DNA of 64,000 nt, taken from positions 67 to 64,066 of the forward strand of contig JADFJB010000006.1 in assembly GCA_022566355.1 (NCBI GenBank), given 5' to 3'. How positions within the stretch are numbered: the first letter of the stretch is position 1; every line of letters starts with the position of its first letter. Origin of the DNA: Candidatus Zhuqueibacterota bacterium (GTDB lineage Bacteria; Zhuqueibacterota; JdFR-76; DREG01). The position numbers and the translations under genes are program-made. Shown here piece after piece: positions 1 through 64,000 of the stretch. Under the pieces are notes generated by a model. The model was not told where the DNA came from and made no database searches. It worked only from the letters and a program-made list of their open reading frames with translations.

Positions 1-180
1 AAGATGGCGCAGTTGGAAGCCTATTTGCAAAAACTAACATCGTTCTCAGAAAATCAAAATAGTCCAGTGGAAATCAGTTTAATGCTAAAGAAAAATTCTC
101 AAGATAAATAATCGTAAGAACACAAAACCTATTTAAAGCCTTTTTTAAAGAAGCTATAACGAGAATTTTAGGAGCATAAC

Positions 181-729
181 ATGAAGAACCCATTCTCAAT
201 TTTGTTCAACACCGCATTATTTTTAATTTGCAGCCAGCATAGCATCGCCCAAATCACCGTATCCAAAAGTGTAATGAGCAATGGCGGTGTGGTTGTTATC
301 AACGGCGAATATGCCATGCTGGGAACGGTTGGACAAACATTCGTCGGAGTTACTGAGAATTCAACCCATGTAAACCGGGTCGGCTTCTGGTATCTTACCG
401 ATCAAACAGTGGCAACAGATGTTGCTGATGAAACAAATACCAGTTTACCAACTGAATTCGGTCTTGACCAAAACTATCCAAACCCCTTCAACCCGGAAAC
501 AGAAATTCCATTCCGGATTCCGGAAGAATCCGATGTTGTATTAAAGATATTCAACATTCGCGGCCAGCTTGTGCGTGCACTCATACAAGCTGATTACACG
601 CCTGGATTTCACAGCATTCGCTGGGATGGCAAGGATAACAATGGCATGACTGTTTCGAGTGGTGTGTATATTTATCGATTTCAGGCTGGGGAATTTATTC
701 ACGTAAAGAAGATGAGTTTGCTTCGTTGA
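181..729 (+). CDS. Small secreted protein with T9SS-type C-terminal sorting domain
   Basis: N-terminal hydrophobic signal (FNTALFLICSQHSIAQ). C-terminal ~80 aa carries the NYPNPFNP...IYIYRF...IHVKKMSLLR pattern typical of Por/T9SS C-terminal sorting domains. AGGAG RBS upstream of the ATG at 181. Confidence 0.6.
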   Translation: MKNPFSILFNTALFLICSQHSIAQITVSKSVMSNGGVVVINGEYAMLGTVGQTFVGVTENSTHVNRVGFWYLTDQTVATDVADETNTSLPTEFGLDQNYPNPFNPETEIPFRIPEESDVVLKIFNIRGQLVRALIQADYTPGFHSIRWDGKDNNGMTVSSGVYIYRFQAGEFIHVKKMSLLR

Positions 730-788
730 GTGAGGACTTCAATAGCGATACCATCGCTTCGGTACTAACTAATAAATTGTTTTTTTAA

Positions 789-3209
<2,421 letters not shown>

Positions 3210-3430
3210 AGGCATCTCCTGGAAGGAAGTAATAGAGATACTTACTCTGTAAGGAGAATTAGTATGAGAAAGTCAAATTCAATTTGGGTGTTGATCGCTT
3301 TTGCTGCTGGTATCCAAATCCCGCGCATCCGGTTATTGTCTAGTTTGCCCTATTTACTTGGCTGTCATGGCCGAGAGCCTGGACGAATTCGAGAAGCGTT
3401 TGAAGGCGGATGGAATCATATAAGGTCCAT

Positions 3431-3673
3431 CTGCTGAAATTAGCCGACCGTGATATTAGAAAGATTGACGAACAACAAATTAGGCGCATTCTGGATGTGA
3501 TTCGGTCGCTTGCGGAAGATCCTTTTCAGACACAGCACAAGAAACTAAAGGAATAGGAGTCAGCATACCGTTAGCGCGTCGGTGATTATCGTGTAATATA
3601 TGAGGTAAACAAAGCGAAAAGGACCGTAAAGATTTTCTACATTCGACACAGAAAAGATGTTTATCGAAAGTAA
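3431..3673 (+). pseudogene. RelE/ParE-family toxin remnant with two in-frame TAG stops
   Basis: Translation LLKLADRDIRKIDEQQIRRILDVIRSLAEDPFQTQHKKLKE*ESAYR*RVGDYRVIYEVNKAKRTVKIFYIRHRKDVYRK matches the conserved RelE core (KKLKG...YRLRVGDYRVIY...RHRKDVY), but with two internal stops. Confidence 0.5.
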
Positions 3674-3726
3674 TGCACCGTTTCCTCACAACCCGACGAT
3701 CACTTTTTTTTGGATAACCCCGCCTT

Positions 3727-3870
3727 AGCGATAATTCTCCACAATCTGCGCAATCTCCCCCTCACTCAGGTCCGGCAACTCGGATCTCCTGGTCCGGCTT
3801 TTGGTGCTTGCTGATGTTTTCCAGGTAGGTCACGTAGAGCCCGTTTCACCGGGTCGTAGATGTCGTGGTA
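3727..3870 (-). repeat. Decayed duplicate of the 3' end (last ~19 codons plus ~80 nt of patchy similarity) of the gene at 4699..5445
   Basis: Minus-strand translation ends ELPDLSEGEIAQIVENYR*, against ELPDLSEGKIAQIVENYR* in the intact gene. The nucleotide alignment ttctccacaatctgcgc[a/g]atct...tcactcag... is ~75% identical over ~65 nt, and further shared blocks (ccgtttcacc) lie beyond it. Confidence 0.6.
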
Positions 3871-3945
3871 GGTTTAGATTGGAATATATAGGACACGGTT
3901 TATCCATTCTTCTGCTTCTGTTGCAATCCAAAGCAGGATTAGTTC

Positions 3946-4212
3946 TCAATAGCTGTATGAACACTGAGATGCTGTGGAACAATTAGGACACCTGGGCTTT
4001 CTTGTGAGGAAATAAATTGCGCGAAATTGCCTGGGTATGCTCTTTTTATCATGCTGTGACCAGGATGCGCTCTTCGTCTGCAGCAATTTTAAGAACATCT
4101 AAATCGAGTTTTCCCTCAAGCCCGGCTGCCGTTGCCGTTTGAAAGTCGATGGCAGGTTCACGGCGAATAACACCATTTAGAATAATGTGACTGAAGTCAG
4201 CATCGGCCTGAA
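3946..4212 (-). pseudogene. DUF5615 (PIN-like) protein, frameshifted
   Basis: Minus-strand translation (L)KTKFQADADFSHIILNGVIRREPAIDFQTATAAGLEGKLDLDVLKIAADEERILVTA* continues after a one-base shift as DKKSIPRQFRAIYFLTRKPRCPNCSTASQ. The N-terminal FxxDxD, RILVTxDKD and C-terminal NCST motifs fit DUF5615. It lies directly downstream of the DUF433 gene, as in canonical DUF433-DUF5615 pairs. Confidence 0.5.
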
Positions 4213-4221
4213 ATTTAGTTT

Positions 4222-4539
4222 TCAAATCAGTTCTGCTTTTCGTTTTCGTCTGGCATCAGCCAGTTTGAGGTAAAAACCGGGATCTGCTTGCTGAGCAGTT
4301 TTAAGTTTAGCTTCATAATCAGCCCGTTGATTTTTGAGGTATGCGTCAATGTTCTTTTTGTTGGCCAGGTAATAGGCAATGGCGCCGTAAACCTGCTCAA
4401 GGGAGAGCACAGGAAAAGCCTGAGCAATACTTTCAGCGGATTGCCCCTCCAGGAAAGCATAAACCACAGAATCAAGAGAAACTCTACTTCCTACAATCCA
4501 ATAACCTTCTTTCCGTTTTTCTATGTATGGTTTTTTCAT
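4222..4539 (-). CDS. DUF433 family protein (antitoxin-like partner of DUF5615)
   Basis: 105 aa, MKKPYIEKRKEGYWIVGSRVSLDSVVYAFLEGQSAESIAQAFPVLSLEQVYGAIAYY..., typical of DUF433. Adjacent to the DUF5615 remnant. Confidence 0.7.
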   Translation of the reverse strand: MKKPYIEKRKEGYWIVGSRVSLDSVVYAFLEGQSAESIAQAFPVLSLEQVYGAIAYYLANKKNIDAYLKNQRADYEAKLKTAQQADPGFYLKLADARRKRKAELI

Positions 4540-4698
4540 CGTATTTCTCCTGAAAGGCGTTGATCAACTCCAAGGAGCTCAAGAGATCCTAATTATCTAT
4601 CGATAATCGCTTTGCTCCTAGATAGCATGTGTCTCTGTGTGCACAAATAATATTACAAAAACTAATGACAAATCAAACCTTTTTGGGACAACCCTAGC

Positions 4699-5445
4699 CT
4701 ATCTGTAGTTCTCCACAATCTGCGCGATCTTACCTTCACTCAGATCGGGGAGCTCGATCTCGTAGTGAAACAGCGTGCTCTCCGTCACCACCGTTTCACC
4801 TGGCCCGTGCAGCTCCAAGCGGATCTCCAGCAGCCAGGGACCTTTGCGACAGTAGTCGTCCCACTTAAGCGTGCGCTCGATGTAGAAAAGTTCGTTATTA
4901 ATAGCGTCCGCGAGGCGCTGCTTCTCTTTGTTATGCCTTTGCAGCTCGGCATTCCCGGCTTGCGTGGTGTCCGGTGCGTGCACCTTCACAAACTCTGCAA
5001 CTTGAGGCTTGAGAATGTCCAGCCAGCGCCGGCGGCGGACCAGGGCGTCTTCCAGCTTAGGCCAACCGAACTCCCGCAGCTTAACCTTGCCGCTTCTCTT
5101 GAATTCCTCGATCTGTTTTTCGCTCAGACGCCAGGGGTATTTCGACCATTGAAAGGATTCTAACTTCTTACTCTCCAGATAGGCCTCGAAAGGACTCACC
5201 ACTTCTTGGAGCTTGGCAAGAAGCTCGTTGAAGTCACGGTCGAGTCGTGCGTGCAGGCTGTCGTTGGAGAAATGTTCCTGGACGAAGGCTGAGTCGCGAT
5301 AGGCGCCTGGGCAGATTTGTGCCTGTCCGCGCGCTGCAATGGGAAGAAAAAGGGAGAACAGCCAGAAGCCGGCAGTAATCGAGCTAAGCCGCGTTTTGGC
5401 AATCGATAGCATCAGAGGTTCTTGGAAAATTTTCTGAAGGATCAT
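4699..5445 (-). CDS. Hypothetical secreted protein (probable start at internal Met MLSIAK..., signal peptide)
   Basis: 248-aa ORF with an internal signal-like segment ITAGFWLFSLFLPIAARGQAQ. No recognisable domain. Its 3' end is duplicated at 3727..3870. Confidence 0.45.
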   Translation of the reverse strand: MILQKIFQEPLMLSIAKTRLSSITAGFWLFSLFLPIAARGQAQICPGAYRDSAFVQEHFSNDSLHARLDRDFNELLAKLQEVVSPFEAYLESKKLESFQWSKYPWRLSEKQIEEFKRSGKVKLREFGWPKLEDALVRRRRWLDILKPQVAEFVKVHAPDTTQAGNAELQRHNKEKQRLADAINNELFYIERTLKWDDYCRKGPWLLEIRLELHGPGETVVTESTLFHYEIELPDLSEGKIAQIVENYR

Positions 5446-5495
5446 TTTTGCGAAAGCCGGGTCCGTGACTTGCTTTTCAGTTCCTCGTGCGTCCC

Positions 5496-6042
5496 TTACT
5501 GCAGGTAGAGCTGGTCGTGGCGTCGTGCTTCAGTTTCGTTTCCCAGCTTCCAATATAGGGTGGCCAGATGGAATATCGCTTCCGTGTAGTCTGAGTCGAG
5601 TTCAAGCACTTTTTTGTAAAGCACTGTTGCACGAGACCAATCGTGCTTGGACGCTCCGTCTCTGTAAGCGTAGGCCAGGTTAAAGTTTCCCTGGACGTGT
5701 GTTGGGGCGACCTGGAGGAGTTCCTTGTAGTAGCGGATCGGCCTCCGTCCTGTCGCCAAGCTTTTGATGTGAGAACGCCAAATTGAACAAAAGATCAGGA
5801 TCCTTGGCCTGTGACGCATCTAATTCGAGAAGTTTCTGATAGCTCGCGTGTGCATCTTGGTACTTTCCCTGCCTTTTGTGGAACTCGGTGAGCCACCTGT
5901 AGCCTTTCAGATAGTTAGGACGGAGACGAATGGCAGCGAGTAATTCTCTTTCCGCATCTTGGATTTGTCCATTTTTCTCCAGACCATACGCTAGATGTAA
6001 ATGCGCCTCAGGCGGTGGGTTCTTCTTTTGGTATCCGGACAC
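5496..6042 (-). pseudogene. TPR-repeat protein disrupted by frameshift
   Basis: Two overlapping minus-strand ORFs (5496..5819 and 5680..6042) both encode TPR-like repeats (AYAYRDGASKHDW...LELDSDYTEAIFHLATLYWKLGNETEA and LHLAYGLEKNGQIQDAERELLAAIRLRPNYLKGYRWLTEFHKRQGKYQDAHASYQKLLELD). Upstream, 6040-6600 is GC-rich non-coding DNA containing stop-interrupted protein-like fragments. Confidence 0.5.
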
Positions 6043-6547
6043 GTCTCTTGGGCCCTCGTGTCAAGGCTAGCCGAAGTTTTCTCCTCCACCGGCCTTGGAA
6101 AGTGGAAAGGCTGATTTCCTCATACTGGCCCCAACCCACATTGCCGATGTACAGGGTAGCTCGGAGCAAACGCTATCCCTACCGGTAGTTTAAAACTCCT
6201 GCCGGAGGCTGCGTTTCTAGTAACAAATTTGGACGGCAATTGCTGGGCGGAGACACTTCCCCACGAAGGTCAAGAAAGCGCCAACTAAGGCGGTCATGGT
6301 ACGTCTGGTTATCATGGTTGAACTCCCAAATGTTGAATTGCCCAGTACAGGAGGCACCGGGTGGCTATGAATAATTACAAAGACTTACGGGCTCAAATGG
6401 GACTGAGCGTAGCTCCTAAGAAATCAACTCACCATTAATGTTGATCATTTTAGATTTGTAAGAAATTGAGAGTATTAATTTATTGTGGGATTTTCAATTA
6501 ATCTCAGGTAGGAAGTAGTATCTGCAAATATCAAATTTAAAAAAGTA

Positions 6548-6557
6548 GGGGGGGGGG
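6548..6557. repeat. Homopolymeric G10 tract
   Basis: Direct read: agtaGGGGGGGGGGtaaaat. It lies ~40 nt past the stop of the 6595..8250 gene. Confidence 0.9.
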
Positions 6558-6594
6558 TAAAATATTCATCCTTGGCAGGTTTTTCTCATGTGTT

Positions 6595-8250
6595 TCATTG
6601 GTTATTAACTTTTACTCGAACATTCATGGGACCTTTGGGCGGTACGGCGATCTTCACAGAAGCTCCTGAAGTTATTTGATTGCCAACCTTTCCGTTCTCG
6701 TCTACTAGTGCATTAGATGGTAATGAGAAATAACCCTGGCCATCAGCGACACTTTGGTCAATTACGAGAATCCCGGTAAACACCGTTCCAGGTACGGATC
6801 CGTTAAGATTCACAGTTGTGGTTGAACTGTCGCTTTCATTAAAAACCAAGAGAGAGGGCAATGTTGTAACAAGTTTCGAAGTTGTTAAAGTTACCTGGAT
6901 GTTTCCGGTCTTAACAGGTGATGGGTTGTCAACTGTAACTGTTGCGGTTGGTACAGCATTGGTTATATCTACCGGCTCGAAACTCAATGTAAAATTTTGT
7001 TCCTGGGGAAGTCCACTCGCAACATTTTTTGATGAATGCATGCTATCACATAAAGATCGCCAGTTTGGAGCGGGGTACTTTCCGCCGATGCTTTCAGTGC
7101 GCACCTTGACTCTGTCAGAATAAACTTCGACATATTTGTAAACTCCTCCTTCAAAATTTGCTGCCACAGTGGTATAGATCATATCATCAGGGCTATCAAA
7201 TGTTAAGTGATCAGATGAAGACAAGAAGCGTTCACCATTCTTATGTTGACCCGCAGAGGTCATATGATCGTGGCCTGCAAAGGAAATTAAAACATTGCCA
7301 TGAGTTTTGAGAGTATTTATTAATGTTCCATTTTTCTTCAAATAAAAAGTTGAACAACTAGAACATTCACATCCAAGGTTAGAATTAGGGCCTTTATCGT
7401 CCCGGGAATAAATGGCATTGGCATGAGTAAAATAAAATACTTTCTTGTCTTTGTTCGTTTTAAGTACATCGTTCAACCAGTTATTATCTGGGTTTCCACC
7501 ATGTTTTACACCTTGGACAACAAAGAGAAAACTGCCTTGAGTCCAGTAATAGTTAAACTTATCACCAGTCGTTCCGTTGTAGGGTTCGCTACCGAAAACT
7601 TCAATATAGCCCGCTCCATTGTCATGCTCTATTTTGCCCCATTCACACTTACTGCTCCTTGAGGAGTTTTCATCATACCAATGTTCCCTGTGAGACATCG
7701 TATCATGGTTGTGTGTTAAAAGATAATAAGGAGCTTGTAAACCATCAGCAATACTCTTGAAATCCTGAAATGCTTCCGCTGTCGTTCCTGCTACTTTTTT
7801 ATCATTACCGCACCCCTCGGTAATTGTCCTTAAAGCTCCTTCAATATTATCTCCGGTAAATATAACAAATCCAGGTTTGGGGTGATTGGTTTGACTGTTA
7901 ATCGTGTTTACAAAATCATTCAGAGCATTGTTGTATTTATTTTCTGGTCCATGCCAGTTATCACTTATATGTGTATCTGATACTTGCACAAAAGTAAAAA
8001 GCAGAATCTCACTCTGAGCCGGAGCTGGAGATTCTTCTTTTGTCAATGATGAATTATTTGGTCGATTAATTTTCAGAGACCCTACATCAACACTAGCACT
8101 AGCATTAGCATTAGCATTAGCATTAGTACTTATCAAAAATGTTAAGACAAAAGTCAAACAATATATAAATATTAAGCAATAGGGAAGATGGCTGTTAAAA
8201 GAATGGTACAATCTTGAACATTTGGCTAAGTTATCAAGAAGTTTTTTCAT
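6595..8250 (-). CDS. Calcineurin-like metallophosphoesterase with N-terminal signal anchor and (Asn-Ala)n low-complexity linker
   Basis: Metallophosphoesterase motifs FVQVSDTHI, FTGDNIEG, FYFTHANAIYS and AGHDHM. The start is placed at MKKLLDNL (GAGGAG RBS 3 nt upstream) rather than the ORF-track start at 8319. Confidence 0.65.
   Translation of the reverse strand: MKKLLDNLAKCSRLYHSFNSHLPYCLIFIYCLTFVLTFLISTNANANANASASVDVGSLKINRPNNSSLTKEESPAPAQSEILLFTFVQVSDTHISDNWHGPENKYNNALNDFVNTINSQTNHPKPGFVIFTGDNIEGALRTITEGCGNDKKVAGTTAEAFQDFKSIADGLQAPYYLLTHNHDTMSHREHWYDENSSRSSKCEWGKIEHDNGAGYIEVFGSEPYNGTTGDKFNYYWTQGSFLFVVQGVKHGGNPDNNWLNDVLKTNKDKKVFYFTHANAIYSRDDKGPNSNLGCECSSCSTFYLKKNGTLINTLKTHGNVLISFAGHDHMTSAGQHKNGERFLSSSDHLTFDSPDDMIYTTVAANFEGGVYKYVEVYSDRVKVRTESIGGKYPAPNWRSLCDSMHSSKNVASGLPQEQNFTLSFEPVDITNAVPTATVTVDNPSPVKTGNIQVTLTTSKLVTTLPSLLVFNESDSSTTTVNLNGSVPGTVFTGILVIDQSVADGQGYFSLPSNALVDENGKVGNQITSGASVKIAVPPKGPMNVRVKVNNQ
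8095..8124. repeat. Hexanucleotide microsatellite (AGCATT)5 inside the CDS, encoding NANANANA
   Basis: Direct read: agcactagcattagcattagcattagcattagt. On the minus strand this encodes the N-A repeats of the metallophosphoesterase linker, in frame. Confidence 0.85.
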
Positions 8251-8550
8251 AAACTCCTCTCTGATTCTAGATGCACAAAGGTGCATGAATAAAATTTTAT
8301 GATCTATATTATTTGGCAATTGTCTTTCTGCCGCTAATAATTAATTTGTTTAAACTCTATTAAAACTCTACTGTAAATGCTTGAATACACGCCTAAATCT
8401 CTAATCGGCATGATCACATAGTTAGTTAAACATTAATAGAAAGGTTAAAGAGGATAAACTTTGAAACTAATACTAATACAGTATACTCCGGATTAAAAAC
8501 TTGTCGAATTCACGAAAAAATAAACACATGATGTCCCCTGGAATTCACTG

Positions 8551-9450
8551 TTAAACCAGGAACCCACTTTCAAAATAATCTTTAATTCCGGATCGGATAT
8601 CAATTTTGGGTATAAAGCTTAGCTTTTCCTTTGCGAGGGTCATATCACACTCCGTATAATCCTGGTAGGTGTCCTTGTATGGATTGTCAAAATATTCGGC
8701 TATTCTGTTGGTCCCCAATATCTCATTTAGCATATCAATCAGCTTATTGAACATAACAGCCTCGCCATAGCCGCAATTCACAACACAACTTTCACGAGCT
8801 TTTGCCGCAAGCATATTTGCCCGAACCACATCCTGGATATAAATGTAATCGCGTTTTTGTTCTCCGTACTTGAAGAGCTTGGGATTGCCATTCCGCATCT
8901 GTTGTGCAAGGTGATAAATCATAGTTGCACGTTTACCTTTATGATTCTCCCGCGGTCCATACACATTGCAATATCGAAGTCCGACAATGGTTACACCGGG
9001 GTGCTGATCCGCAAATACCATAGCAAAATCATCCAACATCTTTTTGGACTCCGCATACGGTGTGTTTAGATCGAACGGCCCTTCTTCTTTGTAAGGCGCC
9101 GGCAATCGACCATAAATTGCTGTGGTCGAAGCATAAACGATACGTTTACACCCTTTTTCCACGGCATATGAAAACAGCTTTTCGGAGGATTCAAGATTGG
9201 CGCGCAGCATTTCTTTTCGATCCATTAACCTCGTATCGTTGATGGCTGCCTGGTGGAACAATACATCAAGTGCACCGATTTCATTCCAATCAATACCAAT
9301 TAAACTGGGCTGTAAATACTTACCGGAAAACCCCGGCAACTGCTGTTCGGCATCATGGCCGGTAATCGCAACCTCCCAACCTGCCTGTATAAGATGAAGG
9401 ACTAAATTCGATCCGATAAAACCGGTGCCGCCTGTCACCAAACATTTCAT
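8551..9450 (-). CDS. hldD: ADP-L-glycero-D-manno-heptose 6-epimerase
   Basis: N-terminal VTGGTGFIGSNL Rossmann motif. YAESK catalytic dyad. LRYCNVYGPRENHKGKRATMIYHLAQQMRNGNPKLFKYGEQKRDYIYIQDV aligns with the HldD/RfaD signature region. 299 aa. Confidence 0.8.
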   Translation of the reverse strand: MKCLVTGGTGFIGSNLVLHLIQAGWEVAITGHDAEQQLPGFSGKYLQPSLIGIDWNEIGALDVLFHQAAINDTRLMDRKEMLRANLESSEKLFSYAVEKGCKRIVYASTTAIYGRLPAPYKEEGPFDLNTPYAESKKMLDDFAMVFADQHPGVTIVGLRYCNVYGPRENHKGKRATMIYHLAQQMRNGNPKLFKYGEQKRDYIYIQDVVRANMLAAKARESCVVNCGYGEAVMFNKLIDMLNEILGTNRIAEYFDNPYKDTYQDYTECDMTLAKEKLSFIPKIDIRSGIKDYFESGFLV

Positions 9451-10280
9451 TTAACTTTCTCCTCATGAATGACTTTTCAAAATAACAATTAGGCCTGATC
9501 TATATCATAGCGCAGCTCAAGGCTGTAAACAAAAAATATACTTTAACAAATCAGATGTTCATTTTTAGACAGGATAAACAGGATTATCAGGATAAAAATC
9601 CAGTATATCTTGTTAATCCTGTCAAAAAAAGAAAAACAGCTATTAAAAAGTTTGTTCAAAAAACAAAGTTTTACACTGTAATAGCAAACCTTATCACTGT
9701 CATCCCGGAAGGATCTATTTTACAACTAATTTATACAACCAATTTTACTATTCCCTTTTTATGGAAATAGATCCAGTTGCGACGGGATGACATTAGGAAA
9801 CTTTAAGCTTAAAAGCTGATTCATGAATTCCAAGTTTGTAATATACTTCACAACATTGTGGTTTACAAGACAAGGTTAAGGTTGATGCTAAGGATAAAAT
9901 CAAGGTTAAGGTTGAGAATAAGTTTAGTTAGTGACTGAACAAAAACACCCAAGCTGTCATTCCCGCATGCTTTCAGGCAGTTAGATAACTACCAAAATGT
10001 CACCCCAGAATGCTTTTATCGGGGGTCTATTTGCATTAGTTAAGTACTCGCTTATGAACATGCAGAGGTGAAAAACCGGTTCTCGGACACCCTGGCTTTT
10101 ATCGCGGATCTTTAACCACTTATAAAAATATTCGTGCTTGACTAAAATGAAATTAGATATTACTTTTAAGAAAATTAGCATTAAATAAACTATCTAAATA
10201 AATGATAATAAATATGGATAACTAGCCTTTCATTTTTTATCTGAACTCGAAGAAAAGCAACATAAATTTCATTAATACAA

Positions 10281-10982
10281 ATGCATTACCATTTTTCCAA
10301 ATACGGTTTTCCGCTTTTTCTTCTTTCTTTATTTATCCTATTTTGGAGTTGTGAACCGCAAAAGGAAGATCTAAGTGAACAAGAGTTAGCTAACAAACAC
10401 AAGGCTGTCTTGCTGAATCCCGACCATGAATTCTGGCAAGAAACTGCGCCAGAACTTTTCAAAGTAAAAGTTGAAACTACAAAAGGGGATTTTGTCATTG
10501 AAGCTCATCGAAATTGGGCGCCCATTGGAGTAGACCGGTTTTATAATCTTGTGCGATCCGGTTTTTTTGACGATTCCCGGTTTTACCGGGTGAGGGTGGG
10601 TTTCATCGCGCAATTTGGCCTGCCGGGCAATCCGGAAATAACCAAAGCCTGGGAAAAGCGAACCATGCCGGATGATTCTGTTAAACAGAGTAATATTAGA
10701 GGAACTATTGCCTATGCCATGACCGGCCCGGACACAAGGACTACCCAACTGTATATCAACTATGGCGATAATTCAAGATTGGATGAGCAAGGATTCGCCC
10801 CGATTGGTCGTGTAATTGAAGGGATGGCTGTTGTGGATAGCCTATATTCAGGTTATGATGAAAGCGCCGGCGGGGGTATGCGTGGGGGAAAACAAGGCAA
10901 GATCTTGGAATTCGGCAATGCCCACCTTGATAAAGAATTTCCCAAACTTGATCGCCTGGAAAAGGCATATATTTTATTATAA
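10281..10982 (+). CDS. Cyclophilin-type peptidyl-prolyl cis-trans isomerase (secreted/lipoprotein)
   Basis: Conserved cyclophilin core: FYRVRVGFIAQFG, MPDDSVKQSNIRGTIAYAMTGPDTRTTQLYINYGDN, GRVIEGMAVVD. N-terminal signal peptide. Confidence 0.85.
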   Translation: MHYHFSKYGFPLFLLSLFILFWSCEPQKEDLSEQELANKHKAVLLNPDHEFWQETAPELFKVKVETTKGDFVIEAHRNWAPIGVDRFYNLVRSGFFDDSRFYRVRVGFIAQFGLPGNPEITKAWEKRTMPDDSVKQSNIRGTIAYAMTGPDTRTTQLYINYGDNSRLDEQGFAPIGRVIEGMAVVDSLYSGYDESAGGGMRGGKQGKILEFGNAHLDKEFPKLDRLEKAYILL

Positions 10983-11250
10983 GAAAAATGACCTTTCGCT
11001 TAAGGTGAGTTTTTTCAAGAACAAAGCGTTAACCGGCTTTAACATTTCTGATCTGTTGGGGGTCATAGTTTTGACCTTGAGTTCAATTTTAAAATTGTTT
11101 TCTCTTCAGTCTGTTAAACCTGTATACCATTGTATGTTCCGGTTCCCATTTGCTCATAAAAATCAAATTGAATGTGAAAGAATAATTGTTAGTTTTCATA
11201 AAATAGTGCATTAATTTACGTATTATATTCAAAACAATTATTCAAGGTCT

Positions 11251-12156
11251 ATGTGTTACAAAATTTTATGTATCGGTGAAATTCTCTTTGATATCTATCC
11301 GGATACCAGGCATCTTGGCGGCGCCCCTTTTAATTTTTCATATCACATGCATCAATTGAGGAATGAAGTTGCATTTGTCAGCAGAATAGGAGACGATGAG
11401 AATGGCAAAGAAATTCTCAGGATCCTGAAAGAATGCGATTATCCGATTGGTTTCATTCAAATAGATAAAGACCATCCTACCGGCAATGTGATGGTTGAGC
11501 TGGATGCAAAAGCAGTCCCGACGTTTACAATTACTCCCAATGTGGCATACGATTTTATTGAATATGATGATGGCGTTCAAAAACTTCTCGACAATGTTGA
11601 CCTGTTCTATTTTGGAACCCTGGCGTTAAGATGTCCGGTTTCCCAAAAGACGATTCAAAATATTTTAAATAATCGTTTACCAACGACAAAAGTCTTTTAT
11701 GATATCAATCTTAGGCAAAATTTTTATACCGAGACAATCCTTCGTGAATCACTACAGCAGAGCGACATAGTAAAACTCAATAATAATGAATTCAAATTTC
11801 TGAAAGAATTATTGAATCTTTCACATTCTGAAGTTGAGGCAGCTAACTCTATTTTACAAAAATTTGAACTATCAGTCTTATGCATCACGAAGGGTGAAAA
11901 AGGCAATGTTCTTTATACTGAAGATGAAAAACTGGATTTAAAACTGTCAGCTGCATACCAGAAAAATAGTATCGATACTGTTGGCGCCGGAGATGCTTTT
12001 GCGGCCATCCTGGCTTTTGGTATTTTAAAAAAGTGGGATTTTTCTACAATCCTGAAAAGAGCAACTGATTTCGCCGTAGATATTTGTGAGATTCCCGGAG
12101 CCATTCCAAGAGATTCCGAATTTTATCAAAAATATAAAGATGAATGGAACCTTTAA
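11251..12156 (+). CDS. PfkB-family carbohydrate kinase (fructokinase-like)
   Basis: Ribokinase-family signatures: N-terminal GEILFD...GGAPFN and C-terminal GAGDAFAAILAFGI. Confidence 0.8.
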   Translation: MCYKILCIGEILFDIYPDTRHLGGAPFNFSYHMHQLRNEVAFVSRIGDDENGKEILRILKECDYPIGFIQIDKDHPTGNVMVELDAKAVPTFTITPNVAYDFIEYDDGVQKLLDNVDLFYFGTLALRCPVSQKTIQNILNNRLPTTKVFYDINLRQNFYTETILRESLQQSDIVKLNNNEFKFLKELLNLSHSEVEAANSILQKFELSVLCITKGEKGNVLYTEDEKLDLKLSAAYQKNSIDTVGAGDAFAAILAFGILKKWDFSTILKRATDFAVDICEIPGAIPRDSEFYQKYKDEWNL

Positions 12157-12238
12157 CAGAACTCCGACATCTCACTTCTGTTTACCTATCTAAGATTTGA
12201 TCTTTAATTTAATTTATTTCACACTTTGAATTCAGGTG

Positions 12239-12991
12239 CTATCTGTGATGCCGCCTGCTTCGCCGTTTATCATGCCGTTCTACTTTACCTTTAACGTTCC
12301 TGATACTAACTCCGCCGGAACCGTCATCACCGATAACCACATTGCGTTCAACCCCATTGATAGTAATTGAACCCGATCCGTCTTCCACGTAGACACTTCC
12401 CAGTATATCCCTAACCAAAATGCTGCCTGAATTGTCGTCAATTTCAACGTCACCTTCAATGTCTCTAATCTCTAACCTTCCCGAACCATCATTTACATCC
12501 ACATCACCTATGATTTTTTCAATGGTCAATGAACCGGATCCGTCATGAATATTAATATTCCCTTTTAGATTTTCGATCTCGGTGTAGCCGGAACCATCCT
12601 CTATGACCAGGTTCATTTCGTATGGTATTCTAACAATTAGATTAACCAGCGCTGATTTTCGCCTGCCGAAAAAAGAACGGGATCTACGTGAATGATGAAA
12701 GGTACTGATCAGGACGACTCGTTTGCCTTCACGTTCTAATGAGAGTTCTAAATTATCCTCTAGAAATTCATCAATATCTTTTTTGCGAATACCCTTGACG
12801 ACAATCTCAGCTTCAACTTCTATCTTCTTTAAACCCTCGACTCCCCTAATCTTAAGAAATCCCGCTCCGGCTTCAATTTCTAATTCTTTAATGCCGTTTG
12901 CGGATAATTCCAGATCCCTGGTTTCCCGCTGTGCAAAAGAAACGCTTGAACAAACGAGAATTAACACAGTCAAATAGATGAACTTTTTCAT
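12239..12991 (-). CDS. DUF4097-family secreted protein with repeated DGSGSxxI beta-helix units
   Basis: Signal peptide MKKFIYLTVLILVCSSVSFAQ. Five tandem units of type DGSGSLTIE / DGSGRLEIR / DNSGSILVR / DGSGSITIN / DGSGGVSIR. Confidence 0.6.
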   Translation of the reverse strand: MKKFIYLTVLILVCSSVSFAQRETRDLELSANGIKELEIEAGAGFLKIRGVEGLKKIEVEAEIVVKGIRKKDIDEFLEDNLELSLEREGKRVVLISTFHHSRRSRSFFGRRKSALVNLIVRIPYEMNLVIEDGSGYTEIENLKGNINIHDGSGSLTIEKIIGDVDVNDGSGRLEIRDIEGDVEIDDNSGSILVRDILGSVYVEDGSGSITINGVERNVVIGDDGSGGVSIRNVKGKVERHDKRRSRRHHR

Positions 12992-13324
12992 ATTTTACTC
13001 CTGGAAATTTTACAAGTTGATTAGCATTAATATGTTTGGCTACGTTGTAAAGTTGAAAATGGTTTCATTCTTATCCACTTGCATCAAAAATCTTAAAATC
13101 ATACATTAACCTGGATAATTCATAGCCATCAAGACTCAAAGACACAAAGCTTTAAAAAATAAAGGTTAAGAAAGATTGATTTTTTATATTGACATAAAAT
13201 TGGTTCATAGTAATTTTCTTTATAACTTTAATATTCTTAGTGACTTAGAGTTTTTGTGGCAAAAATTCATGAATAGTGCAGGTTAATAGATATTGTTGTT
13301 ATATAATCAAAATTGGGAGTTGTT

Positions 13325-14317
13325 ATGAGACGTTCTCGCATCATTGGGGTTGGCAGATATTTACCGCCCAGGGTTGTTACCAACCAGGAATTAGAACAAT
13401 ATATGGACACAAGTGACGAATGGATACGAGAGCGTTCGGGCATCGAGGAAAGACATTGGGTCGATGCGGAAACCACGACTTCCGATCTTGCCTACCAGGC
13501 TTCAATAGCTGCGCTGGACAATGCAAACATAAACGCCGAAGAAATCGATTTTATCATTCTTGGTTGTTTAATGTCTGATTTTTTCTTCCCGGGCGCCGGG
13601 GTTATGCTTCAAAATAAATTGGGTTTGAAACACATCGGTGCACTGGATGTTAGAAACCAGTGTTCCGGTTTTATCTATAGCCTCTCAATAGCCGACCAGT
13701 TTATTCGCACTGGAATGTATAATCGTATCCTGGTGGTTGGCGCAGAAATACATTCAAAAGGAATGGATCTCAGCACTAGAGGGAGGGATCTTTCGGTACT
13801 TTTTGGCGACGGCGCCGGCGCTGTTATCATGGAAGCAACAGATGAAGATCGCGGTGTACTTTCCACTCATCTTCATTCTGATGGCTCGCAAGCAGAGCAC
13901 TTGTGTTTAAAAAGGCCGGGTACGGCAACGGCACGATTTATTTCGGAAGAGACCTATACATCCGGTGAATATTTTCCTTACATGAATGGCAGGGAAGTAT
14001 TCAAAAATGCCGTAGTCCGTTTTAACGAGGTAATCAACGAGGCATTAATCGCGAACAATATTCAGCCTGAGGACATCAAGCTGGTAATTCCCCACCAGGC
14101 CAATAAACGCATTTCCGAAGCTGTCGCGCATCGGCTCAAGCTGCCGAAAGGGACGGTGTTCAGCAACATCGAAAAATACGGCAATACAACCGCCGCCTCA
14201 ATTCCAATTGCCCTGAGTGAGGCCCTAGAGCAGGGATTGATTCAAAACAACGATCTTATTATTCTGGCTGCTTTCGGTTCCGGTTTTACCTGGGCGTCGG
14301 CTGCTATAAAGTGGTAA
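13325..14317 (+). CDS. fabH: 3-oxoacyl-ACP synthase III
   Basis: MRRSRIIGVGRYLPPRVVTNQELEQ; active-site C in NQCSGFIYSL; HQANKRI; GNTTAASIP; 330 aa. ATG at 13325 with GGGAG RBS (the ORF track's upstream TTG is less likely). Confidence 0.9.
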   Translation: MRRSRIIGVGRYLPPRVVTNQELEQYMDTSDEWIRERSGIEERHWVDAETTTSDLAYQASIAALDNANINAEEIDFIILGCLMSDFFFPGAGVMLQNKLGLKHIGALDVRNQCSGFIYSLSIADQFIRTGMYNRILVVGAEIHSKGMDLSTRGRDLSVLFGDGAGAVIMEATDEDRGVLSTHLHSDGSQAEHLCLKRPGTATARFISEETYTSGEYFPYMNGREVFKNAVVRFNEVINEALIANNIQPEDIKLVIPHQANKRISEAVAHRLKLPKGTVFSNIEKYGNTTAASIPIALSEALEQGLIQNNDLIILAAFGSGFTWASAAIKW

Positions 14318-14374
14318 AGATTTTTTATTTTGAAATTAGTTCTTACAGAAGTGGTAAATAAATCCAGGGGAATC

Positions 14375-15520
14375 ATGCGCAAATTCAACCTGCTTGTACT
14401 CTTTCTTGTTTTCATAAGTCTTACTGCAAATGCACAAGAGATTAGTAGTTCTATCGTTTGTCCCGGTGTTAAACATCATACTTACTATTTTGATGATCAA
14501 CCATGGACAATAAACCTTTTAGAAGTAGATTTGGCAAATTCCAATGTGGATATCGAAACCATAAAAGCCAGGGATTTGGTAGCAGGTTATGAAACTACCA
14601 GGCAAATGTCTGCCCGCAGAAGTTTCAATAAACATTGGATTGCCGGTGTGGTAAACGGCGACTTTTATCAAAAAGGCGGCACACCCATCAATACACAGGT
14701 GATCAACGGTAAAATTCTAAAATCTCCGAATAACCGTTCACTTTTTGGTATTTACTATGACAAGACGCCATTCATTGCAGTGCCATCCTATTCCGGAAAA
14801 ATTGTGCTCACAAAAGGGAATACTTATGCGATCCAGGGGATCAACCAAAATCGCGACTCGAATCAACTGGTTCTTTATAACAGCTTTTTCGGAGACTCAA
14901 CCGGCACCAATCGCTATGGAGCCGAGATCAGCTTTCGATTATTGGATGCATGGGCAGTGAATGAACCTTTCCGGGTGATTGTTTCCGAAATTGATTCCGT
15001 TAAGGGCAACGGCGAGATTAAAGTTAATGGCGGACTTCTATCAGGTCATGGTTGGGCTCGAGTTTGGCTTCTCATGGAAATGTCTTTGGGCGACACATTA
15101 AAGCTTATTCTTAAGCTTACAAAATCAGACAAAAAAATTAAGGAGGCGATTGGCGGATTACCCCGAATCATCCGTGATGGGTTAACCTCAATTGAGAAAG
15201 GGGGAAGATTTGCAGATGTTCGTCACCCCCGTACCGGTATTGGTTTCTCTGAAGATGGTTCAAAACTATTTCTATTTACAGTGGACGGCCGCCAGGAAAA
15301 CTACAGTAAAGGAATGACACTTTATGAAATGGCCGATTTTATGCGAAGTATTGGCGTGTACCAGGGGATTAACCTGGATGGCGGCGGATCCACCACTATG
15401 GTGGTTGCAAACAGAATTGTAAATCGACCCTCTGATGCTACGGGTGAAAGACCGGTTGCGAACGCATTGCTGGTTATTTCTAAGGAGCCATTAATAATAA
15501 GGGATAATCAGAATCGTTAA
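14375..15520 (+). CDS. Phosphodiester glycosidase family protein (DUF2233/NAGPA-like), secreted
   Basis: Signal peptide MRKFNLLVLFLVFISLTANAQ. C-terminal GINLDGGGSTTMV motif characteristic of the phosphodiester glycosidase family. Confidence 0.65.
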   Translation: MRKFNLLVLFLVFISLTANAQEISSSIVCPGVKHHTYYFDDQPWTINLLEVDLANSNVDIETIKARDLVAGYETTRQMSARRSFNKHWIAGVVNGDFYQKGGTPINTQVINGKILKSPNNRSLFGIYYDKTPFIAVPSYSGKIVLTKGNTYAIQGINQNRDSNQLVLYNSFFGDSTGTNRYGAEISFRLLDAWAVNEPFRVIVSEIDSVKGNGEIKVNGGLLSGHGWARVWLLMEMSLGDTLKLILKLTKSDKKIKEAIGGLPRIIRDGLTSIEKGGRFADVRHPRTGIGFSEDGSKLFLFTVDGRQENYSKGMTLYEMADFMRSIGVYQGINLDGGGSTTMVVANRIVNRPSDATGERPVANALLVISKEPLIIRDNQNR

Positions 15521-15716
15521 TTTATGAGCTTGGTTGATGCCATCGCTCCATGTAATGACATCAATTGTAGTGAGTATTTATCCCTATTATTCATAAAAAT
15601 TATTCATTTCATTTCCGATAATTGTTTCATTGACTTTAGAAATTTAATCACCTATCTTTAGACTTTCAATTTGAACAAACTATACATGATAATAAAAATA
15701 TTTTGGAGATATAATA

Positions 15717-16748
15717 ATGGATTTACAAGCTTTATCAAAAGAGGCACAGATAAGTTGGAAACAAATAACGTCTAAATATTCGAATCCGGATTGGCGTCGA
15801 AGCATGTGGCAAACCTTGAATTCACTGCTCCCCTATTTTATCCTATGGTATTTAATGTACCAAAGCCTGGCAGTCTCCTACTGGCTCACCATTGCCTTAG
15901 CCATACCTGCTGCAGGTTTTTTAACCCGTATTTTCATCATTTCTCATGATTGCGGTCATGGCGCATTTTTCAAATCTAAAAAGGCCAACTCAATACTTGG
16001 TTCATTTTGTTCGGTAATGATTTTTACACCTTACCATCGTTGGAGACATGAACATGCAATTCATCATGCATCCGCTGGTAATTTAGACGGACGCGGGCTT
16101 GGCGATATTTGGACTTTAACCGTAAAGGAATTCCAGGAGGCACCGCGTTGGACAAAATTTTACTACAGGTTCTACCGAAATCCGGTAGTCATGTTCACCA
16201 TAGGGCCTCTTTTTATATTTTTGATTAAATATCGATTTACACGCAGCACATCCAGTACGCGGGAACGTAATAGTAATAATAGAACCAATTTTGCACTTTT
16301 AGGTATTTTCATTCTAATTTCCCTAACGATTGGTATCAAAGCTTTTATTCTAATTCAGGCGCCAATTTTTATCTTTTCTTCGGCAACCGGTGTGTGGCTT
16401 TTTTATGTTCAACACCAATTCGAAGGTGTCTATTGGGAACGTAAGGAAAACTGGGATTATGTTACTGTCGCATTAGAGGGCAGCTCTTTTTACAAATTGC
16501 CTAAAATTCTGCAATGGTTCTCCGGCAACATCGGTTTTCACCATATCCATCATTTAAGCCCAAGAATTCCTAATTATTTCCTGGAGAAATGCCACAAGGA
16601 GAATTCAATCTTTCATAGCGTAAAGCAAATTACTTTATGGTCCAGTTTAAAATCCATAACCTATCGTCTTTGGGACGAAGAAAACCGGAAGATGGTTCAT
16701 TTCCGTTACCTTCGGAAAATTCAACCCTCTATGAATGCAGCCGGTTAA
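15717..16748 (+). CDS. Membrane fatty-acid desaturase
   Basis: Three histidine boxes: HDCGHGAF, HRWRHEHAIHHA, HHIHHL. Multiple transmembrane segments. Confidence 0.85.
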   Translation: MDLQALSKEAQISWKQITSKYSNPDWRRSMWQTLNSLLPYFILWYLMYQSLAVSYWLTIALAIPAAGFLTRIFIISHDCGHGAFFKSKKANSILGSFCSVMIFTPYHRWRHEHAIHHASAGNLDGRGLGDIWTLTVKEFQEAPRWTKFYYRFYRNPVVMFTIGPLFIFLIKYRFTRSTSSTRERNSNNRTNFALLGIFILISLTIGIKAFILIQAPIFIFSSATGVWLFYVQHQFEGVYWERKENWDYVTVALEGSSFYKLPKILQWFSGNIGFHHIHHLSPRIPNYFLEKCHKENSIFHSVKQITLWSSLKSITYRLWDEENRKMVHFRYLRKIQPSMNAAG

Positions 16749-17730
16749 ACTGGGTATAATTGGCTGTGGCATTGCAGCAAAGGAACTTCATTGGCCCGCC
16801 TTAAAAGAACTGAAAGACCAGTTCGAGATAACTCTCATTTGTAACCATACCGAGGGAAAAGCGAAAGCGTTTTCTCAATTAATAGGAAATGTCCCATATG
16901 TGTTGGACTATCGGGAACTGTTGCAAAGTCCTGATGTAGAGGCTGTAGATATAATCCTTCCCATCGATTTAAACTATAAAGTCACAAAAGAAGCTTTACA
17001 GGCAGGGAAGCATGTGATGGTCGAAAAACCATTGGCTGCAAATCTTAGCGAAGCAAAAGAAATGTTGTCGTTTGAAAGACAATTTACCCAGGTAAAAATG
17101 GTTGCTGAAAATTTTCGCTACCATCCCATTTTCTACAAAGTAAAATCTTACATTGATGATGGAAAAATTGGCGAACCCTATGGAGTGATTTGGGATATTT
17201 TTCATTTTATCGATGAAATCAAGAATAAATTTGCACAAACAAAATGGCGAATAGACCACAAGTACCCCGGTGGATTTATCACTGATGGCGGCATTCATAA
17301 TATTGCCGCTTTGCGTGTGCTTTTTGGTGATATTATTTCCGGCTCAGCTTTTACGAAATCGGTTAACCCTAAAATCGGGGAAATGGATACGTTCAGCTTT
17401 CAATTCTTAACTCCAGGTAATATCCACGGCGTTTTGAATATCTTCCTGAGTGTAAATGGATTTTCCCAGAACCAGCTTTATGTTTTAGGCAAGGAAGGCA
17501 CTATCCTTATTAAGGATCTAAGTGAAATCACACTGAAAACAGCGAAAGAAGAATTGTGTGAAAATGTAGAAGGCAGCCTTGGTTATAAGGAAGAATTTGA
17601 AGATTTTTATAAGGCCATCCGCACGGGAAAGAATGTAACCAGTTCTTTTGAACAAGCCTATCGAGATTTAGAGGTAATGATCAATGCCTTACAATCAGCA
17701 GAAAGATGGCCGGAGTTTGAGTTAAATTGA
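16735..17730 (+). CDS. Gfo/Idh/MocA-family NAD(P)-dependent oxidoreductase
   Basis: N-terminal KLGIIGCGIAAKELHWPAL Rossmann motif and the EKP motif (MVEKPLAANLSEAKEM). 14-nt overlap with the desaturase stop. Confidence 0.8.
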   Translation: MQPVKLGIIGCGIAAKELHWPALKELKDQFEITLICNHTEGKAKAFSQLIGNVPYVLDYRELLQSPDVEAVDIILPIDLNYKVTKEALQAGKHVMVEKPLAANLSEAKEMLSFERQFTQVKMVAENFRYHPIFYKVKSYIDDGKIGEPYGVIWDIFHFIDEIKNKFAQTKWRIDHKYPGGFITDGGIHNIAALRVLFGDIISGSAFTKSVNPKIGEMDTFSFQFLTPGNIHGVLNIFLSVNGFSQNQLYVLGKEGTILIKDLSEITLKTAKEELCENVEGSLGYKEEFEDFYKAIRTGKNVTSSFEQAYRDLEVMINALQSAERWPEFELN

Positions 17731-17905
17731 GTGTCATACATGATCATAAAAAAGACTCTATTTCTGTAATCTTCTTTTAAGGAATTTTCCCTTCGTTATC
17801 TTCCAATAGTACATTTAATCTCTTGCCTGCTATTTTCTAAGTCGTTACATTATTCTGTAAATTGAACGGTTCACCCATTCAATACTTTTAGAAGGAGATC
17901 AATAA

Positions 17906-19555
17906 ATGAACTTTTTTCTGCGCCTGGTTCTTACTTTAATCCTCTTTCCAACAATTCTTGCAGCAGATAACTATCCTCGCAACGAGCGTATCGATATACT
18001 TCATTACACTTTCAAAATTACTTTGGATGATCAAACAGATGAAATCATGGGTGAGACCACAATTGATGTGAGATTTCTGGCTGATGGAATAACCGAGCTT
18101 GGTCTCGATCTGATAGGAAAGGCATCTGAGCAAACCGGCATGCATGTTGGTTCAGTCTTTCGAAATGAAAAATCTATAGCATTCAGCCACACAAACAATA
18201 GAATTGTTATCAAATTGATGTCACCCTCACAAGCCGGAGAACACCGGTCGTACAGTATCTCGTACCGCGGCATCCCCGCAGATGGTTTGATCATCTCACA
18301 AAACAAATACAACGAAAGAACATTCTTTGGCGATAATTGGCCGGATCGTGCTCGTCATTGGCTGCCAACCGTAGATCATCCCTCTGACAAAGCTACTTGC
18401 GATTTTATCATCATTGCCCCGAATCATTACCAGGTTATTGGCAATGGCTCCCTGCGAGAAGAGACGGATTTGGACGATCATACTCGACTTACACACTGGC
18501 ATGAAGCAGTGCCCATTCCAACCAAAGTGATGGTGATCGGTGTGGCCAGGTTTGCGGTTGAGACTGTATTTACTTATGAAGGTATCCCGATCCAAAGTTG
18601 GGTTTATCCCCAGGATCGTGAACCCGGTTTTTATGATTATGCACAGGCAATCCGGGTGATCCAATTCTTTTCAAGCCATATTGGTCCCTACCCTTATGAA
18701 AAGCTGGCAAATGTTCAATCCAAAACCCGCTACGGTGGTATGGAAAACGCCGGTAATATTTTCTATAGCGAAAGGAGTGTGACTGGAAAACGCCGGAGTG
18801 AATCACTTATCGCCCATGAAGTCGCCCATCAATGGTTTGGCGATTCCGTTACTGAAGCGGATTGGCACCACATCTGGTTGAGTGAAGGATTCGCGACCTA
18901 TTTTACCCAGCTTTATATGGAATTTACTTATGGTCGCGATAAAATGATCGGATCCGAAACCGGGGAAAGACGCAGCATGAAAGGCTCACGGCAACGAGTC
19001 ATTCAATATTTTAACGAAAATCCTGCCAGTCCAATTGTTGACACAACCATTACTGATCTCAACCTACTGCTTAATGCAAATTCCTACCAAAAGGGCGGTT
19101 GGGTACTCCACATGCTCAGGCACGTCGTTGGCGATGAAGCATTCTGGCAGGGGATCCGGGAATTCTATAAACAATTTCGGGATAGCAATGCATTGACGGA
19201 AGATTTTCAGCAAAAAATGGAAGAGGCATCCGGAAAAGAACTGTCCTGGTTTTTCCGGCAGTGGATTTACCAGCCCGGGCATCCAAAATTCGAAGGCTCG
19301 TGGAAGTTTGATGAAAACAAAAAAGAGCTGGTCGTTAAATTGAATCAAATTCAGGAAACCGGGGTTTTGTTTTCCATGCCCGTGGATCTTGGCATATACA
19401 CTGAGGATGAAGGTGTTCCTCGCATTGAAGTGCTAAAGATTAATCAAAAAAAACATGATTTTACTTTTCCAGTTGACAAGAAGCCAAAGAAAGTTAAATT
19501 GGATCCCAACACCTGGTTGTTAATGGAAGCGGATTTCAAGGAAAAATTGAACTAA
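17906..19555 (+). CDS. M1-family zinc aminopeptidase (secreted)
   Basis: HEVAHQWFGD (HEXXH), downstream WLSEGFATY, and GGMEN (GAMEN-like) motif. Signal peptide. AAGGAGA RBS. Confidence 0.85.
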   Translation: MNFFLRLVLTLILFPTILAADNYPRNERIDILHYTFKITLDDQTDEIMGETTIDVRFLADGITELGLDLIGKASEQTGMHVGSVFRNEKSIAFSHTNNRIVIKLMSPSQAGEHRSYSISYRGIPADGLIISQNKYNERTFFGDNWPDRARHWLPTVDHPSDKATCDFIIIAPNHYQVIGNGSLREETDLDDHTRLTHWHEAVPIPTKVMVIGVARFAVETVFTYEGIPIQSWVYPQDREPGFYDYAQAIRVIQFFSSHIGPYPYEKLANVQSKTRYGGMENAGNIFYSERSVTGKRRSESLIAHEVAHQWFGDSVTEADWHHIWLSEGFATYFTQLYMEFTYGRDKMIGSETGERRSMKGSRQRVIQYFNENPASPIVDTTITDLNLLLNANSYQKGGWVLHMLRHVVGDEAFWQGIREFYKQFRDSNALTEDFQQKMEEASGKELSWFFRQWIYQPGHPKFEGSWKFDENKKELVVKLNQIQETGVLFSMPVDLGIYTEDEGVPRIEVLKINQKKHDFTFPVDKKPKKVKLDPNTWLLMEADFKEKLN

Positions 19556-19743
19556 TGAGTTGTTAAAATATGCTGAACTGGTGTGGAAATAGTGATCGCA
19601 AAATAACCAATTTTCAAATAAATTACAATGACTAATACTCAATATCCAATCTGTAGTTTCTTGTTTGAATATTTGTTTTTGGAATTTGACAATTATTTAT
19701 ATTTTGAGAATTGTCTATTGGAATTTAAAAAAAAGAGGTCTGA

Positions 19744-21096
19744 ATGAACACAGAAAACAATACAACTACCCCTCAGCAACCGACACTACGCCGGACATTA
19801 GGCCTTTTAGAAGGTGTCACCATCCTCATCGGTATTACGATTGGAGCCGGTATCTTCTCCACTCCCCAAATTATCGCAGGCTACCTGGATTCATTCTACT
19901 CGATCATCGGGTTATGGATTTTGGTTGGCGCTTTTGTGTTTATCGGGGGATTAATATATGGGGAGCTCGGAAGTCGATTACCCAATACCGGCGGCGAGTA
20001 TGTCTATATTAGTAACTGTTTTGGGCCTTTTGCCGGCTTCATGTTTGGATGGGCGCAGCTCTTCATTATTCGCACCAGCCCCGCTGCTGGTTTAGCCATT
20101 ATAACTGTAAACTACTTTGAACATTTTGTCGAACTAAGTTCTTTTGCTCATATGGTAGCAGCAATATTTGTCATTTTTATTTTCGGCGTGGTCAATTATA
20201 TTGGAATTAAACGGGCAAGCATTTATCAAAACATATCAACGATATTAAAAGTCGGGGGGCTCGGTTTTCTTGTAGCTTTAGGACTTATTCTGGTTGGAGG
20301 TCACGAAAACCTATTGAGTACAAAAGCTCCACCTACCGGTACATTAGGACCCACGGGTAACATGGTGGCAGCCCTTATGCTGGTCGTTTTTTCATATGTC
20401 GGATGGGATCGTGTGGGCTATTCGGCGGGCGAGATGAAAAATCCAAAAAGAGTCATCCCCCTCAGTATGTTCATAGGAATGGGGTTGATTATTTTGATTT
20501 ATGTTCTAGCTAATTTGCTTTATTACAGAACCTTAGGAATTGAAGGTATGCGCGGTAGTACGATCGTGGCTTCTGAAACCGCAACACAATTAATGGGTCC
20601 AATTGGAGCCGGATTTATCGCCATCATTGTAATGATCTCAACAACCGGCAGTATCAACGGAACAATGATGACTGCCCCGCGGGTTTATTACGCCATGGCA
20701 AAAGACGGTTTATTTTTCAAATGGCTTAATTATATTCATCCTAAATTTCGCACCCCCTCTCGGGCCATCATTGCCCACTGCATTTGGGGTACTGTAATTC
20801 TGATCGTTAGAGGTTCGTTTGAAAACATTGTAGCCGGAATGGTATTTGCCATTTTGATATTCTACATCTTTACTACCTTTGCATTATTCAAGTTGCGAAA
20901 AAATGAAGTTGGGGGTACAGATGTTTTTAAAATGCCTTTCTACCCGATTCTTCCAGTGATTTATCTGGTTGGAATTATTAGTCTACTTGTTTCACGCGCC
21001 ATTTTTGAATGGCAGAAATCATTGGTTGATATTGCCTTTATTGCTTCTGGTCTGCCATTCTCGATTTTTTGGTTGCGGAAGAAAAAGAAGGGTTGA
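19744..21096 (+). CDS. APC-superfamily amino acid permease
   Basis: 12-TM profile; N-terminal LGLLEGVTILIGITIGAGIFSTPQ signature of the APC family. Confidence 0.8.
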   Translation: MNTENNTTTPQQPTLRRTLGLLEGVTILIGITIGAGIFSTPQIIAGYLDSFYSIIGLWILVGAFVFIGGLIYGELGSRLPNTGGEYVYISNCFGPFAGFMFGWAQLFIIRTSPAAGLAIITVNYFEHFVELSSFAHMVAAIFVIFIFGVVNYIGIKRASIYQNISTILKVGGLGFLVALGLILVGGHENLLSTKAPPTGTLGPTGNMVAALMLVVFSYVGWDRVGYSAGEMKNPKRVIPLSMFIGMGLIILIYVLANLLYYRTLGIEGMRGSTIVASETATQLMGPIGAGFIAIIVMISTTGSINGTMMTAPRVYYAMAKDGLFFKWLNYIHPKFRTPSRAIIAHCIWGTVILIVRGSFENIVAGMVFAILIFYIFTTFALFKLRKNEVGGTDVFKMPFYPILPVIYLVGIISLLVSRAIFEWQKSLVDIAFIASGLPFSIFWLRKKKKG

Positions 21097-21215
21097 TAGG
21101 TTTGATTTCGTCAAATAACTTCAAATTAAAAACCAAAACATTCTAATGGAAGTAATGAATAATAATTCATACACTGTAACTTATTTATAAATGATCAAGA
21201 TAAAAGGAGTTAAAG

Positions 21216-21500
21216 ATGAATATTTTCGTGGGAAATTTAGCACAAGAAGTAACCGAAGAAGATTTAAAAGAAGCCTTTGCCGCTTTCGGGCAAGTTACAT
21301 CTACAACCGTAATTAAAGATATTTTCACCAGGGTATCCAAAGGATTCGGATTTGTGGAAATGCAGGGCAAGGCTGAAGCCCAATCTGCAATTGAAGGCCT
21401 AAACGGCAAAGATTTGAAGGGAAAAAATCTGAATGTGAATGAAGCTCGTCCTCGCAAAGAGCGTGGCAGGGGAGGCAAGCGAGGTGGTGGACGGCGCTAA
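21216..21500 (+). CDS. RRM-domain RNA-binding protein with RGG tail
   Basis: RNP2 (NIFVGNL) and RNP1 (KGFGFVEM) motifs. C-terminal RGRGGKRGGGRR. Confidence 0.85.
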   Translation: MNIFVGNLAQEVTEEDLKEAFAAFGQVTSTTVIKDIFTRVSKGFGFVEMQGKAEAQSAIEGLNGKDLKGKNLNVNEARPRKERGRGGKRGGGRR

Positions 21501-21525
21501 CCGACCGGTTTAACAGGATGCGATA

Positions 21526-21894
21526 ATGTCTGAAACCGTTACCTTACGAGATGATTCGGGAATTATTGAAATCTACTCTTTTGGTAAACCAACCGAAAAA
21601 GACAAACTCCGGACACAAATTACTGTTGAGCAGATCTGCCAAGAGAAGGATGTGTCCGGTGTTCTTGTTGATGCCAGTAAATCAACTTCCGTTCCGACTA
21701 TTTTTGCCAATTTAGATTATGGAGCAAATTTATTCCGGTATAATGCCATACCCAGAACTGTTCGATATGCGATAGTCCCCTCTGAAACAATAAAAGAAGA
21801 CTGCGGATATTATGTAACGGTTTGCCAAAAACGGGGATTATTCATACGGCTTTTTGATTCTGTTGGGGAGGCTGAGGAGTGGTTGGTGAGTTAG
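21526..21894 (+). CDS. Hypothetical protein (possible STAS/SpoIIAA-like fold)
   Basis: 122-aa ORF immediately after the RRM gene. No confident motif. Confidence 0.4.
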   Translation: MSETVTLRDDSGIIEIYSFGKPTEKDKLRTQITVEQICQEKDVSGVLVDASKSTSVPTIFANLDYGANLFRYNAIPRTVRYAIVPSETIKEDCGYYVTVCQKRGLFIRLFDSVGEAEEWLVS

Positions 21895-22379
21895 CTGATT
21901 TCAGAAAATTAAAATAAGTTGCAACTAATTATAATTCTATCACAACTAATTTATTAATTTTTGACAATATACAAACAAACATTTGACATTGATTAAATAA
22001 ATGCTTTTTTTATGAGAAATTAGAAAAGGGTAATCACATTACGAGGTATTATAATTAAATTCCAAAATCCATTTTCTATAAAAAGTTTTTTTGATTTTAG
22101 TAAAACCCTCTATGAAAAACTAGATCAATTACAAATATTATGAATAAAATTTAGAAAATATCTTTACTTATTATCTTGTTTATTTTAATTGCACTTATAA
22201 TATTTGACGATCTCGTAAAAAGTCGCCTTTGTTTTAAAGTATTGATAAATAGTTAGTTAACAGCATTTAGTTCTTGCATTTAATCGTCCAAATACTTACC
22301 TTATCTCATTGATATTAAATAACATAAGGCAAAAAGGTGATAAAGGTCAAAAATCGCAACAACTTGTATCTCAAAGGCA

Positions 22380-22625
22380 TGTTGGAATGAATATGGACCG
22401 AATCGAGGCGCTGGAGACTGGTATCAACCTTATAGACTTCCTTAAGTCTATCTGTTGCATTTGCCTTTTTTATTATGCTTGATTTTCTCTGGAGCATAGC
22501 CTTGGGGACAACGTTTGACTTCATGTGTTTGCTGGTCAAATTCGAAATCAACTAAATTGTGTTTTGCTTTTTACCCGGGGTTGGAGCGATTAACTCAACC
22601 TTGTGTTCTTTGGCTTTTTCCTTGT
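22380..22625 (-). pseudogene. Transposase remnant (IS1182/IS5-like C-terminal fragment)
   Basis: Minus-strand translation contains VDFEFDQQTHEVKRCPKGYAPEKIKHNKKGKCNR (Cys-Pro-x-G zinc-finger-like transposase C-terminal motif), interrupted by stops. Confidence 0.35.
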
Positions 22626-22633
22626 TTTCCTGG

Positions 22634-23327
22634 CTACCGTAGAGGGTGACTATATTTATCATAGAGTGTCAGAGCCAATCTTTTTTCTTCATTTGTTATT
22701 GCCATTTTTATACCTTTATATCTTGTTTTCAAATTTTTAATGTACTGAATAATAAAAGGTTTAACTTTTTCATTAAGGTTTGGATGATCTAACAAAGGTA
22801 TCAATAATTTATCATTTAAAAGTTGATAATCCATGCAATACCACCGGTAGTCACCAACCGTAGAGTGTGAGTTACTCATCAAATTTGGTGTGAGATATAT
22901 TAAAAAATTAACATCACTACTATGATTCTGAAGAAGCCAATCTGCGTACTTAATTGACTGGTCGTTTCTCGGTTTTGAATCTATTTTCAGTTCAAAAATT
23001 ATATTAACTATACCAACATTGCCGGATTCATCTGAATATTTTGCGGATAAAAAGATATCAAATCGACCAACACCAGTAATACTTGTCTCTGAGGGGAAGT
23101 TCTCATTTGGAGTAACTTGGAAGGTCTCAAAATTGGCCGTGGGCAATATTTTCAACAAGAAATCATTTTTATGATTATTGGGCTTCAGGCTTTTTTCATC
23201 CAATAACAACATCAAAAAGCGTCGTAAAACATAATCGCCTAATAAATGCGATCCTGTTGTATCAAGCAACCAACCAAAAAATGAAGAATGCCATCTTTCA
23301 TAATGAGTTCTTCCTACAATTTTAAAA
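22634..23327 (-). CDS. PD-(D/E)XK nuclease-superfamily-like protein, apparently lacking a canonical start (5' truncated?)
   Basis: GRFDIFL ... VGIVNIIFELKIDS gives a D...(E)xK arrangement. The frame is open upstream to 23327 with no ATG/GTG (the ORF track begins at an internal TTG). AT-rich context. Confidence 0.4.
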
Positions 23328-23580
23328 AAATTGGGTTCGCTTAAAATATTTTCAAATTTAATAAATTATGGCTCTGAGATAAGATTTATTAATCTCTCTG
23401 TGAAATTATTTGATTTATTTTTCTTCACTCAAAGTTTCCATTTTCTTCAATTTAAATTAAAATTATTTTAAAGTTACCTTAGCGATAAACAGTTTTCAAG
23501 CAAATATTTTATGCAAGTAAATTGATTATTTGTTTAACTCAGCATTTGTGCAATCTAATAGAAAAAATCTGTCTGCACAA

Positions 23581-24981
23581 TTATGATCTCTTAATCTTCA
23601 TCCGGATTTCCGCCCGGTAATAATAGAGCAGCCCGGTACAGGTAAGCAGCACACCCAACAAAGACGGAATGAAGGCCGTGATTAATGTAACTGCCATAAA
23701 CCAAATTTGGATCGCCAAAACGATTATCAGTGTGTATGGATAACCCCAGGCTTTGTAGGGCCGAAGTGCGTCGGGATATTTTTTGCGCAACACCCAAATG
23801 GAACCGAAAGTCATGACATTAAAAATCGACGATGTGAATGAAAAAAAGTCGATTAATGTTACATAGGCATTACCTGCGAACCCGGCGCCCATGAGCAATA
23901 CGGACGCCCAAAATGCTTGTACGAGAATCGCTACGTTTGGGGTTTTGTATTTTGGGTGAATTTTTGCCAATGGTCCGATAAACATACCATCACGAGACAT
24001 TGCATACCAGGTGCGTGACTTGCATAAAATCTGCGTACTCACATTGCCAAAAGTATTCAACATCACTGCAATCGATATCAACATTCCGCCGGCCAAACCG
24101 GCTGCTTTACTTACAGCAGCAGTTGCTACCCAGGGAGCTTCTTGAATCTCGACTACGGAGAGCTGGTAAATATAGGCAGTATTGGCAGCCAGATATAGCA
24201 GAATGATACCGCCGATACCCAAAAATAGTACGAGAGGCAGGTTCCTGCGAGGGTTGCGGATCTCCTCCGCCATATAGGTTGGACCTTCCCAGCCACTGTA
24301 AGCAAAAAATCCATAACGCATGGCAGCGCCGAATGCCAGCATGGTAGACCAGTTGAATTCATCCGGCCAAAAGGGTGATGAAAAATTAGCGATCTCCCCC
24401 CCTTTGGCAAAGCAGACTGCGATTACAGCGCCTATTGCAACCAATTTCAGAAAACCAAAAACATTTTGAATGACACCGCTCAGCGATACACCGAAGCAGT
24501 GGCTGGTGGAATGGCCCCAAATGACCATAAGAGCGATAATTACTTCTGTAAGTTGTGAGTAATTCTCTCCGGTTATAGAGAAATAAAATGCATTCCCATA
24601 TTCGGCAAATACCAGCGCAACTGCCGCAATGGCGGCCGTTTCCGACACAAAGAACATAGCCCAGCCACGCAGAAAAGCCACTATGGGTGGGTATGCCGCT
24701 TTAAGGAAAACGTAAGGCCCGCCGGATTTGGGCATCATGGCAACCAATTCCGCATACAGGAAAGCGCCTAGAATCGTGGCTATACCACCGACAATCCACA
24801 CTCCGTAAAACAAACTTACTGAAGCAACTAACATCATGATGGGTGCAGGAGCGCGAAAAATGCCCGATCCAAGAATTCGATTGATAATGATCGAAAATGC
24901 TTCTATTACTCCAAGGTTGCGATTGAGTTCGGTTTCTTCGGTAAAGAATTCTTCTTCGGAAAATTTGTGTTTAGGGGACAT
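23581..24981 (-). CDS. APC-superfamily amino acid transporter
   Basis: 12 TM; GSGIFRAP near the N-terminus; 466 aa. Confidence 0.8.
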   Translation of the reverse strand: MSPKHKFSEEEFFTEETELNRNLGVIEAFSIIINRILGSGIFRAPAPIMMLVASVSLFYGVWIVGGIATILGAFLYAELVAMMPKSGGPYVFLKAAYPPIVAFLRGWAMFFVSETAAIAAVALVFAEYGNAFYFSITGENYSQLTEVIIALMVIWGHSTSHCFGVSLSGVIQNVFGFLKLVAIGAVIAVCFAKGGEIANFSSPFWPDEFNWSTMLAFGAAMRYGFFAYSGWEGPTYMAEEIRNPRRNLPLVLFLGIGGIILLYLAANTAYIYQLSVVEIQEAPWVATAAVSKAAGLAGGMLISIAVMLNTFGNVSTQILCKSRTWYAMSRDGMFIGPLAKIHPKYKTPNVAILVQAFWASVLLMGAGFAGNAYVTLIDFFSFTSSIFNVMTFGSIWVLRKKYPDALRPYKAWGYPYTLIIVLAIQIWFMAVTLITAFIPSLLGVLLTCTGLLYYYRAEIRMKIKRS

Positions 24982-25698
24982 GAAAGGAATTTATGATTTA
25001 TGATTTACAAGTGATGATTTATTTTGAACGATTAGGACAGCAATAGATACGGAATGAAAATTTAACAGTCAATATTTAAAATAAAGGCAGGTCTTATTAC
25101 GGTAAAAATTAAAGAGAGCAACCCTATTTCACTGAAGAATTAGTTTGGATATTTTTTAAAATCCGTACTACAAGCCGACGGCAATGTGTTTTTTTAGCAA
25201 AGTTTTGGTTTTTCTATGCTGCGTTTTGGAGCATAGATAAATTTGAATTCTGAAAAGTCAGTGAAGTAGACATAAGCAATTGCCCTTTGTGGAGTGTTTT
25301 TCAACAAATGCACCAAAGTCTTTCAACAACACGTTTCGACATGAAAGAAACAAGCTCATCTCCTAAACATGGCTGATCAGGCGTAACCTCCCACGAAAAA
25401 GAACGCTGCTTATATACTTTTTATGACAGAGTAAGAAATTGCTCCATGGTATTCTCCTCCATATCGATAGTCTGCACTATCCAATATGGTTGGGGAATGC
25501 CTGGAGTTTCAACTTTTGTTAAATTCATCCGTGTCAATCAGTGTAAATCCGTGGCTAAATCAAATTATTTGGTTGTGGTCCAAGGCCGCGCTGGGAAAGT
25601 CTGTGGCTTTTTATCATAAAGAACATTTATCCTTGAATAGGATTTGTTAAATCCAATATATTTCACTTAAAGGTTTAGCGTTTCTTAAAACCGAAGAA

Positions 25699-26121
25699 TC
25701 AACCGGATAAATCGTTGTCAGAATAAAAGTTTTTTGAGGTAAATGAAGATTGTTTGATGTTGATTTTGTTCTGTATAAATCCTCTAACCTGGCGGCGTAG
25801 GAAATTTCTTCCAAAAGGAGTAAGGAAGAAAAATCCAACTAAATCTGTTAGAAATCCGGGTGTTAATAGTAAAAGTGCGGCAGAAAGGATGAAAAGACCA
25901 TCAATCAGGGCATCGGTCGGTATTCGCCCCATTTGCATTTCTTCACGAATTCGATTCAAGGTTGCAAAACCCTGAATACGGGCGAGTGCCGCGCCTGCAA
26001 TTCCGGTGAGAATAATGATTAAGAGGGTCGACGAAACGCCAATAGTATTGCCAACTTCCAGCAAAAGGGTTAATTCAATAAAAGGAACGATGGTAAATAG
26101 CAATAACAAGCGGTAAAACAT
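25699..26121 (-). CDS. fxsA: FxsA family inner-membrane protein
   Basis: MFYRLLLLFTIVPFIELTLLLEVGNTIG... matches the FxsA N-terminal consensus. 140 aa. Confidence 0.8.
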   Translation of the reverse strand: MFYRLLLLFTIVPFIELTLLLEVGNTIGVSSTLLIIILTGIAGAALARIQGFATLNRIREEMQMGRIPTDALIDGLFILSAALLLLTPGFLTDLVGFFFLTPFGRNFLRRQVRGFIQNKINIKQSSFTSKNFYSDNDLSG

Positions 26122-26367
26122 ATCAACTCCGTGATGAATGGTTAACTTGATCTATTTATTAACCTTATACGCTTAATCGAGGAAATGATCTTTTCATTAT
26201 ATTTTATGCTTATCATTCAGCTTTTTTAAATGTATGGAAATAGATTCCGTCGAGCGCCGGAAGACATAGTTTGCAGTTTTAAGCATAAAGCATGAATTCA
26301 TGAATTACTCAGGTTAATGTTGTGGCTTGAATATATCTTAACAACAGACTAAAATCATACTATTTTT

Positions 26368-26976
26368 ATGCAGGTAAACAAACCATCAACCGTTCATTTC
26401 GTACTGATTTTTATTTTCAGTATCGGCTGTGACAATCCATTTGCGTCGAGAGAAGTCGAAGCTCCGGAAACTCAGCAGGCAACAAACTGGATTCCACCGA
26501 CCAAAGCCAGTGATGTGTTGGACAACCTGCTAAACGCAATCAAAGATCAGAACTTAACCAATTATATGAATTCGCTCACCAACACGGCATTGAACGGCAG
26601 GAAATATAAATTTCGTCCGGATAAGAAAGCGTTGATTCGATTTCCCGGTGTTTGGGACAACTGGGATTTAGACACGGAAACGACCTATATAATCAACGTA
26701 TTTCAAGCGGTTCCGGACGACTCAAACTTGAGCATGATTTTTTTAGGTGAGGGGATAGAAACTCCCTTACCCGATTCGACTGTTATTATCCGTGACTATG
26801 AATTGTATGTTCCCCACATAAGAACAACCGGCCAGTTCCCGAGGTTGATTAAAGGCCGTGCGGAATTTCACCTGGCCATCAACGCCGAAGGTTTCTGGGC
26901 CATTTTCACATGGATCGACGACAGTATTGAAGACAATTCTTCATGGAGTGAATTAAAGGCATCTTTTACCCAATAA
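26368..26976 (+). CDS. Hypothetical lipoprotein
   Basis: Lipobox FSIGC. No recognisable domain. Confidence 0.5.
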   Translation: MQVNKPSTVHFVLIFIFSIGCDNPFASREVEAPETQQATNWIPPTKASDVLDNLLNAIKDQNLTNYMNSLTNTALNGRKYKFRPDKKALIRFPGVWDNWDLDTETTYIINVFQAVPDDSNLSMIFLGEGIETPLPDSTVIIRDYELYVPHIRTTGQFPRLIKGRAEFHLAINAEGFWAIFTWIDDSIEDNSSWSELKASFTQ

Positions 26977-26989
26977 ATACTCGGAATTT

Positions 26990-28165
26990 ATGAAAAGACA
27001 ATTTAACGCAAAACAGATCAAATCACGGGGAAAAATAAGATCTCCTATCCTTTCTAAACTATTAATGACGCTTGGATTAGGTGTTATCCTGGCCATATCG
27101 GTGCTGGTTTTCTTTGATCCCGGTGAAGCCAACATTGAACAATCTCCACCGGAAATCACAAATAATACTTTAACGACTAATCAAACCTGGGCAAGAGAAT
27201 TTGAGAGGTTGATGCTTCAGCTTCATTTCTCTTCCGATTGGGCTAGAGGAATAGAAAAAATTAAAGATTCCGAATCTTTCAATCCAAATCGGTTTTTACT
27301 GACATTAAAATACCCGGTTGGATACCGGATTCATAAATTCATTTTTTCTGTGATTCAAATGTCTAAAAGGAAGCATTACCAGGTAATGGAAACCTATGAA
27401 AAATTCAGCCCGCGTGAAATAAGTGTCGGAATCTCCACTGCAAGGGGTGATTACATTCAGATGAATTACAAAGAAAATTCCGATCTGGAATGGCACAGCG
27501 GAAAGATCGCAATTATTATTGATGATTTCGGTTACCGTTCCGATCATTTTGTGAATGCATTTTTTGAAATGCCATACCCGATAACCATTGCAATCATTCC
27601 CGGAACTGAGTTTGCAGAACAAATGGCCGAGAAGGCACATCAAGCCGGATTGGATGTGCTTATCCATCTCCCGATGGAGCCACTTCAGGGAGAAGTGGAA
27701 AATAAGGGTTATACCATTTTCACGGGAATGTCTCTAGAAGAAATAGATTCGACTGTGAAACGGGCATTGGAAAATGTGCGCGGCGCGATAGGAATTAACA
27801 ATCATATGGGCTCTAAGGCGACGGCGAATCGAACCACAATGCAAAGATTGATGCAAAGTTTAAAAAATCGTAATCTTTTATTCATAGACAGCATCACAAA
27901 TCGAAATAGCGTGGCCTATCAACAAGCATTACAAGCTGGGGTTCCCACATTAAAATTAAGTACTTTTATTGATAATCCTGAAAAGAACATGCAGCTGGAA
28001 ATTATTATGCGGAATACCGTGAGCCAGCTTTCACCCACGAATCCTGCTGTTCTAATCGGACATACCCGGGATGAGACCAGCAAAATATTACCCGGCGAGA
28101 TGGCTAAATGGGCAAGAAAGGGGATCTCCTTTGTAAGTGTCCTTGATTTGTTGGAAAAACAGTAA
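26990..28165 (+). CDS. Divergent polysaccharide deacetylase family protein (YibQ-like)
   Basis: N-terminal TM, then KIAIIIDDFGY ... IHLPMEP ... INNHMGSKAT motifs of the divergent polysaccharide deacetylase family. Confidence 0.75.
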   Translation: MKRQFNAKQIKSRGKIRSPILSKLLMTLGLGVILAISVLVFFDPGEANIEQSPPEITNNTLTTNQTWAREFERLMLQLHFSSDWARGIEKIKDSESFNPNRFLLTLKYPVGYRIHKFIFSVIQMSKRKHYQVMETYEKFSPREISVGISTARGDYIQMNYKENSDLEWHSGKIAIIIDDFGYRSDHFVNAFFEMPYPITIAIIPGTEFAEQMAEKAHQAGLDVLIHLPMEPLQGEVENKGYTIFTGMSLEEIDSTVKRALENVRGAIGINNHMGSKATANRTTMQRLMQSLKNRNLLFIDSITNRNSVAYQQALQAGVPTLKLSTFIDNPEKNMQLEIIMRNTVSQLSPTNPAVLIGHTRDETSKILPGEMAKWARKGISFVSVLDLLEKQ

Positions 28166-28246
28166 ATTTTGACTATATTCAAAATTTGATTTTTCAAATA
28201 TTCAGCTGTTGATCAGCAAGAAATTAAATCTCTATGTGGAGGCAAA

Positions 28247-28960
28247 ATGATACGGCTCGGGGTTAACATAGACCATGTAGCGACAATTCGACAAGCTAGG
28301 GAAGGACATGAACCCGAACCCATAGCAGCAGCCGTACTGGTTGATTTGGCCGGCGCCGATGGTATTGTCTGTCATCTTCGTGAAGACCGGCGTCACATCC
28401 AGGACAGAGACTTGAAATTACTTAAGGAAATCGTCAAAACTCACCTGAATTTAGAAATGGCTGTGACTTCCGAAATGGAAAATATCGCAATCAAGATATT
28501 GCCGGACATGGTTACCCTGGTACCGGAAAACCGCCAGGAACTTACCACAGAGGGCGGTATGGATGTAATCGGTCATTCTACCCGTATCGCACAAATGATT
28601 TCAAACCTGCATACGCACAATATTGTCGTAAGCCTTTTTGTCGATCCGAATATCCACCAAATCAAAGAAACATCTCGTATTGGCGCAGATTACATCGAGA
28701 TCCATACCGGCGAGTACGCCAATGCCAGTGATTTAATTACACAAAATGAAGAACTTGAAAAAATAGTAACCATGGCTGCTGCCGCTACCAAGCTTGAATT
28801 AGGTGTAAGCGCCGGACACGGTTTGAATTATCAAAATGTGATTCCCATCGCTAATATCCCACAGATAGAAGAATTAAATATAGGCCATTCTATTATTGCA
28901 CGATCAGTTTTGGTCGGGATGGAGCGTGCCGTCACCGAAATGCTTAGACTAATACGGTAG
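28247..28960 (+). CDS. pdxJ: Pyridoxine 5'-phosphate synthase
   Basis: MIRLGVNIDHVATIRQAR ... GADGIVCHLREDRRHIQDRD ... conserved PdxJ core. 237 aa. Confidence 0.9.
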   Translation: MIRLGVNIDHVATIRQAREGHEPEPIAAAVLVDLAGADGIVCHLREDRRHIQDRDLKLLKEIVKTHLNLEMAVTSEMENIAIKILPDMVTLVPENRQELTTEGGMDVIGHSTRIAQMISNLHTHNIVVSLFVDPNIHQIKETSRIGADYIEIHTGEYANASDLITQNEELEKIVTMAAAATKLELGVSAGHGLNYQNVIPIANIPQIEELNIGHSIIARSVLVGMERAVTEMLRLIR

Positions 28961-28967
28961 AAGTTTA

Positions 28968-29966
28968 TTGAGAAATTCTGTTCTTGTATTGAGAGGCGGT
29001 AAAGTAGAAAGCTGCCATGTAATCCATGCAGCAGTTGTAGATTCAAAAAACAATCTGATTGCTAAAGTAGGTAATCCCAACCTCAAAACATTTATCCGCT
29101 CTTCAGCTAAACCATTTCAAACCTTAGCTCTTTTTCGTGCCGGGGTAATCGATCACTTCGATTTTGATGACAAAGAAATAGCTATCATTTCGGCGTCACA
29201 TAATGGTGAAGTCTTTCATTTGGATGTCTTAAATTCCATTATCCAAAAGACCGGTTTGAAAGAATCCCAGCTGCTTTGCGGTTATCATTCACCATTTCAT
29301 GCAGCATCGGCAAAACGGATACTGACTGAAAACAAAACCAAAAGTTTGTTGCAAAACAATTGCTCCGGTAAGCATCTGGGTATGTTATCTGCCTGCCTTG
29401 TTAAGGGATATTCGATGGATTCCTACATAGATCCGGAACATCCGCATCAAATAGCGATTCGCGAGATCATTTCCGAATATAGCGAAATACCATACGAAAA
29501 TAGTGAATTTGGAATCGATGGCTGTGGAGTACCTGCGTTTTATCTGCCTCTAAAAACAATGGCATTGATGTTTACGAAATTTGCTTCTGGCAAAGATTCA
29601 GATGTGGTTCGGATCAGGGAAGCCATGGCAAAATATCCGGAATTAGTTGCTGGTACACGCCGTTTCGATACCCAATTTATGCAAACAACACAGGGAAGGG
29701 CAGTATCAAAAGTTGGCGGTGAAGCAGTGGAGTGTTTTTCTTTCTTTGATTCACATGGAATGGGTATTGCCTTGAAATGTGAAGACGGCCAATTGCGTGG
29801 TGTTGAGCCTGCTGCGATTGATATTCTGCTTCAAATGAACTTGATTTCTGAGAGTGAAGCGATGACTATGGATAATTATTGGCGTCCGGTTCTGAAAAAT
29901 CATGTTGGTGTGGAAACCGGTCGAATTCTAACAGATATTCAAGTTGAGTTTCTGAATCAGGGATAA
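28968..29966 (+). CDS. Asparaginase-II family (PF06089-type L-asparaginase) protein
   Basis: N-terminal VLRGGKVESCHVIHAAVVDSKNNLIAKVGNPNLKTFIRSSAKPFQ typical of the family. 332 aa. Confidence 0.7.
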   Translation: MRNSVLVLRGGKVESCHVIHAAVVDSKNNLIAKVGNPNLKTFIRSSAKPFQTLALFRAGVIDHFDFDDKEIAIISASHNGEVFHLDVLNSIIQKTGLKESQLLCGYHSPFHAASAKRILTENKTKSLLQNNCSGKHLGMLSACLVKGYSMDSYIDPEHPHQIAIREIISEYSEIPYENSEFGIDGCGVPAFYLPLKTMALMFTKFASGKDSDVVRIREAMAKYPELVAGTRRFDTQFMQTTQGRAVSKVGGEAVECFSFFDSHGMGIALKCEDGQLRGVEPAAIDILLQMNLISESEAMTMDNYWRPVLKNHVGVETGRILTDIQVEFLNQG

Positions 29967-30042
29967 ACAGGAACCTTGGTAACTCAATTCAAGTATACAA
30001 CAAAATCAATTAATAGAAACTAACAGTAGAAAGCGGATACAG

Positions 30043-31173
30043 TTGCCCCCGAAAAGACGATTTTCCATCCTTTCAATTTTTTTATCCTCACTTTTCTTTT
30101 TTATTGCTTGTGAAAAAAAAGCTCCGGTGGAAATCGTTGAGTCTATACCGACAATATCCGTTTACAGCATCCCGGATTTGATCAAACAGAATTCTTCAAT
30201 ACCAGTATTGTTTATGGTACAGGCTGCTGATCCACAAGGATTGAATGATCTATCGCAAGTAAACTTCTCATTGATTAACGAAATGGATCTTATTCTTATT
30301 GCTCCTGCCCCGATGTATGATACAGGTCTGGATGGAGATATTATTCGTAACGACGGGGTCTATACTTTCCAGCTTACTCCAAAAACATCGAATCTTTCTC
30401 CAGGTCAATTTTTTGTTCACTTTCAGGCGATCGATCATGATGGCAATGAAAGTGAAATTGCGATGGATACGGTTTTGGTGGAATCCGGTGGTGATGGTTC
30501 TGCCCCCACAATAACCACGGTAGATTTTCCTGAATCCCTGTCTATAGATTCCGATACCGTGTTAACACTCGTTGTTAGAGCTGAAGATGAAGACGGAGAT
30601 TTGAATGGCCTTGATTTAAGTATTTATCAAGAAAATTCACTGGATCCTTTTTTATCCGCTACCCTTATTCTTGCTAATAACAATGAATTTCGAATGGATC
30701 TAAACACATCTATTTTTACCCAGACCAGGTCGAATTACCTGTTTCGGTTTTCGGCGTTTGATCTATTAGAAAATAAAAGTAAACCGGTTGTAAGGAAATT
30801 CTATTTAGAGCGCGTCGCTGCCAATGATCCACCGCAAGTTATAGCGGTAACTGCTCCGGATACAATTTCCCGATCAGGCGAAAATACATTCCTCCTGACA
30901 GCGCAGGTTACAGACCCGGATGGGTTAAGTGATATAGCTGAAGTAACCATGAACAGCTTTCTGCCTGGCGGTACGCCGGCTTCAGACAATCCCTTCTTAT
31001 TACGCGACGATGGAATCGGTGGTGATGTAGAAGGTGGCGATGGCATATATTCACGCATTTTTACAATCGGTCAGTCAAACGCCACGGGAATATATCGTTT
31101 TGACATACAGGCCAAAGACAAAGCAGGACAATTGAGTAATATTGTTTCACATTCCATTACAGTGATCGAATAA
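30043..31173 (+). CDS. Lipoprotein with repeated Ig-like/cadherin-like domains
   Basis: Lipobox FFIAC. Recurring (V/I)xAxDxDG motifs (QAADPQGLNDL, QAIDHDGNES, RAEDEDGDLNG, QVTDPDGLSD, QAKDKAGQLS). Confidence 0.5.
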   Translation: MPPKRRFSILSIFLSSLFFFIACEKKAPVEIVESIPTISVYSIPDLIKQNSSIPVLFMVQAADPQGLNDLSQVNFSLINEMDLILIAPAPMYDTGLDGDIIRNDGVYTFQLTPKTSNLSPGQFFVHFQAIDHDGNESEIAMDTVLVESGGDGSAPTITTVDFPESLSIDSDTVLTLVVRAEDEDGDLNGLDLSIYQENSLDPFLSATLILANNNEFRMDLNTSIFTQTRSNYLFRFSAFDLLENKSKPVVRKFYLERVAANDPPQVIAVTAPDTISRSGENTFLLTAQVTDPDGLSDIAEVTMNSFLPGGTPASDNPFLLRDDGIGGDVEGGDGIYSRIFTIGQSNATGIYRFDIQAKDKAGQLSNIVSHSITVIE

Positions 31174-32612
31174 TGAAAAAGTGGGTTCAAAAAAGTTTAG
31201 TCTTTCTGGTTTTAATCGGACCAACCGTAAACGGACAAATACTCTCAAAATCATTTTATGATTTGGATAATCCTTCCGCAATCATTTCAGGGAATGGCAT
31301 AGCTGATATCCGCTATAACAATGGCCATCTTTGGATCGCGACTGGCGGTGGTCTTAGCCGAACCCAGGATGGAGGAACGAATTGGTTTAATATCAAGGAA
31401 GTGGAGGGTATTGGCAAAGGCAGTATCTCTGCGATTGCATTTAAGGGAAACACCATCTGGATTGCCACTTCCTTCGACACTTTAACTGATGATGCCGGTT
31501 TATTATCTGCCGGCGGTGGCCTTAGTTATTCCGATGACAATGGTTTAACCTGGACTTATTTTCCTCAACCAGGATTAACGAATGTTCAAAACATAACTTT
31601 CGATATTTCTTTTGTCGATTCTACCATCTGGATTACCAGTTTTGGTGGCGGCTTAAAGCGATCCGACAATTGGGGCCAATCCTGGCGCGATGTACCGCCG
31701 GATTCTTTCTTTTTTGATCCATTAGCTAATCTAAACCACCGGGCATTTTCTACCATTTCCGCGGACGGTATTCTTTGGGTGGGAACAGCAGGCGGCATTA
31801 ACCGCAGTTTTGATAAAGGCGAAAGTTGGGTTAATTTTAATCATCAAAATCAGGAATATCCCATTTCAGGGAATTTTGTAGTTGCTCTGGCTTTTCAAAA
31901 ATGGCGAGATCGTAATATTCTTTGGGCGGCAACAAGAGAAGCAGAAGAACGTGATGAGTTCAGGGCTGTGTCATATAGCGAAGATTTTGGCTTCACCTGG
32001 AAAACTACGCTTCCTGGTGTCTTTGCCCATAACTTTGCCTTCGACGATTCTACAGTTTATGTCGCTACAGATCGAGGTTTATTCAAATCGATAGATTTTG
32101 GCCTGACCTGGGCGAGTTTCCAAAATATTGTCGATGCCAATTCCGGGGAATACTTATTGGCCGAGGATATATTTTCAGCTGGTGTTTCTCCCGGACAAAT
32201 ATTGTGGTTAGGTAGTGAAGGAGGCCTTGCGAAGACTGATGACGATGGAGATACCTGGACTCTATTTCGCTCCTTCGAAACTTTGCTTGATGAAGAAAAT
32301 ATCAGCGAAACCTATGCATACCCAAATCCGTTTTCGCCTTTGCGTCATAATCCATTTAATGGCGAAGGCCACGTGCGATTCCATTACCGGGTAAAAATAT
32401 CGGGAACAGTTTCAGTCTCTGTGTATGATTTTGCCATGGCATTAGTGAAAAATGTAGAAGAAGGTATTTCCCGAATGGGTGATTCCGAATATGATGCGGT
32501 GTGGGATGGCAGGAATAATTTTGGCGAACGAGTGGCAAATGGCGTCTATTTTTATCGCGTGGATCTGCCGGGTGACAACCCGGTTTGGGGAAAGGTCATT
32601 GTAATTGACTAA
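31173..32612 (+). CDS. BNR/Asp-box repeat protein with T9SS C-terminal sorting domain
   Basis: Seven Asp-box-like repeats (SRTQDGGTNW, SYSDDNGLTW, KRSDNWGQSW, NRSFDKGESW, YSEDFGFTW, KSIDFGLTW, KTDDDGDTW). C-terminal ~85 aa YPNPFSP...GVYFYRVDL...GKVIVID matches T9SS sorting domains. Signal peptide. Confidence 0.7.
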   Translation: MKKWVQKSLVFLVLIGPTVNGQILSKSFYDLDNPSAIISGNGIADIRYNNGHLWIATGGGLSRTQDGGTNWFNIKEVEGIGKGSISAIAFKGNTIWIATSFDTLTDDAGLLSAGGGLSYSDDNGLTWTYFPQPGLTNVQNITFDISFVDSTIWITSFGGGLKRSDNWGQSWRDVPPDSFFFDPLANLNHRAFSTISADGILWVGTAGGINRSFDKGESWVNFNHQNQEYPISGNFVVALAFQKWRDRNILWAATREAEERDEFRAVSYSEDFGFTWKTTLPGVFAHNFAFDDSTVYVATDRGLFKSIDFGLTWASFQNIVDANSGEYLLAEDIFSAGVSPGQILWLGSEGGLAKTDDDGDTWTLFRSFETLLDEENISETYAYPNPFSPLRHNPFNGEGHVRFHYRVKISGTVSVSVYDFAMALVKNVEEGISRMGDSEYDAVWDGRNNFGERVANGVYFYRVDLPGDNPVWGKVIVID

Positions 32613-32633
32613 ACAAAACTCGAAATTCGAAAT

Positions 32634-33647
32634 ATGAAATTCAAATGCATTAAAATAAAAAGTCTCATTAAAGCAATAGCAATTGTGAGCTTTATTTCAT
32701 TTTCTCAACATATTCCCGTGGCTACGGCAGATACTCCGGCAGGACAAGCCGGCGCGTTCCTTCGAATGGGTATTGGAGCTCGCGCCATGGGCATGGGTAA
32801 TGCCTTAACCGGCCTGGCTCGCGATGGATTTGCAGGATATTATAATCCCGCCAGCCTGCCCTTTATGAAGAGACCGGAGCTGGTATTTTCCCTGGGCCTG
32901 TTATCGCTGGATAGGAAACAAAATTTCATAGGATTCTCGACCTTCTTACAACCAAAATCAAAAGTTGATACCTTATCCACTAATGGAAATGTCTTTCGCG
33001 GAGGGATTGCTTTTGGTTGGGTTCATGCCGGTATTTCGGATATCGATGGGCGGGATAGCGATGGCAATCATACCGGTATGTTGTCGAACACCGAAAATGC
33101 TTTTTTTGCTTCATTTGCATTACAACCGAAAGAATACATAGGAATCGGGCTGACCGTAAAAATTGTTCAGAACCGCTTGCCCGGATTAGAAAAAGATGAG
33201 GGCACGTTGAGTGCAAATGGTCTCGGTTTTGATTTGGGATTGTTTTCTGAGCCCATGACCAATTTGACATTAGGATTAGTTGTTAAGGATATTAGCACTA
33301 AATATACCTGGGATACTGAAAATGTTTTTGCGAGAGGTTCCAGAACCATCAATGAATTTCCCATGCTTGTGCGCTTTGGTGGTGCTTACAAATTTCAGCA
33401 AGAAACCCTTCTTTCGATGGATGCTGAATTCAACGAAGAGCAGGGATGGCGGATTTACTTGGGTGGTGAGAGAAAATTCAGGGAATCCTTTACGGCAAGA
33501 GCGGGCTACAATTCAGACCGCCTTACATTTGGGTTTGGGGTTCAATTCAATATCTGGAATTTTAAGGGTGAATTGGATTATGCCTACGATACAATTTCGA
33601 TTACACCCAATGCTGAACAACATATTTCCTGGCGTCTCATTTTTTAA
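32634..33647 (+). CDS. PorV/PorQ-family outer-membrane beta-barrel protein (T9SS-associated)
   Basis: N-terminal AGQAGAFLRMGIGARAMGMGNALTGLARDGFAGYYNPASL matches the PorV/LptO N-terminal signature. Signal peptide. Ends in aromatic-rich beta-barrel strands. Confidence 0.65.
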   Translation: MKFKCIKIKSLIKAIAIVSFISFSQHIPVATADTPAGQAGAFLRMGIGARAMGMGNALTGLARDGFAGYYNPASLPFMKRPELVFSLGLLSLDRKQNFIGFSTFLQPKSKVDTLSTNGNVFRGGIAFGWVHAGISDIDGRDSDGNHTGMLSNTENAFFASFALQPKEYIGIGLTVKIVQNRLPGLEKDEGTLSANGLGFDLGLFSEPMTNLTLGLVVKDISTKYTWDTENVFARGSRTINEFPMLVRFGGAYKFQQETLLSMDAEFNEEQGWRIYLGGERKFRESFTARAGYNSDRLTFGFGVQFNIWNFKGELDYAYDTISITPNAEQHISWRLIF

Positions 33648-33674
33648 GGTTTTGGAATTTCAAAGAAAAGAATC

Positions 33675-34568
33675 ATGGCAAAATATTTGTTAACGATTTT
33701 ACTGGCTTTAAATATTGTCTCAACTGCTTTGAGTCAATCCGGACTTTCTTTTCTAAAGATAGGCATTGGAGGCAGGGCTTCAGGCATGGGAGAAGCTTTT
33801 TCTGCAGTAGTCGATGATGCCACAGCGACTTACTGGAATCCTGCCGGTTTAATGCAACTCAACCAGCAACAACTCTTTCTGATTCATAATGAATGGCTTG
33901 AGGATGTTCGCAGTGAATTTGTTACATTTGCCTTGCCGACGAAAAACTATTCTATTGGCTTCAGTCTCAATAGTATCAACATAGGCGATATTGAACTGCG
34001 AGGACGTCAGCCTTCAGTCGATCCAATTGCCACCTTCACAGCGCATGATCTTGCACTTGGTTTATCTTATGCTCGTTCGATTACAACGGAATGGGATGTC
34101 GGGGTCACCGTAAAATACTTATTTGAAAAGATATACATCGAAGAATCCAGCGGGATTGCCGGGGATATTGGCGTTCAATATCATCCGGCGGTTATTCCCA
34201 TCAAATTCGGTATGACATTGCAAAACCTCGGGAGGATGAATAAATTAGGAAGCGAATCACCAGAATTGCCCCGTATATTCAGACTTGGACTTGCTTTTAA
34301 TCCAACCATATTACAAGTGGATCACTTGCTTTTTGCCGGAGATTTTGTACATGATTTTGAGGGCAACTCCCATTTTCATGTGGGTACAGAATATCTTCTG
34401 AAAGATTACTTGGAAGTCAGACTAGGATACCAAACAGGTTATGAAATAAAAAGCATTCAATTTGGTTTCGGTTTCCGGTTCGATAAAATCTTGATGGATT
34501 ATGGTTATGTGCCATTGCAGAAGAATTTCGGACAGGGGCATAGGTTTTCGTTTGGAATCAATTTTTAA
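33675..34568 (+). CDS. PorV/PorQ-family outer-membrane beta-barrel protein (second, tandem paralog)
   Basis: LSFLKIGIGGRASGMGEAFSAVVDDATATYWNPAGL has the same signature as the preceding gene. C-terminal FSFGINF. Confidence 0.65.
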   Translation: MAKYLLTILLALNIVSTALSQSGLSFLKIGIGGRASGMGEAFSAVVDDATATYWNPAGLMQLNQQQLFLIHNEWLEDVRSEFVTFALPTKNYSIGFSLNSINIGDIELRGRQPSVDPIATFTAHDLALGLSYARSITTEWDVGVTVKYLFEKIYIEESSGIAGDIGVQYHPAVIPIKFGMTLQNLGRMNKLGSESPELPRIFRLGLAFNPTILQVDHLLFAGDFVHDFEGNSHFHVGTEYLLKDYLEVRLGYQTGYEIKSIQFGFGFRFDKILMDYGYVPLQKNFGQGHRFSFGINF

Positions 34569-34800
34569 GAATTTGATTAAGTTATTTTTTTATTTGAGCA
34601 TATGCTGTAGAACTGCAATCAGTATTGGAATAATGATTGTTGTAAGTAGAGAAAATAAAACCGGTGTATCAAACGACCATTCATTCATCCTTTTCAGGTA
34701 TTCTTGGATATAACATAACGTACCGTACTGCTCCATGTTTTCTGCCGATGGATTACTAAATATATTTTGCAAACTTTTTTCAAAATAGATTGCAAGTTGT

Positions 34801-35565
34801 TTAAATTTTTTTCTCGATTACCATAATTTGGTGAATTTTGATTTGGGGAATTAAAAAAACTCCTAACACAAAAATTCCTGAACCGGATATCCAAGCTAGG
34901 GTTATAAAACTCATTGGGATTGGACTTAGCCAAACCCCTAAATATATCAGCGTTATCGCAATCATTAAATTCACTGAAACAAACCGCAAAAATTTCCCTA
35001 TTTCTCTTATACTCATATCTGGATTTTGAAAATTCAAATGGTTTCCCGGTAGTTTTGAAATCTTATTAATCAGAGAAACCACACCATAAACAAATAAAAC
35101 ATGATGAGAAACTAGAAAGCACCAAATAACAAATGCAATTATTCCGCTTGTATTTGAAGCTTGAGTTCCAAACCATGGCTTTTGAAATTGAAAGAACTTT
35201 GTAACATGAATTAAGCTTAAAACAAGAGGAGGCCCTAAAAAGCTAAATATTACAAAATCTCTTCTTAATTTGAACAGATTTTCCAATTCAGATGAATACC
35301 ATGTTCTTATAGTTTCTTTAGGAAGCTTTATGAAACTATTCATTGCGTAAAGCAGATTTTCCAAACGATAAAGATTTATTGAGGGTAGAAAGCCTGCATA
35401 ACTTATTATAAAACAATATATTCCAAATGCGGCTAAACCATAATGAGTACCGTGACCAATGAAAATCAATAAGTTTTGCAAAAAAAAGATAAATATTCCC
35501 ACAAATAACCAAAATATGATCACATTTATTTTCAAGATTCGAGGAATTTTCTCTTGCCAAGGCAC
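34801..35565 (-). CDS. Hypothetical polytopic membrane protein (AT-rich gene)
   Basis: At least 6 predicted TM helices. No motif recognised. Markedly AT-rich compared with neighbours. Confidence 0.4.
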   Translation of the reverse strand: MPWQEKIPRILKINVIIFWLFVGIFIFFLQNLLIFIGHGTHYGLAAFGIYCFIISYAGFLPSINLYRLENLLYAMNSFIKLPKETIRTWYSSELENLFKLRRDFVIFSFLGPPLVLSLIHVTKFFQFQKPWFGTQASNTSGIIAFVIWCFLVSHHVLFVYGVVSLINKISKLPGNHLNFQNPDMSIREIGKFLRFVSVNLMIAITLIYLGVWLSPIPMSFITLAWISGSGIFVLGVFLIPQIKIHQIMVIEKKI

Positions 35566-35697
35566 TAATAACCTATTTCGCTTTATTTGCCTTTTTGCGT
35601 CGAACTTAAGGAGTAATTCTATCTCATTAGTGGTGTTTTTGAAAATCTTCTTCTAATTTAGTTTTACTCATACTAAACAACACACATCCTATATTAA

Positions 35698-36390
35698 TTA
35701 AAAAGTATTTGCTGAATTGTTTCTCTTTTTCATTATTTTTTTATTAAAGCTTATTTGTGATATTAAGCTCACAATTATCAAAAAATAACCTAATAGAAAC
35801 AATTCCCACCAAAAAGAATCAGGTTTGAATTCAACCAATCCTTGTTGACCTTTCTCCACATACATAGCGATCCCTGGTTGCAAAAAGGCTGTAAAATCTA
35901 AAAGGGATCCAATAATAAACAAAATAAATCTTTTATAAGAAAAACTAAAATGAAGGTTGTATTGCAGTACAATAAGGCTCCATATAACAAATACTAATGA
36001 AATGAGAACCGGGCAAATCCAAGGTGCAAGCCAAATACTAGGGACGAGAAAAAGTACATCCCACTCAAAAAGACTGACAGGCCAACCTATGATTAACTTC
36101 AACCATATGTAATAGAAAATATCCCATAATCCAAAAATATATAAGAACGTAATAAATGCTTTTGAGATACTTACGCCAGATACAAGTACAGCAACAGAAA
36201 AAATCATCAAAAGTGTAGAAATCTCTCTCCCAATTTCTAAAGAATAGTTAATTTGTGTAAGAAATTTAAGAGGAAAAATATTTTGAATATTGTCTTGATA
36301 GTACAATTCTCGTAGATAAACAACGATCGTACTTTCCAAGAAGGCCATAGAAATGGCAAAAATAGATATCCAGACTAATTTATTCTTCAT
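35698..36390 (-). CDS. Hypothetical polytopic membrane protein (AT-rich gene)
   Basis: Likely start MKNKLVWISIFAISMAFLES (internal Met of the 260-aa ORF). At least 6 TM helices. Confidence 0.4.
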   Translation of the reverse strand: MKNKLVWISIFAISMAFLESTIVVYLRELYYQDNIQNIFPLKFLTQINYSLEIGREISTLLMIFSVAVLVSGVSISKAFITFLYIFGLWDIFYYIWLKLIIGWPVSLFEWDVLFLVPSIWLAPWICPVLISLVFVIWSLIVLQYNLHFSFSYKRFILFIIGSLLDFTAFLQPGIAMYVEKGQQGLVEFKPDSFWWELFLLGYFLIIVSLISQISFNKKIMKKRNNSANTF

Positions 36391-36529
36391 AAAAACACTA
36401 CTAAACTGTATATATTTAATTGGATTCGTATCTAAGTACAATATAATTTGTTTTGTATGTACTACTTTTTTGATTGACATTTCAAGATATTTGGATTCAA
36501 ATAGTTATGCTAATAAATTATAATTAGCC

Positions 36530-36934
36530 ATGAAAACTGTTTTGGTAATATGCACAGGAAATTCTGCCAGAAGTCAAATGATGGAAGGTTTACTCAACCA
36601 TTTTGGCAATGGAAAAGTTCAAGCCCACAGCGCGGGCACTAGGCCCTCGACAATAAATCCATTTGCGATCGAAGCCATGACGGAAATTGGCATCGATATT
36701 TCAACCCATTATTCAAAATCCATCGATGAATTTTCCAACCAAACTTTTGATGTAGTTCTTACTGTTTGCGATTCAGCACGAGAAAGCTGTCCCTTTTTTC
36801 CCGGTGAAAAAATCATCCATAAGAGCTTTACGGATCCGGCCGCATTAGAAGGCTCGGATCAAAAAAAATTGAAGCTTTTTAGAAAAGTCAGGGATGAAGA
36901 GATGGAATGGGTCGAAGACTTTTTGAAGAAATAA
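36530..36934 (+). CDS. arsC: Arsenate reductase, LMW-PTPase family (thioredoxin-coupled)
   Basis: VLVICTGNSARSQM P-loop (CX5R). Second and third Cys in TVCDSARESCP. 134 aa. Confidence 0.8.
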   Translation: MKTVLVICTGNSARSQMMEGLLNHFGNGKVQAHSAGTRPSTINPFAIEAMTEIGIDISTHYSKSIDEFSNQTFDVVLTVCDSARESCPFFPGEKIIHKSFTDPAALEGSDQKKLKLFRKVRDEEMEWVEDFLKK

Positions 36935-37116
36935 CTGATAGCTTTTCATTAAAATACAAACTTTATAAATGTATAAAATGTAAGAGATATGTGAAGATTG
37001 TTCATCCCAGAGAATTTTTGAAGATTATTAATGACGTAATCTAATACGAAATTTTTGATATTTGGTAGTTTGGCAATTTTTCTTTTGAGTCAGAAATAGA
37101 TCTGTTAGTAATTCTT

Positions 37117-37884
37117 TTATAATTTCTTCTCAGCAATTTCCCGCAATGTGGAGACATCCAATCCTGCTTGATTTGCAAAGTTTAAAGCTCTTCTCAAACG
37201 GTCCGGTGCTGTCCGGCCCATACATTTGTGATCCGGATCGCCTTCAAATGCTTCTAACATGCCGGTAATCACCCTTTCTCTTTCCAGCTCCTGGCCAACC
37301 AGCCAAGCTTGAACATCCATGATGTCATTGGCTACTTTTCGGACGAAGTCTTCATGATTTTGCCACAACTCACCCACGGAACCTCCTTTAATTAATCCCG
37401 CAATATTGATCGTTATGATATAGACATTTTTTCGCACCAATTCGAATTGGAGTTCGTCCTGGTCTTTAAGTATTCTTGTAGGAATATCGATTATCTCCAG
37501 TCCTTCGCCAATCAATCCGGCATTTGGTCCGTAAATTGGCGATGGCAAAAGCACATTGGCATCCATGCCTTTTTTCTTTTCAAACCAGACTGAAATGACG
37601 GTTGGATGGGTTATTTCGAAGGCCTGCCAATCCCGCGGAAGAAGTTCATTTTGTAGCAAAACAAGGCGATCTCGCCAAATTGCAGGTATCTCTTCCAGAA
37701 CATTGTTTAAGTCCCCTTCCGCAACGGATACCAGGACAGCTTTTGGATTCTGAATCATATTTGCTTCAATCTTTATATCCATACTTCGAATGATGGGGTA
37801 AACCGGATGTCCTGTTGCCAAAATTCCTTTAGCAAAAACACCACCTAATTGTCCCATACCAACAATAATTACCTTCGCTTTCAT
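37117..37884 (-). CDS. NAD(P)-binding Rossmann-fold protein (ketopantoate-reductase/ProC-like), function unknown
   Basis: N-terminal KVIIVGMGQLGGVFAKGILATGH dinucleotide-binding motif. No catalytic motif assigned. Confidence 0.4.
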   Translation of the reverse strand: MKAKVIIVGMGQLGGVFAKGILATGHPVYPIIRSMDIKIEANMIQNPKAVLVSVAEGDLNNVLEEIPAIWRDRLVLLQNELLPRDWQAFEITHPTVISVWFEKKKGMDANVLLPSPIYGPNAGLIGEGLEIIDIPTRILKDQDELQFELVRKNVYIITINIAGLIKGGSVGELWQNHEDFVRKVANDIMDVQAWLVGQELERERVITGMLEAFEGDPDHKCMGRTAPDRLRRALNFANQAGLDVSTLREIAEKKL

Positions 37885-38080
37885 TAAGCTCTCCGGGGTT
37901 AAAATCCATATTAGAAATACAATGGCTCAAAATATAAGAATGAATCTAAAATTTCAATGCTTTCCGGTTAGATTGGATTTTCAACAAAAGTATAAAATTT
38001 TGTTGTATTTTAATGCTGAAATCGCTAAAATCATCTGTTATTAATTTATTAATGGAATATTTCATTTTGACAAGGAAAGT

Positions 38081-38699
38081 CATGAGAGTCACAATATTAT
38101 TATTTATTCTTATTTATCTTCTTCCTGTTAACATAGACGCCCAACCAGCTAGGTTTTCACGAATAGAAATCACTCCGAGCTTTGGGGCTTTCCGAATTAG
38201 TAATGATGCCTTCAGCAGGTTTTATGACAATCGATGGTTATATCCTGCTGGTGTATCTATTGATTACGCATTAAATCCATCTTTACATTTAAATGTACGT
38301 GCAAAATTTTCCCAAAAAAATTCATCTTATTTTGATGAAGATCTCAATGAGAATGTAGATCTTAAATGGGAGCAATCGTGGTTTGGTATCGGGATCCAAC
38401 GTTTTACTTCTTCTCCCTTTTCCAAAAGCAGAAGTTATTTTGGCTTTGGGTTTGCATTTTTTCAAATTGATGAAAACAAGGAGGGATATCTCCTGAGGGA
38501 GTTGAGTAGAAGTTCATCAAGCACCAATCCGAAAGGGTTTTTCATATGCGGTGGTTTTGATCGCCCTGTTTCAAGTAAAATAAACTTTCGTTTTGAAATC
38601 GAGGCGACTTCAGCGGGTGTTGGAGATGGATTTGGATTCGAATCACAAAGCCTGGGAGGGATTTATATTGGTTTGGGGATCAATTTCAATTTATTGTAA
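38081..38699 (+). CDS. Putative outer-membrane beta-barrel protein
   Basis: Signal peptide MRVTILLFILIYLLPVNIDAQ (AAGGAAAG RBS). Alternating hydrophobic pattern, Gly/Phe-rich strands, C-terminal IGLGINFNLL. Confidence 0.45.
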
Positions 38700-38818
38700 T
38701 TGTATTTGAAAAATGAATTTTTATAATATTTTGTTGACATTTTCAAAATTAATTCTCAATTTAGTGCGAAGTTAAACCCTTCACAATTATTTATATTTTC
38801 GAGAGGAGGTGATTTCGA

Positions 38819-38968
38819 GTGGCCGAAACAGCATATTGTGTAAAGTGTAAAGCAAAAAGAGATATGATAGATGCAGAAAGAGTGACAATGAAAAATGGGA
38901 GACCGGCAATGAAAGGTAAGTGCAATACTTGCGGAACCGGAATGTACAAAATATTGCCCTCAAAGTAA
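38819..38968 (+). CDS. DUF5679 zinc-ribbon small protein (49 aa, not in ORF track)
   Basis: GTG start preceded by GAGGAGG RBS. Translation MAETAYCVKCKAKRDMIDAERVTMKNGRPAMKGKCNTCGTGMYKILPSK, with CxxC...CxxC and the conserved MKNGRPA core of DUF5679. Confidence 0.6.
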   Translation: MAETAYCVKCKAKRDMIDAERVTMKNGRPAMKGKCNTCGTGMYKILPSK

Positions 38969-39020
38969 TTAACTGCTTTTGCCGGATACAGGGTGAGTAA
39001 TTGAAAGTTACATAAATTTG

Positions 39021-39060
39021 TTAAAGAGGTGGAGAGAGCATTCCACCTCTTTAACTTTTA
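39021..39060 (+). terminator. Rho-independent terminator after the DUF5679 gene
   Basis: Perfect 13-bp inverted repeat ttaaagaggtgga / tccacctctttaa with an 8-nt loop, followed by cttttat. Confidence 0.65.
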
Positions 39061-39264
39061 TGCTGGCTAGGGATTGAGTATTTATCATTTGACTCTCTGC
39101 AATTACATCAAAATTGCTAATTACGATTTATCTATCCCTTTTTCCAACCTTGTGAAATTTTTTGTTAGCGCTTTGAAGCTTTCTTTTTAATGCGTTTAAA
39201 TCAGTTGTAAATTATTATTGATTTGCAAGTTTAAGGTGATAAATTATGCTTGTAGTGCTACTTA

Positions 39265-40782
39265 GTGCTCGGGAATTCTGAAACTTGGAGAAATTTATAT
39301 TTTGTGAATTTGTTAACTTTAAAATCTTTTAGAAATATCTTTTCACAATTTTTAATCTTTCTTCTTATCTCAATATTTCATATTAGTGGATTAGCACAAG
39401 ACCAGGTAAGTCCAAGAGAACAAATTTTTGGTGAAGTCGATAAATTAATAGAAGAAGCTCAACTTCTTCAAGCCAGTCTCTATTCGCCCAAAAATTTTTC
39501 AAAAGCCGTAGAAAAATATAAGGAAGCAGAAAGAAGGTTCCAAAGAGGAAGCAACTTAAATGATATTCGTAAAAGACTGGTTGAAGTAGCGGATTATTTA
39601 AATAAATCAATCGAAACATCAAAATTGGCATTAGTGGCGTTTATTGATATTAATGCAGCAAAGAAAGCCGCCATGAAAGCTGATGCTGATGTGCTTCTTT
39701 CCGAGGATTGGCAAAAAGGTGTAAAACTATTAAAGGAAGCCGCCGAGAAACTGGAAAGTGGAAATTCAACAGATGCAAGAAAAAAATCCGGCCTAGGGGA
39801 ATTGCATTTTCGAACAGCCGAATTAACTGCAATAAAAAATAAATTTTTGCTTCCTACCTGGGATTTACTAAATAGAACGAGGGAGCTCAAGGTTGAAGAC
39901 CATGCACCGAAAACTTTGGAAAAAGCCAAACGCTTGGCTGCTCGTGTAGAGGTTCTGTTAAATCAAAATCGATATGATACGGATGAAGCGTTACAGCTTG
40001 CACAAGAAGCAAAATATGAGGCTGTTCATGCAATTTACTTATCTCAGCTAATTAAGGGATTAAAAAAATCAAAAGACTATGAAGGTGTTTTGCTGGAATC
40101 TGAAGCGCCTTTGCAAAAAATCTCATCAGAATTGCAATTGAATCTAGAATTCACTGAGGGGTTACAAGTCCCAACTAACAAAATAATCACTGCAATCAAA
40201 GTATTGGCTAGTAAGATCCGCAAAGATGAGTCAACAATTGACCAGAAGAACCAGGAAATCAAAAATTTGGAAGAGCAAGTTGAAACAATGAAGGATCGGC
40301 TAGGTAGTGCAACCGAAACTGAAAAAGAGCTGCAATCGAAATTAGCAAAAATTCGTGACGAAGAAGAAAAAATGAAAAGAATTTCCAAAATGTTTGCTAC
40401 CAGCGAGGCAAATGTACTTCGGAGTGGCTCAAATATCATCATCAGATTATATGGATTGACATTCCCGGTTGGGAAGGCTATTATTGAACCACAATATTTT
40501 CAATTGCTTTCCAGAGTTAAAAAAGCATTTGATGAATTTACCAATGCACAGATTATCATTGAAGGTCATACGGATTCCAGGGGATCTGATGAGTTAAACC
40601 TAAAGCTTTCTCAAGATCGCGCACAGGCAGTCGCTCGATATTTTACTGCGATTGAAGAAAATTTGTTGGGCAAGATTCAATCAGAAGGTTATGGTGAATC
40701 GAGGCCGATTGCAAGTAACAATAGTGAAGAAGGCAGGGCAATAAACAGGCGTATTGACATTGTTATTACCCCGGTCAAATAG
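39265..40782 (+). CDS. OmpA-family protein with long N-terminal coiled-coil region
   Basis: C-terminal OmpA-like domain (FPVGKAII...IIIEGHTDSRGSDELNLKLSQDRAQAVARYF...NRRIDIVI). Lys/Glu-rich heptad-like central region. Signal peptide if translation begins at the GTG at 39304. Confidence 0.75.
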   Translation: MLGNSETWRNLYFVNLLTLKSFRNIFSQFLIFLLISIFHISGLAQDQVSPREQIFGEVDKLIEEAQLLQASLYSPKNFSKAVEKYKEAERRFQRGSNLNDIRKRLVEVADYLNKSIETSKLALVAFIDINAAKKAAMKADADVLLSEDWQKGVKLLKEAAEKLESGNSTDARKKSGLGELHFRTAELTAIKNKFLLPTWDLLNRTRELKVEDHAPKTLEKAKRLAARVEVLLNQNRYDTDEALQLAQEAKYEAVHAIYLSQLIKGLKKSKDYEGVLLESEAPLQKISSELQLNLEFTEGLQVPTNKIITAIKVLASKIRKDESTIDQKNQEIKNLEEQVETMKDRLGSATETEKELQSKLAKIRDEEEKMKRISKMFATSEANVLRSGSNIIIRLYGLTFPVGKAIIEPQYFQLLSRVKKAFDEFTNAQIIIEGHTDSRGSDELNLKLSQDRAQAVARYFTAIEENLLGKIQSEGYGESRPIASNNSEEGRAINRRIDIVITPVK

Positions 40783-40784
40783 AA

Positions 40785-41819
40785 TCACGCAGGTATATTT
40801 TGGTGTTGATCGAATATTGTTTTTATATGAATCTCATTTAAAGCAATTTTAAGAACCTCCGAACCAGCCCCGGATTTGTAAGCATTCTCACTTATAAACC
40901 TTCTCCACAAACGAGCATAAGGTATATGTGCAAACAATCCTAGCATAGGTCTTGTAATTCTCTTGAGAGGAATTCCACGCTGCACCTGTTCTTCTATGTA
41001 GGGTATCATGGCATTAGCAACCTGTTCTCTACTAATCTCTTTTACCTCTTCGCCATAAAACCTGGAATCCACTTCGGCAAACAAAAACGGATTTTCATAA
41101 GCAGATCTGCCTATCATAACTCCATTCACATGTTGAAGATGAACTGAGATATCTTCCAGCGTTCGCACCCCACCATTGACTTCAATAATAAGGTTTGGAA
41201 ATTCACTTTTTAAGCGATAGACTTCTTCATGCCGGAGTGGGGGAATTGAACGATTTTCTTTTGGATTCAGTCCTTTTAAAATGGCTTTGCGTGCGTGTAT
41301 CATGAAGCGGTCACAACCGCCTTCGGTAACAATCCGAACAAAATTCGCAAGATCTTCATAAGTATCCAGATCATCGATACCAATCCTGTGCTTAACCGTT
41401 ACTGGAATACAAACAGCCTGTCGCATTTTCTCGACTGCAGCAGCAATCAATTCAGGTTTCGCCATTAGGCAAGCGCCAAAATTACCGTTTTGCACCCGGT
41501 CGCTGGGACACCCCACATTGATATTCACTTCATCATAACCCCAATCTTCCGCAATTTTAGCGCATTCAGTCAACAGCTTAACATCATCCCCGCCGATTTG
41601 CAGAACCAATGGTTTCTCCATCTCTGAAAAGCCTAACAGCTTTTCTCGATTTCCCCGCATGACTGCACCTGTCGTGATCATTTCTGTGTATAAAAGTGTT
41701 TTCCGTGTAATCTGGCGCATAAAATAACGAAAATGCCTGTCGGTCCATTGCATCATGGGTGCAATACTCACAGGCCATTTTTTACTGCGTAGATCGATAT
41801 TTTTCTTATTGAATTCCAT
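40785..41819 (-). CDS. dusA: tRNA-dihydrouridine synthase (DusA-like)
   Basis: SIAPMMQWTDRHFRYFMRQITRKTLLYTEMIT matches the DusA N-terminal signature. TIM-barrel Dus motifs (catalytic Cys in NINVGCP). 344 aa. Confidence 0.8.
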   Translation of the reverse strand: MEFNKKNIDLRSKKWPVSIAPMMQWTDRHFRYFMRQITRKTLLYTEMITTGAVMRGNREKLLGFSEMEKPLVLQIGGDDVKLLTECAKIAEDWGYDEVNINVGCPSDRVQNGNFGACLMAKPELIAAAVEKMRQAVCIPVTVKHRIGIDDLDTYEDLANFVRIVTEGGCDRFMIHARKAILKGLNPKENRSIPPLRHEEVYRLKSEFPNLIIEVNGGVRTLEDISVHLQHVNGVMIGRSAYENPFLFAEVDSRFYGEEVKEISREQVANAMIPYIEEQVQRGIPLKRITRPMLGLFAHIPYARLWRRFISENAYKSGAGSEVLKIALNEIHIKTIFDQHQNIPA

Positions 41820-41866
41820 ACTAAATGATAAAAGATAGTACTCGATTTGTTCCCGTTTTATAAAGT

Positions 41867-42601
41867 TTACTGTTTTTTTGTATCAAATTCTTTAGTTTTC
41901 CGATTAAACGATTTTGTAAATAATGCCGCCCAGAAGATAGTTCCCAGAATTTTTGTTCCAGCGCCAATAACACCCGGAATCGTTCCGGACACTTTCGATT
42001 TACCAATCCGTTTTCGATATCGCACCGGCACTTCCAGAGATGGAATATTCTGCTGCGCCGCTCGGATCTGCATTTCAACAGTCCAGCCATAATTCGGATC
42101 TCGCATCCCTAATTCAAGAAGAGTTGAATATCGAATCGCTCGAAATGGACCTAAATCAGTAAATTTGACCTTCCAGATTTTCTTAATTAAAAAGCATGCC
42201 AGCATATTTCCAAACCTGGCTTGTAAAGCCAGGGAGCCTGGTTCTGTTATCCCTAACAATCGGCTACCGATTACCATTTCCGCTTCTCCGGATAAAATCG
42301 GGTCTACAAGCAGGTGCATATCACCAGGATAATCACTGAAGTCGCCATCTAAAAATACAACAATATCACTTGTTTGAATGGCTGCTATTCCGGTCAAACA
42401 AGCTGTCCCATATCCTCTTTTAGGTTCCTGAACAACCCTAGCGCCGTTGTCCCTGGCAACCGAACCGGTATTATCCGTTGAGCCATTATCAACGACAATA
42501 ATTTCATCGATCCATTCGGGAATGGCTTGGATGACTTTATCGATAGATTTTTCCTCATTATACGCAGGAATGATGACGGTTATCTTGGCATTAGATTTCA
42601 T
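41867..42601 (-). CDS. GT2-family glycosyltransferase (Dpm1/ArnC-like, polyprenyl-phosphate sugar transferase)
   Basis: VIIPAYNEE ... VVDNGSTDNT ... DGDFSD (DxD) motifs. 244 aa. Confidence 0.8.
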   Translation of the reverse strand: MKSNAKITVIIPAYNEEKSIDKVIQAIPEWIDEIIVVDNGSTDNTGSVARDNGARVVQEPKRGYGTACLTGIAAIQTSDIVVFLDGDFSDYPGDMHLLVDPILSGEAEMVIGSRLLGITEPGSLALQARFGNMLACFLIKKIWKVKFTDLGPFRAIRYSTLLELGMRDPNYGWTVEMQIRAAQQNIPSLEVPVRYRKRIGKSKVSGTIPGVIGAGTKILGTIFWAALFTKSFNRKTKEFDTKKQ

Positions 42602-44057
42602 TAGCAGTTAAAAATTGAGTAGTGAAATGAGGGATTTTTTTTGTTGAATAATAAATCTCACGACCTAAGAAAATCCAAATGGGTATATATTCAATCCAAA
42701 CAATACCAAAATCAAAAATGTCGACCATACCCCTTGAATCAAAAAAGTAGCGTAAATAATAGAGGGGCAAAGTTGCTGTCAACAAAAGCAAAGAAAAGCG
42801 CGGCCTGACGGTAAGTAAAGGAAGCAACCACAGGAAATACCATGGGAATTGTGTTGGAATTAAAAAGAATAGCGCTGCAATAGTCCATTGACAATGGTCT
42901 ACAAAGGCCTTTGGGCTCTCTTGCTTTCTCAGTACAAGATAGAACATCCAAGCAACCATAAGTATCACGACGATATATCTAGCTGTCAAAAACTTAAAGC
43001 CTGGGTGAATGCTAAATAACCCCAGCCCCAGTTGCGATCCCCATACCAATAATTTGAATATGGCGTCGTTCAGCTGCCATCGTTCGCTATAATTAATAAA
43101 TCCGGAATTCTCGTCAAACCCAGTAAGATACACTGGCGCCAATAAAGCCAAGACAATCATCGTAAAAAGAGCTATGGATAGAGTCAATTCCTTAGGTTTC
43201 AGCAATTTATTTTTCAAAAAAAACGGCAGTAAAAGCACCGGCCAAAGTTTAACCCCAACCGCAAATGCCAGTAAAACAATTGCTGAAAATCTTTTGTTTC
43301 GCAGGTGGACTAACACTGCTCCGATAATGAAAGGGAATATGAGCACATCCATATGAGCTGAATTGAAAATTTCTTTTATAAGCAAAGGATTCCACCAGTA
43401 GATTATCAACCAAAATACAGACAAATTTAATTGCCGGAATATCTTAAATAACAAGAATAAAGTAATAACATCAACAGCCAACAGAATAAAACGCCAGGCA
43501 ATTATATCCCAGGGACTTATCATATGTGCAAGCGCAAATGCAATTTGCGTAACCGGCGGATAAACCGTTTTTAAATCGGAATGATTAATTTTTCCCAGAA
43601 TTCCATTAGACTCACGCGCTAATTCCAAATAGTCTTGCGGAATTTCCCCTGGTGTTTTCTCAGTATTCTGAATTTCATAGGGAGAATATTTGTATGGATT
43701 CAATCCATTTGCAGTTACAGCTCCATCCCATAAATATCGATTGAAGTCAACTTCCAGAATGGGGGTTGAGCTAATCATCAAAAGCCGGAGGATAATCCCG
43801 ACGGCGAAAGTCCATGCTATTATTTTCTTCGATTTCTTAAGCGTTGAAATTCTCCTTACTATTATAAGATAGATTATTGATGATGAGACAAGAAGCAAAA
43901 CAAGAAGTATAACCGGTTGCTCGGATATTGGAATTTCAGGGCTGAATTTTTTGGAGAGAAGAACTAAACAACACGTTAAACTGAGAAGGAGAACCCCGCT
44001 TAATATCCAAAGATGATTTGCAAGAAAATTTTTTATGATCCGGAGAGAGGAAGCCAA
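42591..44057 (-). CDS. Polytopic membrane protein, GT-C-fold-like glycosyltransferase (ArnT/PMT-like)
   Basis: 488 aa, >10 TM segments. The 11-nt overlap with the downstream GT2 gene suggests an operon, like ArnC/ArnT pairs. Confidence 0.5.
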   Translation of the reverse strand: MASSLRIIKNFLANHLWILSGVLLLSLTCCLVLLSKKFSPEIPISEQPVILLVLLLVSSSIIYLIIVRRISTLKKSKKIIAWTFAVGIILRLLMISSTPILEVDFNRYLWDGAVTANGLNPYKYSPYEIQNTEKTPGEIPQDYLELARESNGILGKINHSDLKTVYPPVTQIAFALAHMISPWDIIAWRFILLAVDVITLFLLFKIFRQLNLSVFWLIIYWWNPLLIKEIFNSAHMDVLIFPFIIGAVLVHLRNKRFSAIVLLAFAVGVKLWPVLLLPFFLKNKLLKPKELTLSIALFTMIVLALLAPVYLTGFDENSGFINYSERWQLNDAIFKLLVWGSQLGLGLFSIHPGFKFLTARYIVVILMVAWMFYLVLRKQESPKAFVDHCQWTIAALFFLIPTQFPWYFLWLLPLLTVRPRFSLLLLTATLPLYYLRYFFDSRGMVDIFDFGIVWIEYIPIWIFLGREIYYSTKKIPHFTTQFLTANEI

Positions 44058-44111
44058 GTTGCCGTTCCAATATAATTACAGAGATTTATGTCTCAAAAAT
44101 CAAGATACATA

Positions 44112-45581
44112 TCATCTGTATTGATTGGCAAAAGAAGAAATAGAGATATAATAAAAACCCATTTGGAAAAGAATGAAAAATGGCAACGAAAAATAAAACC
44201 CTTGAGCTGCGAAGTAGAACATTCCATAGGTGAAATAACAGGCAATTATAAATTCCAGAACAAAAATGTAGTCTTTTCCTGTTCTGTAGGTTTTCTTACG
44301 CCAGGAATCTTTCCGAGATTTGACACCAAATTTTGGCGTCCGCTTAAAATCACTCTGTCGGTGAAGCAATGCTTCCAATGCTGCCCGACCATTGTTTAAT
44401 GATAGGCCAATCCCCATTGCCATTACTAAAGGGAGAAAAAGCACATAAGGCCAGCGTTTACCCATAGCTTCTTTCATTGCGAAGCTATAATAAACCATTA
44501 TAGAAAGAGTTGCTGAAAAAAACATTATAAAGTAAACGATTGTTGGCCACAATTTCCCGGTGCCTGCTGTGTATTTCACCACAGGAATCATGAGTAATGC
44601 CGGAACTAACATAAATAAATATGCAAAATTATTGCTTAAGTGGATAATGGCTTCAAGTCGGATAAAAAAGGGAAAATTGGATCGCCATATCCTTGGGATA
44701 AGTTTTAAAGCGGTTTGAACCGATCCTTTTGCCCATCGATATTGTTGCCCCTTATAGGCATTCATTTCTATAGGTAATTCGGCTGGTGAAATGACATCCG
44801 GTAAGAAAATAAATTTCCAGCCTTTAAGCTGTGCCCGGTAGCTCAGATCCAAATCTTCAGTTAGTGTATCATGCTGCCATCCACCGGCATCTAAAATTGC
44901 TTGTCGACGCCAAATACCTGCCGTCCCATTGAAATTAAAGAACCGTCCGGATCTATTTCTTGCTAAATGTTCAATAATAAAATGGGCATCGAGAAAGATT
45001 GCTTGTAGTCGAGTTAACAATGAGAATTTTCGATTTATATGTCCCCAACGAGTTTGCACCATTCCGATTCCTGGTTGCATCAAATGTGGAATGCTTTTCT
45101 TCAAAAAATCAGGATGTGGAACAAAATCCGCATCGAAAATAGCGAGAAATTCGGACTTGGATTGTTCCAATCCCAATTTTAAGGCGCCTGCCTTAAATCC
45201 CAAATTAGTGGGCCGATTAATGTATTCAATTCGATATCCCTTTTTTTGCAAAAGACTGACCAATCGTTTTGCCAGTCGAATTGTAGAATCCGTGGAATCA
45301 TCCAATACCTGTATATGAAGCTTTTCTTTTGGATAATTAAGCGAAATAGCAGCTTTAATTAACCTTTTAATCACATAACGTTCATTGAAAATGGGCAATT
45401 GAACTGTAACCTCGGGCCATTCAGTAGGAGTTTTTGGTGAAGAGAAAATTCTGTTTTTATGTTTTTTATAGGTATATAATAGAAAATATTTGTGAAGCCC
45501 AAATAGAGCAAGACAAGTTAATGCAAAAAAATAAAAAACGAATATGATTACTTGGTCCACTGCGAATTCAATCCTTTCCAA
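44112..45581 (-). CDS. Processive GT2-family glycosyltransferase (cellulose-synthase-like)
   Basis: N-terminal TM. Cytoplasmic VLDDSTD, FDADF (DxD), TEDLDLS (TED) and QQYRWAKG (QxxRW) motifs. C-terminal TM bundle. Confidence 0.75.
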   Translation of the reverse strand: MERIEFAVDQVIIFVFYFFALTCLALFGLHKYFLLYTYKKHKNRIFSSPKTPTEWPEVTVQLPIFNERYVIKRLIKAAISLNYPKEKLHIQVLDDSTDSTIRLAKRLVSLLQKKGYRIEYINRPTNLGFKAGALKLGLEQSKSEFLAIFDADFVPHPDFLKKSIPHLMQPGIGMVQTRWGHINRKFSLLTRLQAIFLDAHFIIEHLARNRSGRFFNFNGTAGIWRRQAILDAGGWQHDTLTEDLDLSYRAQLKGWKFIFLPDVISPAELPIEMNAYKGQQYRWAKGSVQTALKLIPRIWRSNFPFFIRLEAIIHLSNNFAYLFMLVPALLMIPVVKYTAGTGKLWPTIVYFIMFFSATLSIMVYYSFAMKEAMGKRWPYVLFLPLVMAMGIGLSLNNGRAALEALLHRQSDFKRTPKFGVKSRKDSWRKKTYRTGKDYIFVLEFIIACYFTYGMFYFAAQGFYFSLPFFILFQMGFYYISISSFANQYR

Positions 45582-45909
45582 TAATATTGAATGTACAAAA
45601 AAGCTTTAAATGAAAAACTAATATCAACCTTTAAATAATTCAATGAAATAATATTTCCAAGATAAATCGAAATCTATTTCAAATACTTTTATTAACAAAT
45701 CGTTTAGTCTTATCACTAGAACTAACAAATTGCACGAATTTCTTAACAGTTTAAATTATAAATTAATTCCTTGAATATAAAGATTTAAGGGATAGATTTT
45801 TATTGACAAATTAGTTTAATTTTGGTAAAATACAGATTATTGCCTTCATTGTCATTTAATTAAAACGTTATACTTTTCGGGCAGCAATTGTTTATAACTC
45901 AAAAACCTT

Positions 45910-47130
45910 ATGGGAGGTCCGATGGTCACCTTACAAAATAATTTTAAAGATCTATTTAGAGCCGGCCGTGTAGCCTTTAGTTTGCAGCGAGTTTGGATCA
46001 ATTTCTTTGGCCTCGCAATCGGCTACGGAGTTTATTTGATATTTACCTATCTTAGTTTTCTAACTGCAGGAAAGACCTTTCTTGCAATGTGGGATCGCTA
46101 TGGGTTATTTCCTTGTCTTTTCGGCAATGAGTATCCCTGGTTTAGTTGGGCAATTTTTATCATTGGATCATTATTGCTGCTGATGATGGTTTTGGTTACG
46201 AATACGGCGGTTAGCCGGGCAGTTTATATGAACTTGAAAGGAGAAACTTTCTATACCTGGAAGGAAGCTTATAAATTTGCTATGAAGAACATGGCTTCTA
46301 TTCTGGGTGCACCCGTTGCTATAGGAGGAGTTATAATACTATTTGTAATCGGTGCTTTGGTTATGGGACTGGTTGGAAAAATCCCTTTTGTAGGGGAATT
46401 GATTACCTCCACAATGACTTTATTTTACATGGGTGCCGGGCTGTTTGTGTTTTTCCTGGGATTGGTGCTCGTTATCGCATTGATATTAGTTCCTTCAATT
46501 ATTGCAACCACGGATGAGGATGGGTTTGAGGCAGTATTCCAATCATTCTCCCTTTCAACCGGTCAACCGGTCAGACTTATCACTTACTTATTCATTGTTT
46601 GTGCTATTGAGTTTCTTGCATTTTGCATAATGGCTTTTTCGGCAAAAGAAGCCTGGTTCATTTATTCCGATCTGTTTGCAATTTCGATGGGAGATAAGTT
46701 CACACAAATCGGCCAACAAGCCATGTATTATACACAATATACACTTGCAGCTTCACGACCCTGGATCGATTATTATTTGCAGGATCTATCAGGATTTGTT
46801 TATTTCTCCAAGGATTTTATACCGGTCGCCGATTTATCAGCCTGGTCAACGTTTTGCTCTTACATTTTTGCCATCTTTTTGCTGATGGTTGGTGGGTTGG
46901 TAGTGGCTTATGCTGAGGCTACGGGTAACGCCGGATTAACCCTAATGTATTTGGTTATGCGGCAAAAACATGATGGTGAAAATCTCCTCGAGCGAAAAGA
47001 GGAGGACGATGAATTTGAAACCGAAGACACCCCAGCTACCGAAGACTCATCTGGCGAAGACGAAGCTAAAGATGAAAATTCCGAGGAGAAGACAAATGAC
47101 AAATCCGAGGACGAAGAAAATAAAGAATAA
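45910..47130 (+). CDS. Hypothetical multi-TM membrane protein with highly acidic C-terminal tail
   Basis: At least 6 TM. C-terminal ~50 aa is >50% D/E (EEDDEFETEDTPATEDSSGEDEAKDENSEEKTNDKSEDEENKE). Confidence 0.45.
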   Translation: MGGPMVTLQNNFKDLFRAGRVAFSLQRVWINFFGLAIGYGVYLIFTYLSFLTAGKTFLAMWDRYGLFPCLFGNEYPWFSWAIFIIGSLLLLMMVLVTNTAVSRAVYMNLKGETFYTWKEAYKFAMKNMASILGAPVAIGGVIILFVIGALVMGLVGKIPFVGELITSTMTLFYMGAGLFVFFLGLVLVIALILVPSIIATTDEDGFEAVFQSFSLSTGQPVRLITYLFIVCAIEFLAFCIMAFSAKEAWFIYSDLFAISMGDKFTQIGQQAMYYTQYTLAASRPWIDYYLQDLSGFVYFSKDFIPVADLSAWSTFCSYIFAIFLLMVGGLVVAYAEATGNAGLTLMYLVMRQKHDGENLLERKEEDDEFETEDTPATEDSSGEDEAKDENSEEKTNDKSEDEENKE

Positions 47131-47153
47131 CTGAATATTGGAAATCTAAGCAT

Positions 47154-47190
47154 AAGGCGCTGGCAGCGATGTTAGCGCCTTTTTTATTTC
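47154..47190 (+). terminator. Rho-independent terminator
   Basis: aaggcgct - 12-nt loop - agcgcctt (8-bp perfect stem), followed by ttttatttc. Confidence 0.7.
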
Positions 47191-47740
47191 TACCCCTTAA
47201 AAAACAAAGGATGCCAAGTCAAACTTTCCGTTCGCATTTAATCCCTTAATAATGCTCCCATAACTCCCATTATGAGCGCGATTATGAGTTCATTATGCGA
47301 AATTATCATCCTTGATTCCGGCAGTATCAAATCAGCATCCTAAATTTTCATTCTTCAAGAGCGTAATAGTTAAATTTATTTACCTGGTCTATTCATAAAC
47401 CTTATCACTGTCATATGGTTTATTTATAGGTCAGGTTTATAATTAATAATAAATGGTTCGCTGAAATATTAAAAAAAACCGTATAAAGAAAGTAACTTAA
47501 AAATTGGTGTAAAGTCAGAAAATCCTATTTTCTTCATTCGGCTATCATTCAAATTTATAAAAAATTCAAGTCTTCGATCATTCAGAAGGATAGGAATAGT
47601 AAGCTTTGATTTGAAATGGTTTTATTATCATATAACCATTCATTATAAAAATCCATTTGGATTTTAATAAAAGACTATCTATCTTAATTGATTGGTAAAT
47701 AATGATTTTTAAGATCAAATTGATGATTACGGAGGTCGAA

Positions 47741-49963
47741 ATGAACCCCAAAAAATTTAGATCCATCCTGATTTTTATATGGATCCCGATATTCTTTATT
47801 TCAAGTGTAGTTTTTGCTCAAGAAAAGAAATCACTCACTTATGAACAGGTTTTTGAATCTGGTCAACCTAGGTTAACCAAACCCTTACCACGAATTCGCG
47901 GTTGGCTGGATGATAACCATTTTCTCCAACAAAAACAGGATCAATCTGAAAATAATAGGGAGCTATTTAAAATTAGTGCTGCAACAGGCGATGAGACTAT
48001 CTTTTTGGATCCTGAAGATTTTAAAGATGTGCTCCCCGGTGGATTTACATTATTCAGTACTGCAGGTACTACTTCGGATTATTCCGGTTTTCTTTATAAC
48101 CGTAATAATGATTTGTACTATTTAAATACAAACACGAAGGTATTTAAACAGCTAACTGCTACTTCTGCTGAAGAAAAGAATCCAACGTTTTCTCCAGATG
48201 GGAAATTCATTGCCTACACTCGGAATCGTGATCTATTCGCCTTCGACATTGAAACAGGACTGGAACATCAATTGACTGATGATGCATCTGACCATATCTA
48301 TAATGGTTGGGCTTCATGGGTTTATTATGAAGAAATACTTGGCCGCCGCTCTAGGTATCGTGCTTTCTATTTTTCGCCGGATGGCAACAAACTTGCGTTC
48401 CTCAAGTTCGACGATAGTCCTGTACCGAAATTCACTTTATTTCGTGCAAACGGAGCCCACGGTGAACTGGAAGTTGCGTATTATCCGAAACCCGGAGATT
48501 CAAATCCAAAAGTGAAATTAGGGATTGTCGATATATCGTCAGGAGAAACCACCTGGGCTGATTTTGATGAAAACGCTGACGAATATATCGCCTGGGTTTC
48601 CTGGACCCCAGACAACGAAAATGTGACGATCCAATGGATGAACCGGGATCAAAATCATATAAAAATCTATTTGGTAGATCCTTTATCGGGAAGCAAAAAA
48701 GAAATATATGATGAAAAGCAAGATGCCTGGGTAGAGTTTTTTGAAGATCTTCATTTCTTCGAAGACGGCAGTGGCTTTTTAGTCCGTAGTGATGTGGATG
48801 GTTGGAGACATCTTTACGTTTATAACATGGATGGCAGCCTTAAAAAACGGCTAACTAAAGGGGAATGGACGGTTAGAAGCATTCAATTGGTAGATGAAGA
48901 TAATGGACAAATCTTCTTTACTGCAAACAAAGATGAATCAACCGAGAGCCACCTTTACCGGGTAGGGCTGGACGGTAAAGGGTTGAAAAAGCTCTCTTCT
49001 ATTCCGGGTTCCCACCGTATTCAAATGTCACCCGGTGGCAGTTTTTACATCGACACCTATAGCAACATTACAACTCCAACCAAAATGGCTTTGCATAAGG
49101 ATAATGGTGAATTTGTCCGTGAACTCGGCGACAGCAAAACCCCGGAGATGGACAAATATGCATTGGGAAAAATCGAGTTGTTCCGTGTCAAAATTAAGGA
49201 TGGTTTTAACCTTCCGTTAAAATGGTACCTGCCTCCTGATTTTAATCCCAATATCAAATACCCGGTTTTATTTTCTGTATATGGCGGACCTAATGCAGGA
49301 TCCGTTCGTAACTCCGGCCCATCCTTGTCATCGCACTATCGGGCTCAACAAGGTATTATTGTCTTGAATGTGGATCATCGTGGATCCGGTCATTTTGGCA
49401 AGAAAGGCGTTGCTCAAATGTACCGGAACCTGGGTAAATGGGAAATGCATGATTGGATTGAAATCGTAAAATGGCTGCGGAAAAAATCATTTGTAGACCC
49501 TCACAGGATTGGTATTACCGGCGGAAGTTATGGCGGCTATGCCACTTTATTAGCGCTTACAACTGGTGCGGAATATTTTACGCATGGCGTTTCCAATTCT
49601 CCGGTTACCGATTGGAAGCTTTACGATACTGTTTATACTGAACGCTATATGGACCGGCCGGTAGACAATCCCGAAGGCTACAAAAATAGCTCAGCCATGA
49701 CAAATATTGAGAATTTTAAAGGAAAGCTTCTGCTGACCCATGGAACGATAGATGACAATGTCCACATGCAAAATTCCATTCAATTTATCGAAGCAATGAT
49801 GAAACATGGCAAACAGTTTGAGTTGATGATTTACCCGAACGAAAGACATGGCTTTCGCAATCCGGAGCGCCGCAGCCATCGAAGTAAATTGATTGATAAT
49901 TTCTGGTCCAGGCATTTTGGGAATAATGAAGCGAAGGATACAGTAGCTATTTCCGGGAATTAA
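47741..49963 (+). CDS. S9-family peptidase, dipeptidyl-peptidase IV-like (secreted)
   Basis: Signal peptide MNPKKFRSILIFIWIPIFFISSVVFAQ (GGAGG RBS). N-terminal beta-propeller region. C-terminal alpha/beta hydrolase with GGSYGGY nucleophile motif, and Asp/His in THGTIDDNVHMQNS / ERHGF. Confidence 0.85.
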   Translation: MNPKKFRSILIFIWIPIFFISSVVFAQEKKSLTYEQVFESGQPRLTKPLPRIRGWLDDNHFLQQKQDQSENNRELFKISAATGDETIFLDPEDFKDVLPGGFTLFSTAGTTSDYSGFLYNRNNDLYYLNTNTKVFKQLTATSAEEKNPTFSPDGKFIAYTRNRDLFAFDIETGLEHQLTDDASDHIYNGWASWVYYEEILGRRSRYRAFYFSPDGNKLAFLKFDDSPVPKFTLFRANGAHGELEVAYYPKPGDSNPKVKLGIVDISSGETTWADFDENADEYIAWVSWTPDNENVTIQWMNRDQNHIKIYLVDPLSGSKKEIYDEKQDAWVEFFEDLHFFEDGSGFLVRSDVDGWRHLYVYNMDGSLKKRLTKGEWTVRSIQLVDEDNGQIFFTANKDESTESHLYRVGLDGKGLKKLSSIPGSHRIQMSPGGSFYIDTYSNITTPTKMALHKDNGEFVRELGDSKTPEMDKYALGKIELFRVKIKDGFNLPLKWYLPPDFNPNIKYPVLFSVYGGPNAGSVRNSGPSLSSHYRAQQGIIVLNVDHRGSGHFGKKGVAQMYRNLGKWEMHDWIEIVKWLRKKSFVDPHRIGITGGSYGGYATLLALTTGAEYFTHGVSNSPVTDWKLYDTVYTERYMDRPVDNPEGYKNSSAMTNIENFKGKLLLTHGTIDDNVHMQNSIQFIEAMMKHGKQFELMIYPNERHGFRNPERRSHRSKLIDNFWSRHFGNNEAKDTVAISGN

Positions 49964-50171
49964 CCACTCGTGCTTAATTTTAGCTACTAATAATTTACAG
50001 GATTGCCCATAATAAGTGGATGGATGTCATTCAGGCGGAAACTATTTTTATACTACGTAAGGTGCTGTTTTTTAAAATAGATTCCTTTCGACTACGTAGA
50101 GCGGCGCCTCCAGGATGATAAGAGATGCATTATTAGTTTAGCTCTTTCAACCCATAACCAATTAAAAACCT

Positions 50172-52166
50172 ATGAATGTCGAACAACAAGCCGTGCATAC
50201 CATTCGTTTCCTTGCTGTGGATGCTGTCGAAAAAGCCAACTCGGGACACCCGGGTCTGCCCATGGGGGCGGCAGATTATGCCTTTGTTTTGTGGACCAAA
50301 TTTTTACGTTTCAATCCCAAAGATCCAAAATGGATCGATCGGGATCGATTTATTTTATCTGCCGGCCATGGTTCAATGCTGTTGTATGCCCTGCTGCATT
50401 TAAACGAATATGACCTTAGCCTTAAGGACATCAAACAATTTCGGCAATTGGGAAGTAAAACACCAGGCCATCCAGAGTATGGAGCGGCGCCGGGTATTGA
50501 AACGACCACCGGTCCGCTCGGCCAGGGTTTTGGAACCGGAGTCGGAATGGCTCTTGCCGGAAAAATGTTGGCCGCTAGGTTCAACACACCTGACTTTTCT
50601 CCTATTACCTATCGGATATTTGGCATTGTAAGTGATGGTGATTTAATGGAAGGCGTCACTGCCGAGGCAGCTTCTTTAGCCGGTCATTTGGGGCTTGGCA
50701 ATCTTATCTACATTTATGATGATAATCGAATCACCATAGATGGATCTACGGATCTATCATTTTCTGAAAATGTTGCTCAAAGATTCGAAGCTTATGGATG
50801 GCATGTGCAATCCATCGATGGACATGATAGGACTGAAATTGAAGCTGCTCTGAGTGCTACGGTTGCTGTATCAACACAACCTTCATTGGTCATCGCTCGG
50901 TCGCATATTGCCTTTGGCAGCCCTAACAAACAGGACTCAGAAGCTTCTCATGGTGCACCGCTCGGAGCTGAAGAAGCCAAGGCTACCAAGAAAAAACTTG
51001 GCTGGCCAACGGATGTTGAATTTCACATCCCGGGTTCTGTTAAGGAATTTTTTCACCAAATTGTGCATAAAAATGAGATTGAATATCAAAATTGGCAGGT
51101 AGCATTTTCTTTATGGAAACAAAATTTTTCCGAAAAGGCCGTCTTGTGGAATCAGCACTTTGATAATCCCACGCCAAATCATTTCGCTGAAGAGCTCTTA
51201 AAAGCTGCCGGTACGGATGCCGGAGCAACCAGGACTCATTCCGGTAATGTCCTGCAAAAAGCCGCCGAATTAGTACCTGCCCTTTGCGGCGGTTCTGCCG
51301 ATCTGGCTGCTTCCTTGAAAACTTTGGTAAAAAATAGTCCGGATATCACCAAAAGTGATTTTACCGGCCAGAATATTCATTTTGGCGTTCGTGAACATGG
51401 CATGGCCGCTATTGCAAACGGACTTGCTTTATCAGGAGGATTTATTCCTTATGTTTCAACATTCTTAATCTTTTCCGATTACATGCGTCCTTCTATTCGG
51501 CTGGCGGCATTGATGGGAATTCAGGTAATTTATGTTTTCAGCCACGACAGTATATTCCTGGGAGAAGATGGACCAACTCATCAATCCGTCGAGCAAATAG
51601 CGTCGTTACGATTGATTCCTTGCATGAATGTTTTTCGTCCGGCAGACGCAAGCGAAACTGCTTTTGCCTGGGCACATGCTATCGAACATAACGAGGGACC
51701 TACGGCGCTCATTTTAACGCGTCAAACGATTCCTGAGTTTGAACGTGATCATCCGATTTCATATGATGAATTCAAAAAGGGTGGCTATACTCTTCAGGAA
51801 GCAACTCGTGGTAATCCGGAATTTGTTATCATAGCTACCGGCTCGGAAGTGCCATTGGCATGCGAAACACGAATGTCGCTGGAAGCTAAAGGTTTTCCAA
51901 CGCGTGTGGTATCAATGCCGGCAGATTCTTTATTCCGTCGTCAAACAGAGGAATATCAACGGGCAGTTTTGGGAAATCAAAAAACCAGGAAGATAGTTAT
52001 GGAAGCCGGCTCGCCTAATGCCTGGTATGAATTTGCTGGTCGTGAAGCGCTTACTATTGGAGTAACAAGATTCGGGGAGTCAGCTCCTATACGGGATTTG
52101 GTTCCTCATTTTGGATTTACTGTTGATGCAGTACTAAAAAGAATGGAAGAAAAAGGTTGGATCTAA
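50172..52166 (+). CDS. tkt: Transketolase
   Basis: AVDAVEKANSGHPGLPMGAA, GHGSMLLYALLHL, and the ThDP motif GDGDLMEGV. 664 aa. Confidence 0.9.
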   Translation: MNVEQQAVHTIRFLAVDAVEKANSGHPGLPMGAADYAFVLWTKFLRFNPKDPKWIDRDRFILSAGHGSMLLYALLHLNEYDLSLKDIKQFRQLGSKTPGHPEYGAAPGIETTTGPLGQGFGTGVGMALAGKMLAARFNTPDFSPITYRIFGIVSDGDLMEGVTAEAASLAGHLGLGNLIYIYDDNRITIDGSTDLSFSENVAQRFEAYGWHVQSIDGHDRTEIEAALSATVAVSTQPSLVIARSHIAFGSPNKQDSEASHGAPLGAEEAKATKKKLGWPTDVEFHIPGSVKEFFHQIVHKNEIEYQNWQVAFSLWKQNFSEKAVLWNQHFDNPTPNHFAEELLKAAGTDAGATRTHSGNVLQKAAELVPALCGGSADLAASLKTLVKNSPDITKSDFTGQNIHFGVREHGMAAIANGLALSGGFIPYVSTFLIFSDYMRPSIRLAALMGIQVIYVFSHDSIFLGEDGPTHQSVEQIASLRLIPCMNVFRPADASETAFAWAHAIEHNEGPTALILTRQTIPEFERDHPISYDEFKKGGYTLQEATRGNPEFVIIATGSEVPLACETRMSLEAKGFPTRVVSMPADSLFRRQTEEYQRAVLGNQKTRKIVMEAGSPNAWYEFAGREALTIGVTRFGESAPIRDLVPHFGFTVDAVLKRMEEKGWI

Positions 52167-52170
52167 AGAA

Positions 52171-52479
52171 TTATGACCACCGGTTGCGATGATTTCGGGA
52201 ATGTTCTAATCGCTCATGCCAATTATGATAGGCTTGCAAATCCGAACCTTTCAAACATAACTCTAAAAATTCCTGTTTGACGGTGGGACGGTTTTCAGCA
52301 TCGTGCAACTTTAGCTGATCAATTAAATCATATAACTGAAATTTTTCATCAAAAGAAAGCATTTGAGACACCGGTTCGAAAATCTTATAAACCTCTTTTC
52401 GTAATTTGGCTTCTTCTGCAGCGCCTTTAGCAATGGTAAAGTTTGGAGACTCTTTTAATATTTCTAAATAATTTTCCAT
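52171..52479 (-). CDS. Hypothetical small protein
   Basis: Start at MENYLEIL, with GGAGGAG RBS 8 nt upstream. No domain recognised. Confidence 0.4.
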   Translation of the reverse strand: MENYLEILKESPNFTIAKGAAEEAKLRKEVYKIFEPVSQMLSFDEKFQLYDLIDQLKLHDAENRPTVKQEFLELCLKGSDLQAYHNWHERLEHSRNHRNRWS

Positions 52480-52666
52480 AGTTTTACTCCTCCTCGTTAA
52501 CATATCGGTTGTTCGAATACTTTTTTAAAGGAAACTGGACTAACATTTTAATTATTTTTGGAAATTGATTTCTACAAAACATAAAACAGCTAACTTTTAC
52601 TTGACATTAGCTTTCTGTTTTTTGATTTTTGAATGGTACATTTTTTATTTTTTGTAGCTGTAATAA

Positions 52667-53845
52667 ATGGGTATGAAAATCGAACGAAATTTAAAGATGG
52701 GCATGGTCGGTGGCGGACCGGATGCGTTCATTGGTGAGGTTCATCGCAAGGCCGCTCGTATCGATGGCGGGATTGAACTTGTTGCAGGGACTTTCAGCCG
52801 GGATTTCGAAAAGTCCAAACAAACCGGCAACGAACTTTTCCTAGATAGCGCCAGAGTCTATAGCAGTTTCACTGAAATGATTAATCAAGAAAGAACACTG
52901 CCCGAAGGAGAACGAATTGATTTTGTTTCCATTGTTACACCCAATAATTGGCACTTCCCCATTGCCAAAGATTTCTTAAAAGCAGGGTTCCATGTGGTTT
53001 GTGACAAACCTATGACCATCAACCTGGATGAAGCTAAGCAGCTTAAAAAAATAGTTGGTGAAACCATCAAACTTTTTGCATTGACTCACAATTACACCGG
53101 CTACCCGATGGTTAAACTGGCCCGGGATATGGTTCGACAAGACGATTTAGGAAATATCCGCAAAGTTGTTGTGCAATATCCCCAGGGATGGCTTTCTACT
53201 CCCCTGGAAAAAACCGGGCAAAAACAAGCCGAGTGGCGCACCGATCCGAAGCAAAGCGGCGCAGGTTGCATGGGTGATATTGGCACTCATTGCGAAAACC
53301 TGGCAGAATATATCACGGGATTGAAAATCACTGAAATCTGCGCGGATATAACTACGTTCGTCCCTGGCCGTAAAGTTGATGACGATGGTAATTGTCTTCT
53401 TCGGTTTGATAATGGCGCTAAGGGTATTTTACATGCCAGCCAAATTTCAGTTGGAGAGGAAAATAATCTCGCGATTTGGGTTTACGGTGAAAAGAAAAGC
53501 CTGGTGTGGCACCAGGAGTATCCCAATGATCTTACTATAAAATCACAAGAGGCACCGGTGCAGGTATGGCGCCGGGGTAATAGTTATGTCGCTGAAAAAA
53601 GTCCTGCTGCTGCTCGTGCGACTCGACTGCCACCCGGACATCCGGAAGCCTTTATCGAAGCATTTGCAAATATCTACTGTAATTTTGCCGACACGTTAAG
53701 GGCTCGTTTAGCAAACAGAAGCCCTGATGATCTTGCGCTTGATTTTCCAACAGTTGAAGACGGCCTTCGTGGAATGGCATATTTAGATTCAGTATTTACT
53801 AGCGCTAATAACAATCAAAAATGGACTCCCTTGAAATCAAGTTGA
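52667..53845 (+). CDS. Gfo/Idh/MocA-family oxidoreductase
   Basis: Rossmann N-terminus [20 protein letters not shown] (EKP-like) motif. 392 aa. Confidence 0.8.
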
Positions 53846-53866
53846 TTATGTTTTTAGGAGAAGTTT

Positions 53867-54859
53867 ATGAATAGACCCGTTACCCTGTTTACCGGCCAAT
53901 GGGCCGACTTAGCTTTAGAAGAACTCGCCCGAAAGGCGGCTATCTGGGATTATGATGGATTAGAGTTGGCTTGTTGGGGCGATCATTTGGATGTTGAAAA
54001 AGCAGCCACGATCCCGGATTACTATGAACATCAATTGGAAATTTTGAAAAGAAATAATTTGAATGTTTACTCAATCAGCAATCACCTTGCCGGACAACTT
54101 GTATGCGATTTGAATAATGATTCGCGTTCCGATGCATTCGCTCCCGCTGATTGTGCCGGAGATCCTGATAAAAAGCGACAGTGGGCAGTGGAAGCCATGA
54201 AGAATACTGCCAGAGCCGCGAAGAACATGGGTCTTTCTGTGGTTAATGGTTTTACCGGTTCTTCGATTTGGCATTTGTTGTATAGTTTTCCCCCGGTTAA
54301 CGAAAAGACGATCGAGGAAGGATTTTCTTATTTCGCCGAAATGTGGAATCCTATTCTGGATGTATTCGATGAATGCGGTGTAAAATTTGCTCTGGAAGTT
54401 CATCCCACGGAAATAGCTTTTGATATTATCACAGCACGAAAAGCGCTTGAAGTTATCGATAATCGGGAAGCATTCGGATTTAATTTCGATCCAAGCCACC
54501 TTCATTGGCAGATGGTCGATCCGGTCAATTTTCTCAAAGAATTTCCGGATCGTATTTATCATGTTCATATGAAAGATGCCGCACTACAATTGAACGGAAA
54601 ATCAGGGATACTTGCTTCTCATTTAAAATTTGGTCATCCTGATCGCGGTTGGGATTTTCGCTCATTGGGCCGGGGAGGTGTTGATTTTGAGGAGATCATT
54701 CGAACCCTGAATCAAATCGGTTACAATGGACCGCTTTCTGTAGAATGGGAAGACAGCGGTATGGACCGTGAAGACGGCGCCAGAGAAGCTTGTGAATTTG
54801 TAAAGAAACTCGATTTTAAGCCGTCCCAGGTTGCTTTTGATGGAGCGTTCGATCAATGA
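53867..54859 (+). CDS. Sugar-phosphate isomerase/epimerase (xylose-isomerase-like TIM barrel)
   Basis: ALEVHPTE ... NFDPSHL ... HVHMKDA metal-ligand pattern of AP-endonuclease-2 / xylose-isomerase-like TIM barrels. 330 aa. Confidence 0.8.
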   Translation: MNRPVTLFTGQWADLALEELARKAAIWDYDGLELACWGDHLDVEKAATIPDYYEHQLEILKRNNLNVYSISNHLAGQLVCDLNNDSRSDAFAPADCAGDPDKKRQWAVEAMKNTARAAKNMGLSVVNGFTGSSIWHLLYSFPPVNEKTIEEGFSYFAEMWNPILDVFDECGVKFALEVHPTEIAFDIITARKALEVIDNREAFGFNFDPSHLHWQMVDPVNFLKEFPDRIYHVHMKDAALQLNGKSGILASHLKFGHPDRGWDFRSLGRGGVDFEEIIRTLNQIGYNGPLSVEWEDSGMDREDGAREACEFVKKLDFKPSQVAFDGAFDQ

Positions 54860-54866
54860 AGATAAA

Positions 54867-54904
54867 TACAAAGGCACAAAGGCACAAAGGCACAAAGGCA
54901 CAAA
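54867..54904 (+). repeat. Tandem 9-bp repeat (CAAAGGCAC)x4
   Basis: Direct read: acaaaggcacaaaggcacaaaggcacaaaggcacaaat, between the stop of 53867..54859 and the start of the DUF1080 gene. Confidence 0.9.
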
Positions 54905-54943
54905 TTATTTTAGGAATAATAACAAAAATATAAAGGTATCATA

Positions 54944-55651
54944 ATGAAAGTTACCATTTCATTGTTTTTATTTATTTTAGTAATTGGCTGCTCTTCACAG
55001 GAAGCACAGAATGCCGGTAATGAAGATGAACAAACCGAATGGATTGTATTATTCGATGGCAAAACCTTCGATGGCTGGCGTGGTTTTAAAAAGGATGTTG
55101 TTCCTGAGGGTTGGGTCATTACCGAAAATGCCGAGCTCTATTTTATGGGTAAAGGAAAAGGATACATCATGACGGATGGGCAGTATGACAATTTCGAATT
55201 GGAATTGGAATGGAAAATTTCCGAGGGAGGGAATAGCGGTATATTCTTTCGTGTCAGCGAAGATGACAATGCAGTCTACCGCACTGCTCCTGAAATGCAA
55301 GTGTTGGATAATGCCAAACACAAAGATGGTAAAATTCCAGAGGAATCCGCCGGCTCAAATTATGCCCTTCACGCACCTTTTGCGGATGTAACCAATGAAG
55401 TGGGACAATACAATAAGATCCGGATCATCGCAAGAGAAAATCATATCGAGCACTGGATGAATGGACAAAAACTTTTGGAGTATGAGATCGACAGTCCGGC
55501 ATGGAAGGAATTGGTGGCAAACAGCAAATTCGGTAAAATGCCAAAGTACGGAACCTACAGTAAAGGGCACATCGCCTTACAAGACCATGGTGATAAGGTA
55601 TGGTATAGAAATATCCGGATTCGAACTTTACCATCAACATCAACCCATTAA
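54944..55651 (+). CDS. DUF1080 (3-keto-disaccharide hydrolase-like, GH16-like fold) lipoprotein
   Basis: Lipobox LVIGCSS. WIVLFDGKTFDGWRGF ... NSGIFFR ... HIALQDHGDKVWYRNIRIR are hallmark DUF1080 motifs. Confidence 0.8.
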   Translation: MKVTISLFLFILVIGCSSQEAQNAGNEDEQTEWIVLFDGKTFDGWRGFKKDVVPEGWVITENAELYFMGKGKGYIMTDGQYDNFELELEWKISEGGNSGIFFRVSEDDNAVYRTAPEMQVLDNAKHKDGKIPEESAGSNYALHAPFADVTNEVGQYNKIRIIARENHIEHWMNGQKLLEYEIDSPAWKELVANSKFGKMPKYGTYSKGHIALQDHGDKVWYRNIRIRTLPSTSTH

Positions 55652-55673
55652 CCGCGATAATTGGAGTATCACT

Positions 55674-57047
55674 ATGAAAATTCAGAAAAAAAATATTTCC
55701 CGGCGCGACTTTATTACTCGCGCCGCAATATCCACTGCTGTTTTTTCCATCGTCCCTCGACATGTACTTGGCGGTCCTGGTTTTATTGCGCCCAGTGACA
55801 AACTCAATATTGCATGTGTCGGCGCCTGGGGCAAGGGTCGATCGGATATCATGGGGGTCAGCACAGAAAACATATTCGCTATATGCGATATCGATCTTGC
55901 TCATTTACAAAGATTTAAAAATTCCGTGCAAAAAGAGGAAGGCGGCACGGAGCTTTGGGATAAAGCGCTAAAATACCAGGACTTCCGCAAGATGTTGGAC
56001 GAAAACAAAGACAGTATCGACGCGGTTACCGTTACTGTTCCGGATCATTCGCACGCGATTATTGCACTATCAGCGATCCAATTGGGCAAACATGTCTTCG
56101 TACAAAAACCGCTCACCCACACAATTTACGAGGCCCGTAAGCTTACCGAAGCTGCTCGTGAAGCTAAAGTCGTCACGCAGATGGGCAACCAGGGTCACGC
56201 TGGCGAGGGCGGCCGATTGATCAACGAATGGATCTGGGATGGCGCTATCGGACCGGTGCGCGAGGTGCATTGCTGGACCAACCGACCGATCTGGCCGCAG
56301 GGCATCAGAAGCCCCAAAGAAGTCATTTCAAAGCCGCCCACCATAAATTGGGATGTCTGGATCGGACCCGCGCCATACCGGGCTTACCACCCGGCTTATG
56401 CGCCGTTCCGCTGGCGCGGCTGGTGCGACTTCGGCGTTGGCGCCCTCGGTGATATGGCGGCTCATATCATGGATCACCCGTATTGGGCCTTGAAATTAGG
56501 TTATCCGACCAGCGTAATCGCAGAGTCTTCGGAATTCAATGGCGAGACCTACCCGGTGTCCTGTAAAGTAAAATACCAATTTCCGGCAAGAGGAGATATG
56601 CCGCCGGTCGAGTTAACCTGGCATGATGGCGGCCGGATGCCGGATCGCCCGGATGATTTAGAGCCGGGCAGAAAAATGGGTGACGGCGATGGCGGCGTCC
56701 TGATGATCGGCGATAAAGGCAAACTGATGCACGGCACCTACGGCAGAAATCCAAGGATTATCCCGGAAACAAAGATGCGTGAATATACACGACCGCCTAA
56801 AACCATCCCGCGTTCGCCGGGTATCCACCAGGAATGGGTTGAAGCTTGCAAAGGCGGCCCGCCCACAACGTCACATTTTGATTACTCCGGTCCGCTTACC
56901 GAGACCATGTTATTAGGAAACCTGGCCATTCGCATGGCACATAAAAACACCGCGCTGGAATGGGACGGAGAGAAGATGGAAGTGACTAATATGCCGGAAG
57001 CCAACGAGTTTCTAACTAAGCGGTATCGTTATGGGTGGAAGGTTTGA
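55674..57047 (+). CDS. Gfo/Idh/MocA-family oxidoreductase with twin-arginine signal
   Basis: Start at MKIQKKNISRRDFITRAAISTAVFS (Tat motif SRRDFI). Rossmann NIACVGAWGKG. EKP-like VQKPLTH. The ORF-track start at 55461 is an upstream extension overlapping the DUF1080 gene. Confidence 0.8.
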   Translation: MKIQKKNISRRDFITRAAISTAVFSIVPRHVLGGPGFIAPSDKLNIACVGAWGKGRSDIMGVSTENIFAICDIDLAHLQRFKNSVQKEEGGTELWDKALKYQDFRKMLDENKDSIDAVTVTVPDHSHAIIALSAIQLGKHVFVQKPLTHTIYEARKLTEAAREAKVVTQMGNQGHAGEGGRLINEWIWDGAIGPVREVHCWTNRPIWPQGIRSPKEVISKPPTINWDVWIGPAPYRAYHPAYAPFRWRGWCDFGVGALGDMAAHIMDHPYWALKLGYPTSVIAESSEFNGETYPVSCKVKYQFPARGDMPPVELTWHDGGRMPDRPDDLEPGRKMGDGDGGVLMIGDKGKLMHGTYGRNPRIIPETKMREYTRPPKTIPRSPGIHQEWVEACKGGPPTTSHFDYSGPLTETMLLGNLAIRMAHKNTALEWDGEKMEVTNMPEANEFLTKRYRYGWKV

Positions 57048-57051
57048 AAGA

Positions 57052-57096
57052 AGTGCCTAAAGTTCATAAAGTGCCTAAAGTGCCTAAAGTTGAAGA
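57052..57096 (+). repeat. Tandem 9-bp repeat (AGTGCCTAA-like) x5
   Basis: Direct read: agtgcctaa agttcataa agtgcctaa agtgcctaa agttgaaga, starting 5 nt after the stop at 57047. Confidence 0.85.
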
Positions 57097-57283
57097 AGCG
57101 AAATAAAAAATTTTAAAAAATAACAGAATGTCATTTCGACAAAGTGAAGCGAGGAGAAATCTTATCGCCTAATAATTCATTTTCCGAATGGCTCTAAAGA
57201 TTTCTCGCATTAAACTCTTCAAATTGTCAATAAGGCAAATTGTCAAAAGTATAACAAAATAACTTTAACCTTTAGGGGGAGTT

Positions 57284-57643
57284 ATGGACAATAAGGAATT
57301 TGCAAAGCAGCTTGAAAATCGAACAAGAACTTTCGCGATTCAAATTATTCAATTATCAACTAAATTACCAAGGACACCAGAAGCAAATGTAATTAGAAAG
57401 CAAATAACTAAAGCGGGAACTTCAATTGGTGCGAATTATCGGGAAGCTAATCGATCAAGAAGTAAAAATGACTTTATAAGTAAAATTAGAATATGCGAAA
57501 GTGAGTCAAGCGAAACCCAATATTGGCTTCAGATTATTGGGCAAATGTCCTGGATTTCAAAAGAAATAATAAATCCTTTGTATGAAGAATGCAGCCAATT
57601 GCTCGCACTATTTTCCTCCATTGTCCAAAAAAGTAAATTATAG
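57284..57643 (+). CDS. Four-helix-bundle protein (23S rRNA intervening-sequence protein family)
   Basis: FAIQIIQLSTKLPRTPEANVIRKQITKAGTSIGANYREANRSRSKNDFISKIRICESESSETQYWLQI matches the family. GGGGGAG RBS. 119 aa. Confidence 0.8.
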   Translation: MDNKEFAKQLENRTRTFAIQIIQLSTKLPRTPEANVIRKQITKAGTSIGANYREANRSRSKNDFISKIRICESESSETQYWLQIIGQMSWISKEIINPLYEECSQLLALFSSIVQKSKL

Positions 57644-57684
57644 GTTGTAGTTTATAAATAATTAAATAATAGCATCTTTTTAAT

Positions 57685-57706
57685 TTTAGGCACTTTAGGT
57701 ACTTTT
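57685..57706 (-). repeat. Inverted copy of the GTGCCTAAA-type 9-mer repeat
   Basis: Direct read ttaggcactttaggtacttttt is the reverse complement of aaaagtacctaaagtgcctaa. Together with 57052..57096 it brackets the four-helix-bundle gene in inverted orientation. Confidence 0.7.
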
Positions 57707-57722
57707 TTTATTATTGGATGAC

Positions 57723-57834
57723 TTTTAGTCTAGCGAGCTATCGTCTGTAACTCTTCTCTGATAACTTTTCGGAGCGTACTTTCCAACTTACATTCGTGTT
57801 GTTGAATTACTGGCATAATGCATCATTGATCAAG
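57723..57834 (-). repeat. Decayed duplicate of the brnA 3' end (~110 nt, ~88% identical to 58553..58666)
   Basis: ttttagtctagcgagctatcgtctgtaactcttctctgataacttttcggagcgtactttccaacttacattcgtgttgttgaattactggcataatgcatcattgatcaagg aligns base-for-base with the last ~35 codons plus stop of brnA. The copy carries stop codons (…LINDALCQ*). Confidence 0.8.
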
Positions 57835-57931
57835 GTCGTCTTGCAGGATGGGTAAGAGGCAACACAACGTACGAAACAGATTTCGGTTAGCGCATCAGAG
57901 CGGTGCTAGCTAGTGTGAAATTTATGTGACA

Positions 57932-58198
57932 CTATGCGCCCGCCAAACTTTTAGAACAACATGAGACGAGTGCAATCACAATTACCCCATTGTGATTTTC
58001 AAATTGGAGTGGAATAGTGTGAAAAAAATCTTTATCCGTAGTTAGAAAAATTGCTGAATTTTTTTGTGCTATATCAAAAAGAACAGAATCATCAACTCCT
58101 TTATATTCAATGGAATGTCCATCTATCGTTTCATGGCCAGTTGAATTTATATACGAAATACTTTTTCTAGGAAAATTCTCATCAAGAAAAAATATCAT
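57932..58198 (-). CDS. DUF5615 (PIN-like) protein
   Basis: MIFFLDENFPRKSISYINSTGHET...VDDSVLFDIAQKNSAIFLTTDKDFFH fits the DUF5615 consensus. The ATGA overlap with the upstream DUF433 reading frame is typical of this pair. Confidence 0.7.
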   Translation of the reverse strand: MIFFLDENFPRKSISYINSTGHETIDGHSIEYKGVDDSVLFDIAQKNSAIFLTTDKDFFHTIPLQFENHNGVIVIALVSCCSKSLAGA

Positions 58199-58441
58199 GA
58201 TACCTTGAGATTGTAAGGTAGACTTTCAAAACTGGAGAGGTAACTTCCAAATGAGAGCGCTGCTTGAATATCCTCTTTTGATATATTTGGATAGTCTTCC
58301 AAAATTTCTTGAAACGTATCTCCCGGATGCAAGAGCGCCAAGTATGTTACTTACAAGGACTCTTGTCCCTTTGATAACCGGCTTTCCATGACAAACATTT
58401 GGATTTATAGAAATTCTTTCAATCATAACCATTTCCTGCAT
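58195..58441 (-). pseudogene. DUF433 protein with +1 frameshift
   Basis: N-terminus MQEMVMIERISINPNVCHGKPVIKGTRVLVSNILGALASG is canonical DUF433. The conserved continuation DTFQEILEDYPNISKEDIQAALSF... is found in the +1 frame after an extra G in ...gcatccgggagatacg... Confidence 0.6.
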
Positions 58442-58560
58442 TCATTTATAGGTAAAAAAAACATTTTATAATTAAGCGCCAAAACGCAATAAGATCAAAA
58501 TTATTTTTTTGTGTGTTTTAAAAATGAATAGAATCTTCACTCGAAATGTTAATTTTTAGT

Positions 58561-58824
58561 CTAACGCGCTATTGTCTGTAACTCTTCTCTGATAACTTTC
58601 CGCAGCGTACTTTCCAACTTACCTTCGTGTTGTTGAATATACTGGCTTAATGCATCATTAATCAGGGTTTGGTAATTTCCACCACCCATTTTATGAACTT
58701 CATTGCGAAACCATTTAATTACATTGTCATCCAAACGAATGGTTATGCGTGTCTTACCAGGTGGCGATTTTACAACTGCACCTTGCTTAGCGCTACTAAA
58801 ATTATATTCTTCTTTTGCTTTCAT
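58561..58824 (-). CDS. brnA: BrnA-family antitoxin
   Basis: 87 aa; ...RITIRLDDNVIKWFRNEVHKMGGGNYQTLINDALSQYI... matches the BrnA (ribbon-helix-helix type) consensus. Confidence 0.7.
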   Translation of the reverse strand: MKAKEEYNFSSAKQGAVVKSPPGKTRITIRLDDNVIKWFRNEVHKMGGGNYQTLINDALSQYIQQHEGKLESTLRKVIREELQTIAR

Positions 58825-59077
58825 ATGTTTTACTCTCCGTTTTTGTGGCTTTGCGGGCTGAAATTATTCGAATATTGTCACCGCGATGCGTATACACGAC
58901 AACAAGTACTCGGCCAAATAAATCTATTCTGCTGTTGCAAATCGCTGTTCGTCCTCAATAATTTGATCTTTAATAGTTAAGCCCAGATCATCTTCAAGTA
59001 CACTCATTGCATCTGCAAAATCTAATTTATGCTTCTTTAGATTTCGAGTTGCCTTTTGCGCATCCCATTGATAATCT
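58795..59077 (-). pseudogene. BrnT-family toxin remnant (frameshift, no start codon)
   Basis: Minus-strand translation YQWDAQKATRNLKKHKLDFADAMSVLEDDLGLTIKDQIIEDEQRFATAE* continues after a shift as IDLFGRVLVVVYTHRGDNIRIISARKATKTE (BrnT: FEWDxxKxxxNxxKHxxxFxEAxxVF...RIISARxAxxxE). Precedes brnA in the canonical order. Confidence 0.5.
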
Positions 59078-59504
59078 ACTATGTTTCAATATATGCACAA
59101 TCAGTGCACAAAGCAAAGATTAAAAGTTGATCATAAATATTGGTGGGGATGATACTTTTATAGTGTTTATAAAATATGGTTCATCATTAAGGATGCATAC
59201 TTTTCGATTTGAAGCAAGGGGTCTATTTTTGAAATTAGGTTGGGACACAATATATTTATGATCCTTACTTATTAATCCTCTACGAGGTTATTTATGATCA
59301 ATTGCAGCAGAATGAGGCATCCACAGATTTTGATTTATCCTCGTTTAGGATATATTTATAAAAACTCTCGCAGAGAAAAAAACATCGGAGATGTTTAATT
59401 ATTGTAGAAACGAAGTCGAACATTTCCTCGTAGAGGATACATATGCGACTTGTATAACCTCTTCTTTCATTTCCACCATATTGACCTGGGGCAAAGAACC
59501 CCAA

Positions 59505-59580
59505 TGATTTTGAAATATGATATGACATACAATATTTAGAAGCGAATGTCAAGTTATTTTTGGGATTATTATCAATACAG
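59505..59580 (+). repeat. Copy 1 of a ~75-110-nt direct repeat (gattttgaaatatga...aatacaatattt..gcgaatgtcaag.tatttttgg)
   Basis: Aligns with 59813..59888 at ~85% identity. Weaker shared blocks (agatgaac..cgct..ga.aac.g.gg) continue ~35 nt further. Confidence 0.8.
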
Positions 59581-59700
59581 GGCCGCGGCACAATGAGATG
59601 AACGGCGCTCCTGATAACAGGATTACGGCTACTTGGCCAGTCCTGACGCCTCGGAACATAGATCTCGAATCCGATACTTGGACTGGTGCTTGCGGCCCTG
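59578..59700 (+). ncRNA. Candidate structured small RNA / structured DNA element (unclassified)
   Basis: GC-rich island in AT-rich DNA. Perfect 9-bp closing stem cagggccgc / gcggccctg; nested ccagtcc / ggactgg (7 bp), tcctg / cagga (5 bp) and tcgga / tccga (5 bp). No match to a known RNA family could be made by eye. Confidence 0.25.
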
Positions 59701-59812
59701 TTGTATCCATGTTACAAACCGAGAAATCCTTTGGCAAGACATAAAGATTCAGGAAGTAAATTTTCCCAATTCTAACTTAGATTCATCCTGAATCTGGTCC
59801 TGTGAATTCTTA

Positions 59813-59888
59813 CTGATTTTGAAATATGACATTAAATACAATATTTGATTGCGAATGTCAAGATATTTTTGGAAGCAAGGTCGGAAAA
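59813..59888 (+). repeat. Copy 2 of the ~75-110-nt direct repeat
   Basis: See copy 1. Spacing between copies is 308 nt. Confidence 0.8.
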
Positions 59889-60158
59889 GTAGTTTAGATG
59901 AACACCGCTTGAGAGAACCGTGGGCATAAATACATTCCTAGCTTCATAATTCAAAAATAATGTAATAATTTTTGCCTAGATTCCCAACAAATATTTTTAA
60001 TGGTTAATTATTATTGAGCTTTCAAACAACCTTACCTGCTCAAATTGCAACCAGGCAGCTAGCTGTTGTTGATTCATGGGGAGGAATAAATGTGGTAAAA
60101 GAAAAATATCATAGGTGAAGTTTCAGATTTTATTGTTTCATCGAAAAATGAAATTGTA

Positions 60159-61010
60159 GTGTCAGATAATCAAGCTAATCAGATCCTGTTTTTTGATAAA
60201 AAAGGCAATTGTATTCGCAGAGTAGGCCAAAAAGGACAAGGACCTAATGAATATAAACGCCCAGGTTCCATTGCACAAACTGATACGAATCTGATTATCA
60301 ATGATCATGGAAATTCACGTTTTCAATATCTTTCGTTAACGGGTGATTATATAGCCATAAAAAGTTACGAAATAGAAGTTGCACCATTAATTTCATCTAG
60401 AGGTGAAAGTTTTGATCATTCCGGAAATTATTTTTTAGCTACAAACGGATATTTGGCGGACAGTCTTATACAGAAATTTGATAAAAGTTTTAATCCAAAG
60501 CAATTGTTCGGTGAATTAGAATCTGATCAATTTGATTACCTAAATTACGCAAGTTTAAAGAAAGCCATTGAGAACAATCAAATTCCAGCAGTTCTGGTGA
60601 ATTCTATTTTATTGGAATATTGTGAAGATGCTACTTTGTTAGCCGTCCATATGTCGATACCTGTTATAAAAAGGTTTTCGAGCCAGGGCAAATTGTTGTT
60701 TCGAAAAAGCCTTAAAGTCCCGGAAATGGATTTGATGAAGGAAAAATTCTTTTCGGATAATAAAAAGAGTAAGAAAAAAAGGTTTCGGCCTCTTTATTAT
60801 TGGATGGATTTAGCATTGGACAATAAAGGTGGGGCTTATTTGTTATTATTCTATAATGAAAAGATGATTTTATACCATGTCGATTATGATGGCAACCTGA
60901 TAGAAAAACTAATTGGCCCCAGCGATTTTATAAGTCAAATCGTTTTGAATGGCAACGAGTTATGGGCATTTGGTATTTCATCTTTAAAGTTTTATAGATT
61001 TGAAATTTGA
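60159..61010 (+). CDS. NHL/six-bladed beta-propeller repeat protein fragment (5' truncated)
   Basis: The reading frame is open upstream to 60099 with protein-like sequence (IGEVSDFIVSSKNEIVVSD) but no ATG. Further NHL-like sequence (LAVVDSWGGINVVKEKY) lies in another frame at ~60030-60110. Confidence 0.45.
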   Translation: MSDNQANQILFFDKKGNCIRRVGQKGQGPNEYKRPGSIAQTDTNLIINDHGNSRFQYLSLTGDYIAIKSYEIEVAPLISSRGESFDHSGNYFLATNGYLADSLIQKFDKSFNPKQLFGELESDQFDYLNYASLKKAIENNQIPAVLVNSILLEYCEDATLLAVHMSIPVIKRFSSQGKLLFRKSLKVPEMDLMKEKFFSDNKKSKKKRFRPLYYWMDLALDNKGGAYLLLFYNEKMILYHVDYDGNLIEKLIGPSDFISQIVLNGNELWAFGISSLKFYRFEI

Positions 61011-61090
61011 ACATCTTACCTATTATGAAAAAATACTTTGGAAACGATAATATTTATACTATGTTGTAACGTTTTGCGTTACAAAGTAAT

Positions 61091-61402
61091 GTGACGTATA
61101 TATTGATCACTGTTAAATTTAGAAGAATCTATTTGGAGAAATGTTATCGAATTAAAAGTGAAGCTCATAAAAAATGGGGCCCGATTGTCGGAGATAAGTA
61201 TATTAAGCAATTAAATTTAATCTATGCTACTGAATCAGTAAAGGATTTATATTTAATACCTCAATTACGATTTCATCCTTTAAAAGGCGACTTGGAAGGT
61301 CATCACTCTATTACTCTTACATATCGAGCACGTTTAATAGTTAAATGTGACGGTGATACTATCATTTTGATAGAAAAGGTAAGTACAAAACATTATGAGT
61401 AA
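61091..61402 (+). CDS. higB: HigB-like (RelE/ParE superfamily) toxin
   Basis: C-terminal LIPQLRFHPLKGDLEGHHSITLTYRARLIVKCDGDTIILIEKVSTKHYE matches the HigB plasmid-maintenance-killer motif (LKGDRxGxxSIRxNDQWRIxF...DYH). 8-nt overlap with the downstream antitoxin gene. Confidence 0.7.
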   Translation: MTYILITVKFRRIYLEKCYRIKSEAHKKWGPIVGDKYIKQLNLIYATESVKDLYLIPQLRFHPLKGDLEGHHSITLTYRARLIVKCDGDTIILIEKVSTKHYE

Positions 61403-62483
61403 TAATGATTTTTATACAGACAGTCCCATTCATCCGGGCGAGCATTTGAAAGATACTCTTGCATCTTTTGGTCTCTCACAAACTGAATTATCTAATCGTA
61501 TTGGAAAGTCCAGAAAGGTCATCAATGAAATTATTTCCGGCAAAGCTCCTATTGCACCCAGCACTGCGATTCTTTTAGAACGTGTTCTAAATGTGCCGGC
61601 TCATGTATGGAATAATCTACAGCGTAATTTTGACCTGAATATTGCATATCTATCTGAGCAAGTCAAAATAAAAAAGGAAAGTAAATTATTAAGCTACTTT
61701 CCTATTCGTCAAATGATCAAATTTGGGTGGATTCCGGAGTGTATGTCTAATGAAGAAAAAGTAAAAAATTTACTTTCATTTTTTTGTGTATCCAGCCTCA
61801 TGAATATTGAAAACTCTCTATCTGTTCAATTTCGTCGATCGATAAGAGATAATATTTCAAAAGAAGCTTTATACGCATGGATCCGGCAAGGTGAATATGA
61901 AGTCAGAAAAATTGAAACTTCAACCTACGACAAAATTGGTTTACAAAAATGTCTATCAGAATTGAGAAATCTTACAAATGTTTCACCGGAACTGTTTCAA
62001 CCTGAAGTTAAGAGAATTTGTGCTGGAGTTGGTGTTGCTGTTGTGTTTGTTCCAGAACTTCCAAAAACATACATCAATGGCGCCACATTTTGGTTTGATG
62101 GTTTTAAAAAATCAGCACTTTTATTAAGCCTTCGGTTTAAGACAAATGACAATCTTTGGTTTAGTTTTTTTCATGAATTAGGCCACATCATACTACATCG
62201 CAAAAAGGAAAACTTCCTGGATATCTCTGATTTAAAACTCACTGGTGAAGATCGAATCAAAGAAAAAGAAGCCGACACTTTTGCTGCTAATATTTTAATT
62301 CCGGATGCAAAATGGAACGATTTCAAATATTCGGTTCCGTACACAAGACAGAAGATTTTACAATTTTCGCAAGACATTGCAATAGCCCCTGGGATTGTTG
62401 TCGGACGTCTTCAAAAGGAAGAATTATTGCCTTATAGTCACCTTAATGGACTGAAAGAAAAATATCAATGGGTTCTGGATTGA
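61395..62483 (+). CDS. higA: HigA-type HTH antitoxin fused to C-terminal ImmA/IrrE-family (COG2856) zinc metallopeptidase domain
   Basis: N-terminus IHPGEHLKDTLASFGLSQTELSNRIGKSRKVINEIISGKAPIAPSTAILLERVLNVPAHVWNNLQRNFDL is canonical HigA. C-terminal region carries HELGHIILH (HExxH) plus downstream E/D, typical of ImmA/IrrE. 362 aa. Confidence 0.7.
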   Translation: MSNNDFYTDSPIHPGEHLKDTLASFGLSQTELSNRIGKSRKVINEIISGKAPIAPSTAILLERVLNVPAHVWNNLQRNFDLNIAYLSEQVKIKKESKLLSYFPIRQMIKFGWIPECMSNEEKVKNLLSFFCVSSLMNIENSLSVQFRRSIRDNISKEALYAWIRQGEYEVRKIETSTYDKIGLQKCLSELRNLTNVSPELFQPEVKRICAGVGVAVVFVPELPKTYINGATFWFDGFKKSALLLSLRFKTNDNLWFSFFHELGHIILHRKKENFLDISDLKLTGEDRIKEKEADTFAANILIPDAKWNDFKYSVPYTRQKILQFSQDIAIAPGIVVGRLQKEELLPYSHLNGLKEKYQWVLD

Positions 62484-62605
62484 ACATTATATACTTATTT
62501 TGGACCCATTCAAAATCCTACCAAACATAATCAAATTTTCATTTTGACAACGAAATCTAACGAATTCAGGTAGATTGTCTTTTGCTCTAACTGTAAAAAC
62601 TATTT

Positions 62606-62821
62606 TCATCCCTTCTCAGCGGCTTTTATAATTTTGTCAACATCCTCAAATGTATCTTCTATGGAAAGAACACGACCACTTTTATAGTCTTCTAGTCCTT
62701 GCACAACTTTACGCATAAATTCAATGTTGTCTAAATCTAAAGTCTCCATTTTTGATTCTCCAAATTTTTGTATTCCCAAGTGTACTATCGTTTTCGATAG
62801 TTTCCACAGCGATCTACTCAA
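62606..62821 (-). CDS. Hypothetical small protein (possible antitoxin-like; likely start at METLDLD)
   Basis: 71-aa ORF whose start overlaps the stop of the DAO gene by 8 nt. No motif assigned. Confidence 0.3.
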   Translation of the reverse strand: MSRSLWKLSKTIVHLGIQKFGESKMETLDLDNIEFMRKVVQGLEDYKSGRVLSIEDTFEDVDKIIKAAEKG

Positions 62822-63782
62822 AAATTTCCCTCACCAACATTACAACCTCCTTCGCACAACCCCAGGCAATTGTATGGCCAATAGAACCATGGCCATAGTT
62901 ATGGATGATTGCCGATTTTTGTGAAATTCTTTCAAGCTCTAAACGCACAGAGTACCTGCCGGGTCGAAGTCCGACTTTGCTCTCCAGAATCTCCGGGTTG
63001 GCAAAAACCGGGTTTAACTTTGCACACCTTTCAATGATCAACTGAGTCGCCTTTTCGTCCGGTTTTAAACTCCAATTGTTCTCTTCTTTAGTGCTGCCGA
63101 GAATGCAGTGGTTTTTGTGGGGAATAATGTAACAATAAGAAGAGGGATCGCTTACATAAAAAATGTCAGATGGTAAATCAGTGGGTTTTCGGACCAGCAG
63201 AACCTGGCCTCGAATAGGATAAACCCGGTCGTCGTGGGCCAGTTCTTTCGCCCCAACCCCTGAGCAGTTGACCACTATCGAGTATTGATGGGTTAATTCG
63301 CCAAGGCTCTTTACATTCTCCTGTTGAATGATTCCACCCAACCCTAAAAATTGATGTTTTAAATATTTCATATACATCGGGGCATCGATTTTTGCAGATG
63401 TATATTTATAGCCAAACTTCCAGGGAGTTACGGTTTTGCCGCTAACAATGGCTTTGAAATCAGGAGCAAAATCCGCCCAATGTGAATCAGGAACCTGTCG
63501 ATCGAAAAACTCATGAAGTGTAGTCATAGAAATTCCTGATCCCGGAATTTCCGCCAGAGCCTGAAATTTTTCCAGGCTGATTTTACTCCAGGTTCGAACT
63601 TTTTCGCCGGTTTCTATCCCATGCGGATACCAGAATGCACCTGCAACATCCGAAGTGGTTTTGGGCGGCAGTTCACGAGCCAGTATTTTGACATTGAAGC
63701 CATTTTCGAGAAGACTCAAACCACAGGTTAATCCGGAAACGCCGCAACCAACGACTGCAATTTGGGGGGAGTTGTTGTGCAT
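62814..63782 (-). CDS. D-amino-acid oxidase family FAD-dependent oxidoreductase
   Basis: N-terminal IAVVGCGVSGLTCGLSL FAD-binding motif. C-terminal HNYGHGSIGHTIAWG matches the DAAO C-terminal signature. 322 aa. Confidence 0.8.
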   Translation of the reverse strand: MHNNSPQIAVVGCGVSGLTCGLSLLENGFNVKILARELPPKTTSDVAGAFWYPHGIETGEKVRTWSKISLEKFQALAEIPGSGISMTTLHEFFDRQVPDSHWADFAPDFKAIVSGKTVTPWKFGYKYTSAKIDAPMYMKYLKHQFLGLGGIIQQENVKSLGELTHQYSIVVNCSGVGAKELAHDDRVYPIRGQVLLVRKPTDLPSDIFYVSDPSSYCYIIPHKNHCILGSTKEENNWSLKPDEKATQLIIERCAKLNPVFANPEILESKVGLRPGRYSVRLELERISQKSAIIHNYGHGSIGHTIAWGCAKEVVMLVREIFE

Positions 63783-64000
63783 GGTTTGGTTAATTTATAA
63801 AACAAACTAAATAATATTTCTTTGTATTGACCTTATCTGCTCTAGCGTTTTCTTCTTTTTTTCTTTTTATGCGAATTTTTGTTAGAAGGAGGGCGAAAAC
63901 CTGCTTTTACACTTTCACGGTTGATAACATCATTCAAAGAAAATAAATAATTATATCTTGGGTGTTCCTTTGGCAATATTTTTAGATATTTATTCAATAA

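What the first reader, a model, noticed from the sequence alone, without database searches (positions are those of the whole stretch)
3727..4810. DUF433-DUF5615 pair inserted at the 3' end of a gene, followed by a decayed second copy of that gene's 3' end
On the minus strand the order is: hypothetical gene (5445→4699), DUF433 (4539→4222), frameshifted DUF5615 (4212→3946), ~80 nt spacer, then a degenerate copy of the last ~19 codons and stop of the hypothetical gene (ELPDLSEGEIAQIVENYR* versus ELPDLSEGKIAQIVENYR*; ~75% nt identity with patchy similarity over ~140 nt). This is the arrangement left by integrative elements that target a gene's 3' end and carry a replacement 3' end (attL/attR-like). 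The ~0.9-kb unit contains only the DUF433/DUF5615 pair and no integrase. The same geometry recurs at 57723..58666 with an unrelated host gene and a divergent DUF433/DUF5615 pair. That suggests it is a property of this module family rather than coincidence.
Basis: seen in the sequence. Interest (0 to 1): 0.75.

Follow-up and report, generated by a model that had tools for sequence, protein, structure and literature searches.

The report
Toxin-antitoxin cassettes bracketed by duplicated gene ends
Two small, decaying toxin-antitoxin gene pairs each sit between a host gene's working 3' end and a displaced second version of it, a recombination scar that hints at how such integrase-less "addiction" modules enter chromosomes.

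Summary
In this candidate-division KSB1 contig, two unrelated DUF433/DUF5615 (COG2442-PIN, VapBC-like) toxin-antitoxin pairs, both pseudogenised, are each bracketed by a direct repeat. One repeat is the 3' end of orphan gene X (88 nt, 77%). The other is the 3' end of brnA (115 nt, 91%).

The downstream copies are not neutrally decayed duplicates. Almost all differences are synonymous (locus 1: 10 synonymous codons including the stop, 1 replacement). The brnA remnant carries residues found in functional homologues. Each remnant therefore comes from a second, once-functional allele or paralogue.

The cassettes are discrete: relatives occur in other contexts with the same ends. No integrase lies within 6 kb. 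The two repeats share no core and do not fold like attC.

In 62 related loci from other phyla, 7 cassettes were bracketed by direct repeats, against 6 of 299 shifted controls (p = 0.002). Two of these loci repeat the gene-fragment geometry; most of the others involve dispersed repeats or cassette arrays.

Best reading: homology-driven insertion of a cassette that carries a replacement 3' end. This is the toxin-antitoxin counterpart of "insertion with long target duplication" known for restriction-modification systems, and of e14/phage 21 at icd. A decayed tandem paralogue remains a serious rival, especially at locus 2. No empty site was found.

The parts
4699..5445 (-). Host gene X: a 248-aa orphan protein with a hydrophobic N-terminal stretch that looks like a signal peptide (seen by eye, not tested). 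It is intact, and its last 22 codons lie in repeat copy A.
   Evidence: ORF. No Pfam or NCBIfam hit. Among 5.8 billion proteins only its own cluster and one 56%-identical homologue with a different C-terminus were found.
4680..4766 (-). Locus 1 repeat copy A: the 3' end of X, its stop codon and about 20 nt downstream.
   Evidence: Codon comparison.
4540..4679 (-). Locus 1 cassette leader. A sigma-70-like site (TTGATT-18-TATTAT, 4676..4647) starts directly at the end of copy A.
   Evidence: this is a consensus match only and is not above chance. The stretch 4625..4540 is shared at 88% with L186.
4222..4539 (-). Locus 1 DUF433 antitoxin gene, intact, 105 aa.
   Evidence: Pfam PF04255, E = 3.5e-8. 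2373 homologues found.
3874..4225 (-). Locus 1 DUF5615 (PIN-like) toxin pseudogene, read in three frame segments: 4225..4055, 4046..3942 and 3941..3877.
   Evidence: Pfam PF18480 on the N-terminal segment. tblastn with the intact L186 homologue. Nucleotide homology with L013 and L186.
3810..3873 (-). Locus 1 cassette 3' flank. It is conserved with relative L186, which has a different downstream context, so it marks the right end of the mobile unit.
3706..3793 (-). Locus 1 repeat copy B: the displaced 3' end of a second X allele (…SELPDLSEGEIAQIVENYR*) plus about 20 nt downstream. It is no longer part of an ORF.
   Evidence: Synonymous bias P = 1.8e-4.
58561..58824 (-). Locus 2 host gene brnA, an intact 87-aa antitoxin. 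The brnT gene upstream (about 59111..58802) is a pseudogene.
   Evidence: Pfam PF14384 and PF04365. Sequence.
58554..58668 (-). Locus 2 repeat copy A: the last 33 codons of brnA, the stop and 7 nt, ending at TAGACTAAAA.
58442..58553 (-). Locus 2 cassette leader. It is shared with L103 and absent from L104.
58195..58441 (-). Locus 2 DUF433 pseudogene, with one frameshift near 58320.
   Evidence: Pfam hits on both halves. tblastn with the intact L104 homologue.
57932..58198 (-). Locus 2 DUF5615 / PIN-like toxin, truncated after ...GVIVIAL. Homology with L104 ends at 57969.
   Evidence: Pfam PF18480, E = 6.7e-15..
57837..57968 (-). 132-nt filler of unknown origin between the truncated toxin and repeat copy B.
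   Evidence: No match to any fetched locus.
57723..57836 (-). Locus 2 repeat copy B: a remnant of a second brnA allele from codon 55 to 7 nt past the stop, with one frameshift and one Gly-to-Cys change.
   Evidence: The 'ALCQ' state is shared with functional homologues.

Best explanation
What it is. Each locus holds a discrete, self-promoted type II toxin-antitoxin cassette: a DUF433 antitoxin and a DUF5615 PIN-like toxin. It lies between two different alleles of the same short stretch of chromosome. The upstream copy completes the host gene. The downstream copy is the displaced 3' end of another, formerly functional version of that gene.

How it arose (inferred). An incoming DNA molecule carried the cassette next to a homologous 3' end. 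It recombined with the resident gene in one of two ways. Either a single reciprocal crossover took place with a circular [repeat + cassette] molecule (Campbell type). Or a homologous crossover occurred on the gene side and an illegitimate join on the far side. Host recombination functions suffice, and nothing encoded in the cassette is required. The host gene stays intact, so the insertion is tolerated. The addictive cassette then resists loss until its toxin decays, which has happened at both loci.

What it resembles. This is the toxin-antitoxin counterpart of the 'insertion with long target duplication' described for restriction-modification gene complexes. In outcome it also resembles e14/phage 21 at icd.

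Shown here: the geometry, the sharp boundaries, the discreteness of the cassettes, the allele-like nature of the remnants, the absence of a recombinase gene nearby, and the recurrence elsewhere.

Inferred: the recombination route, the direction of the event (which copy is resident), and the existence of a donor.
For: - Repeats are significant and bracket the cassettes tightly. Copy A ends where the leader begins. At locus 1, copy B starts about 17 nt after the end of the cassette flank.
- Cassettes are discrete. The locus-1 unit recurs at 88% in L186 with a different downstream sequence. It recurs at 77% in L013 between methylmalonyl-CoA mutase subunit genes. The locus-2 unit recurs in L103 and L104.
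- The BrnTA module has the same right end, TAGACTAAAA, in four contexts.
- The remnants evolved as coding sequence. Locus 1 has 10 synonymous codon changes (including TAG/TAA) against 1 replacement, P = 1.8e-4. Locus 2 has 7 against 2, P = 0.018.
- The locus-2 remnant matches functional homologues at nearly all sites, while the resident copy has at least 4 derived changes.
- L049 shows the same pattern: 16 synonymous against 4 replacement codons, P = 7e-4, frame intact at 72% nucleotide identity.
- No integrase lies within about 6 kb of either locus.
- This DUF433 clade has 3 weak plasmid hits and none in phage or IMG/VR collections.
- Survey: bracketing repeats at 7/62 cassettes against 6/299 shifted positions, Fisher p = 0.0023.
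- L036 repeats the geometry with 58 codons plus 227 nt and the cassette in the opposite orientation.
- L066 keeps a relic of tandem amplification through the repeats.
- Precedent in restriction-modification systems: PMC2853133.
Against: - No empty site, donor or circular form was found. All population contigs carry both cassettes.
- No X allele with the B-type end exists among 5.8 billion proteins.
- The repeats are short and diverged: 88 nt at 77%, with a longest identical run of 17 nt. That is a poor substrate for RecA-dependent exchange.
- L049 needs an extra deletion under this model.
- Locus 2 lies in an array where deletions are documented. There is a DUF4160 scar at about 59.9 kb, and the 132-nt filler is unexplained. 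A deleted second BrnTA cassette explains that locus about equally well.
- Most bracketing repeats in the survey are dispersed elements rather than target duplications.
- The second survey gave only 2/37 positives.
Confidence: 0.42

Rival explanations
1. Decayed tandem paralogue or second cassette. The toxin-antitoxin pair once lay between two full-length functional copies of the host gene (X1-TA-X2; BrnTA-TA-BrnTA). A later deletion removed everything from the cassette end to the last 22-33 codons of the second copy.
For: - It explains the synonymous bias equally well.
- Toxin-antitoxin pairs between intact paralogues do occur: L108 (ABC_sub_bind), L084 (Uma2) and L056.
- Locus 2 sits in an array that has been reshuffled relative to L104, with a deletion scar inside a DUF4160 gene and a truncated DUF5615.
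- BrnTA is itself a mobile cassette seen in several contexts.
Against: - At locus 1 the deletion would have to start within about 17 nt of the cassette's own end and stop exactly where similarity to X begins. The transition there is abrupt: 17 of 18 residues identical, then none.
- A similar coincidence is needed in L049, where the fragment starts 11 nt after the toxin stop.
- No other X fragment exists in the window, and X is an orphan gene.
Confidence: 0.3
2. Non-autonomous site-specific element. The unit is an integrase-less element bounded by attL/attR and mobilised in trans by a tyrosine or serine recombinase encoded elsewhere. It would resemble a cis-mobilisable element or a stripped-down e14. 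Its attP would contain a replacement 3' end.
For: - The geometry is identical to e14/phage 21 at icd and to tRNA-targeting islands.
- The repeats contain identical runs that could serve as a core: 17 nt at locus 1 and 26 nt at locus 2.
- The unit is compact, with sharp ends.
Against: - No recombinase gene within about 6 kb of either locus.
- The repeats of the two loci and of L036, L049 and L066 are unrelated in sequence and in the kind of feature they cover (3' ends, 5' ends, intergenic DNA). Each would need its own recombinase.
- No fold or inverted-repeat architecture in the repeats.
- This clade is absent from viral and phage collections.
Confidence: 0.1
3. In-situ long target-site duplication at the moment of insertion (staggered breaks and fill-in, as proposed for restriction-modification systems), followed by neutral decay of the downstream copy.
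For: - It gives the right geometry by construction.
- It fits L066 (1 synonymous against 3 replacement changes) and possibly L036 (98% identity in the coding part).
- Precedent: PMC2853133.
Against: - Rejected for locus 1, locus 2 and L049 by the synonymous bias (P = 1.8e-4, 0.018 and 7e-4).
- At locus 2 the remnant has changed far less than the resident copy's synonymous sites.
- It could only be rescued if the duplication originally covered the whole gene, which merges it with the paralogue rival.
Confidence: 0.06
4. Integron-type gene cassette, with the repeats acting as attC sites of neighbouring cassettes.
For: - Toxin-antitoxin cassettes are common in chromosomal integrons.
- Some survey loci (L087, L071) are arrays of toxin-antitoxin cassettes separated by a conserved repeat of about 60-150 nt.
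Against: - The window repeats are coding sequence under protein-level constraint.
- They are unrelated between the two loci, occur only twice each, and show no hairpin potential (z-scores -1.2 to +0.4).
- No intI gene was seen among the ORFs scanned.
Confidence: 0.02

Closest known systems
Insertion with long target duplication of restriction-modification gene complexes (Nobusato et al. 2000, Gene 259:99; Furuta, Abe & Kobayashi 2010, PMC2853133)
   Same: An addiction module with no mobility gene is bracketed by long direct repeats of local target sequence. The repeats vary in length (46-423 bp there, 45-460 bp here), and some overlap the 3' end of the neighbouring gene. Flanking repeats are statistically enriched relative to other positions. 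A relic of amplification through the repeats is seen in L066.
   Different: The cargo here is a toxin-antitoxin pair, not a restriction-modification system. A 2014 review by the same group ascribes this mode to restriction-modification systems only (PMC3874152). In the window the two repeat copies are diverged functional alleles, not fresh duplicates. The defining comparison with an empty-site genome could not be made.
e14 / phage 21 integration into icd, and islands at tRNA 3' ends, where the element supplies a replacement 3' end (own knowledge; the primary papers were not read here)
   Same: The host gene is kept intact by an element-borne 3' end. The original 3' end is displaced to the far side as a pseudogene fragment. 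The two versions differ mainly at synonymous sites.
   Different: Those elements encode their own integrase and recombine at a defined core. Here there is no integrase, no shared core, the unit is only 0.8-0.9 kb, and target sequences are unrelated between cases.
PIN-COG2442 (DUF433) type II toxin-antitoxin modules, e.g. Synechocystis vapBC10 (PMC3834315; predicted in PMC2701414)
   Same: Same two-gene architecture and the same domains, with overlapping stop and start codons. Patchy distribution across cyanobacteria, Chloroflexi, Acidobacteriota and Planctomycetota.
   Different: Both window copies are pseudogenised. The published work concerns function and regulation, not the mode of insertion.
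Homology-facilitated illegitimate recombination during natural transformation (own knowledge: de Vries & Wackernagel 2002; not read here)
   Same: One-sided homology anchors foreign DNA and the other end joins illegitimately. No mobile-element functions are needed. This would give a host gene with a donor-type 3' end, followed by foreign DNA and then resident sequence.
   Different: The donor fragment would have to end at the cassette boundary in several independent cases. The microhomology at the joint cannot be examined without the donor sequence.

Membership tests
Type II toxin-antitoxin module, PIN-COG2442 (DUF433/DUF5615) class | Upstream small gene with a DUF433 (COG2442) DNA-binding domain | tested here: met
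   PF04255, E = 3.5e-8 at locus 1; 4.8e-12 and 5.4e-9 on the two halves at locus 2.
Type II toxin-antitoxin module, PIN-COG2442 (DUF433/DUF5615) class | Adjacent downstream gene with a PIN-like DUF5615 domain that overlaps or abuts the antitoxin stop codon | tested here: met
   Locus 2: PF18480, E = 6.7e-15. Locus 1: the N-terminal fragment scores 23.1 bits against a cut-off of 23.8, but it is 91% identical to the intact L186 protein, which passes the cut-off. Gene overlaps are at 4225/4222 and 58198/58195.
Type II toxin-antitoxin module, PIN-COG2442 (DUF433/DUF5615) class | Toxin is growth-inhibiting and is neutralised by the antitoxin | not testable with these tools
   Both toxin genes are disrupted here. 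Activity has been shown for a family member in PMC3834315, of which only the abstract was seen.
Insertion with long target duplication (criteria of Furuta et al. 2010) | Insert under 20 kb containing the addiction module and no mobility genes | tested here: met
   Inserts are about 0.89 and 0.72 kb and hold only the two genes. The neighbourhood lacks integrase and transposase genes.
Insertion with long target duplication (criteria of Furuta et al. 2010) | Flanking direct repeat longer than 30 bp that is otherwise unique | tested here: met
   Repeats are 88 and 115 nt, and each occurs only twice in the 64-kb window. Uniqueness across the whole genome could not be checked.
Insertion with long target duplication (criteria of Furuta et al. 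2010) | A related genome without the insert carries a single copy of the repeat | tested here: inconclusive
   No empty site was found. All contigs of the population carry the cassettes, and X has no close homologue elsewhere.
Insertion with long target duplication (criteria of Furuta et al. 2010) | The two repeat copies derive from one target sequence duplicated at insertion | tested here: not met
   Synonymous bias and rate asymmetry show that the copies were separate functional alleles.
Integrase-driven integrative element with a replacement 3' end (e14/icd type) | Site-specific recombinase encoded in the element | tested here: not met
   Only the two toxin-antitoxin genes lie between the repeats. 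No recombinase gene within about 6 kb.
Integrase-driven integrative element with a replacement 3' end (e14/icd type) | Direct repeats made of the target gene's 3' end, with the gene kept intact | tested here: met
Integrase-driven integrative element with a replacement 3' end (e14/icd type) | A defined identical core where strand exchange occurs, and a demonstrable excision or empty site | tested here: inconclusive
   The longest identical runs are 17 and 26 nt. There is no shared motif between the loci and no empty site.
Integron gene cassette | attC site: an imperfect palindrome that folds as single-stranded DNA and is similar between neighbouring cassettes | tested here: not met
   DNA folding z-scores range from -1.2 to +0.4. 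The repeats are coding sequence, and those of the two loci are unrelated.

The most novel reading that the evidence does not exclude
Toxin-antitoxin cassettes bracketed by a piece of a conserved host gene would be self-propagating units that need no recombinase of their own. Host homologous recombination between the repeats releases a circular [repeat + cassette] molecule. After transfer, the circle re-enters the homologous gene of a diverged lineage. The diverged, allele-like repeats seen here (locus 1, locus 2, L049) would then be the footprint of that re-invasion step. Furuta et al. hypothesised this life-cycle stage for restriction-modification systems and reported no evidence for it. If correct, this would give a testable general answer to how chromosomal toxin-antitoxin modules spread without mobile elements.
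Probability: 0.18. Interest if true: 0.72.

Novelty: new variant of a known kind. Interest (0 to 1): 0.5.

Why it matters
Type II toxin-antitoxin modules are among the most horizontally mobile genes in prokaryotes. Many sit in ordinary chromosomal positions with no transposase, integrase, plasmid or phage nearby, and how they get there is not established.

These loci show insertion scars with sharp boundaries and a displaced, allele-like copy of the neighbouring gene's 3' end. The same is seen in a minority of related loci in Acidobacteriota, Planctomycetota and cyanobacteria. This points to recombination through flanking homology as one route of entry. It links toxin-antitoxin modules to the 'long target duplication' behaviour described so far for restriction-modification systems.

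It also gives a practical signature for dating and orienting such insertions in metagenome-assembled genomes: unique direct repeats longer than 30 bp around a toxin-antitoxin pair, with synonymous-biased divergence between the copies. Annotators should also be aware that short in-frame 'gene tails' next to toxin-antitoxin pairs are scars, not genes.

Tried and rejected
- Empty-site search. Exact-protein look-ups for X, BrnA and the neighbouring four-helix-bundle gene returned only contigs of the same population, all with the cassettes. A homology search for X found one distant homologue on a 1-kb contig with a different C-terminus and no cassette information.
- B-type BrnA alleles. They were followed into five other contexts (L103, L104, L105, L188, L189). 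None is the empty version of the window site.
- A longer locus-1 remnant. I first thought copy B began at an in-frame 'LRPGET' match right after the toxin stop. I retracted this because that stretch is conserved in L186's cassette flank.
- A shared core between the two loci. The only shared element is the 9-mer GAAGGTAAG, present in the A copies, which is expected by chance at about 0.03 and is absent from other cases. I rejected it. The runs of A at the repeat ends were not pursued.
- attC or hairpin character of the repeats: none.
- Rfam. Nothing at locus 2. The only hit was an Acido-Lenti-1 motif inside the L050 repeat.
- The 132-nt filler at 57968..57837 matched nothing.
- Carriage by plasmids, phages or viral contigs: essentially none for this DUF433 clade.
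- Literature. I found no paper describing toxin-antitoxin insertion with long target duplication, and none linking toxin-antitoxin modules to homology-facilitated illegitimate recombination.
- Assembly chimerism: rejected, because independent assemblies reproduce both structures.
- A mosaic (crossover) pattern inside the locus-2 repeat, using L103 and L105 as outgroups: no clear switch point.
Full report
**Observation**

The window comes from a candidate division KSB1 bacterium. The DUF433 protein of locus 1 is named so by NCBI, and its longest contig is 64,099 nt.

*Locus 1, minus strand*
- Orphan gene X, 5445..4699.
- A 140-nt leader.
- An intact DUF433 gene, 4539..4222.
- A DUF5615 gene that really spans 4225..3874 and is broken by at least two frameshifts.
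- About 65 nt of flank.
- An 88-nt copy (3793..3706) of the last 22 codons, the stop codon and about 20 nt downstream of X.

*Locus 2, minus strand*
- A brnT pseudogene.
- Intact brnA, 58824..58561.
- A 112-nt leader.
- A frameshifted DUF433.
- A truncated DUF5615.
- 132 nt of unknown origin.
- A 114-nt copy (57836..57723) of brnA from codon 55 to 7 nt past the stop.

*Significance and reality of the repeats*
- A self-comparison of the 64 kb finds only five repeats. Two of them bracket these pairs, with E = 2e-9 and 3e-39.
- Ten independent assemblies reproduce locus 1 and at least four reproduce locus 2, at 99-100% identity. The structures are therefore not assembly artefacts.

**The remnants are displaced alleles, not decayed duplicates**

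*Locus 1.* Copies A and B differ at 13 nucleotide positions across the last 19 codons and the stop. Ten codons, including TAG against TAA, change synonymously and one changes the residue. Suppose instead that the downstream copy had been non-functional from birth. About 59% of the changed codons should then alter the protein. The observed pattern has P = 1.8e-4 under that model.

*Locus 2.*
- Seven synonymous and two replacement changes, P = 0.018.
- One of the 'replacements' (Ser to Cys) is the state found in functional BrnA homologues that are 80-95% identical.
- Against the outgroups L103 and L105, the remnant has only two private changes, an indel and a Gly-to-Cys change.
- The resident copy has at least four derived changes.
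- The remnant therefore became a pseudogene only recently.

In both cases two versions of the gene end, each shaped by protein-level selection, have been brought together on either side of the cassette.

**The cassettes are discrete units**

*Locus 1*
- L186, a marine-metagenome contig, matches window 4625..3841 at 88%. The match covers the leader, both genes and at least 33 nt after the toxin stop. Weaker similarity continues to about 3810, after which the sequences differ.
- Copy B begins about 17 nt beyond that point.
- L013 carries an intact relative at 77% identity between two methylmalonyl-CoA mutase subunit genes, with no flanking repeat.

*Locus 2*
- L103 has brnTA, the same leader and the start of DUF433, at 89% identity.
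- L104 comes from a syntenic region of a relative. It reads brnA, then a DUF4160/DUF2442 pair, then intact DUF433/DUF5615, and has no remnant.
- The BrnTA module ends at the same TAGACTAAAA in four contexts.
- The window also keeps the leader and the first five codons of the DUF4160 gene, followed by a deletion scar (about 60009..59890). The array has clearly been reshuffled between relatives.

**What is absent**
- No integrase or transposase lies between the repeats or within about 6 kb of either locus.
- The two repeats are unrelated and share no convincing core.
- As single-stranded DNA they fold no better than shuffled sequence, with z-scores from -1.2 to +0.4.
- The DUF433 clade has three weak plasmid hits, no phage hit, and no relative in 2.9 million viral contigs.

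**Is this a property of the module family?**

I fetched 80 loci from genome representatives using a DUF433 alignment. I then asked whether direct repeats with E < 1e-6 bracket the pair.

*First survey*
- Repeats bracketed the pair at 7 of 62 testable loci, with L050 as an eighth that had too little flank for the formal test.
- The same test at positions shifted by 1.6-3.2 kb was positive at 6 of 299 positions (Fisher p = 0.0023).
- Some of those control positives lie in toxin-antitoxin arrays themselves.

*Second survey*
- A metagenome set with shorter flanks gave 2 of 37.

On inspection the positives are heterogeneous.

*Unique local duplications*
- L036 (Thermoanaerobaculia). The last 58 codons of an FAD-binding oxidase plus 227 nt downstream are duplicated around a 1.6-kb insert. 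The cassette lies in the opposite orientation. The coding part is 97.7% identical and the non-coding part 89.9%.
- L049 (Acidobacteria). A 30-codon fragment of the upstream class-V aminotransferase (cysteine-desulfurase-like) starts 11 nt after the toxin stop. It is 72% identical at the nucleotide level, with 16 synonymous against 4 replacement codons (P = 7e-4) and an intact frame.
- L066 (Nostoc). The repeat covers the start of the downstream ORF. A fragment of an earlier tandem cassette copy is also present.
- L031. A 45-nt intergenic repeat.

*Dispersed or array repeats*
- L014 and L016 (Planctomycetota). The whole repeat-cassette-repeat unit is 91% identical between two genomes but lies in different contexts.
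- L050. Its repeat contains an Rfam Acido-Lenti-1 motif.
- L043, L054, L071, L073, L078 and L087.

*Flanking paralogues*
- L056, L084 and L108.

So bracketing repeats are enriched around this module. Duplication of a host gene's coding 3' region is a minority outcome: two survey loci plus the two in the window.

**Mechanism**

In-situ target duplication with neutral decay is rejected for both window loci and for L049. Two readings remain.

*(i) An incoming molecule carrying [homologous 3' end + cassette] recombined with the resident gene.* The route would be a Campbell-type single crossover, or one-sided homology plus an illegitimate join. The other allele's end was left displaced downstream.
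- In favour: at locus 1 and in L049 the remnant abuts the cassette's own end, and similarity to the host gene starts abruptly.
- Against: the repeats are short and diverged, and no donor is known.

*(ii) The cassette lay between two functional paralogues, and one was later truncated.*
- This needs deletion end-points that coincide with cassette ends at locus 1 and L049.
- It is quite plausible at locus 2, given the documented deletions in that array and the unexplained filler.

I put (i) at about 0.42 and (ii) at about 0.30. An element mobilised in trans by a site-specific recombinase gets about 0.10, and the remaining alternatives get little.

**Comparison with what is known**
- The gene pair is the PIN-COG2442 toxin-antitoxin class. 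It was predicted by Makarova et al. (PMC2701414) and validated for Synechocystis vapBC10 (PMC3834315).
- The closest described phenomenon is 'insertion with long target duplication' of restriction-modification complexes. Those repeats are 46-423 bp, some overlap gene 3' ends, and no mobility genes are present. The authors hypothesised a cycle of insertion, amplification through the repeats and release, and they found no evidence for release or re-invasion (PMC2853133).
- A later review from that group ascribes this mode to restriction-modification systems only (PMC3874152).
- I found no report of it for toxin-antitoxin modules.
- In outcome the loci also resemble e14/phage 21 at icd (own knowledge), but they lack the integrase that defines such elements.
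- I therefore class this as a new variant of a known kind. It works like those systems, but it fails one defining test for each of the two closest families: a single-origin duplication, and an encoded recombinase.

**Verdict**

The integrative-element (att/integrase) part is not. Generality is partial. The finding is of moderate interest. It offers a concrete, testable scar of how integrase-less toxin-antitoxin cassettes enter chromosomes. Without an empty site or a donor, the mechanism remains inferred.

Noticed in passing
window 3410..3673 (+): A ParE/RelE-family toxin pseudogene with two in-frame stop codons, convergent on the X remnant. With the stops masked it matches Pfam ParE_toxin at E = 6.7e-10. 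A short possible antitoxin ORF lies upstream, around 3300-3420. Locus 1 therefore sits beside a second decayed toxin-antitoxin module.
   Followed up: partly
window 60009..59446 (-): The leader and first five codons (MPTVL) of a DUF4160 gene are followed by a deletion scar. Next comes a roughly 375-nt segment (59821..59446) that in relative L104 lies downstream of DUF433/DUF5615. L104 has the full DUF4160/DUF2442 pair at this position. A promoter-like 59-nt direct repeat (59505-59563 and 59814-59872, 86%) lies in this region. Rfam finds nothing.
   Followed up: partly
window 57837..57968: A 132-nt filler between the truncated DUF5615 and the brnA remnant.
   Followed up: yes
window 61091..62483 (+): A HigB-like toxin gene (103 aa) overlaps a 362-aa gene with HTH_3 and Peptidase_M78 (IrrE-like) domains. 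Together with BrnTA and DUF433/DUF5615 this makes 57.7-62.5 kb a low-GC (33-35%) islet of toxin-antitoxin and defence genes.
   Followed up: no
window 789..3209 (+): Two adjacent genes for collagen-repeat and Peptidase_S74 (endosialidase-chaperone) proteins, which resemble tail fibres. They have internal repeats (1698-1974 against 1752-2074; 2384-2417 against 2597-2630) and follow a gene with a type IX secretion sorting domain.
   Followed up: no
L087 1..8294 (Acidobacteriota MAG): An array of at least seven toxin-antitoxin cassettes: ParE-like, VapBC, HigBA-like, MqsRA-like, two DUF433/DUF5615 pairs and HepT/MNT. The family assignments were made by eye from the ORF translations, not from a Pfam search. 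The array also holds repeated motifs of about 60-150 nt at roughly 0.9-1 kb intervals. The commonest is GAACCGGCCACGGAGGGGACGCGGTG..GAGATGTTGCCCGGGTTCGTGGGGCGC, and there are other REP-like hairpins. It looks like an integron-less cassette array. No canonical attC R-boxes were seen by eye.
   Followed up: partly
L014 3534..5085 and L016 3535..4911 (Planctomycetota MAGs): A 1.4-1.5-kb unit made of a roughly 300-nt repeat, DUF433/DUF5615 and the repeat again. It is 91% identical between two genomes but lies in different contexts. Further solo copies of the repeat occur in L016. It may be a composite element built on a dispersed repeat.
   Followed up: partly
L049 4663..4770: The aminotransferase fragment downstream of the toxin forms a 37-codon ORF (MKIGLRSLLVQLKHDV...). 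Its ATG overlaps the DUF5615 stop (ATGA), as in translationally coupled genes. This may be coincidence.
   Followed up: no
L066 3574..4881 (Nostoc MAG): A 103-nt internal fragment of DUF433 (89% identical to the intact gene) lies just upstream of the left repeat copy. The layout is: deleted cassette, repeat, cassette, repeat. That is what is expected after tandem amplification through the flanking repeats.
   Followed up: partly
L050 3861..3905 (-): An Rfam Acido-Lenti-1 RNA motif (39.4 bits, gathering score 37) lies inside the 171-nt repeat that brackets the cassette in a Thermoanaerobaculum MAG. This suggests the motif belongs to a dispersed repeat associated with cassette boundaries.
   Followed up: no

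Follow-up and report, generated by a model that had tools for sequence, protein, structure and literature searches.

Genes for proteins of the S23p/IVS family rank among the more frequent small 'hypothetical' genes of Bacteroidota, cyanobacteria, Planctomycetota and Desulfobacterota, and we know of no function that has been ascribed to these proteins since the early 1990s. Short tandem repeats in the form of STRR heptamers have reportedly been described in cyanobacteria by Mazel and colleagues in 1990 and by Vioque in 1997. The function of these heptamers is unknown (PMC2670836). Among described systems that include an S23p protein, the intervening sequences (IVSs) found in the 23S rRNA of Coxiella burnetii and Leptospira are regarded as selfish elements of unknown mobility (PMC4990558; Ralph and McClelland, 1993, cited therein). 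In Coxiella, the S23p ORF resides in the loop of a stem formed by 28-bp terminal repeats, with excision by RNase III (Warrier et al., 2016, PMC4990558), and tandem heptamers of the sequence GACAGAT are located just upstream of the ORF in two or three copies, depending on the strain (PMC4990558). The homologous protein Avd is a basic pentameric four-helix bundle, whose binding partners are nucleic acid and a reverse transcriptase (PMC10053308). In the literature on PF05635, TIGR02436 and the S23 ribosomal protein, we found flanking arrays described in the Coxiella IVS paper only and none outside of rRNA genes. Literature searches with the repeat strings of the locus described here returned no publication, and none was found that links STRRs to genes of four-helix-bundle proteins.

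The window, by which we refer to the entire analysed stretch of 64 kb from a KSB1 bacterium, contains a sugar-oxidation operon that ends with the gene of a Gfo/Idh/MocA oxidoreductase. At the 3' end of this operon, a gene coding for a four-helix-bundle (4HB) protein is enclosed by two inverted arrays of short tandem repeats, termed B and C, whereas a third array, A, is found further upstream (Table 1). Other genes in the neighbourhood encode oxidoreductases, an isomerase, a hydrolase and toxin-antitoxin modules. Since the genes downstream of the cassette are located on the opposite strand, the cassette sits at the operon end, where its excision would offer no obvious benefit to the host.

Table 1. 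Positions of the operon, the arrays and the parts of the cassette in the window.
Feature	Position	Strand	Description	Basis
Sugar-oxidation operon	52667-57047		cassette at its 3' end	
Array A	54868-54904	+	solitary perfect tandem, 8-bp unit	TRF
Gfo/Idh/MocA oxidoreductase gene	55674-57047	+	Tat signal; directly upstream of cassette	Pfam
Array B	57051-57096	+	left cassette end, sense-type tandem 9-mers	TRF
Cassette leader	57097-57283	+	between array B and 4HB gene	sequence and comparison with relatives
Nested insert in leader	about 57130-57208		inverted repeat	
Repeat remnant in leader	57261-57276		antisense type	
Shine-Dalgarno-like motif	57275-57281		GGGGGAG, ahead of 4HB gene	
4HB gene	57284-57643	+	PF05635 (23S_rRNA_IVP) / TIGR02436; between B and C	profile HMMs
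Array C	57685-57705	+	right cassette end, antisense-type units, inverse of B	TRF

Array B starts 4 nt past the stop codon of the oxidoreductase gene and was detected by TRF (57051-57090) with a period of 9, 4.4 copies, 87% matches and the consensus AAGTGCCTA. It is composed of three units of AAGTGCCTA, one diverged unit AAGTTCATA and a partial fifth unit AAGTTGAAG that extends to about 57096. Array C consists of TTTAGGCAC TTTAGGTAC TTT (2.3 copies in TRF) followed by T7, and in most strains GGCAC is present in both of its units. Together, B and C form an inverted repeat of 27 nt with 89% complementarity and 584 nt between its arms, and they delimit a span of 655 bp. The description in the first-pass annotation of a tandem 9-mer and its inverted partial copy, which enclose a 23S-IVS-type gene in a unit of about 650 bp, was thus accurate. 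Its general rule for the repeats, GGCAC with a spacer triplet of A or T, fits array A but does not extend to B and C, where GGCAC is followed by TTTA. Array A itself, read as four copies of a 9-mer in the next intergenic gap upstream, is instead an 8-bp tandem (unit ACAAAGGC / AAAGGCAC, period 8, 4.6 copies, 100% matches in TRF) and lies two gaps upstream, between the AP_endonuc_2 gene and the gene of a 3-keto-disaccharide hydrolase.

The occurrence of B and C is not due to chance, as the 18-mer AAGTGCCTAAAGTGCCTA, allowing for up to three mismatches, matches the window at four positions, each of them at B or C, compared to an expectation of 0.03, and the pair TAAAGT-N3-5-TAAAGT is found three times, exclusively within B, compared to an expectation of 0.01. 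Besides the one cassette, the 64-kb window contains no further CTAAAGT array. A CRISPR-like array was rejected because the units measure 8-10 nt and spacers are absent, and coding repeats were rejected because B, C and A are all located outside of long ORFs. In one frame, the units of array B would translate into KVPKV. In near-identical strains, array B contains three or four and array A two, four or five units, and such arrays are hypervariable markers that are able to tell these strains apart.

The leader begins with the remnant of a conserved inner core (GTTGAAGAAGCG...TTTTAAAAAATAACAGAAT), which was recognised by comparison with the inner cores of the related loci L011, L019, L055 and L067 and of gene-less hairpins. 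The nested insert that follows (GTCATTTCGAC...GCGAGGAGAAATCT / AGATTTCTCGC) occurs as a single copy in the window and forms an internal hairpin in the MFE fold, and a remnant of an antisense-type repeat (AACTTTAACCTTTAGG) is found close to the gene. A scan for promoters and terminators between 54.7 and 58 kb returned counts no higher than those of shuffled sequences and no significant signal around the cassette, and thus no evidence for a promoter or terminator of its own. Likewise, neither Rfam at the gathering threshold nor ARAGORN produced a match in the entire window, rRNA included, which places the cassette outside of an rRNA or tRNA context and of any curated RNA family.

The protein encoded between the arrays is 119 residues long, basic (pI 9.6) and carries no known catalytic motif. 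It scores above the curated cut-offs of both PF05635 (76.3 bits, cut-off 33.8, E = 2.6e-21) and TIGR02436 (90.3 bits, cut-off 24, E = 8.3e-26), the former being its sole Pfam match, and it is not a transposase of the HUH/Y1 (IS200/IS605) type. Among proteins of known structure, it matches PDB 2RLD, which contains five chains (E = 5.9e-18 as single sequence, 7.5e-25 as profile), and marginally 2GSC (E = 0.25). More than 5000 homologues were identified, with the best non-self matches, at about 70% identity, coming from several phyla.

To compare the arrays in relatives, we used 80 loci with 4HB proteins of 58-70% identity from at least eight phyla, including Thermodesulfobacteriota, Planctomycetota, Bacteroidota, Calditrichota, Acidobacteriota, Gemmatimonadota, Auribacterota and one PVC-group bacterium, to which the organism of the window adds KSB1. 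In this set, the core TA[AG]AGT is about 80-fold enriched in sense orientation just upstream of the 4HB gene, with 1.78 cores per locus in the 50 nt upstream over a background of about 0.02, and its antisense is enriched in the first 100 nt downstream (1.50 and 1.23). Two or more cores are present on both sides in 46 of 70 loci, and arrays typically contain three to five units, the commonest of which (18%) is the AAGTGCCTA of our array B. The consensus of the unit combines a fixed core with one variable position (AAGTG-N-CTA or AAGTGA-N-CTA), cores are spaced by 7 to 10 nt, and the two arms of one cassette are often built from units of unequal length (9 vs 10 nt). More distant 4HB genes (31-42% identity), including those of Bacteroidota and cyanobacteria, are flanked by inverted arrays of other units, 7-mers such as AATTCAA, TTTTAGA, CAGTGAC/TGGTCAC, GATGAAG, GGAAAGN and GATTTAC/CCCCAAT. 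Among them are 4HB genes on cyanobacterial plasmids that are flanked by heptamer arrays including CCCCAAT, as found in a handful of loci. The type of repeat thus follows the clade of the protein and not the host.

This distribution bears on the function in host regulation that was originally considered for the repeats as iterons of a regulator. If the arrays were operators of a host regulator of the sugar-oxidation operon, or chance microsatellites without relation to the gene, their location in intergenic gaps of one operon and a copy number that varies as in an ordinary microsatellite would both be accounted for. We nevertheless consider this explanation very improbable, and refuted for B and C, because the same arrays accompany the same gene in unrelated operons encoding opp/dpp transporters, Mg-chelatase, CRISPR, restriction-modification and DISARM/BREX systems or RND efflux pumps, and because neither the positional enrichment next to 4HB genes nor the excess of matches in the window would be expected from it. 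For array A alone, an operator or a chance microsatellite is possible. This array lacks a CTAAAGT core and has no inverted partner within the window. On a viral contig (L108), its 8-mer AAAGGCAC occupies the position of the TTTAGGCAC array within a hairpin that is homologous in all other respects, and array A is probably a loosely related variant of the antisense-type unit located outside of the cassette.

The orientation of the cassettes is nearly constant. In 48 of 54 loci (89%) and in nine of ten annotated plasmid loci, the 4HB gene has the same orientation as the genes on either side, which points to a constraint at the level of the transcript comparable to that on the IVSs of 23S rRNA. 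When the RNA of our locus is folded in silico, both the MFE and the centroid structure show pairing of B with C (z = -4.6), in a stem of about 27-29 bp which encloses the ORF in sense orientation. The same holds for the relatives, where pairing between the flanks reaches at least 15 bp in 67 of 73 loci (mean 41) compared to 13-16 in controls. The duplex is predicted to be more stable on the sense strand in 46 loci vs 25 for the antisense strand (Wilcoxon p = 0.004), a modest (G·U) asymmetry that could be accounted for by base composition. We thus lean towards an interpretation of B and C as ends of an IVS-type selfish cassette of about 655 bp, which has settled at the 3' end of a KSB1 sugar-oxidation operon and carries a 4HB (S23p/Avd-like, PF05635) gene as cargo. 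It is supported by the conserved architecture, the predicted stem, the sense bias and the polymorphisms in copy number, inversion and deletion described below. At the same time, it has to accommodate the position of this cassette at the operon end and the fact that, within a cassette, the complementarity of one arm to the other barely exceeds that to arms of other loci (0.633 vs 0.600, p = 0.013, median rank 18 of 42). In addition, most arrays in metagenomes and all of those on viral contigs are without a 4HB gene nearby, and many are without a partner array. The weak preference for the own arm, combined with the unequal unit lengths, implies that pairing alone does not explain the sequence of the arrays. 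For a pure stem, neither tandem repeats nor a core shared across phyla would be required.

A second interpretation, which overlaps and is compatible with the former, views the units as iterons that are bound by the encoded 4HB pentamer, either on DNA or on single- or double-stranded RNA, in the course of autoregulation, protection or the propagation of arrays, in a manner resembling REP/RAYT systems. In those, the repeat that surrounds the gene in inverted copies is the one that is recognised, and numerous copies without a gene are spread over intergenic regions. Such binding would account for a unit with a fixed core and one variable position, for the retention of this core in at least eight phyla despite protein identities of 58-70%, for the correspondence between repeat type and protein clade and for arms that are not specifically complementary. 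It would also be in line with the typical number of three to five units per array in light of the five chains of the homologue 2RLD, with the basic nature of the protein and with the abundance of gene-less doublets and singlets. Conversely, a core spacing that ranges between 7 and 10 nt fits poorly with phased binding on duplex DNA, the window holds a single cassette and no other array with a CTAAAGT core, and the co-inheritance of a gene with its flanks could mimic co-evolution. Furthermore, arrays are present on viral contigs, but neither a scan of IMG/VR nor tblastn of array-bearing viral loci detected a 4HB gene of the same clade. We give this interpretation appreciable though limited credence. 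The binding of units by the cassette's own protein is a live possibility, and the preservation of the core A-A-G-T...C-T-A across phyla suggests that units of an IVS-type cassette may additionally be recognised by its putatively pentameric product.

Differences between related genomes illustrate how such cassettes change. Presence and absence of the gene module between two loci (L152 and L049) is bounded by direct antisense units and accompanied by an inverted loop, another pair (L021 and L042) differs by inversion of the cassette at a flank identity of 92%, and a further locus (L219) has retained a sense array and a 20-residue C-terminal remnant of the 4HB gene. In the one case of gain or loss that could be resolved, the breakpoints fall into direct repeats of the unit, a pattern expected from recombination or slippage and not from transposition. 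Gene-less hairpins, some in tandem, share their inner core with the cassette; such hairpins and solo arrays are common in metagenomes, where most arrays, as all of those on viral contigs, have no 4HB gene nearby and many have no partner array. For the locus itself, an empty site was sought with the nearest orthologues of the oxidoreductase. Downstream of one of them (L123, 71% identical), an array of this kind and a 4HB gene are present, and downstream of the other (L122, 70% identical) they are absent, but the downstream context differs, so that the comparison provides an occupied and an unoccupied relative but no clean empty site.

On this basis, the proposal that the repeats are ends of a small element was essentially right, as evident from the layout kept across phyla, from gene-less derivatives and from presence, absence, decay and inversion in relatives. 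The more specific assignment of B and C as terminal inverted repeats of a classical non-autonomous (MITE-like) transposon, which would be mobilised by a transposase encoded elsewhere with the 4HB gene as passive cargo, is in our view improbable. It would be consistent with the inverted ends, with gene-less miniatures that are sometimes arranged in tandem and with presence/absence differences between related genomes, and some transposons indeed contain multiple subterminal binding sites in their inverted ends. However, the flanks outside of B (…GGTTTGAAAG) and C (TTTTTTTATT…) share no direct repeat and hence no target-site duplication, no transposase is encoded in the cassette or within 10 kb, the number and order of units vary between arms and strains, and the arms of one cassette match each other hardly better than they match arms of different loci. 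Equally, the sense bias inside operons is unexpected for cut-and-paste insertion, the resolved breakpoints fall within repeated units, and the cargo is invariably this one gene, whatever the phylum.

Returning to the IVS-type cassette, we envisage the following mechanism. With no recognisable promoter of its own, the cassette would be transcribed in sense by read-through from the operon. Once transcribed, the sense array (AAGUGCCUA)n would pair with the inverse array downstream, and the resulting duplex of about 27-29 bp would close the ORF into a loop. By analogy to the IVSs of 23S rRNA, this duplex may serve as substrate of RNase III, whose cut would free the cassette RNA from the host transcript. 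Such a release would explain why the insertion of cassettes between the genes of an operon or into rRNA helices is tolerated. On the DNA level, the ends would behave as unstable short tandem repeats, which gain or lose units by slippage, and recombination between arrays would invert the gene module or remove it, so that hairpins without a gene and solitary arrays such as A are left.

The S23p/IVS family, almost always bracketed by inverted clade-specific arrays and inserted in sense into operons including those of CRISPR, restriction-modification and DISARM/BREX systems, in this way becomes a definable element with testable cis sites. Such cassettes may also explain the reported statistical link between '23S rRNA IVP' and CRISPR loci, either by insertion into these operons or by the tandem arrays themselves. 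As a speculative generalisation, which may well prove too broad, PF05635 genes and short tandem arrays could constitute one widespread undescribed class of selfish elements, in which the pentamer would recognise its own units of 7-10 nt and which would spread and decay, leaving hairpins and solo arrays behind. The IVSs of 23S rRNA and the STRRs of cyanobacteria would then be two faces of this class, a view that yields a concrete hypothesis on how STRR-like intergenic repeats arose.

Compared to described systems, the cassette differs from the diversity-generating retroelements that encode Avd, as there is no reverse transcriptase, template repeat or variable repeat near the 4HB gene, with no RVT domain detected in the 16 larger neighbouring ORFs (47.7-63.8 kb) and the called genes of strain contigs, and as Avd genes have not been reported with flanking inverted tandem arrays. 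As with STRRs, its short tandem repeats are placed between the genes of operons and can form hairpins where inverted arrays adjoin. However, STRRs are dispersed heptamers of filamentous cyanobacteria, whereas the arrays described here have units of 8-9 nt and are found in KSB1, making this a likeness of class and not of membership. With REP/RAYT systems (REPtron, REPIN), the cassette has in common that a small gene lies between inverted copies of a short repeat, and in metagenomes its repeats are also common as gene-less doublets (hairpins) and singlets. In contrast, RAYT is an HUH/Y1 transposase and not a four-helix bundle, REPs are single imperfect palindromes and not tandem arrays, and for the present organism, the 64-kb window contains no CTAAAGT array besides those of the cassette. 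The closest correspondence is with the IVSs of 23S rRNA, which encode the same PF05635 protein as sense ORF in the loop of an inverted-repeat stem of about 28 bp, have short tandem repeats of strain-variable copy number directly 5' of the ORF and are of similar length (about 430-650 nt). Differences concern the location, which is helix 9, 25 or 45 of the 23S rRNA gene in case of the IVSs and the end of an operon following a Gfo/Idh/MocA gene in case of the cassette, the repeats, which are heptamers in the former and 9-mers in the latter, where both ends consist of tandem units, and the cleavage by RNase III, which has been demonstrated for the rRNA elements and would apply to the cassette by extension. 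Our best reading of the cassette is thus that of an IVS-type element inserted outside of rRNA, into an mRNA operon, with ends that would pair in the transcript and a layout that recurs in at least eight phyla.

At the 3' end of a same-strand sugar-oxidation cluster of four genes, array B begins four bases past the stop codon of the last gene and is followed by a short ORF and array C (see table). The first-pass annotation had described B and C as inverted tandem arrays bracketing a gene for a four-helix-bundle (4HB) protein of the 23S rRNA intervening-sequence (IVS) type, which is borne out by our analysis: C is the inverse of B and forms with it a 27-nt inverted repeat of 89% complementarity at a spacing of 584 nt, and a two-unit 18-mer occurs four times in the window, always within B or C, against an expectation of 0.03. 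On direct reading, B comprises the units AAGTGCCTA AAGTTCATA AAGTGCCTA AAGTGCCTA AAGTTGAAG. The ORF is on sequence grounds confidently assigned to PF05635 and TIGR02436, and its product matches the solved structure 2RLD, containing five chains, at 5.9e-18. B and C are securely identified as the two termini of a 4HB cassette of the IVS type, about 655 bp long. The third site, array A, had been described as a member of the same family of 9-bp repeats in the next gap upstream; the array exists, but its unit has 8 bp, it is located two intergenic gaps upstream of B and it has no inverted partner in the window.

Features of the cassette region and of other repeat-containing parts of the window
Feature	Position	Description
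Collagen-like region	1698-2070	tandem repeats, period 9/18/36/54, coding Gly-X-Y triplets
Inverted-repeat elements	9700-9990	GTCATCCCGG...CCGGGATGAC / GTCATTCCCGC type, in long non-coding stretch
Gfo/Idh/MocA oxidoreductase	52667-53845	cluster strand
Xylose-isomerase-like TIM-barrel protein	53867-54859	cluster strand
Array A	54868-54904	perfect tandem, unit AAAGGCAC, 4.6 copies
3-keto-disaccharide hydrolase	54944-55651	cluster strand
Tat-signal Gfo/Idh/MocA oxidoreductase	55674-57047	cluster strand; last gene of cluster
Array B	57051-57090	TRF: period 9, 4.4 copies, consensus AAGTGCCTA
Nested inverted repeat in leader	57130-57208	GTCATTTCGACAAAGTGAAGCGAGGAGAAATCT ... AGATTTCTCGC; own hairpin fold; unique in window
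4HB ORF	57284-57643	119 aa; PF05635 (23S_rRNA_IVP) 2.6e-21; TIGR02436 (four helix bundle protein) 8.3e-26
Array C	57685-57705	TTTAGGCAC TTTAGGTAC TTT; forty-one bases past 4HB stop
46-nt direct repeat (93%)	57723-57768 and 58554-58599	second copy is 3' end of BrnA gene
BrnA antitoxin gene	58561-58824	minus strand
Toxin-antitoxin-type gene cluster	57932-58824 and 61091-62483	DUF5615 (PIN-like) + DUF433; BrnA; HigB-like toxin; HTH + Peptidase_M78 protein

By the source name given for an identical protein, the host belongs to candidate division KSB1. Proteins homologous to the 4HB protein number more than 5000, with the best non-self matches being about 70% identical. A scan with one genome per species yielded 577 confirmed loci, the best 80 of which (58-70% identical) belong to Thermodesulfobacteriota (Desulfobacterales), Planctomycetota (Pirellulales, Sedimentisphaerales, Phycisphaerae and an anammox genus), Bacteroidota (Flavobacteriales, Bacteroidales and Saprospiraceae), Calditrichota, Acidobacteriota, Gemmatimonadota, Auribacterota and one PVC-group bacterium. 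Nearly all of the best loci contain AAGTG(N1-2)CTA units directly 5' of the start and inverse units directly 3' of the stop codon, either as 9-mers (AAGTG-N-CTA) or as 10-mers (AAGTGA-N-CTA) with one poorly conserved position each, and the commonest unit of the whole set (18%) is the AAGTGCCTA found in the window. In sense orientation, which is that of B, each locus has on average 1.78 copies of the core TA[AG]AGT within 50 nt upstream, 0.99 in the following 50 nt and about 0.02 farther out, and for the antisense core the first and second 50-nt bins downstream hold 1.50 and 1.23 copies; at least two cores are present on each side in 46 of 70 loci, with a median of three per side, and the last unit is at most 3 nt away from the ATG in 13 loci. 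In another genome (L123), such an array together with a 4HB gene comes directly after an orthologue of the upstream oxidoreductase (71% identical), and in L122 the orthologue (70% identical) is accompanied by neither. The window instance is ordinary for its class. Among individual loci, a Flavobacteriaceae genome (L052, 2300-3100) carries three tandem gene-less hairpin copies around its 4HB gene, and in a Pirellulales genome (L051, 2790-3120) a different, GC-rich repeated element disrupts the 4HB gene.

A similar organization with other repeats is found in a set of eleven distant 4HB genes (31-42% identity), of which ten come from annotated plasmids and the remaining one from a phage record lacking annotation. 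Inverted short arrays, with tandem 7-mers in seven cases, bracket eight of these genes, all on plasmids: Nostoc (AATTCAA/TTGAATT), Gloeocapsa (TTTTAGA/TCTAAAA), Euhalothece (CAGTGAC/TGGTCAC), Chondrinema (CAGTGAA-type), Chlorohelix (GATGAAG), Treponema (GGAAAGN/CTCTCCG), Planktothrix (GATTTAC with CCCCAAT) and Monoglobus (a AATTAGGAATGAGGA pair). The flanking arrays in Bernardetia and Pseudanabaena are in direct orientation, and clear arrays were not seen at the phage locus. Within Bacteroidota hosts alone, three types of unit go with three types of protein, whereas a single protein clade has the same core in at least eight phyla; the repeat type therefore tracks the protein clade and not the host phylum. 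The plasmid genes lie between co-directional neighbours, for example csx2/cas1, DrmD/PglX, hsdS/hsdR, genes for a DUF1156 and a Swt1-HEPN protein, helicase/methylase and RND efflux subunits. Except for the last, these pairs place the cassettes of L245, L246, L248, L250 and L251 within defence operons (csx2-cas1, helicase-methylase, DrmD-PglX, hsdS-hsdR and DUF1156 with Swt1-HEPN). A figure legend names '23S rRNA IVP' among CRISPR-associated proteins (PMC10910872), and this entry in the legend may originate from such defence-operon cassettes or from the tandem arrays themselves.

On the RNA level, B pairs with C in both the minimum free energy and the centroid structure predicted for 57040-57725, in a stem of about 29 bp that encloses the whole ORF (z = -4.6 vs shuffles). 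Flank-to-flank pairing of at least 15 bp is predicted in 67 of 73 folded relatives (110-nt flanks), with a mean of 41 compared to about 16 for reverse-complemented downstream flanks and about 13 for more distal flanks. Of the two strands, the sense strand gives the more stable duplex in 46 loci and the antisense strand in 25 (Wilcoxon p = 0.004), and G·U pairs are more numerous in sense as well (476 vs 399), a modest asymmetry that would be expected if selection acted on the sense transcript. The 4HB gene and its upstream neighbour share an orientation in 61 of 65 loci, the gene and its downstream neighbour in 58 of 66, and all three in 48 of 54, and promoter and terminator prediction around the cassette gave nothing convincing. 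The arms, in which 9-mers and 10-mers are often mixed, are barely more complementary within their own cassette than to arms of other loci (0.633 vs 0.600; p = 0.013, median rank 18 of 42), which counts against a pure stem model.

Arrays also occur without the gene. Three consecutive CTAAAGTG(N1-2) units were found in 31 viral and at least 120 metagenome contigs. No 4HB gene of the window clade is within reach at the viral array loci or was found in IMG/VR, and among the metagenome matches listed, only about two loci have one within reach, and 83 arrays situated over 500 nt inside their contig lack one within 300 nt. Some gene-less forms are solitary arrays within short intergenic gaps; the others are hairpins, in which a sense array, a 10-80-nt loop and an antisense array follow each other. 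Many loops share an inner core (…GTTGTGGAGTCGCTTCGCTCCATC-TTTTTATATAAT-GGCAGAATTCCTTAAC…) with full cassettes (for example L011, L019 and L055), where it sits just inside the arrays, and judged from this sequence the hairpins look like cassettes minus their ORF. In the viral contig L108, the 8-mer AAAGGCAC occupies the exact place of the TTTAGGCAC array in three sister hairpins, the only evidence linking array A to the repeat family. The viral genome represented by L108 and L097 (IMG/VR) contains four sense/antisense-array hairpins in separate intergenic gaps and two further copies with AAAGGCAC 8-mers in place of the antisense array. Other heptamer-like arrays (CAATGAC, TTGACTA; L219 13119-13184 and L092, L101, L106, L121) lie in gaps adjoining or orthologous to those of CTAAAGT arrays, which hints at several unrelated short-tandem-repeat families sharing one kind of intergenic niche.

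The arrays vary even between strains. Ten metagenomic contigs that encode a 4HB protein identical to that of the window, within a matching gene context, contain two, four or five units in A and three or four in B, some with GTGCACTA instead of GTGCCTA, and most read GGCAC-GGCAC in C vs GGCAC-GGTAC in the window. The copy number of all three arrays thus varies within DNA that is otherwise nearly identical. Array A, a hypervariable variant array, stands alone and outside the cassette. Comparison of the fetched loci among themselves provided three informative rearrangements. L152 and L049 share flanks of 88-96% identity; the former contains a gene-less hairpin only and the latter that hairpin followed by about 440 nt with the 4HB gene. 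Two antisense units in direct repeat, CTTTGGGCAC and CTTTAGGCAC, delimit the difference, and the loop of the hairpin is inverted between the two loci. In L021 and L042 (flanks about 92% identical), the cassette has opposite orientations relative to the flanks. Finally, L219 (11980-12160) retains a sense array and just the last 20 codons of a 4HB gene after an oppC-like gene, a site at which the cassette is complete in five other genomes; a second site, with a cassette in L018, has none in L219. The arrays thus undergo slippage and recombination, and the DNA between them is inverted or deleted; at the DNA level they behave like unstable tandem repeats prone to recombination. Around B and C, the window sequence shows no target-site duplication.

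The leader of the window cassette opens with a degraded copy of the inner core, followed by a nested inverted-repeat insert and, at its end, the antisense-type remnant AACTTTAACCTTTAGG. The insert looks like a small insertion that has displaced B to about 190 nt from the start codon, a distance with a median of 16 nt in relatives; the elements at 9700-9990 are reminiscent of it. Since the second copy of the 46-nt repeat makes up the 3' end of brnA, a brnA 3' remnant directly adjoins C, pointing to a duplication or rearrangement at this edge of the cassette. In strain contigs, BrnA is accompanied by a BrnT-like ORF.

By analogy to rRNA intervening sequences, the most likely mode of action is that the cassette ends would pair within the operon transcript, which would be processed as in these elements. 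Because the core is conserved across phyla and the unit type tracks the protein clade, recognition of the repeat units by the encoded pentamer is suggested as a putative second layer.

With respect to known systems, a diversity-generating retroelement was rejected, as reverse transcriptase and template/variable repeats were not found near the cassette. REP/RAYT elements are alike in layout but encode an HUH transposase, which the window protein is not. The heptamer arrays at cyanobacterial 4HB genes include CCCCAAT, which corresponds to STRR1 (Mazel et al. 1990). As a group, STRRs are described as hairpin-capable 7-bp repeats of unknown function between operon genes (PMC2670836). Our literature search, which covered subscription sources thinly, found no link of 4HB genes to such arrays outside rRNA; the class of repeat-capped 4HB cassettes appears under-described. 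The closest precedent is the 23S rRNA IVS, which in Coxiella burnetii is a 428-444-nt element excised by RNase III, with an S23p ORF in the loop of a 28-bp terminal-inverted-repeat stem and three, in some strains two, tandem GACAGAT heptamers directly 5' of the ORF (PMC4990558). Older proposals cited there regard such elements as transposition remnants or as mobile elements with a mobility-aiding ORF. The window cassette, whose ORF belongs to the same protein family, shares all architectural features of the Coxiella element except its location: the latter resides in helix 45 of the rRNA, whereas the cassette, in a window devoid of rRNA, follows a protein-coding gene.

What the first reader, a model, noticed from the sequence alone, without database searches (positions are those of the whole stretch)
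57723..58666. Second DUF433-DUF5615 pair embedded in a duplication of the brnA 3' end
On the minus strand the order is: brnT (pseudogene), brnA (58824→58561), frameshifted DUF433 (58441→58195), DUF5615 (58198→57932), ~90 nt spacer, then a ~110-nt, ~88%-identical decayed copy of the final ~35 codons and stop of brnA (57834→57723). Gene order, orientation, spacer length and position of the decayed copy are the same as at locus 3727..4810, although the host genes and the DUF433/DUF5615 sequences are unrelated. Finding the geometry twice within 64 kb argues that DUF433-DUF5615 modules move as ~0.8-0.9-kb cassettes into the 3' ends of genes, bringing a replacement 3' end. This would be a previously undescribed mobility behaviour for a toxin-antitoxin-like or PIN-like pair. 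The PIN-like DUF5615 nuclease is a candidate participant.
Basis: seen in the sequence. Interest (0 to 1): 0.8.

Follow-up and report, generated by a model that had tools for sequence, protein, structure and literature searches.

The report
Toxin-antitoxin cassettes flanked by duplicated gene ends
Two decaying toxin-antitoxin gene pairs in this bacterial genome each sit between an intact gene and a leftover second copy of that gene's last 60-115 bases, which looks like the "insertion with long target duplication" so far described only for restriction-modification genes and gives a testable lead on how such gene pairs move.

Summary
On the minus strand, brnA (58824→58561) is followed by a frameshifted DUF433 gene and a truncated DUF5615 gene. 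A 114-nt, ~91-92% identical copy of brnA's last 36 codons, stop and 7 nt then follows (57836→57723). Locus 3706-4803 has the same layout. Apart from one 59-nt pair, these are the only dispersed direct repeats of ≥40 nt in the 64 kb.

**For:**
- The ~0.7-kb pair does move as a unit (92% identical in unrelated contexts, L038/L047).
- DUF433-DUF5615 pairs are tightly bracketed by direct repeats in 11-17% of loci, against 0.8-2.7% of control positions.
- Two other loci (L111, L145) repeat the 3'-end layout.
- The copies differ mostly at synonymous sites, which fits a replacement 3' end.

**Against:**
- No empty site was found.
- Bracketing repeats elsewhere are mixed: gene 5' ends, multicopy noncoding elements, HIP1 repeats.
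- Relatives carry the same cassette nearby without the duplication.
- Other TA types are bracketed too.
- Both toxin genes here are dead, and no recombinase gene was found among the ORFs examined.

The closest precedents are long target duplication around restriction-modification genes and icd/e14/icdC. The best reading is host-recombination-mediated cassette insertion, not DUF5615-driven homing.

The parts
58830..59097 (-). brnT pseudogene (N-terminal fragment, then stop/frameshift)
   Evidence: Fragment WDAQKATRNLKKHKLDFADAM... matches PF04365 BrnT_toxin at 43.6 bits. An intact 93-aa brnT occurs in relative L095.
58561..58824 (-). brnA antitoxin gene, intact (87 aa)
   Evidence: Matches PF14384 at 42.9 bits. 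3824 homologues were found.
58554..58668 (-). upstream repeat copy: last 36 codons of brnA, stop codon and 7 nt
   Evidence: Its 3' edge coincides with the end of the brnTA module as seen in three different contexts (window, L095, L096).
58442..58553 (-). 112-nt spacer between brnA and DUF433
   Evidence: 84% identical in L095. Absent from L014. Promoter-like hits are no more frequent than in shuffles.
58195..58441 (-). DUF433 (COG2442) antitoxin gene, frameshifted
   Evidence: Two ORFs match PF04255 positions 1-32 and 26-55. An intact 82-aa orthologue occurs in L014.
57932..58198 (-). DUF5615 PIN-like toxin gene, 3'-truncated; true homology ends at 57969
   Evidence: Matches PF18480 positions 1-79 of 110. 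The 88% match to L014 stops at 57969.
57837..57968 (-). 132 nt of unknown origin between the truncated toxin and the displaced brnA end
   Evidence: No match anywhere except in conspecific contigs. No similarity to upstream brnA (p=0.84).
57723..57836 (-). downstream, displaced copy of the brnA 3' end (1-nt deletion, premature stops)
   Evidence: It keeps the ancestral Cys codon found in natural brnA alleles.
4699..5445 (-). host gene of locus 1 (248-aa orphan, signal-peptide-like N-terminus)
   Evidence: Only 2 homologues among 5.8 billion proteins. No Pfam match.
4680..4803 (-). upstream repeat copy: last 18 codons, stop and ~20 nt, with a possible extension to CCAGGTGAAACGG at 4803-4791
4540..4679 (-). 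spacer; 4540-4625 belongs to the cassette unit shared with L188
4222..4539 (-). DUF433 antitoxin gene, intact (105 aa)
   Evidence: Matches PF04255. 2373 homologues were found.
3874..4225 (-). DUF5615 toxin gene, full length but broken by stop/frameshift
   Evidence: The 58-aa ORF matches PF18480. The rest...ELILLWIATEAEEWINRVLYIPI*, lies in another frame. Intact 116-126-aa orthologues occur in L188 and L015.
3706..3853 (-). downstream displaced copy of the host gene's 3' end and ~20 nt beyond; clear from 3800, possible from 3853
   Evidence: Ten synonymous codon differences against one nonsynonymous, and TAG vs TAA stops.
59505..59872 (.). 59-nt direct repeat pair (59505-59563 / 59814-59872) at the site where relative L014 carries DUF4160-DUF2442 plus this DUF433-DUF5615 pair

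Best explanation
Each locus is a small type II toxin-antitoxin cassette: a DUF433/COG2442 antitoxin with a DUF5615 PIN-like toxin, about 0.7 kb. It was inserted at the 3' end of a resident gene by host recombination and left a long duplication of the target (about 60-115 nt).

The upstream copy keeps the gene intact. The downstream copy is the displaced, now useless 3' end. The two copies differ mostly at synonymous sites, very clearly so in locus 1. They therefore appear to be two diverged functional alleles brought together by the event, not one sequence duplicated and left to decay.

The most likely route is homology-anchored integration of incoming DNA that carried the cassette next to a foreign copy of the same gene end. 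This could be single-crossover (Campbell-type) integration of a circularised fragment. It could also be one homologous plus one microhomology junction.

The end product matches 'insertion with long target duplication' of restriction-modification genes and the icd/e14/icdC arrangement. The cassette encodes no recombinase, and the PIN-like toxin is not needed. After insertion the addiction module decayed: toxin truncated or broken, antitoxin frameshifted in locus 2.

**Shown:** the anatomy, the non-randomness, cassette mobility as a unit, enrichment of bracketing repeats, and the synonymous bias.

**Inferred:** the direction of the event, the donor, and the recombination route.
For: - Anatomy and domain assignments.
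- These are the only dispersed repeats in 64 kb apart from one 59-nt pair.
- The structures are reproduced in independent assemblies.
- Cassette moves as a unit: L038/L047 share 718 nt at 92% in unrelated flanks; the window locus 1 cassette versus L015 (683 nt, 77%, between methylmalonyl-CoA mutase genes) and L188 (88%).
- Enrichment of tight bracketing repeats: 7/63 vs 82/10090 control positions, p~9e-7; 6/35 vs 45/1641, p=3e-4.
- The same 3'-end layout occurs in L111 and L145, and with the 3' end of a convergent FAD-oxidase gene in L038.
- Synonymous bias: locus 1 pS 0.79/pN 0.07, locus 2 pS 0.33/pN 0.025. The null of in-situ decay gives p=0.005 and p=0.011.
- The downstream brnA copy keeps states shared with natural alleles.
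- No recombinase or transposase domain in the 20 large ORFs examined with Pfam (those of 181-729 and 6.6-13 kb, 22.6-23.3 kb, 39-55 kb and 60-64 kb), the rest not having been scanned.
- A possible microhomology (12/13 nt) sits at the inner junction of locus 1.
- Precedents in the literature: PMC2853133, PMC3874152, PMC13626634.
Against: - No empty site was recovered. All conspecific and 88%-related contigs are filled, so the direction and the single-event nature are unproven.
- For locus 2, the 85%-related L014 has the same cassette in the same neighbourhood, but after brnA-segA-DUF4160-DUF2442 and with no brnA duplication. This points to local reshuffling of a decaying TA island rather than fresh acquisition.
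- Numbers for the synonymous test are small (12 and 9 differences).
- Gene conversion between the copies is suggested. In strain L186 the upstream copy is 95.7% identical to the window's downstream copy. This could distort the pattern.
- In L111 and L145 the few differences are nonsynonymous. That fits a plain target duplication with in-situ decay, so more than one route may exist.
- The truncated toxin and the 132 nt of unknown DNA in locus 2 need an extra step.
Confidence: 0.5

Rival explanations
1. Local rearrangement only. The TA-rich spots undergo tandem duplications, deletions and gene conversion. The downstream copies are remnants of a second (paralogous or tandem) copy of the neighbouring gene, most of which has been deleted. 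No cassette insertion took place.
For: - L014 shows the locus 2 cassette already in this neighbourhood in a relative, at similar divergence (88%) to the flanking genes (84-85%).
- The window has lost DUF4160-DUF2442 at a junction marked by another 59-nt duplicate.
- L052 vs L028 shows the duplication arising in an orthologous locus that already had the cassette.
- brnTA is itself a multi-copy mobile module.
Against: - Locus 1's host gene is an orphan with no paralogue on record.
- pS of 0.79 with pN of 0.07 would need an old functional paralogue that lost all but its last ~100 nt very recently.
- The left edge of the locus 2 copy is a sharp junction with unrelated DNA, so at least two further deletions are required.
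- The same layout recurs in L111 and L145 in unrelated genomes, and bracketing is enriched 6-14-fold.
Confidence: 0.22
2. Dedicated cassette mobility. DUF433-DUF5615 modules are mini-elements that actively target gene ends. They would use either the PIN-like DUF5615 nuclease (homing-like staggered cleavage) or a recombinase acting in trans, and they carry a replacement end.
For: - Two of two pairs in the window have the layout, and so do L111 and L145.
- Bracketing repeats are strongly enriched.
- The unit has tight boundaries, about 35 nt before DUF433 to about 45 nt after DUF5615.
Against: - The repeats share no motif between loci, and their lengths vary from 30 to 460 nt.
- Targets include 5' ends and noncoding repeats.
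- PIN (PF01850) and PemK pairs are bracketed by the same repeats.
- The cassette has no terminal inverted repeats.
- Most pairs (83-89%) have no bracketing repeat.
- TA-type PIN toxins are known as RNases (general knowledge; COG2442-PIN is classed as VapBC-like in PMC2701414 and PMC3834315).
- Both toxin genes here are dead.
Confidence: 0.15
3. These are remnants of larger integrated elements (prophage, ICE or IME). Such elements entered the 3' ends of the genes by site-specific recombination, carrying a replacement 3' end as e14 does at icd. They were then deleted down to the addiction module.
For: - The layout gene / replacement end / insert / displaced end, with synonymous-biased divergence, is exactly that of icd-e14-icdC (PMC13626634).
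- TA modules resist loss.
Against: - No integrase fragment or other element genes lie between the repeats; the spacers are only 70-140 nt.
- Independent reduction to exactly the TA pair would be needed in both window loci and in L111, L145 and others.
- No recombinase was found among the ORFs examined.
Confidence: 0.08
4. These are integron-type gene cassettes, and the flanking repeats are attC recombination sites.
For: - TA pairs are common integron cassettes (PMC3874152).
- Some census loci (L100, L160, L086) show arrays of 0.7-1-kb units separated by 60-170-nt repeats.
Against: - The window repeats are coding 3' ends conserved at the protein level across BrnA homologues.
- They do not fold better than shuffles as single strands (z about 0).
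- No R''/R' box pair was found in the census repeats examined.
- No intI-like gene was found among the ORFs examined.
Confidence: 0.03

Closest known systems
Insertion with long target duplication of restriction-modification gene complexes (Nobusato et al. 2000, Gene 259:99; Furuta, Abe & Kobayashi 2010, PMC2853133)
   Same: - A short addiction-type gene cassette with no mobility gene is flanked by long (30-400 bp), variable, locus-specific direct repeats of the target.
- The repeats often overlap the 3' end of a neighbouring gene.
- Flanking repeats are more frequent than for average genes.
- The mechanism is unknown.
   Different: - The cargo is a toxin-antitoxin pair, not a restriction-modification system. 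The 2013 review (PMC3874152) mentions this mode for RM systems only.
- No empty-site genome is available here.
- In locus 1 the two copies look like diverged alleles rather than a duplicated single target.
Integrative elements inserted in the 3' end of a protein gene with a replacement end, e.g. e14 at icd with the icdC pseudogene (Hill et al. 1989; PMC13626634)
   Same: - The layout is intact gene with substitute 3' end, then insert, then displaced C-terminal fragment.
- Differences between the copies are mostly synonymous.
   Different: - The insert is 0.8-1 kb and has no integrase.
- No att core is shared between the loci.
- No excision has been demonstrated.
COG2442(DUF433)-PIN VapBC-like type II toxin-antitoxin modules (Makarova et al. 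2009, PMC2701414; vapBC10 of Synechocystis, PMC3834315)
   Same: - Gene order is antitoxin first, then toxin, with overlapping stop/start (ATGA).
- Pfam matches PF04255 and PF18480/PIN_10.
- The modules are abundant in cyanobacteria, Chloroflexi and many uncultured phyla.
   Different: Both copies here are pseudogenised, and nothing in the literature that was read describes their insertion layout.
Integron gene cassettes / CALIN arrays
   Same: The units are small and promoter-poor (0.5-1 kb), often TA pairs, and separated by repeats. Some census loci look array-like.
   Different: - The window repeats are coding gene ends without an attC fold or attC boxes.
- No integrase was found.
- The repeats are locus-specific.
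Homology-facilitated illegitimate recombination / Campbell-type single-crossover integration (general recombination routes; own knowledge)
   Same: These routes would bring in foreign DNA anchored on one homologous segment. They can leave two diverged copies of that segment around the insert, without any element-encoded enzyme.
   Different: This is a process, not a family, and it has not been demonstrated here. Classical HFIR usually deletes recipient DNA rather than duplicating it.

Membership tests
COG2442(DUF433)-PIN-like(DUF5615) type II TA module | Adjacent co-oriented small genes, DUF433 first, with both matching their Pfam models above the gathering score | tested here: met
   - Locus 2: PF04255 at 46.0 and 36.2 bits (cut-off 23.6); PF18480 at 55.3 bits (cut-off 23.8).
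- Locus 1: PF04255 at 33.6 bits; PF18480 at 23.1 bits for the 58-aa fragment, just below cut-off. The remainder of that toxin was recovered in another frame.
COG2442(DUF433)-PIN-like(DUF5615) type II TA module | Intact, functional toxin neutralised by the antitoxin | tested here: not met
   - The locus 2 antitoxin is frameshifted and the toxin truncated at 57969.
- The locus 1 toxin is broken by a stop/frameshift.
- Activity itself cannot be tested with these tools.
Insertion with long target duplication (Furuta 2010 criteria) | Insert <20 kb flanked by direct repeats >30 bp | tested here: met
   Repeats of 115 nt and ~95 nt, with inserts of 0.72 and 0.88 kb between the copies.
Insertion with long target duplication (Furuta 2010 criteria) | No mobility gene in or beside the insert | tested here: met
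   Only the TA genes lie between the repeats. The 20 large ORFs examined with Pfam show no integrase or transposase domain; the remaining large ORFs were not scanned.
Insertion with long target duplication (Furuta 2010 criteria) | A related genome has the repeat once, with no insert (empty site) | tested here: inconclusive
   About 25 related contigs are all filled or end inside the repeat. Relative L014 is rearranged rather than empty.
Insertion with long target duplication (Furuta 2010 criteria) | Repeat sequence otherwise unique in the genome | tested here: inconclusive
   It is unique within the 64-kb window. The rest of the genome could not be searched.
Site-specific integrative element in a gene 3' end (e14/icd type) | Replacement 3' end keeps the ORF open, with a displaced 3' fragment at the far end | tested here: met
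   Synonymous-biased divergence is shown.
Site-specific integrative element in a gene 3' end (e14/icd type) | Element-encoded integrase/excisionase | tested here: not met
   No such ORF lies between the repeats or among the ORFs examined.
Integron gene cassette | attC site: imperfect palindrome with R''(RYYYAAC)/R'(GTTRRRY) boxes that folds as a single strand | tested here: not met
   Single-strand folds of the window repeats are no better than shuffles: z from -0.05 to +0.6, and -1.7 for one locus 1 copy. The repeats are conserved coding sequence.
Integron gene cassette | intI integrase with attI adjacent to the array | tested here: not met
   No integrase domain in the ORFs examined. Not every ORF of the window was scanned.
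IS / MITE / transposon | Terminal inverted repeats and a short (<15 bp) target duplication | tested here: not met
   No inverted repeats at the cassette ends, and the duplications are 95-115 nt.
Diversity-generating retroelement (template/variable repeat at a gene 3' end) | Reverse transcriptase nearby and adenine-specific differences between the repeats | tested here: not met
   The substitutions are of all types (C/T, A/T, G/T, G/C, A/G). No RT ORF lies between or beside the repeats.

The most novel reading that the evidence does not exclude
Small toxin-antitoxin cassettes (here DUF433-PIN-like) are a second class of addiction modules, after restriction-modification systems, that insert without any known mobile element. 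They would use a mechanism that produces long (30-460 nt), locus-specific target duplications, preferentially tolerated at gene ends because the duplication or an imported allele restores the gene. The flanking repeats would then allow excision as circles and re-integration by homology. That would be a self-perpetuating, enzyme-free life cycle for TA modules.
Probability: 0.2. Interest if true: 0.75.

Novelty: new member of a known kind. Interest (0 to 1): 0.5.

Why it matters
How chromosomal toxin-antitoxin modules move between unrelated sites is still poorly explained. Their spread is usually attributed to riding on plasmids, phages or integrons.

This work gives three things:
- a reproducible insertion footprint of long target duplication around a ~0.7-kb TA unit;
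- a 6-14-fold enrichment of that footprint over control positions;
- a direct example of the unit at 92% identity in unrelated contexts.

Together these extend to TA modules a phenomenon known only for restriction-modification genes. They also give concrete junction sequences that can be tested by empty-site searches, junction PCR, transformation assays and nuclease assays. If the effect is only a by-product of general recombination in accessory-gene hotspots, it still explains the short 'ghost' gene ends found next to TA loci in annotation.

Tried and rejected
- **Empty-site search.** I looked up the exact proteins brnA, the 248-aa host gene and the IVP neighbour, and their closest homologues (P0003, P0005, P0006, P0008, P0002, P0127). 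All conspecific or near contigs were filled, or ended inside the repeat.
- **Origin of the host tail.** A search for the host protein's C-terminal 45 aa hit only repeats in three giant proteins.
- **Origin of the unknown DNA.** The 132-nt stretch (57837-57968) and the spacers matched nothing outside the same species, except that the 'junk' of locus 1 turned out to be the rest of DUF5615.
- **attC / integron reading.** Rejected: no fold and no boxes.
- **DGR reading.** Rejected: the mismatches are not adenine-specific and there is no RT.
- **IS/MITE reading.** Rejected: no terminal inverted repeats.
- **RNA genes.** No Rfam family and no tRNA/tmRNA in the window, so this is not a tRNA-type att site.
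- **Promoters and terminators.** The scan gave no more hits than shuffles.
- **Shared motif.** I saw no convincing shared motif at the repeat edges of the two loci beyond an A-run after each stop.
- **Ancestral order of the locus 2 island.** My attempt to reconstruct it from L014, L095 and the window did not give a parsimonious path.
- **Assembly artefact.** Rejected: the copies differ from each other and recur in independent assemblies.
Full report
**1. What is in the sequence**

Locus 2 reads as follows on the minus strand.
- A brnT fragment that matches PF04365 at 43.6 bits but is interrupted.
- An intact brnA at 58824→58561, matching PF14384.
- A 112-nt spacer.
- A DUF433 gene split over two frames (58441→58195; both parts match PF04255).
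- An 88-aa DUF5615/PIN_10 ORF (58198→57932; profile positions 1-79 of 110).
- A copy of the brnA 3' end at 57836→57723.

The two copies (58554-58668 and 57723-57836) align over 115/114 nt with nine substitutions and one 1-nt deletion. They include the stop codon and 7 nt beyond it.

Locus 1 has the same order.
- A 248-aa gene at 5445→4699.
- A 140-nt spacer.
- An intact DUF433 at 4539→4222.
- A DUF5615 gene.
- A ~95-nt, ~78% copy of the host gene's last 18 codons, stop and ~20 nt (3800→3706).

- In locus 2, similarity to the full-length relative stops at 57969, inside the toxin gene. It is followed by 132 nt that match nothing else.
- In locus 1, the DNA after the 58-aa ORF holds the rest of DUF5615 in another frame (...EEWINRVLYIPI*, ending near 3874). 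That toxin is therefore full length but broken.

**2. Is it more than chance or an artefact?**

A scan of the whole window finds only three dispersed direct-repeat pairs of ≥40 nt. Two of them bracket the only two DUF433-DUF5615 pairs. The third (59505/59814) lies in the same TA-rich spot.

The structures recur in many independent assemblies of the same candidate division KSB1 population. The copies also differ from each other. Assembly error is therefore excluded.

**3. Relatives of the two loci**

No empty site was found. All conspecific contigs (97-99%) are filled or break inside the repeat.

An 88% relative (L095) has an intact brnT, brnA, the same spacer and the start of DUF433. Its contig ends there.

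A brnA at 88% in a different context (L096) diverges from the window about 9 nt after the stop. The 3' edge of the repeat is therefore the natural end of the brnTA module.

The most informative relative is L014 (~85%). It has a brnT remnant, brnA, a 100-nt segment, a DUF4160-DUF2442 pair and then the same DUF433-DUF5615 pair (88% nt, full-length toxin). It has no second brnA end.

In the window, the DNA that flanks the cassettes in L014 lies upstream of brnT. There it is joined across about 10 surviving DUF4160 codons and a 59-nt duplicate.

Locus 2 therefore sits in a decaying, reshuffled TA island. The cassette was probably already in this neighbourhood in the common ancestor.

For locus 1, the host gene is an orphan with two homologues in 5.8 billion proteins. 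Its only relative has a different C-terminus.

The cassette has relatives at 88% (L188) and 77% (L015) in other contexts. In L015 it lies between two methylmalonyl-CoA mutase genes with no flanking repeat. Shared similarity runs from before DUF433 to about 33 nt after DUF5615. That defines the unit.

**4. Divergence between the copies**

In locus 1, the 18 shared codons show ten synonymous codon differences, one nonsynonymous difference, and TAG versus TAA stops. Nei-Gojobori gives pS 0.79 and pN 0.07.

In locus 2, there are seven synonymous and two nonsynonymous differences plus the frameshift, giving pS 0.33 and pN 0.025.

The null model is an in-situ duplication whose downstream copy decays neutrally while the upstream copy stays constrained. 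Against that null the excess of synonymous change gives p=0.005 and p=0.011.

For locus 2, natural brnA alleles and L095/L096 show that the downstream copy mostly keeps ancestral states, for example the Cys codon. It carries only about four private changes.

The displaced ends therefore spent most of their divergence time as working gene ends. The event joined two diverged alleles, or the displacement is recent.

This is the pattern of icd/e14/icdC, where excision produces 'parallel synonymous changes' (PMC13626634).

Three caveats apply.
- The counts are small.
- There are signs of gene conversion between the copies: in strain L186 the upstream copy is 95.7% identical to the window's downstream copy.
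- There is no outgroup for locus 1.

**5. Census of other DUF433-DUF5615 loci**

From an alignment of 45 homologues I fetched 80 genome loci. Of 84 DUF433 hits, 72 had a DUF5615 ORF immediately downstream.

Self-comparison showed tight bracketing by direct repeats of ≥30 nt. 'Tight' means the first copy ends ≤350 nt upstream and the second starts ≤350 nt downstream. This held in 7 of 63 loci with adequate flanks, against 82 of 10,090 control positions in the same loci (0.8%; p~9e-7).

A second set of 80 metagenome loci for the short DUF433 type gave 6 of 35 against 2.7% (p=3e-4).

The repeats are mixed in nature:
- the 3' end of a convergent FAD-oxidase gene plus intergenic DNA (L038);
- the promoter and first 31 codons of a hicB-like gene (L066);
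- the 5' end of a nucleotidyltransferase antitoxin (L052);
- the 5' end of a small antitoxin-like ORF in three copies, separating a DUF433 pair and a PIN pair (L071);
- a conserved 300-nt multicopy noncoding element in two Planctomycetes (L016/L018);
- HIP1-containing 30-nt repeats in Pseudanabaena, which also bracket a PemK pair (L073 and relatives);
- hairpins and array-like repeats (L140, L100, L160).

Two loci reproduce the window's layout exactly. In L111 and L145, the last 10-13 codons of the upstream co-oriented gene recur 10-35 nt after DUF5615. In L145 this includes 16 nt past the stop. There the few differences are nonsynonymous, as expected for in-situ decay.

Two further comparisons matter.
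- L038 and L047 share only a 718-nt unit at 92% identity in otherwise unrelated DNA. This is direct evidence that the pair moves as a unit.
- L052 versus L028/L030 is an orthologous locus. L028 has gene X, the cassette and an intact nucleotidyltransferase gene. L052 has the 5' fragment of that gene on both sides of the cassette.

**6. How it most likely works**

The cassette has no recombinase and no terminal inverted repeats. The 20 large ORFs examined with Pfam are housekeeping genes or carry other unrelated domains.

The repeats of the two loci share no motif, differ in length, and do not fold like attC sites. There is no tRNA or Rfam element.

The simplest mechanism is host recombination. 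Incoming or locally excised DNA carrying the cassette and a stretch of the neighbouring gene integrates through that homology. This could be a single crossover of a circle, or one homologous and one microhomology junction. A candidate 12/13-nt match sits at the inner junction of locus 1.

The result leaves the gene intact with one copy of its end and displaces the other copy.

Selection explains the bias to gene ends, because only insertions that keep the gene working survive.

The addiction property of TA modules would help such insertions persist until the toxin is inactivated, as it has been in both loci.

This last part is inference. The direction of the events and the donors are not shown.

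**7. Comparison with what is known, and novelty**

DUF433(COG2442)-PIN pairs are a predicted and partly tested VapBC-like TA family (PMC2701414, PMC3834315).

'Insertion with long target duplication' is documented for restriction-modification systems. Those systems are also flanked by direct repeats more often than average genes, and their repeats often overlap a gene's 3' end (PMC2853133). A later review of RM and TA systems mentions this mode for RM systems only (PMC3874152).

Gene / replacement end / insert / displaced end is classical for integrase-borne elements (PMC13626634).

The window loci meet the structural criteria of the first kind, except for the missing empty site. They fail the integrase, attC, IS and DGR criteria.

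I therefore file them as a new member (TA cargo) of a known kind of insertion footprint.

**8. Verdict**

Interest is moderate. The footprint is real, recurrent and testable. Its mechanism is unproven, it is probably not specific to this TA family, and at locus 2 local reshuffling of a decaying TA island is a serious alternative.

Noticed in passing
window 57051-57098 and 57672-57705, around 57284-57643(+): The 23S_rRNA_IVP (four-helix-bundle) gene is flanked by 27-nt inverted repeats (89% complementary) built from tandem 9-mers AAAGTGCCT. The relative L014 lacks this gene at the corresponding place.
   Followed up: no
window 59505-59563 / 59814-59872 and ~59904-59936(-): A 59-nt direct repeat (86%) and about 10 surviving codons of a DUF4160 gene (NVFMPTVLSSG) mark the spot where relative L014 carries DUF4160-DUF2442 followed by the DUF433-DUF5615 pair. 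It looks like a deletion junction with a duplicated filler.
   Followed up: partly
window 3300-3670(+): A RelE/ParE-like toxin pseudogene, with a short antitoxin-like ORF upstream of it, converges on the displaced gene end of locus 1. Locus 1 is therefore also a small TA graveyard. The family assignment was made by eye and not tested.
   Followed up: no
window 1-6000: GC content is 48-49% here against about 33-45% in the rest of the window. This part holds collagen-repeat and Peptidase_S74 (tail-fibre-like) genes and locus 1, so it may be a foreign island.
   Followed up: no
L038:3966-4683 vs L047:3966-4682: A 718-nt DUF433-DUF5615 unit is 92% identical in two Thermoanaerobaculia MAGs whose flanking DNA is unrelated. 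This is a clean example of the pair moving as a unit.
   Followed up: partly
L016:3534-3833 / 4731-5024; L018:3537-3828 / 4561-4850 / 995-1154: A conserved ~300-nt multicopy noncoding element with internal hairpins (87-93% identical between copies and between two Planctomycetes genomes) lies on both sides of the cassette.
   Followed up: partly
L073, L078, L089, L062, L083 (Pseudanabaena): The same ~785-nt cassette occurs in different contexts and is bounded by HIP1 (GCGATCGC)-containing ~30-nt repeats. In L073 these repeats also bracket a PemK/MazF pair and a partial second cassette copy.
   Followed up: partly
L100:35-90, 832-887, 1548-1614, 2454-2521; L160; L086: Array-like loci have 60-170-nt repeats at 0.7-1-kb spacing, separating TA pairs and GxxExxY-like genes. 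No strict attC boxes were found, but a proper attC model was not available.
   Followed up: partly
L186:1445-1559 vs window 57723-57836: In one conspecific strain the upstream brnA end is 95.7% identical to the window's downstream copy, against 91-92% in the window itself. This suggests ongoing gene conversion between the two copies in the population.
   Followed up: no
window 61395-62483(+) and 22634-23269(-): An HTH_3 + Peptidase_M78 (ImmA/IrrE-like) gene lies 2.5 kb from locus 2, and a PD-(D/E)XK_4 nuclease gene lies mid-window. Neither is obviously linked to the cassettes.
   Followed up: no
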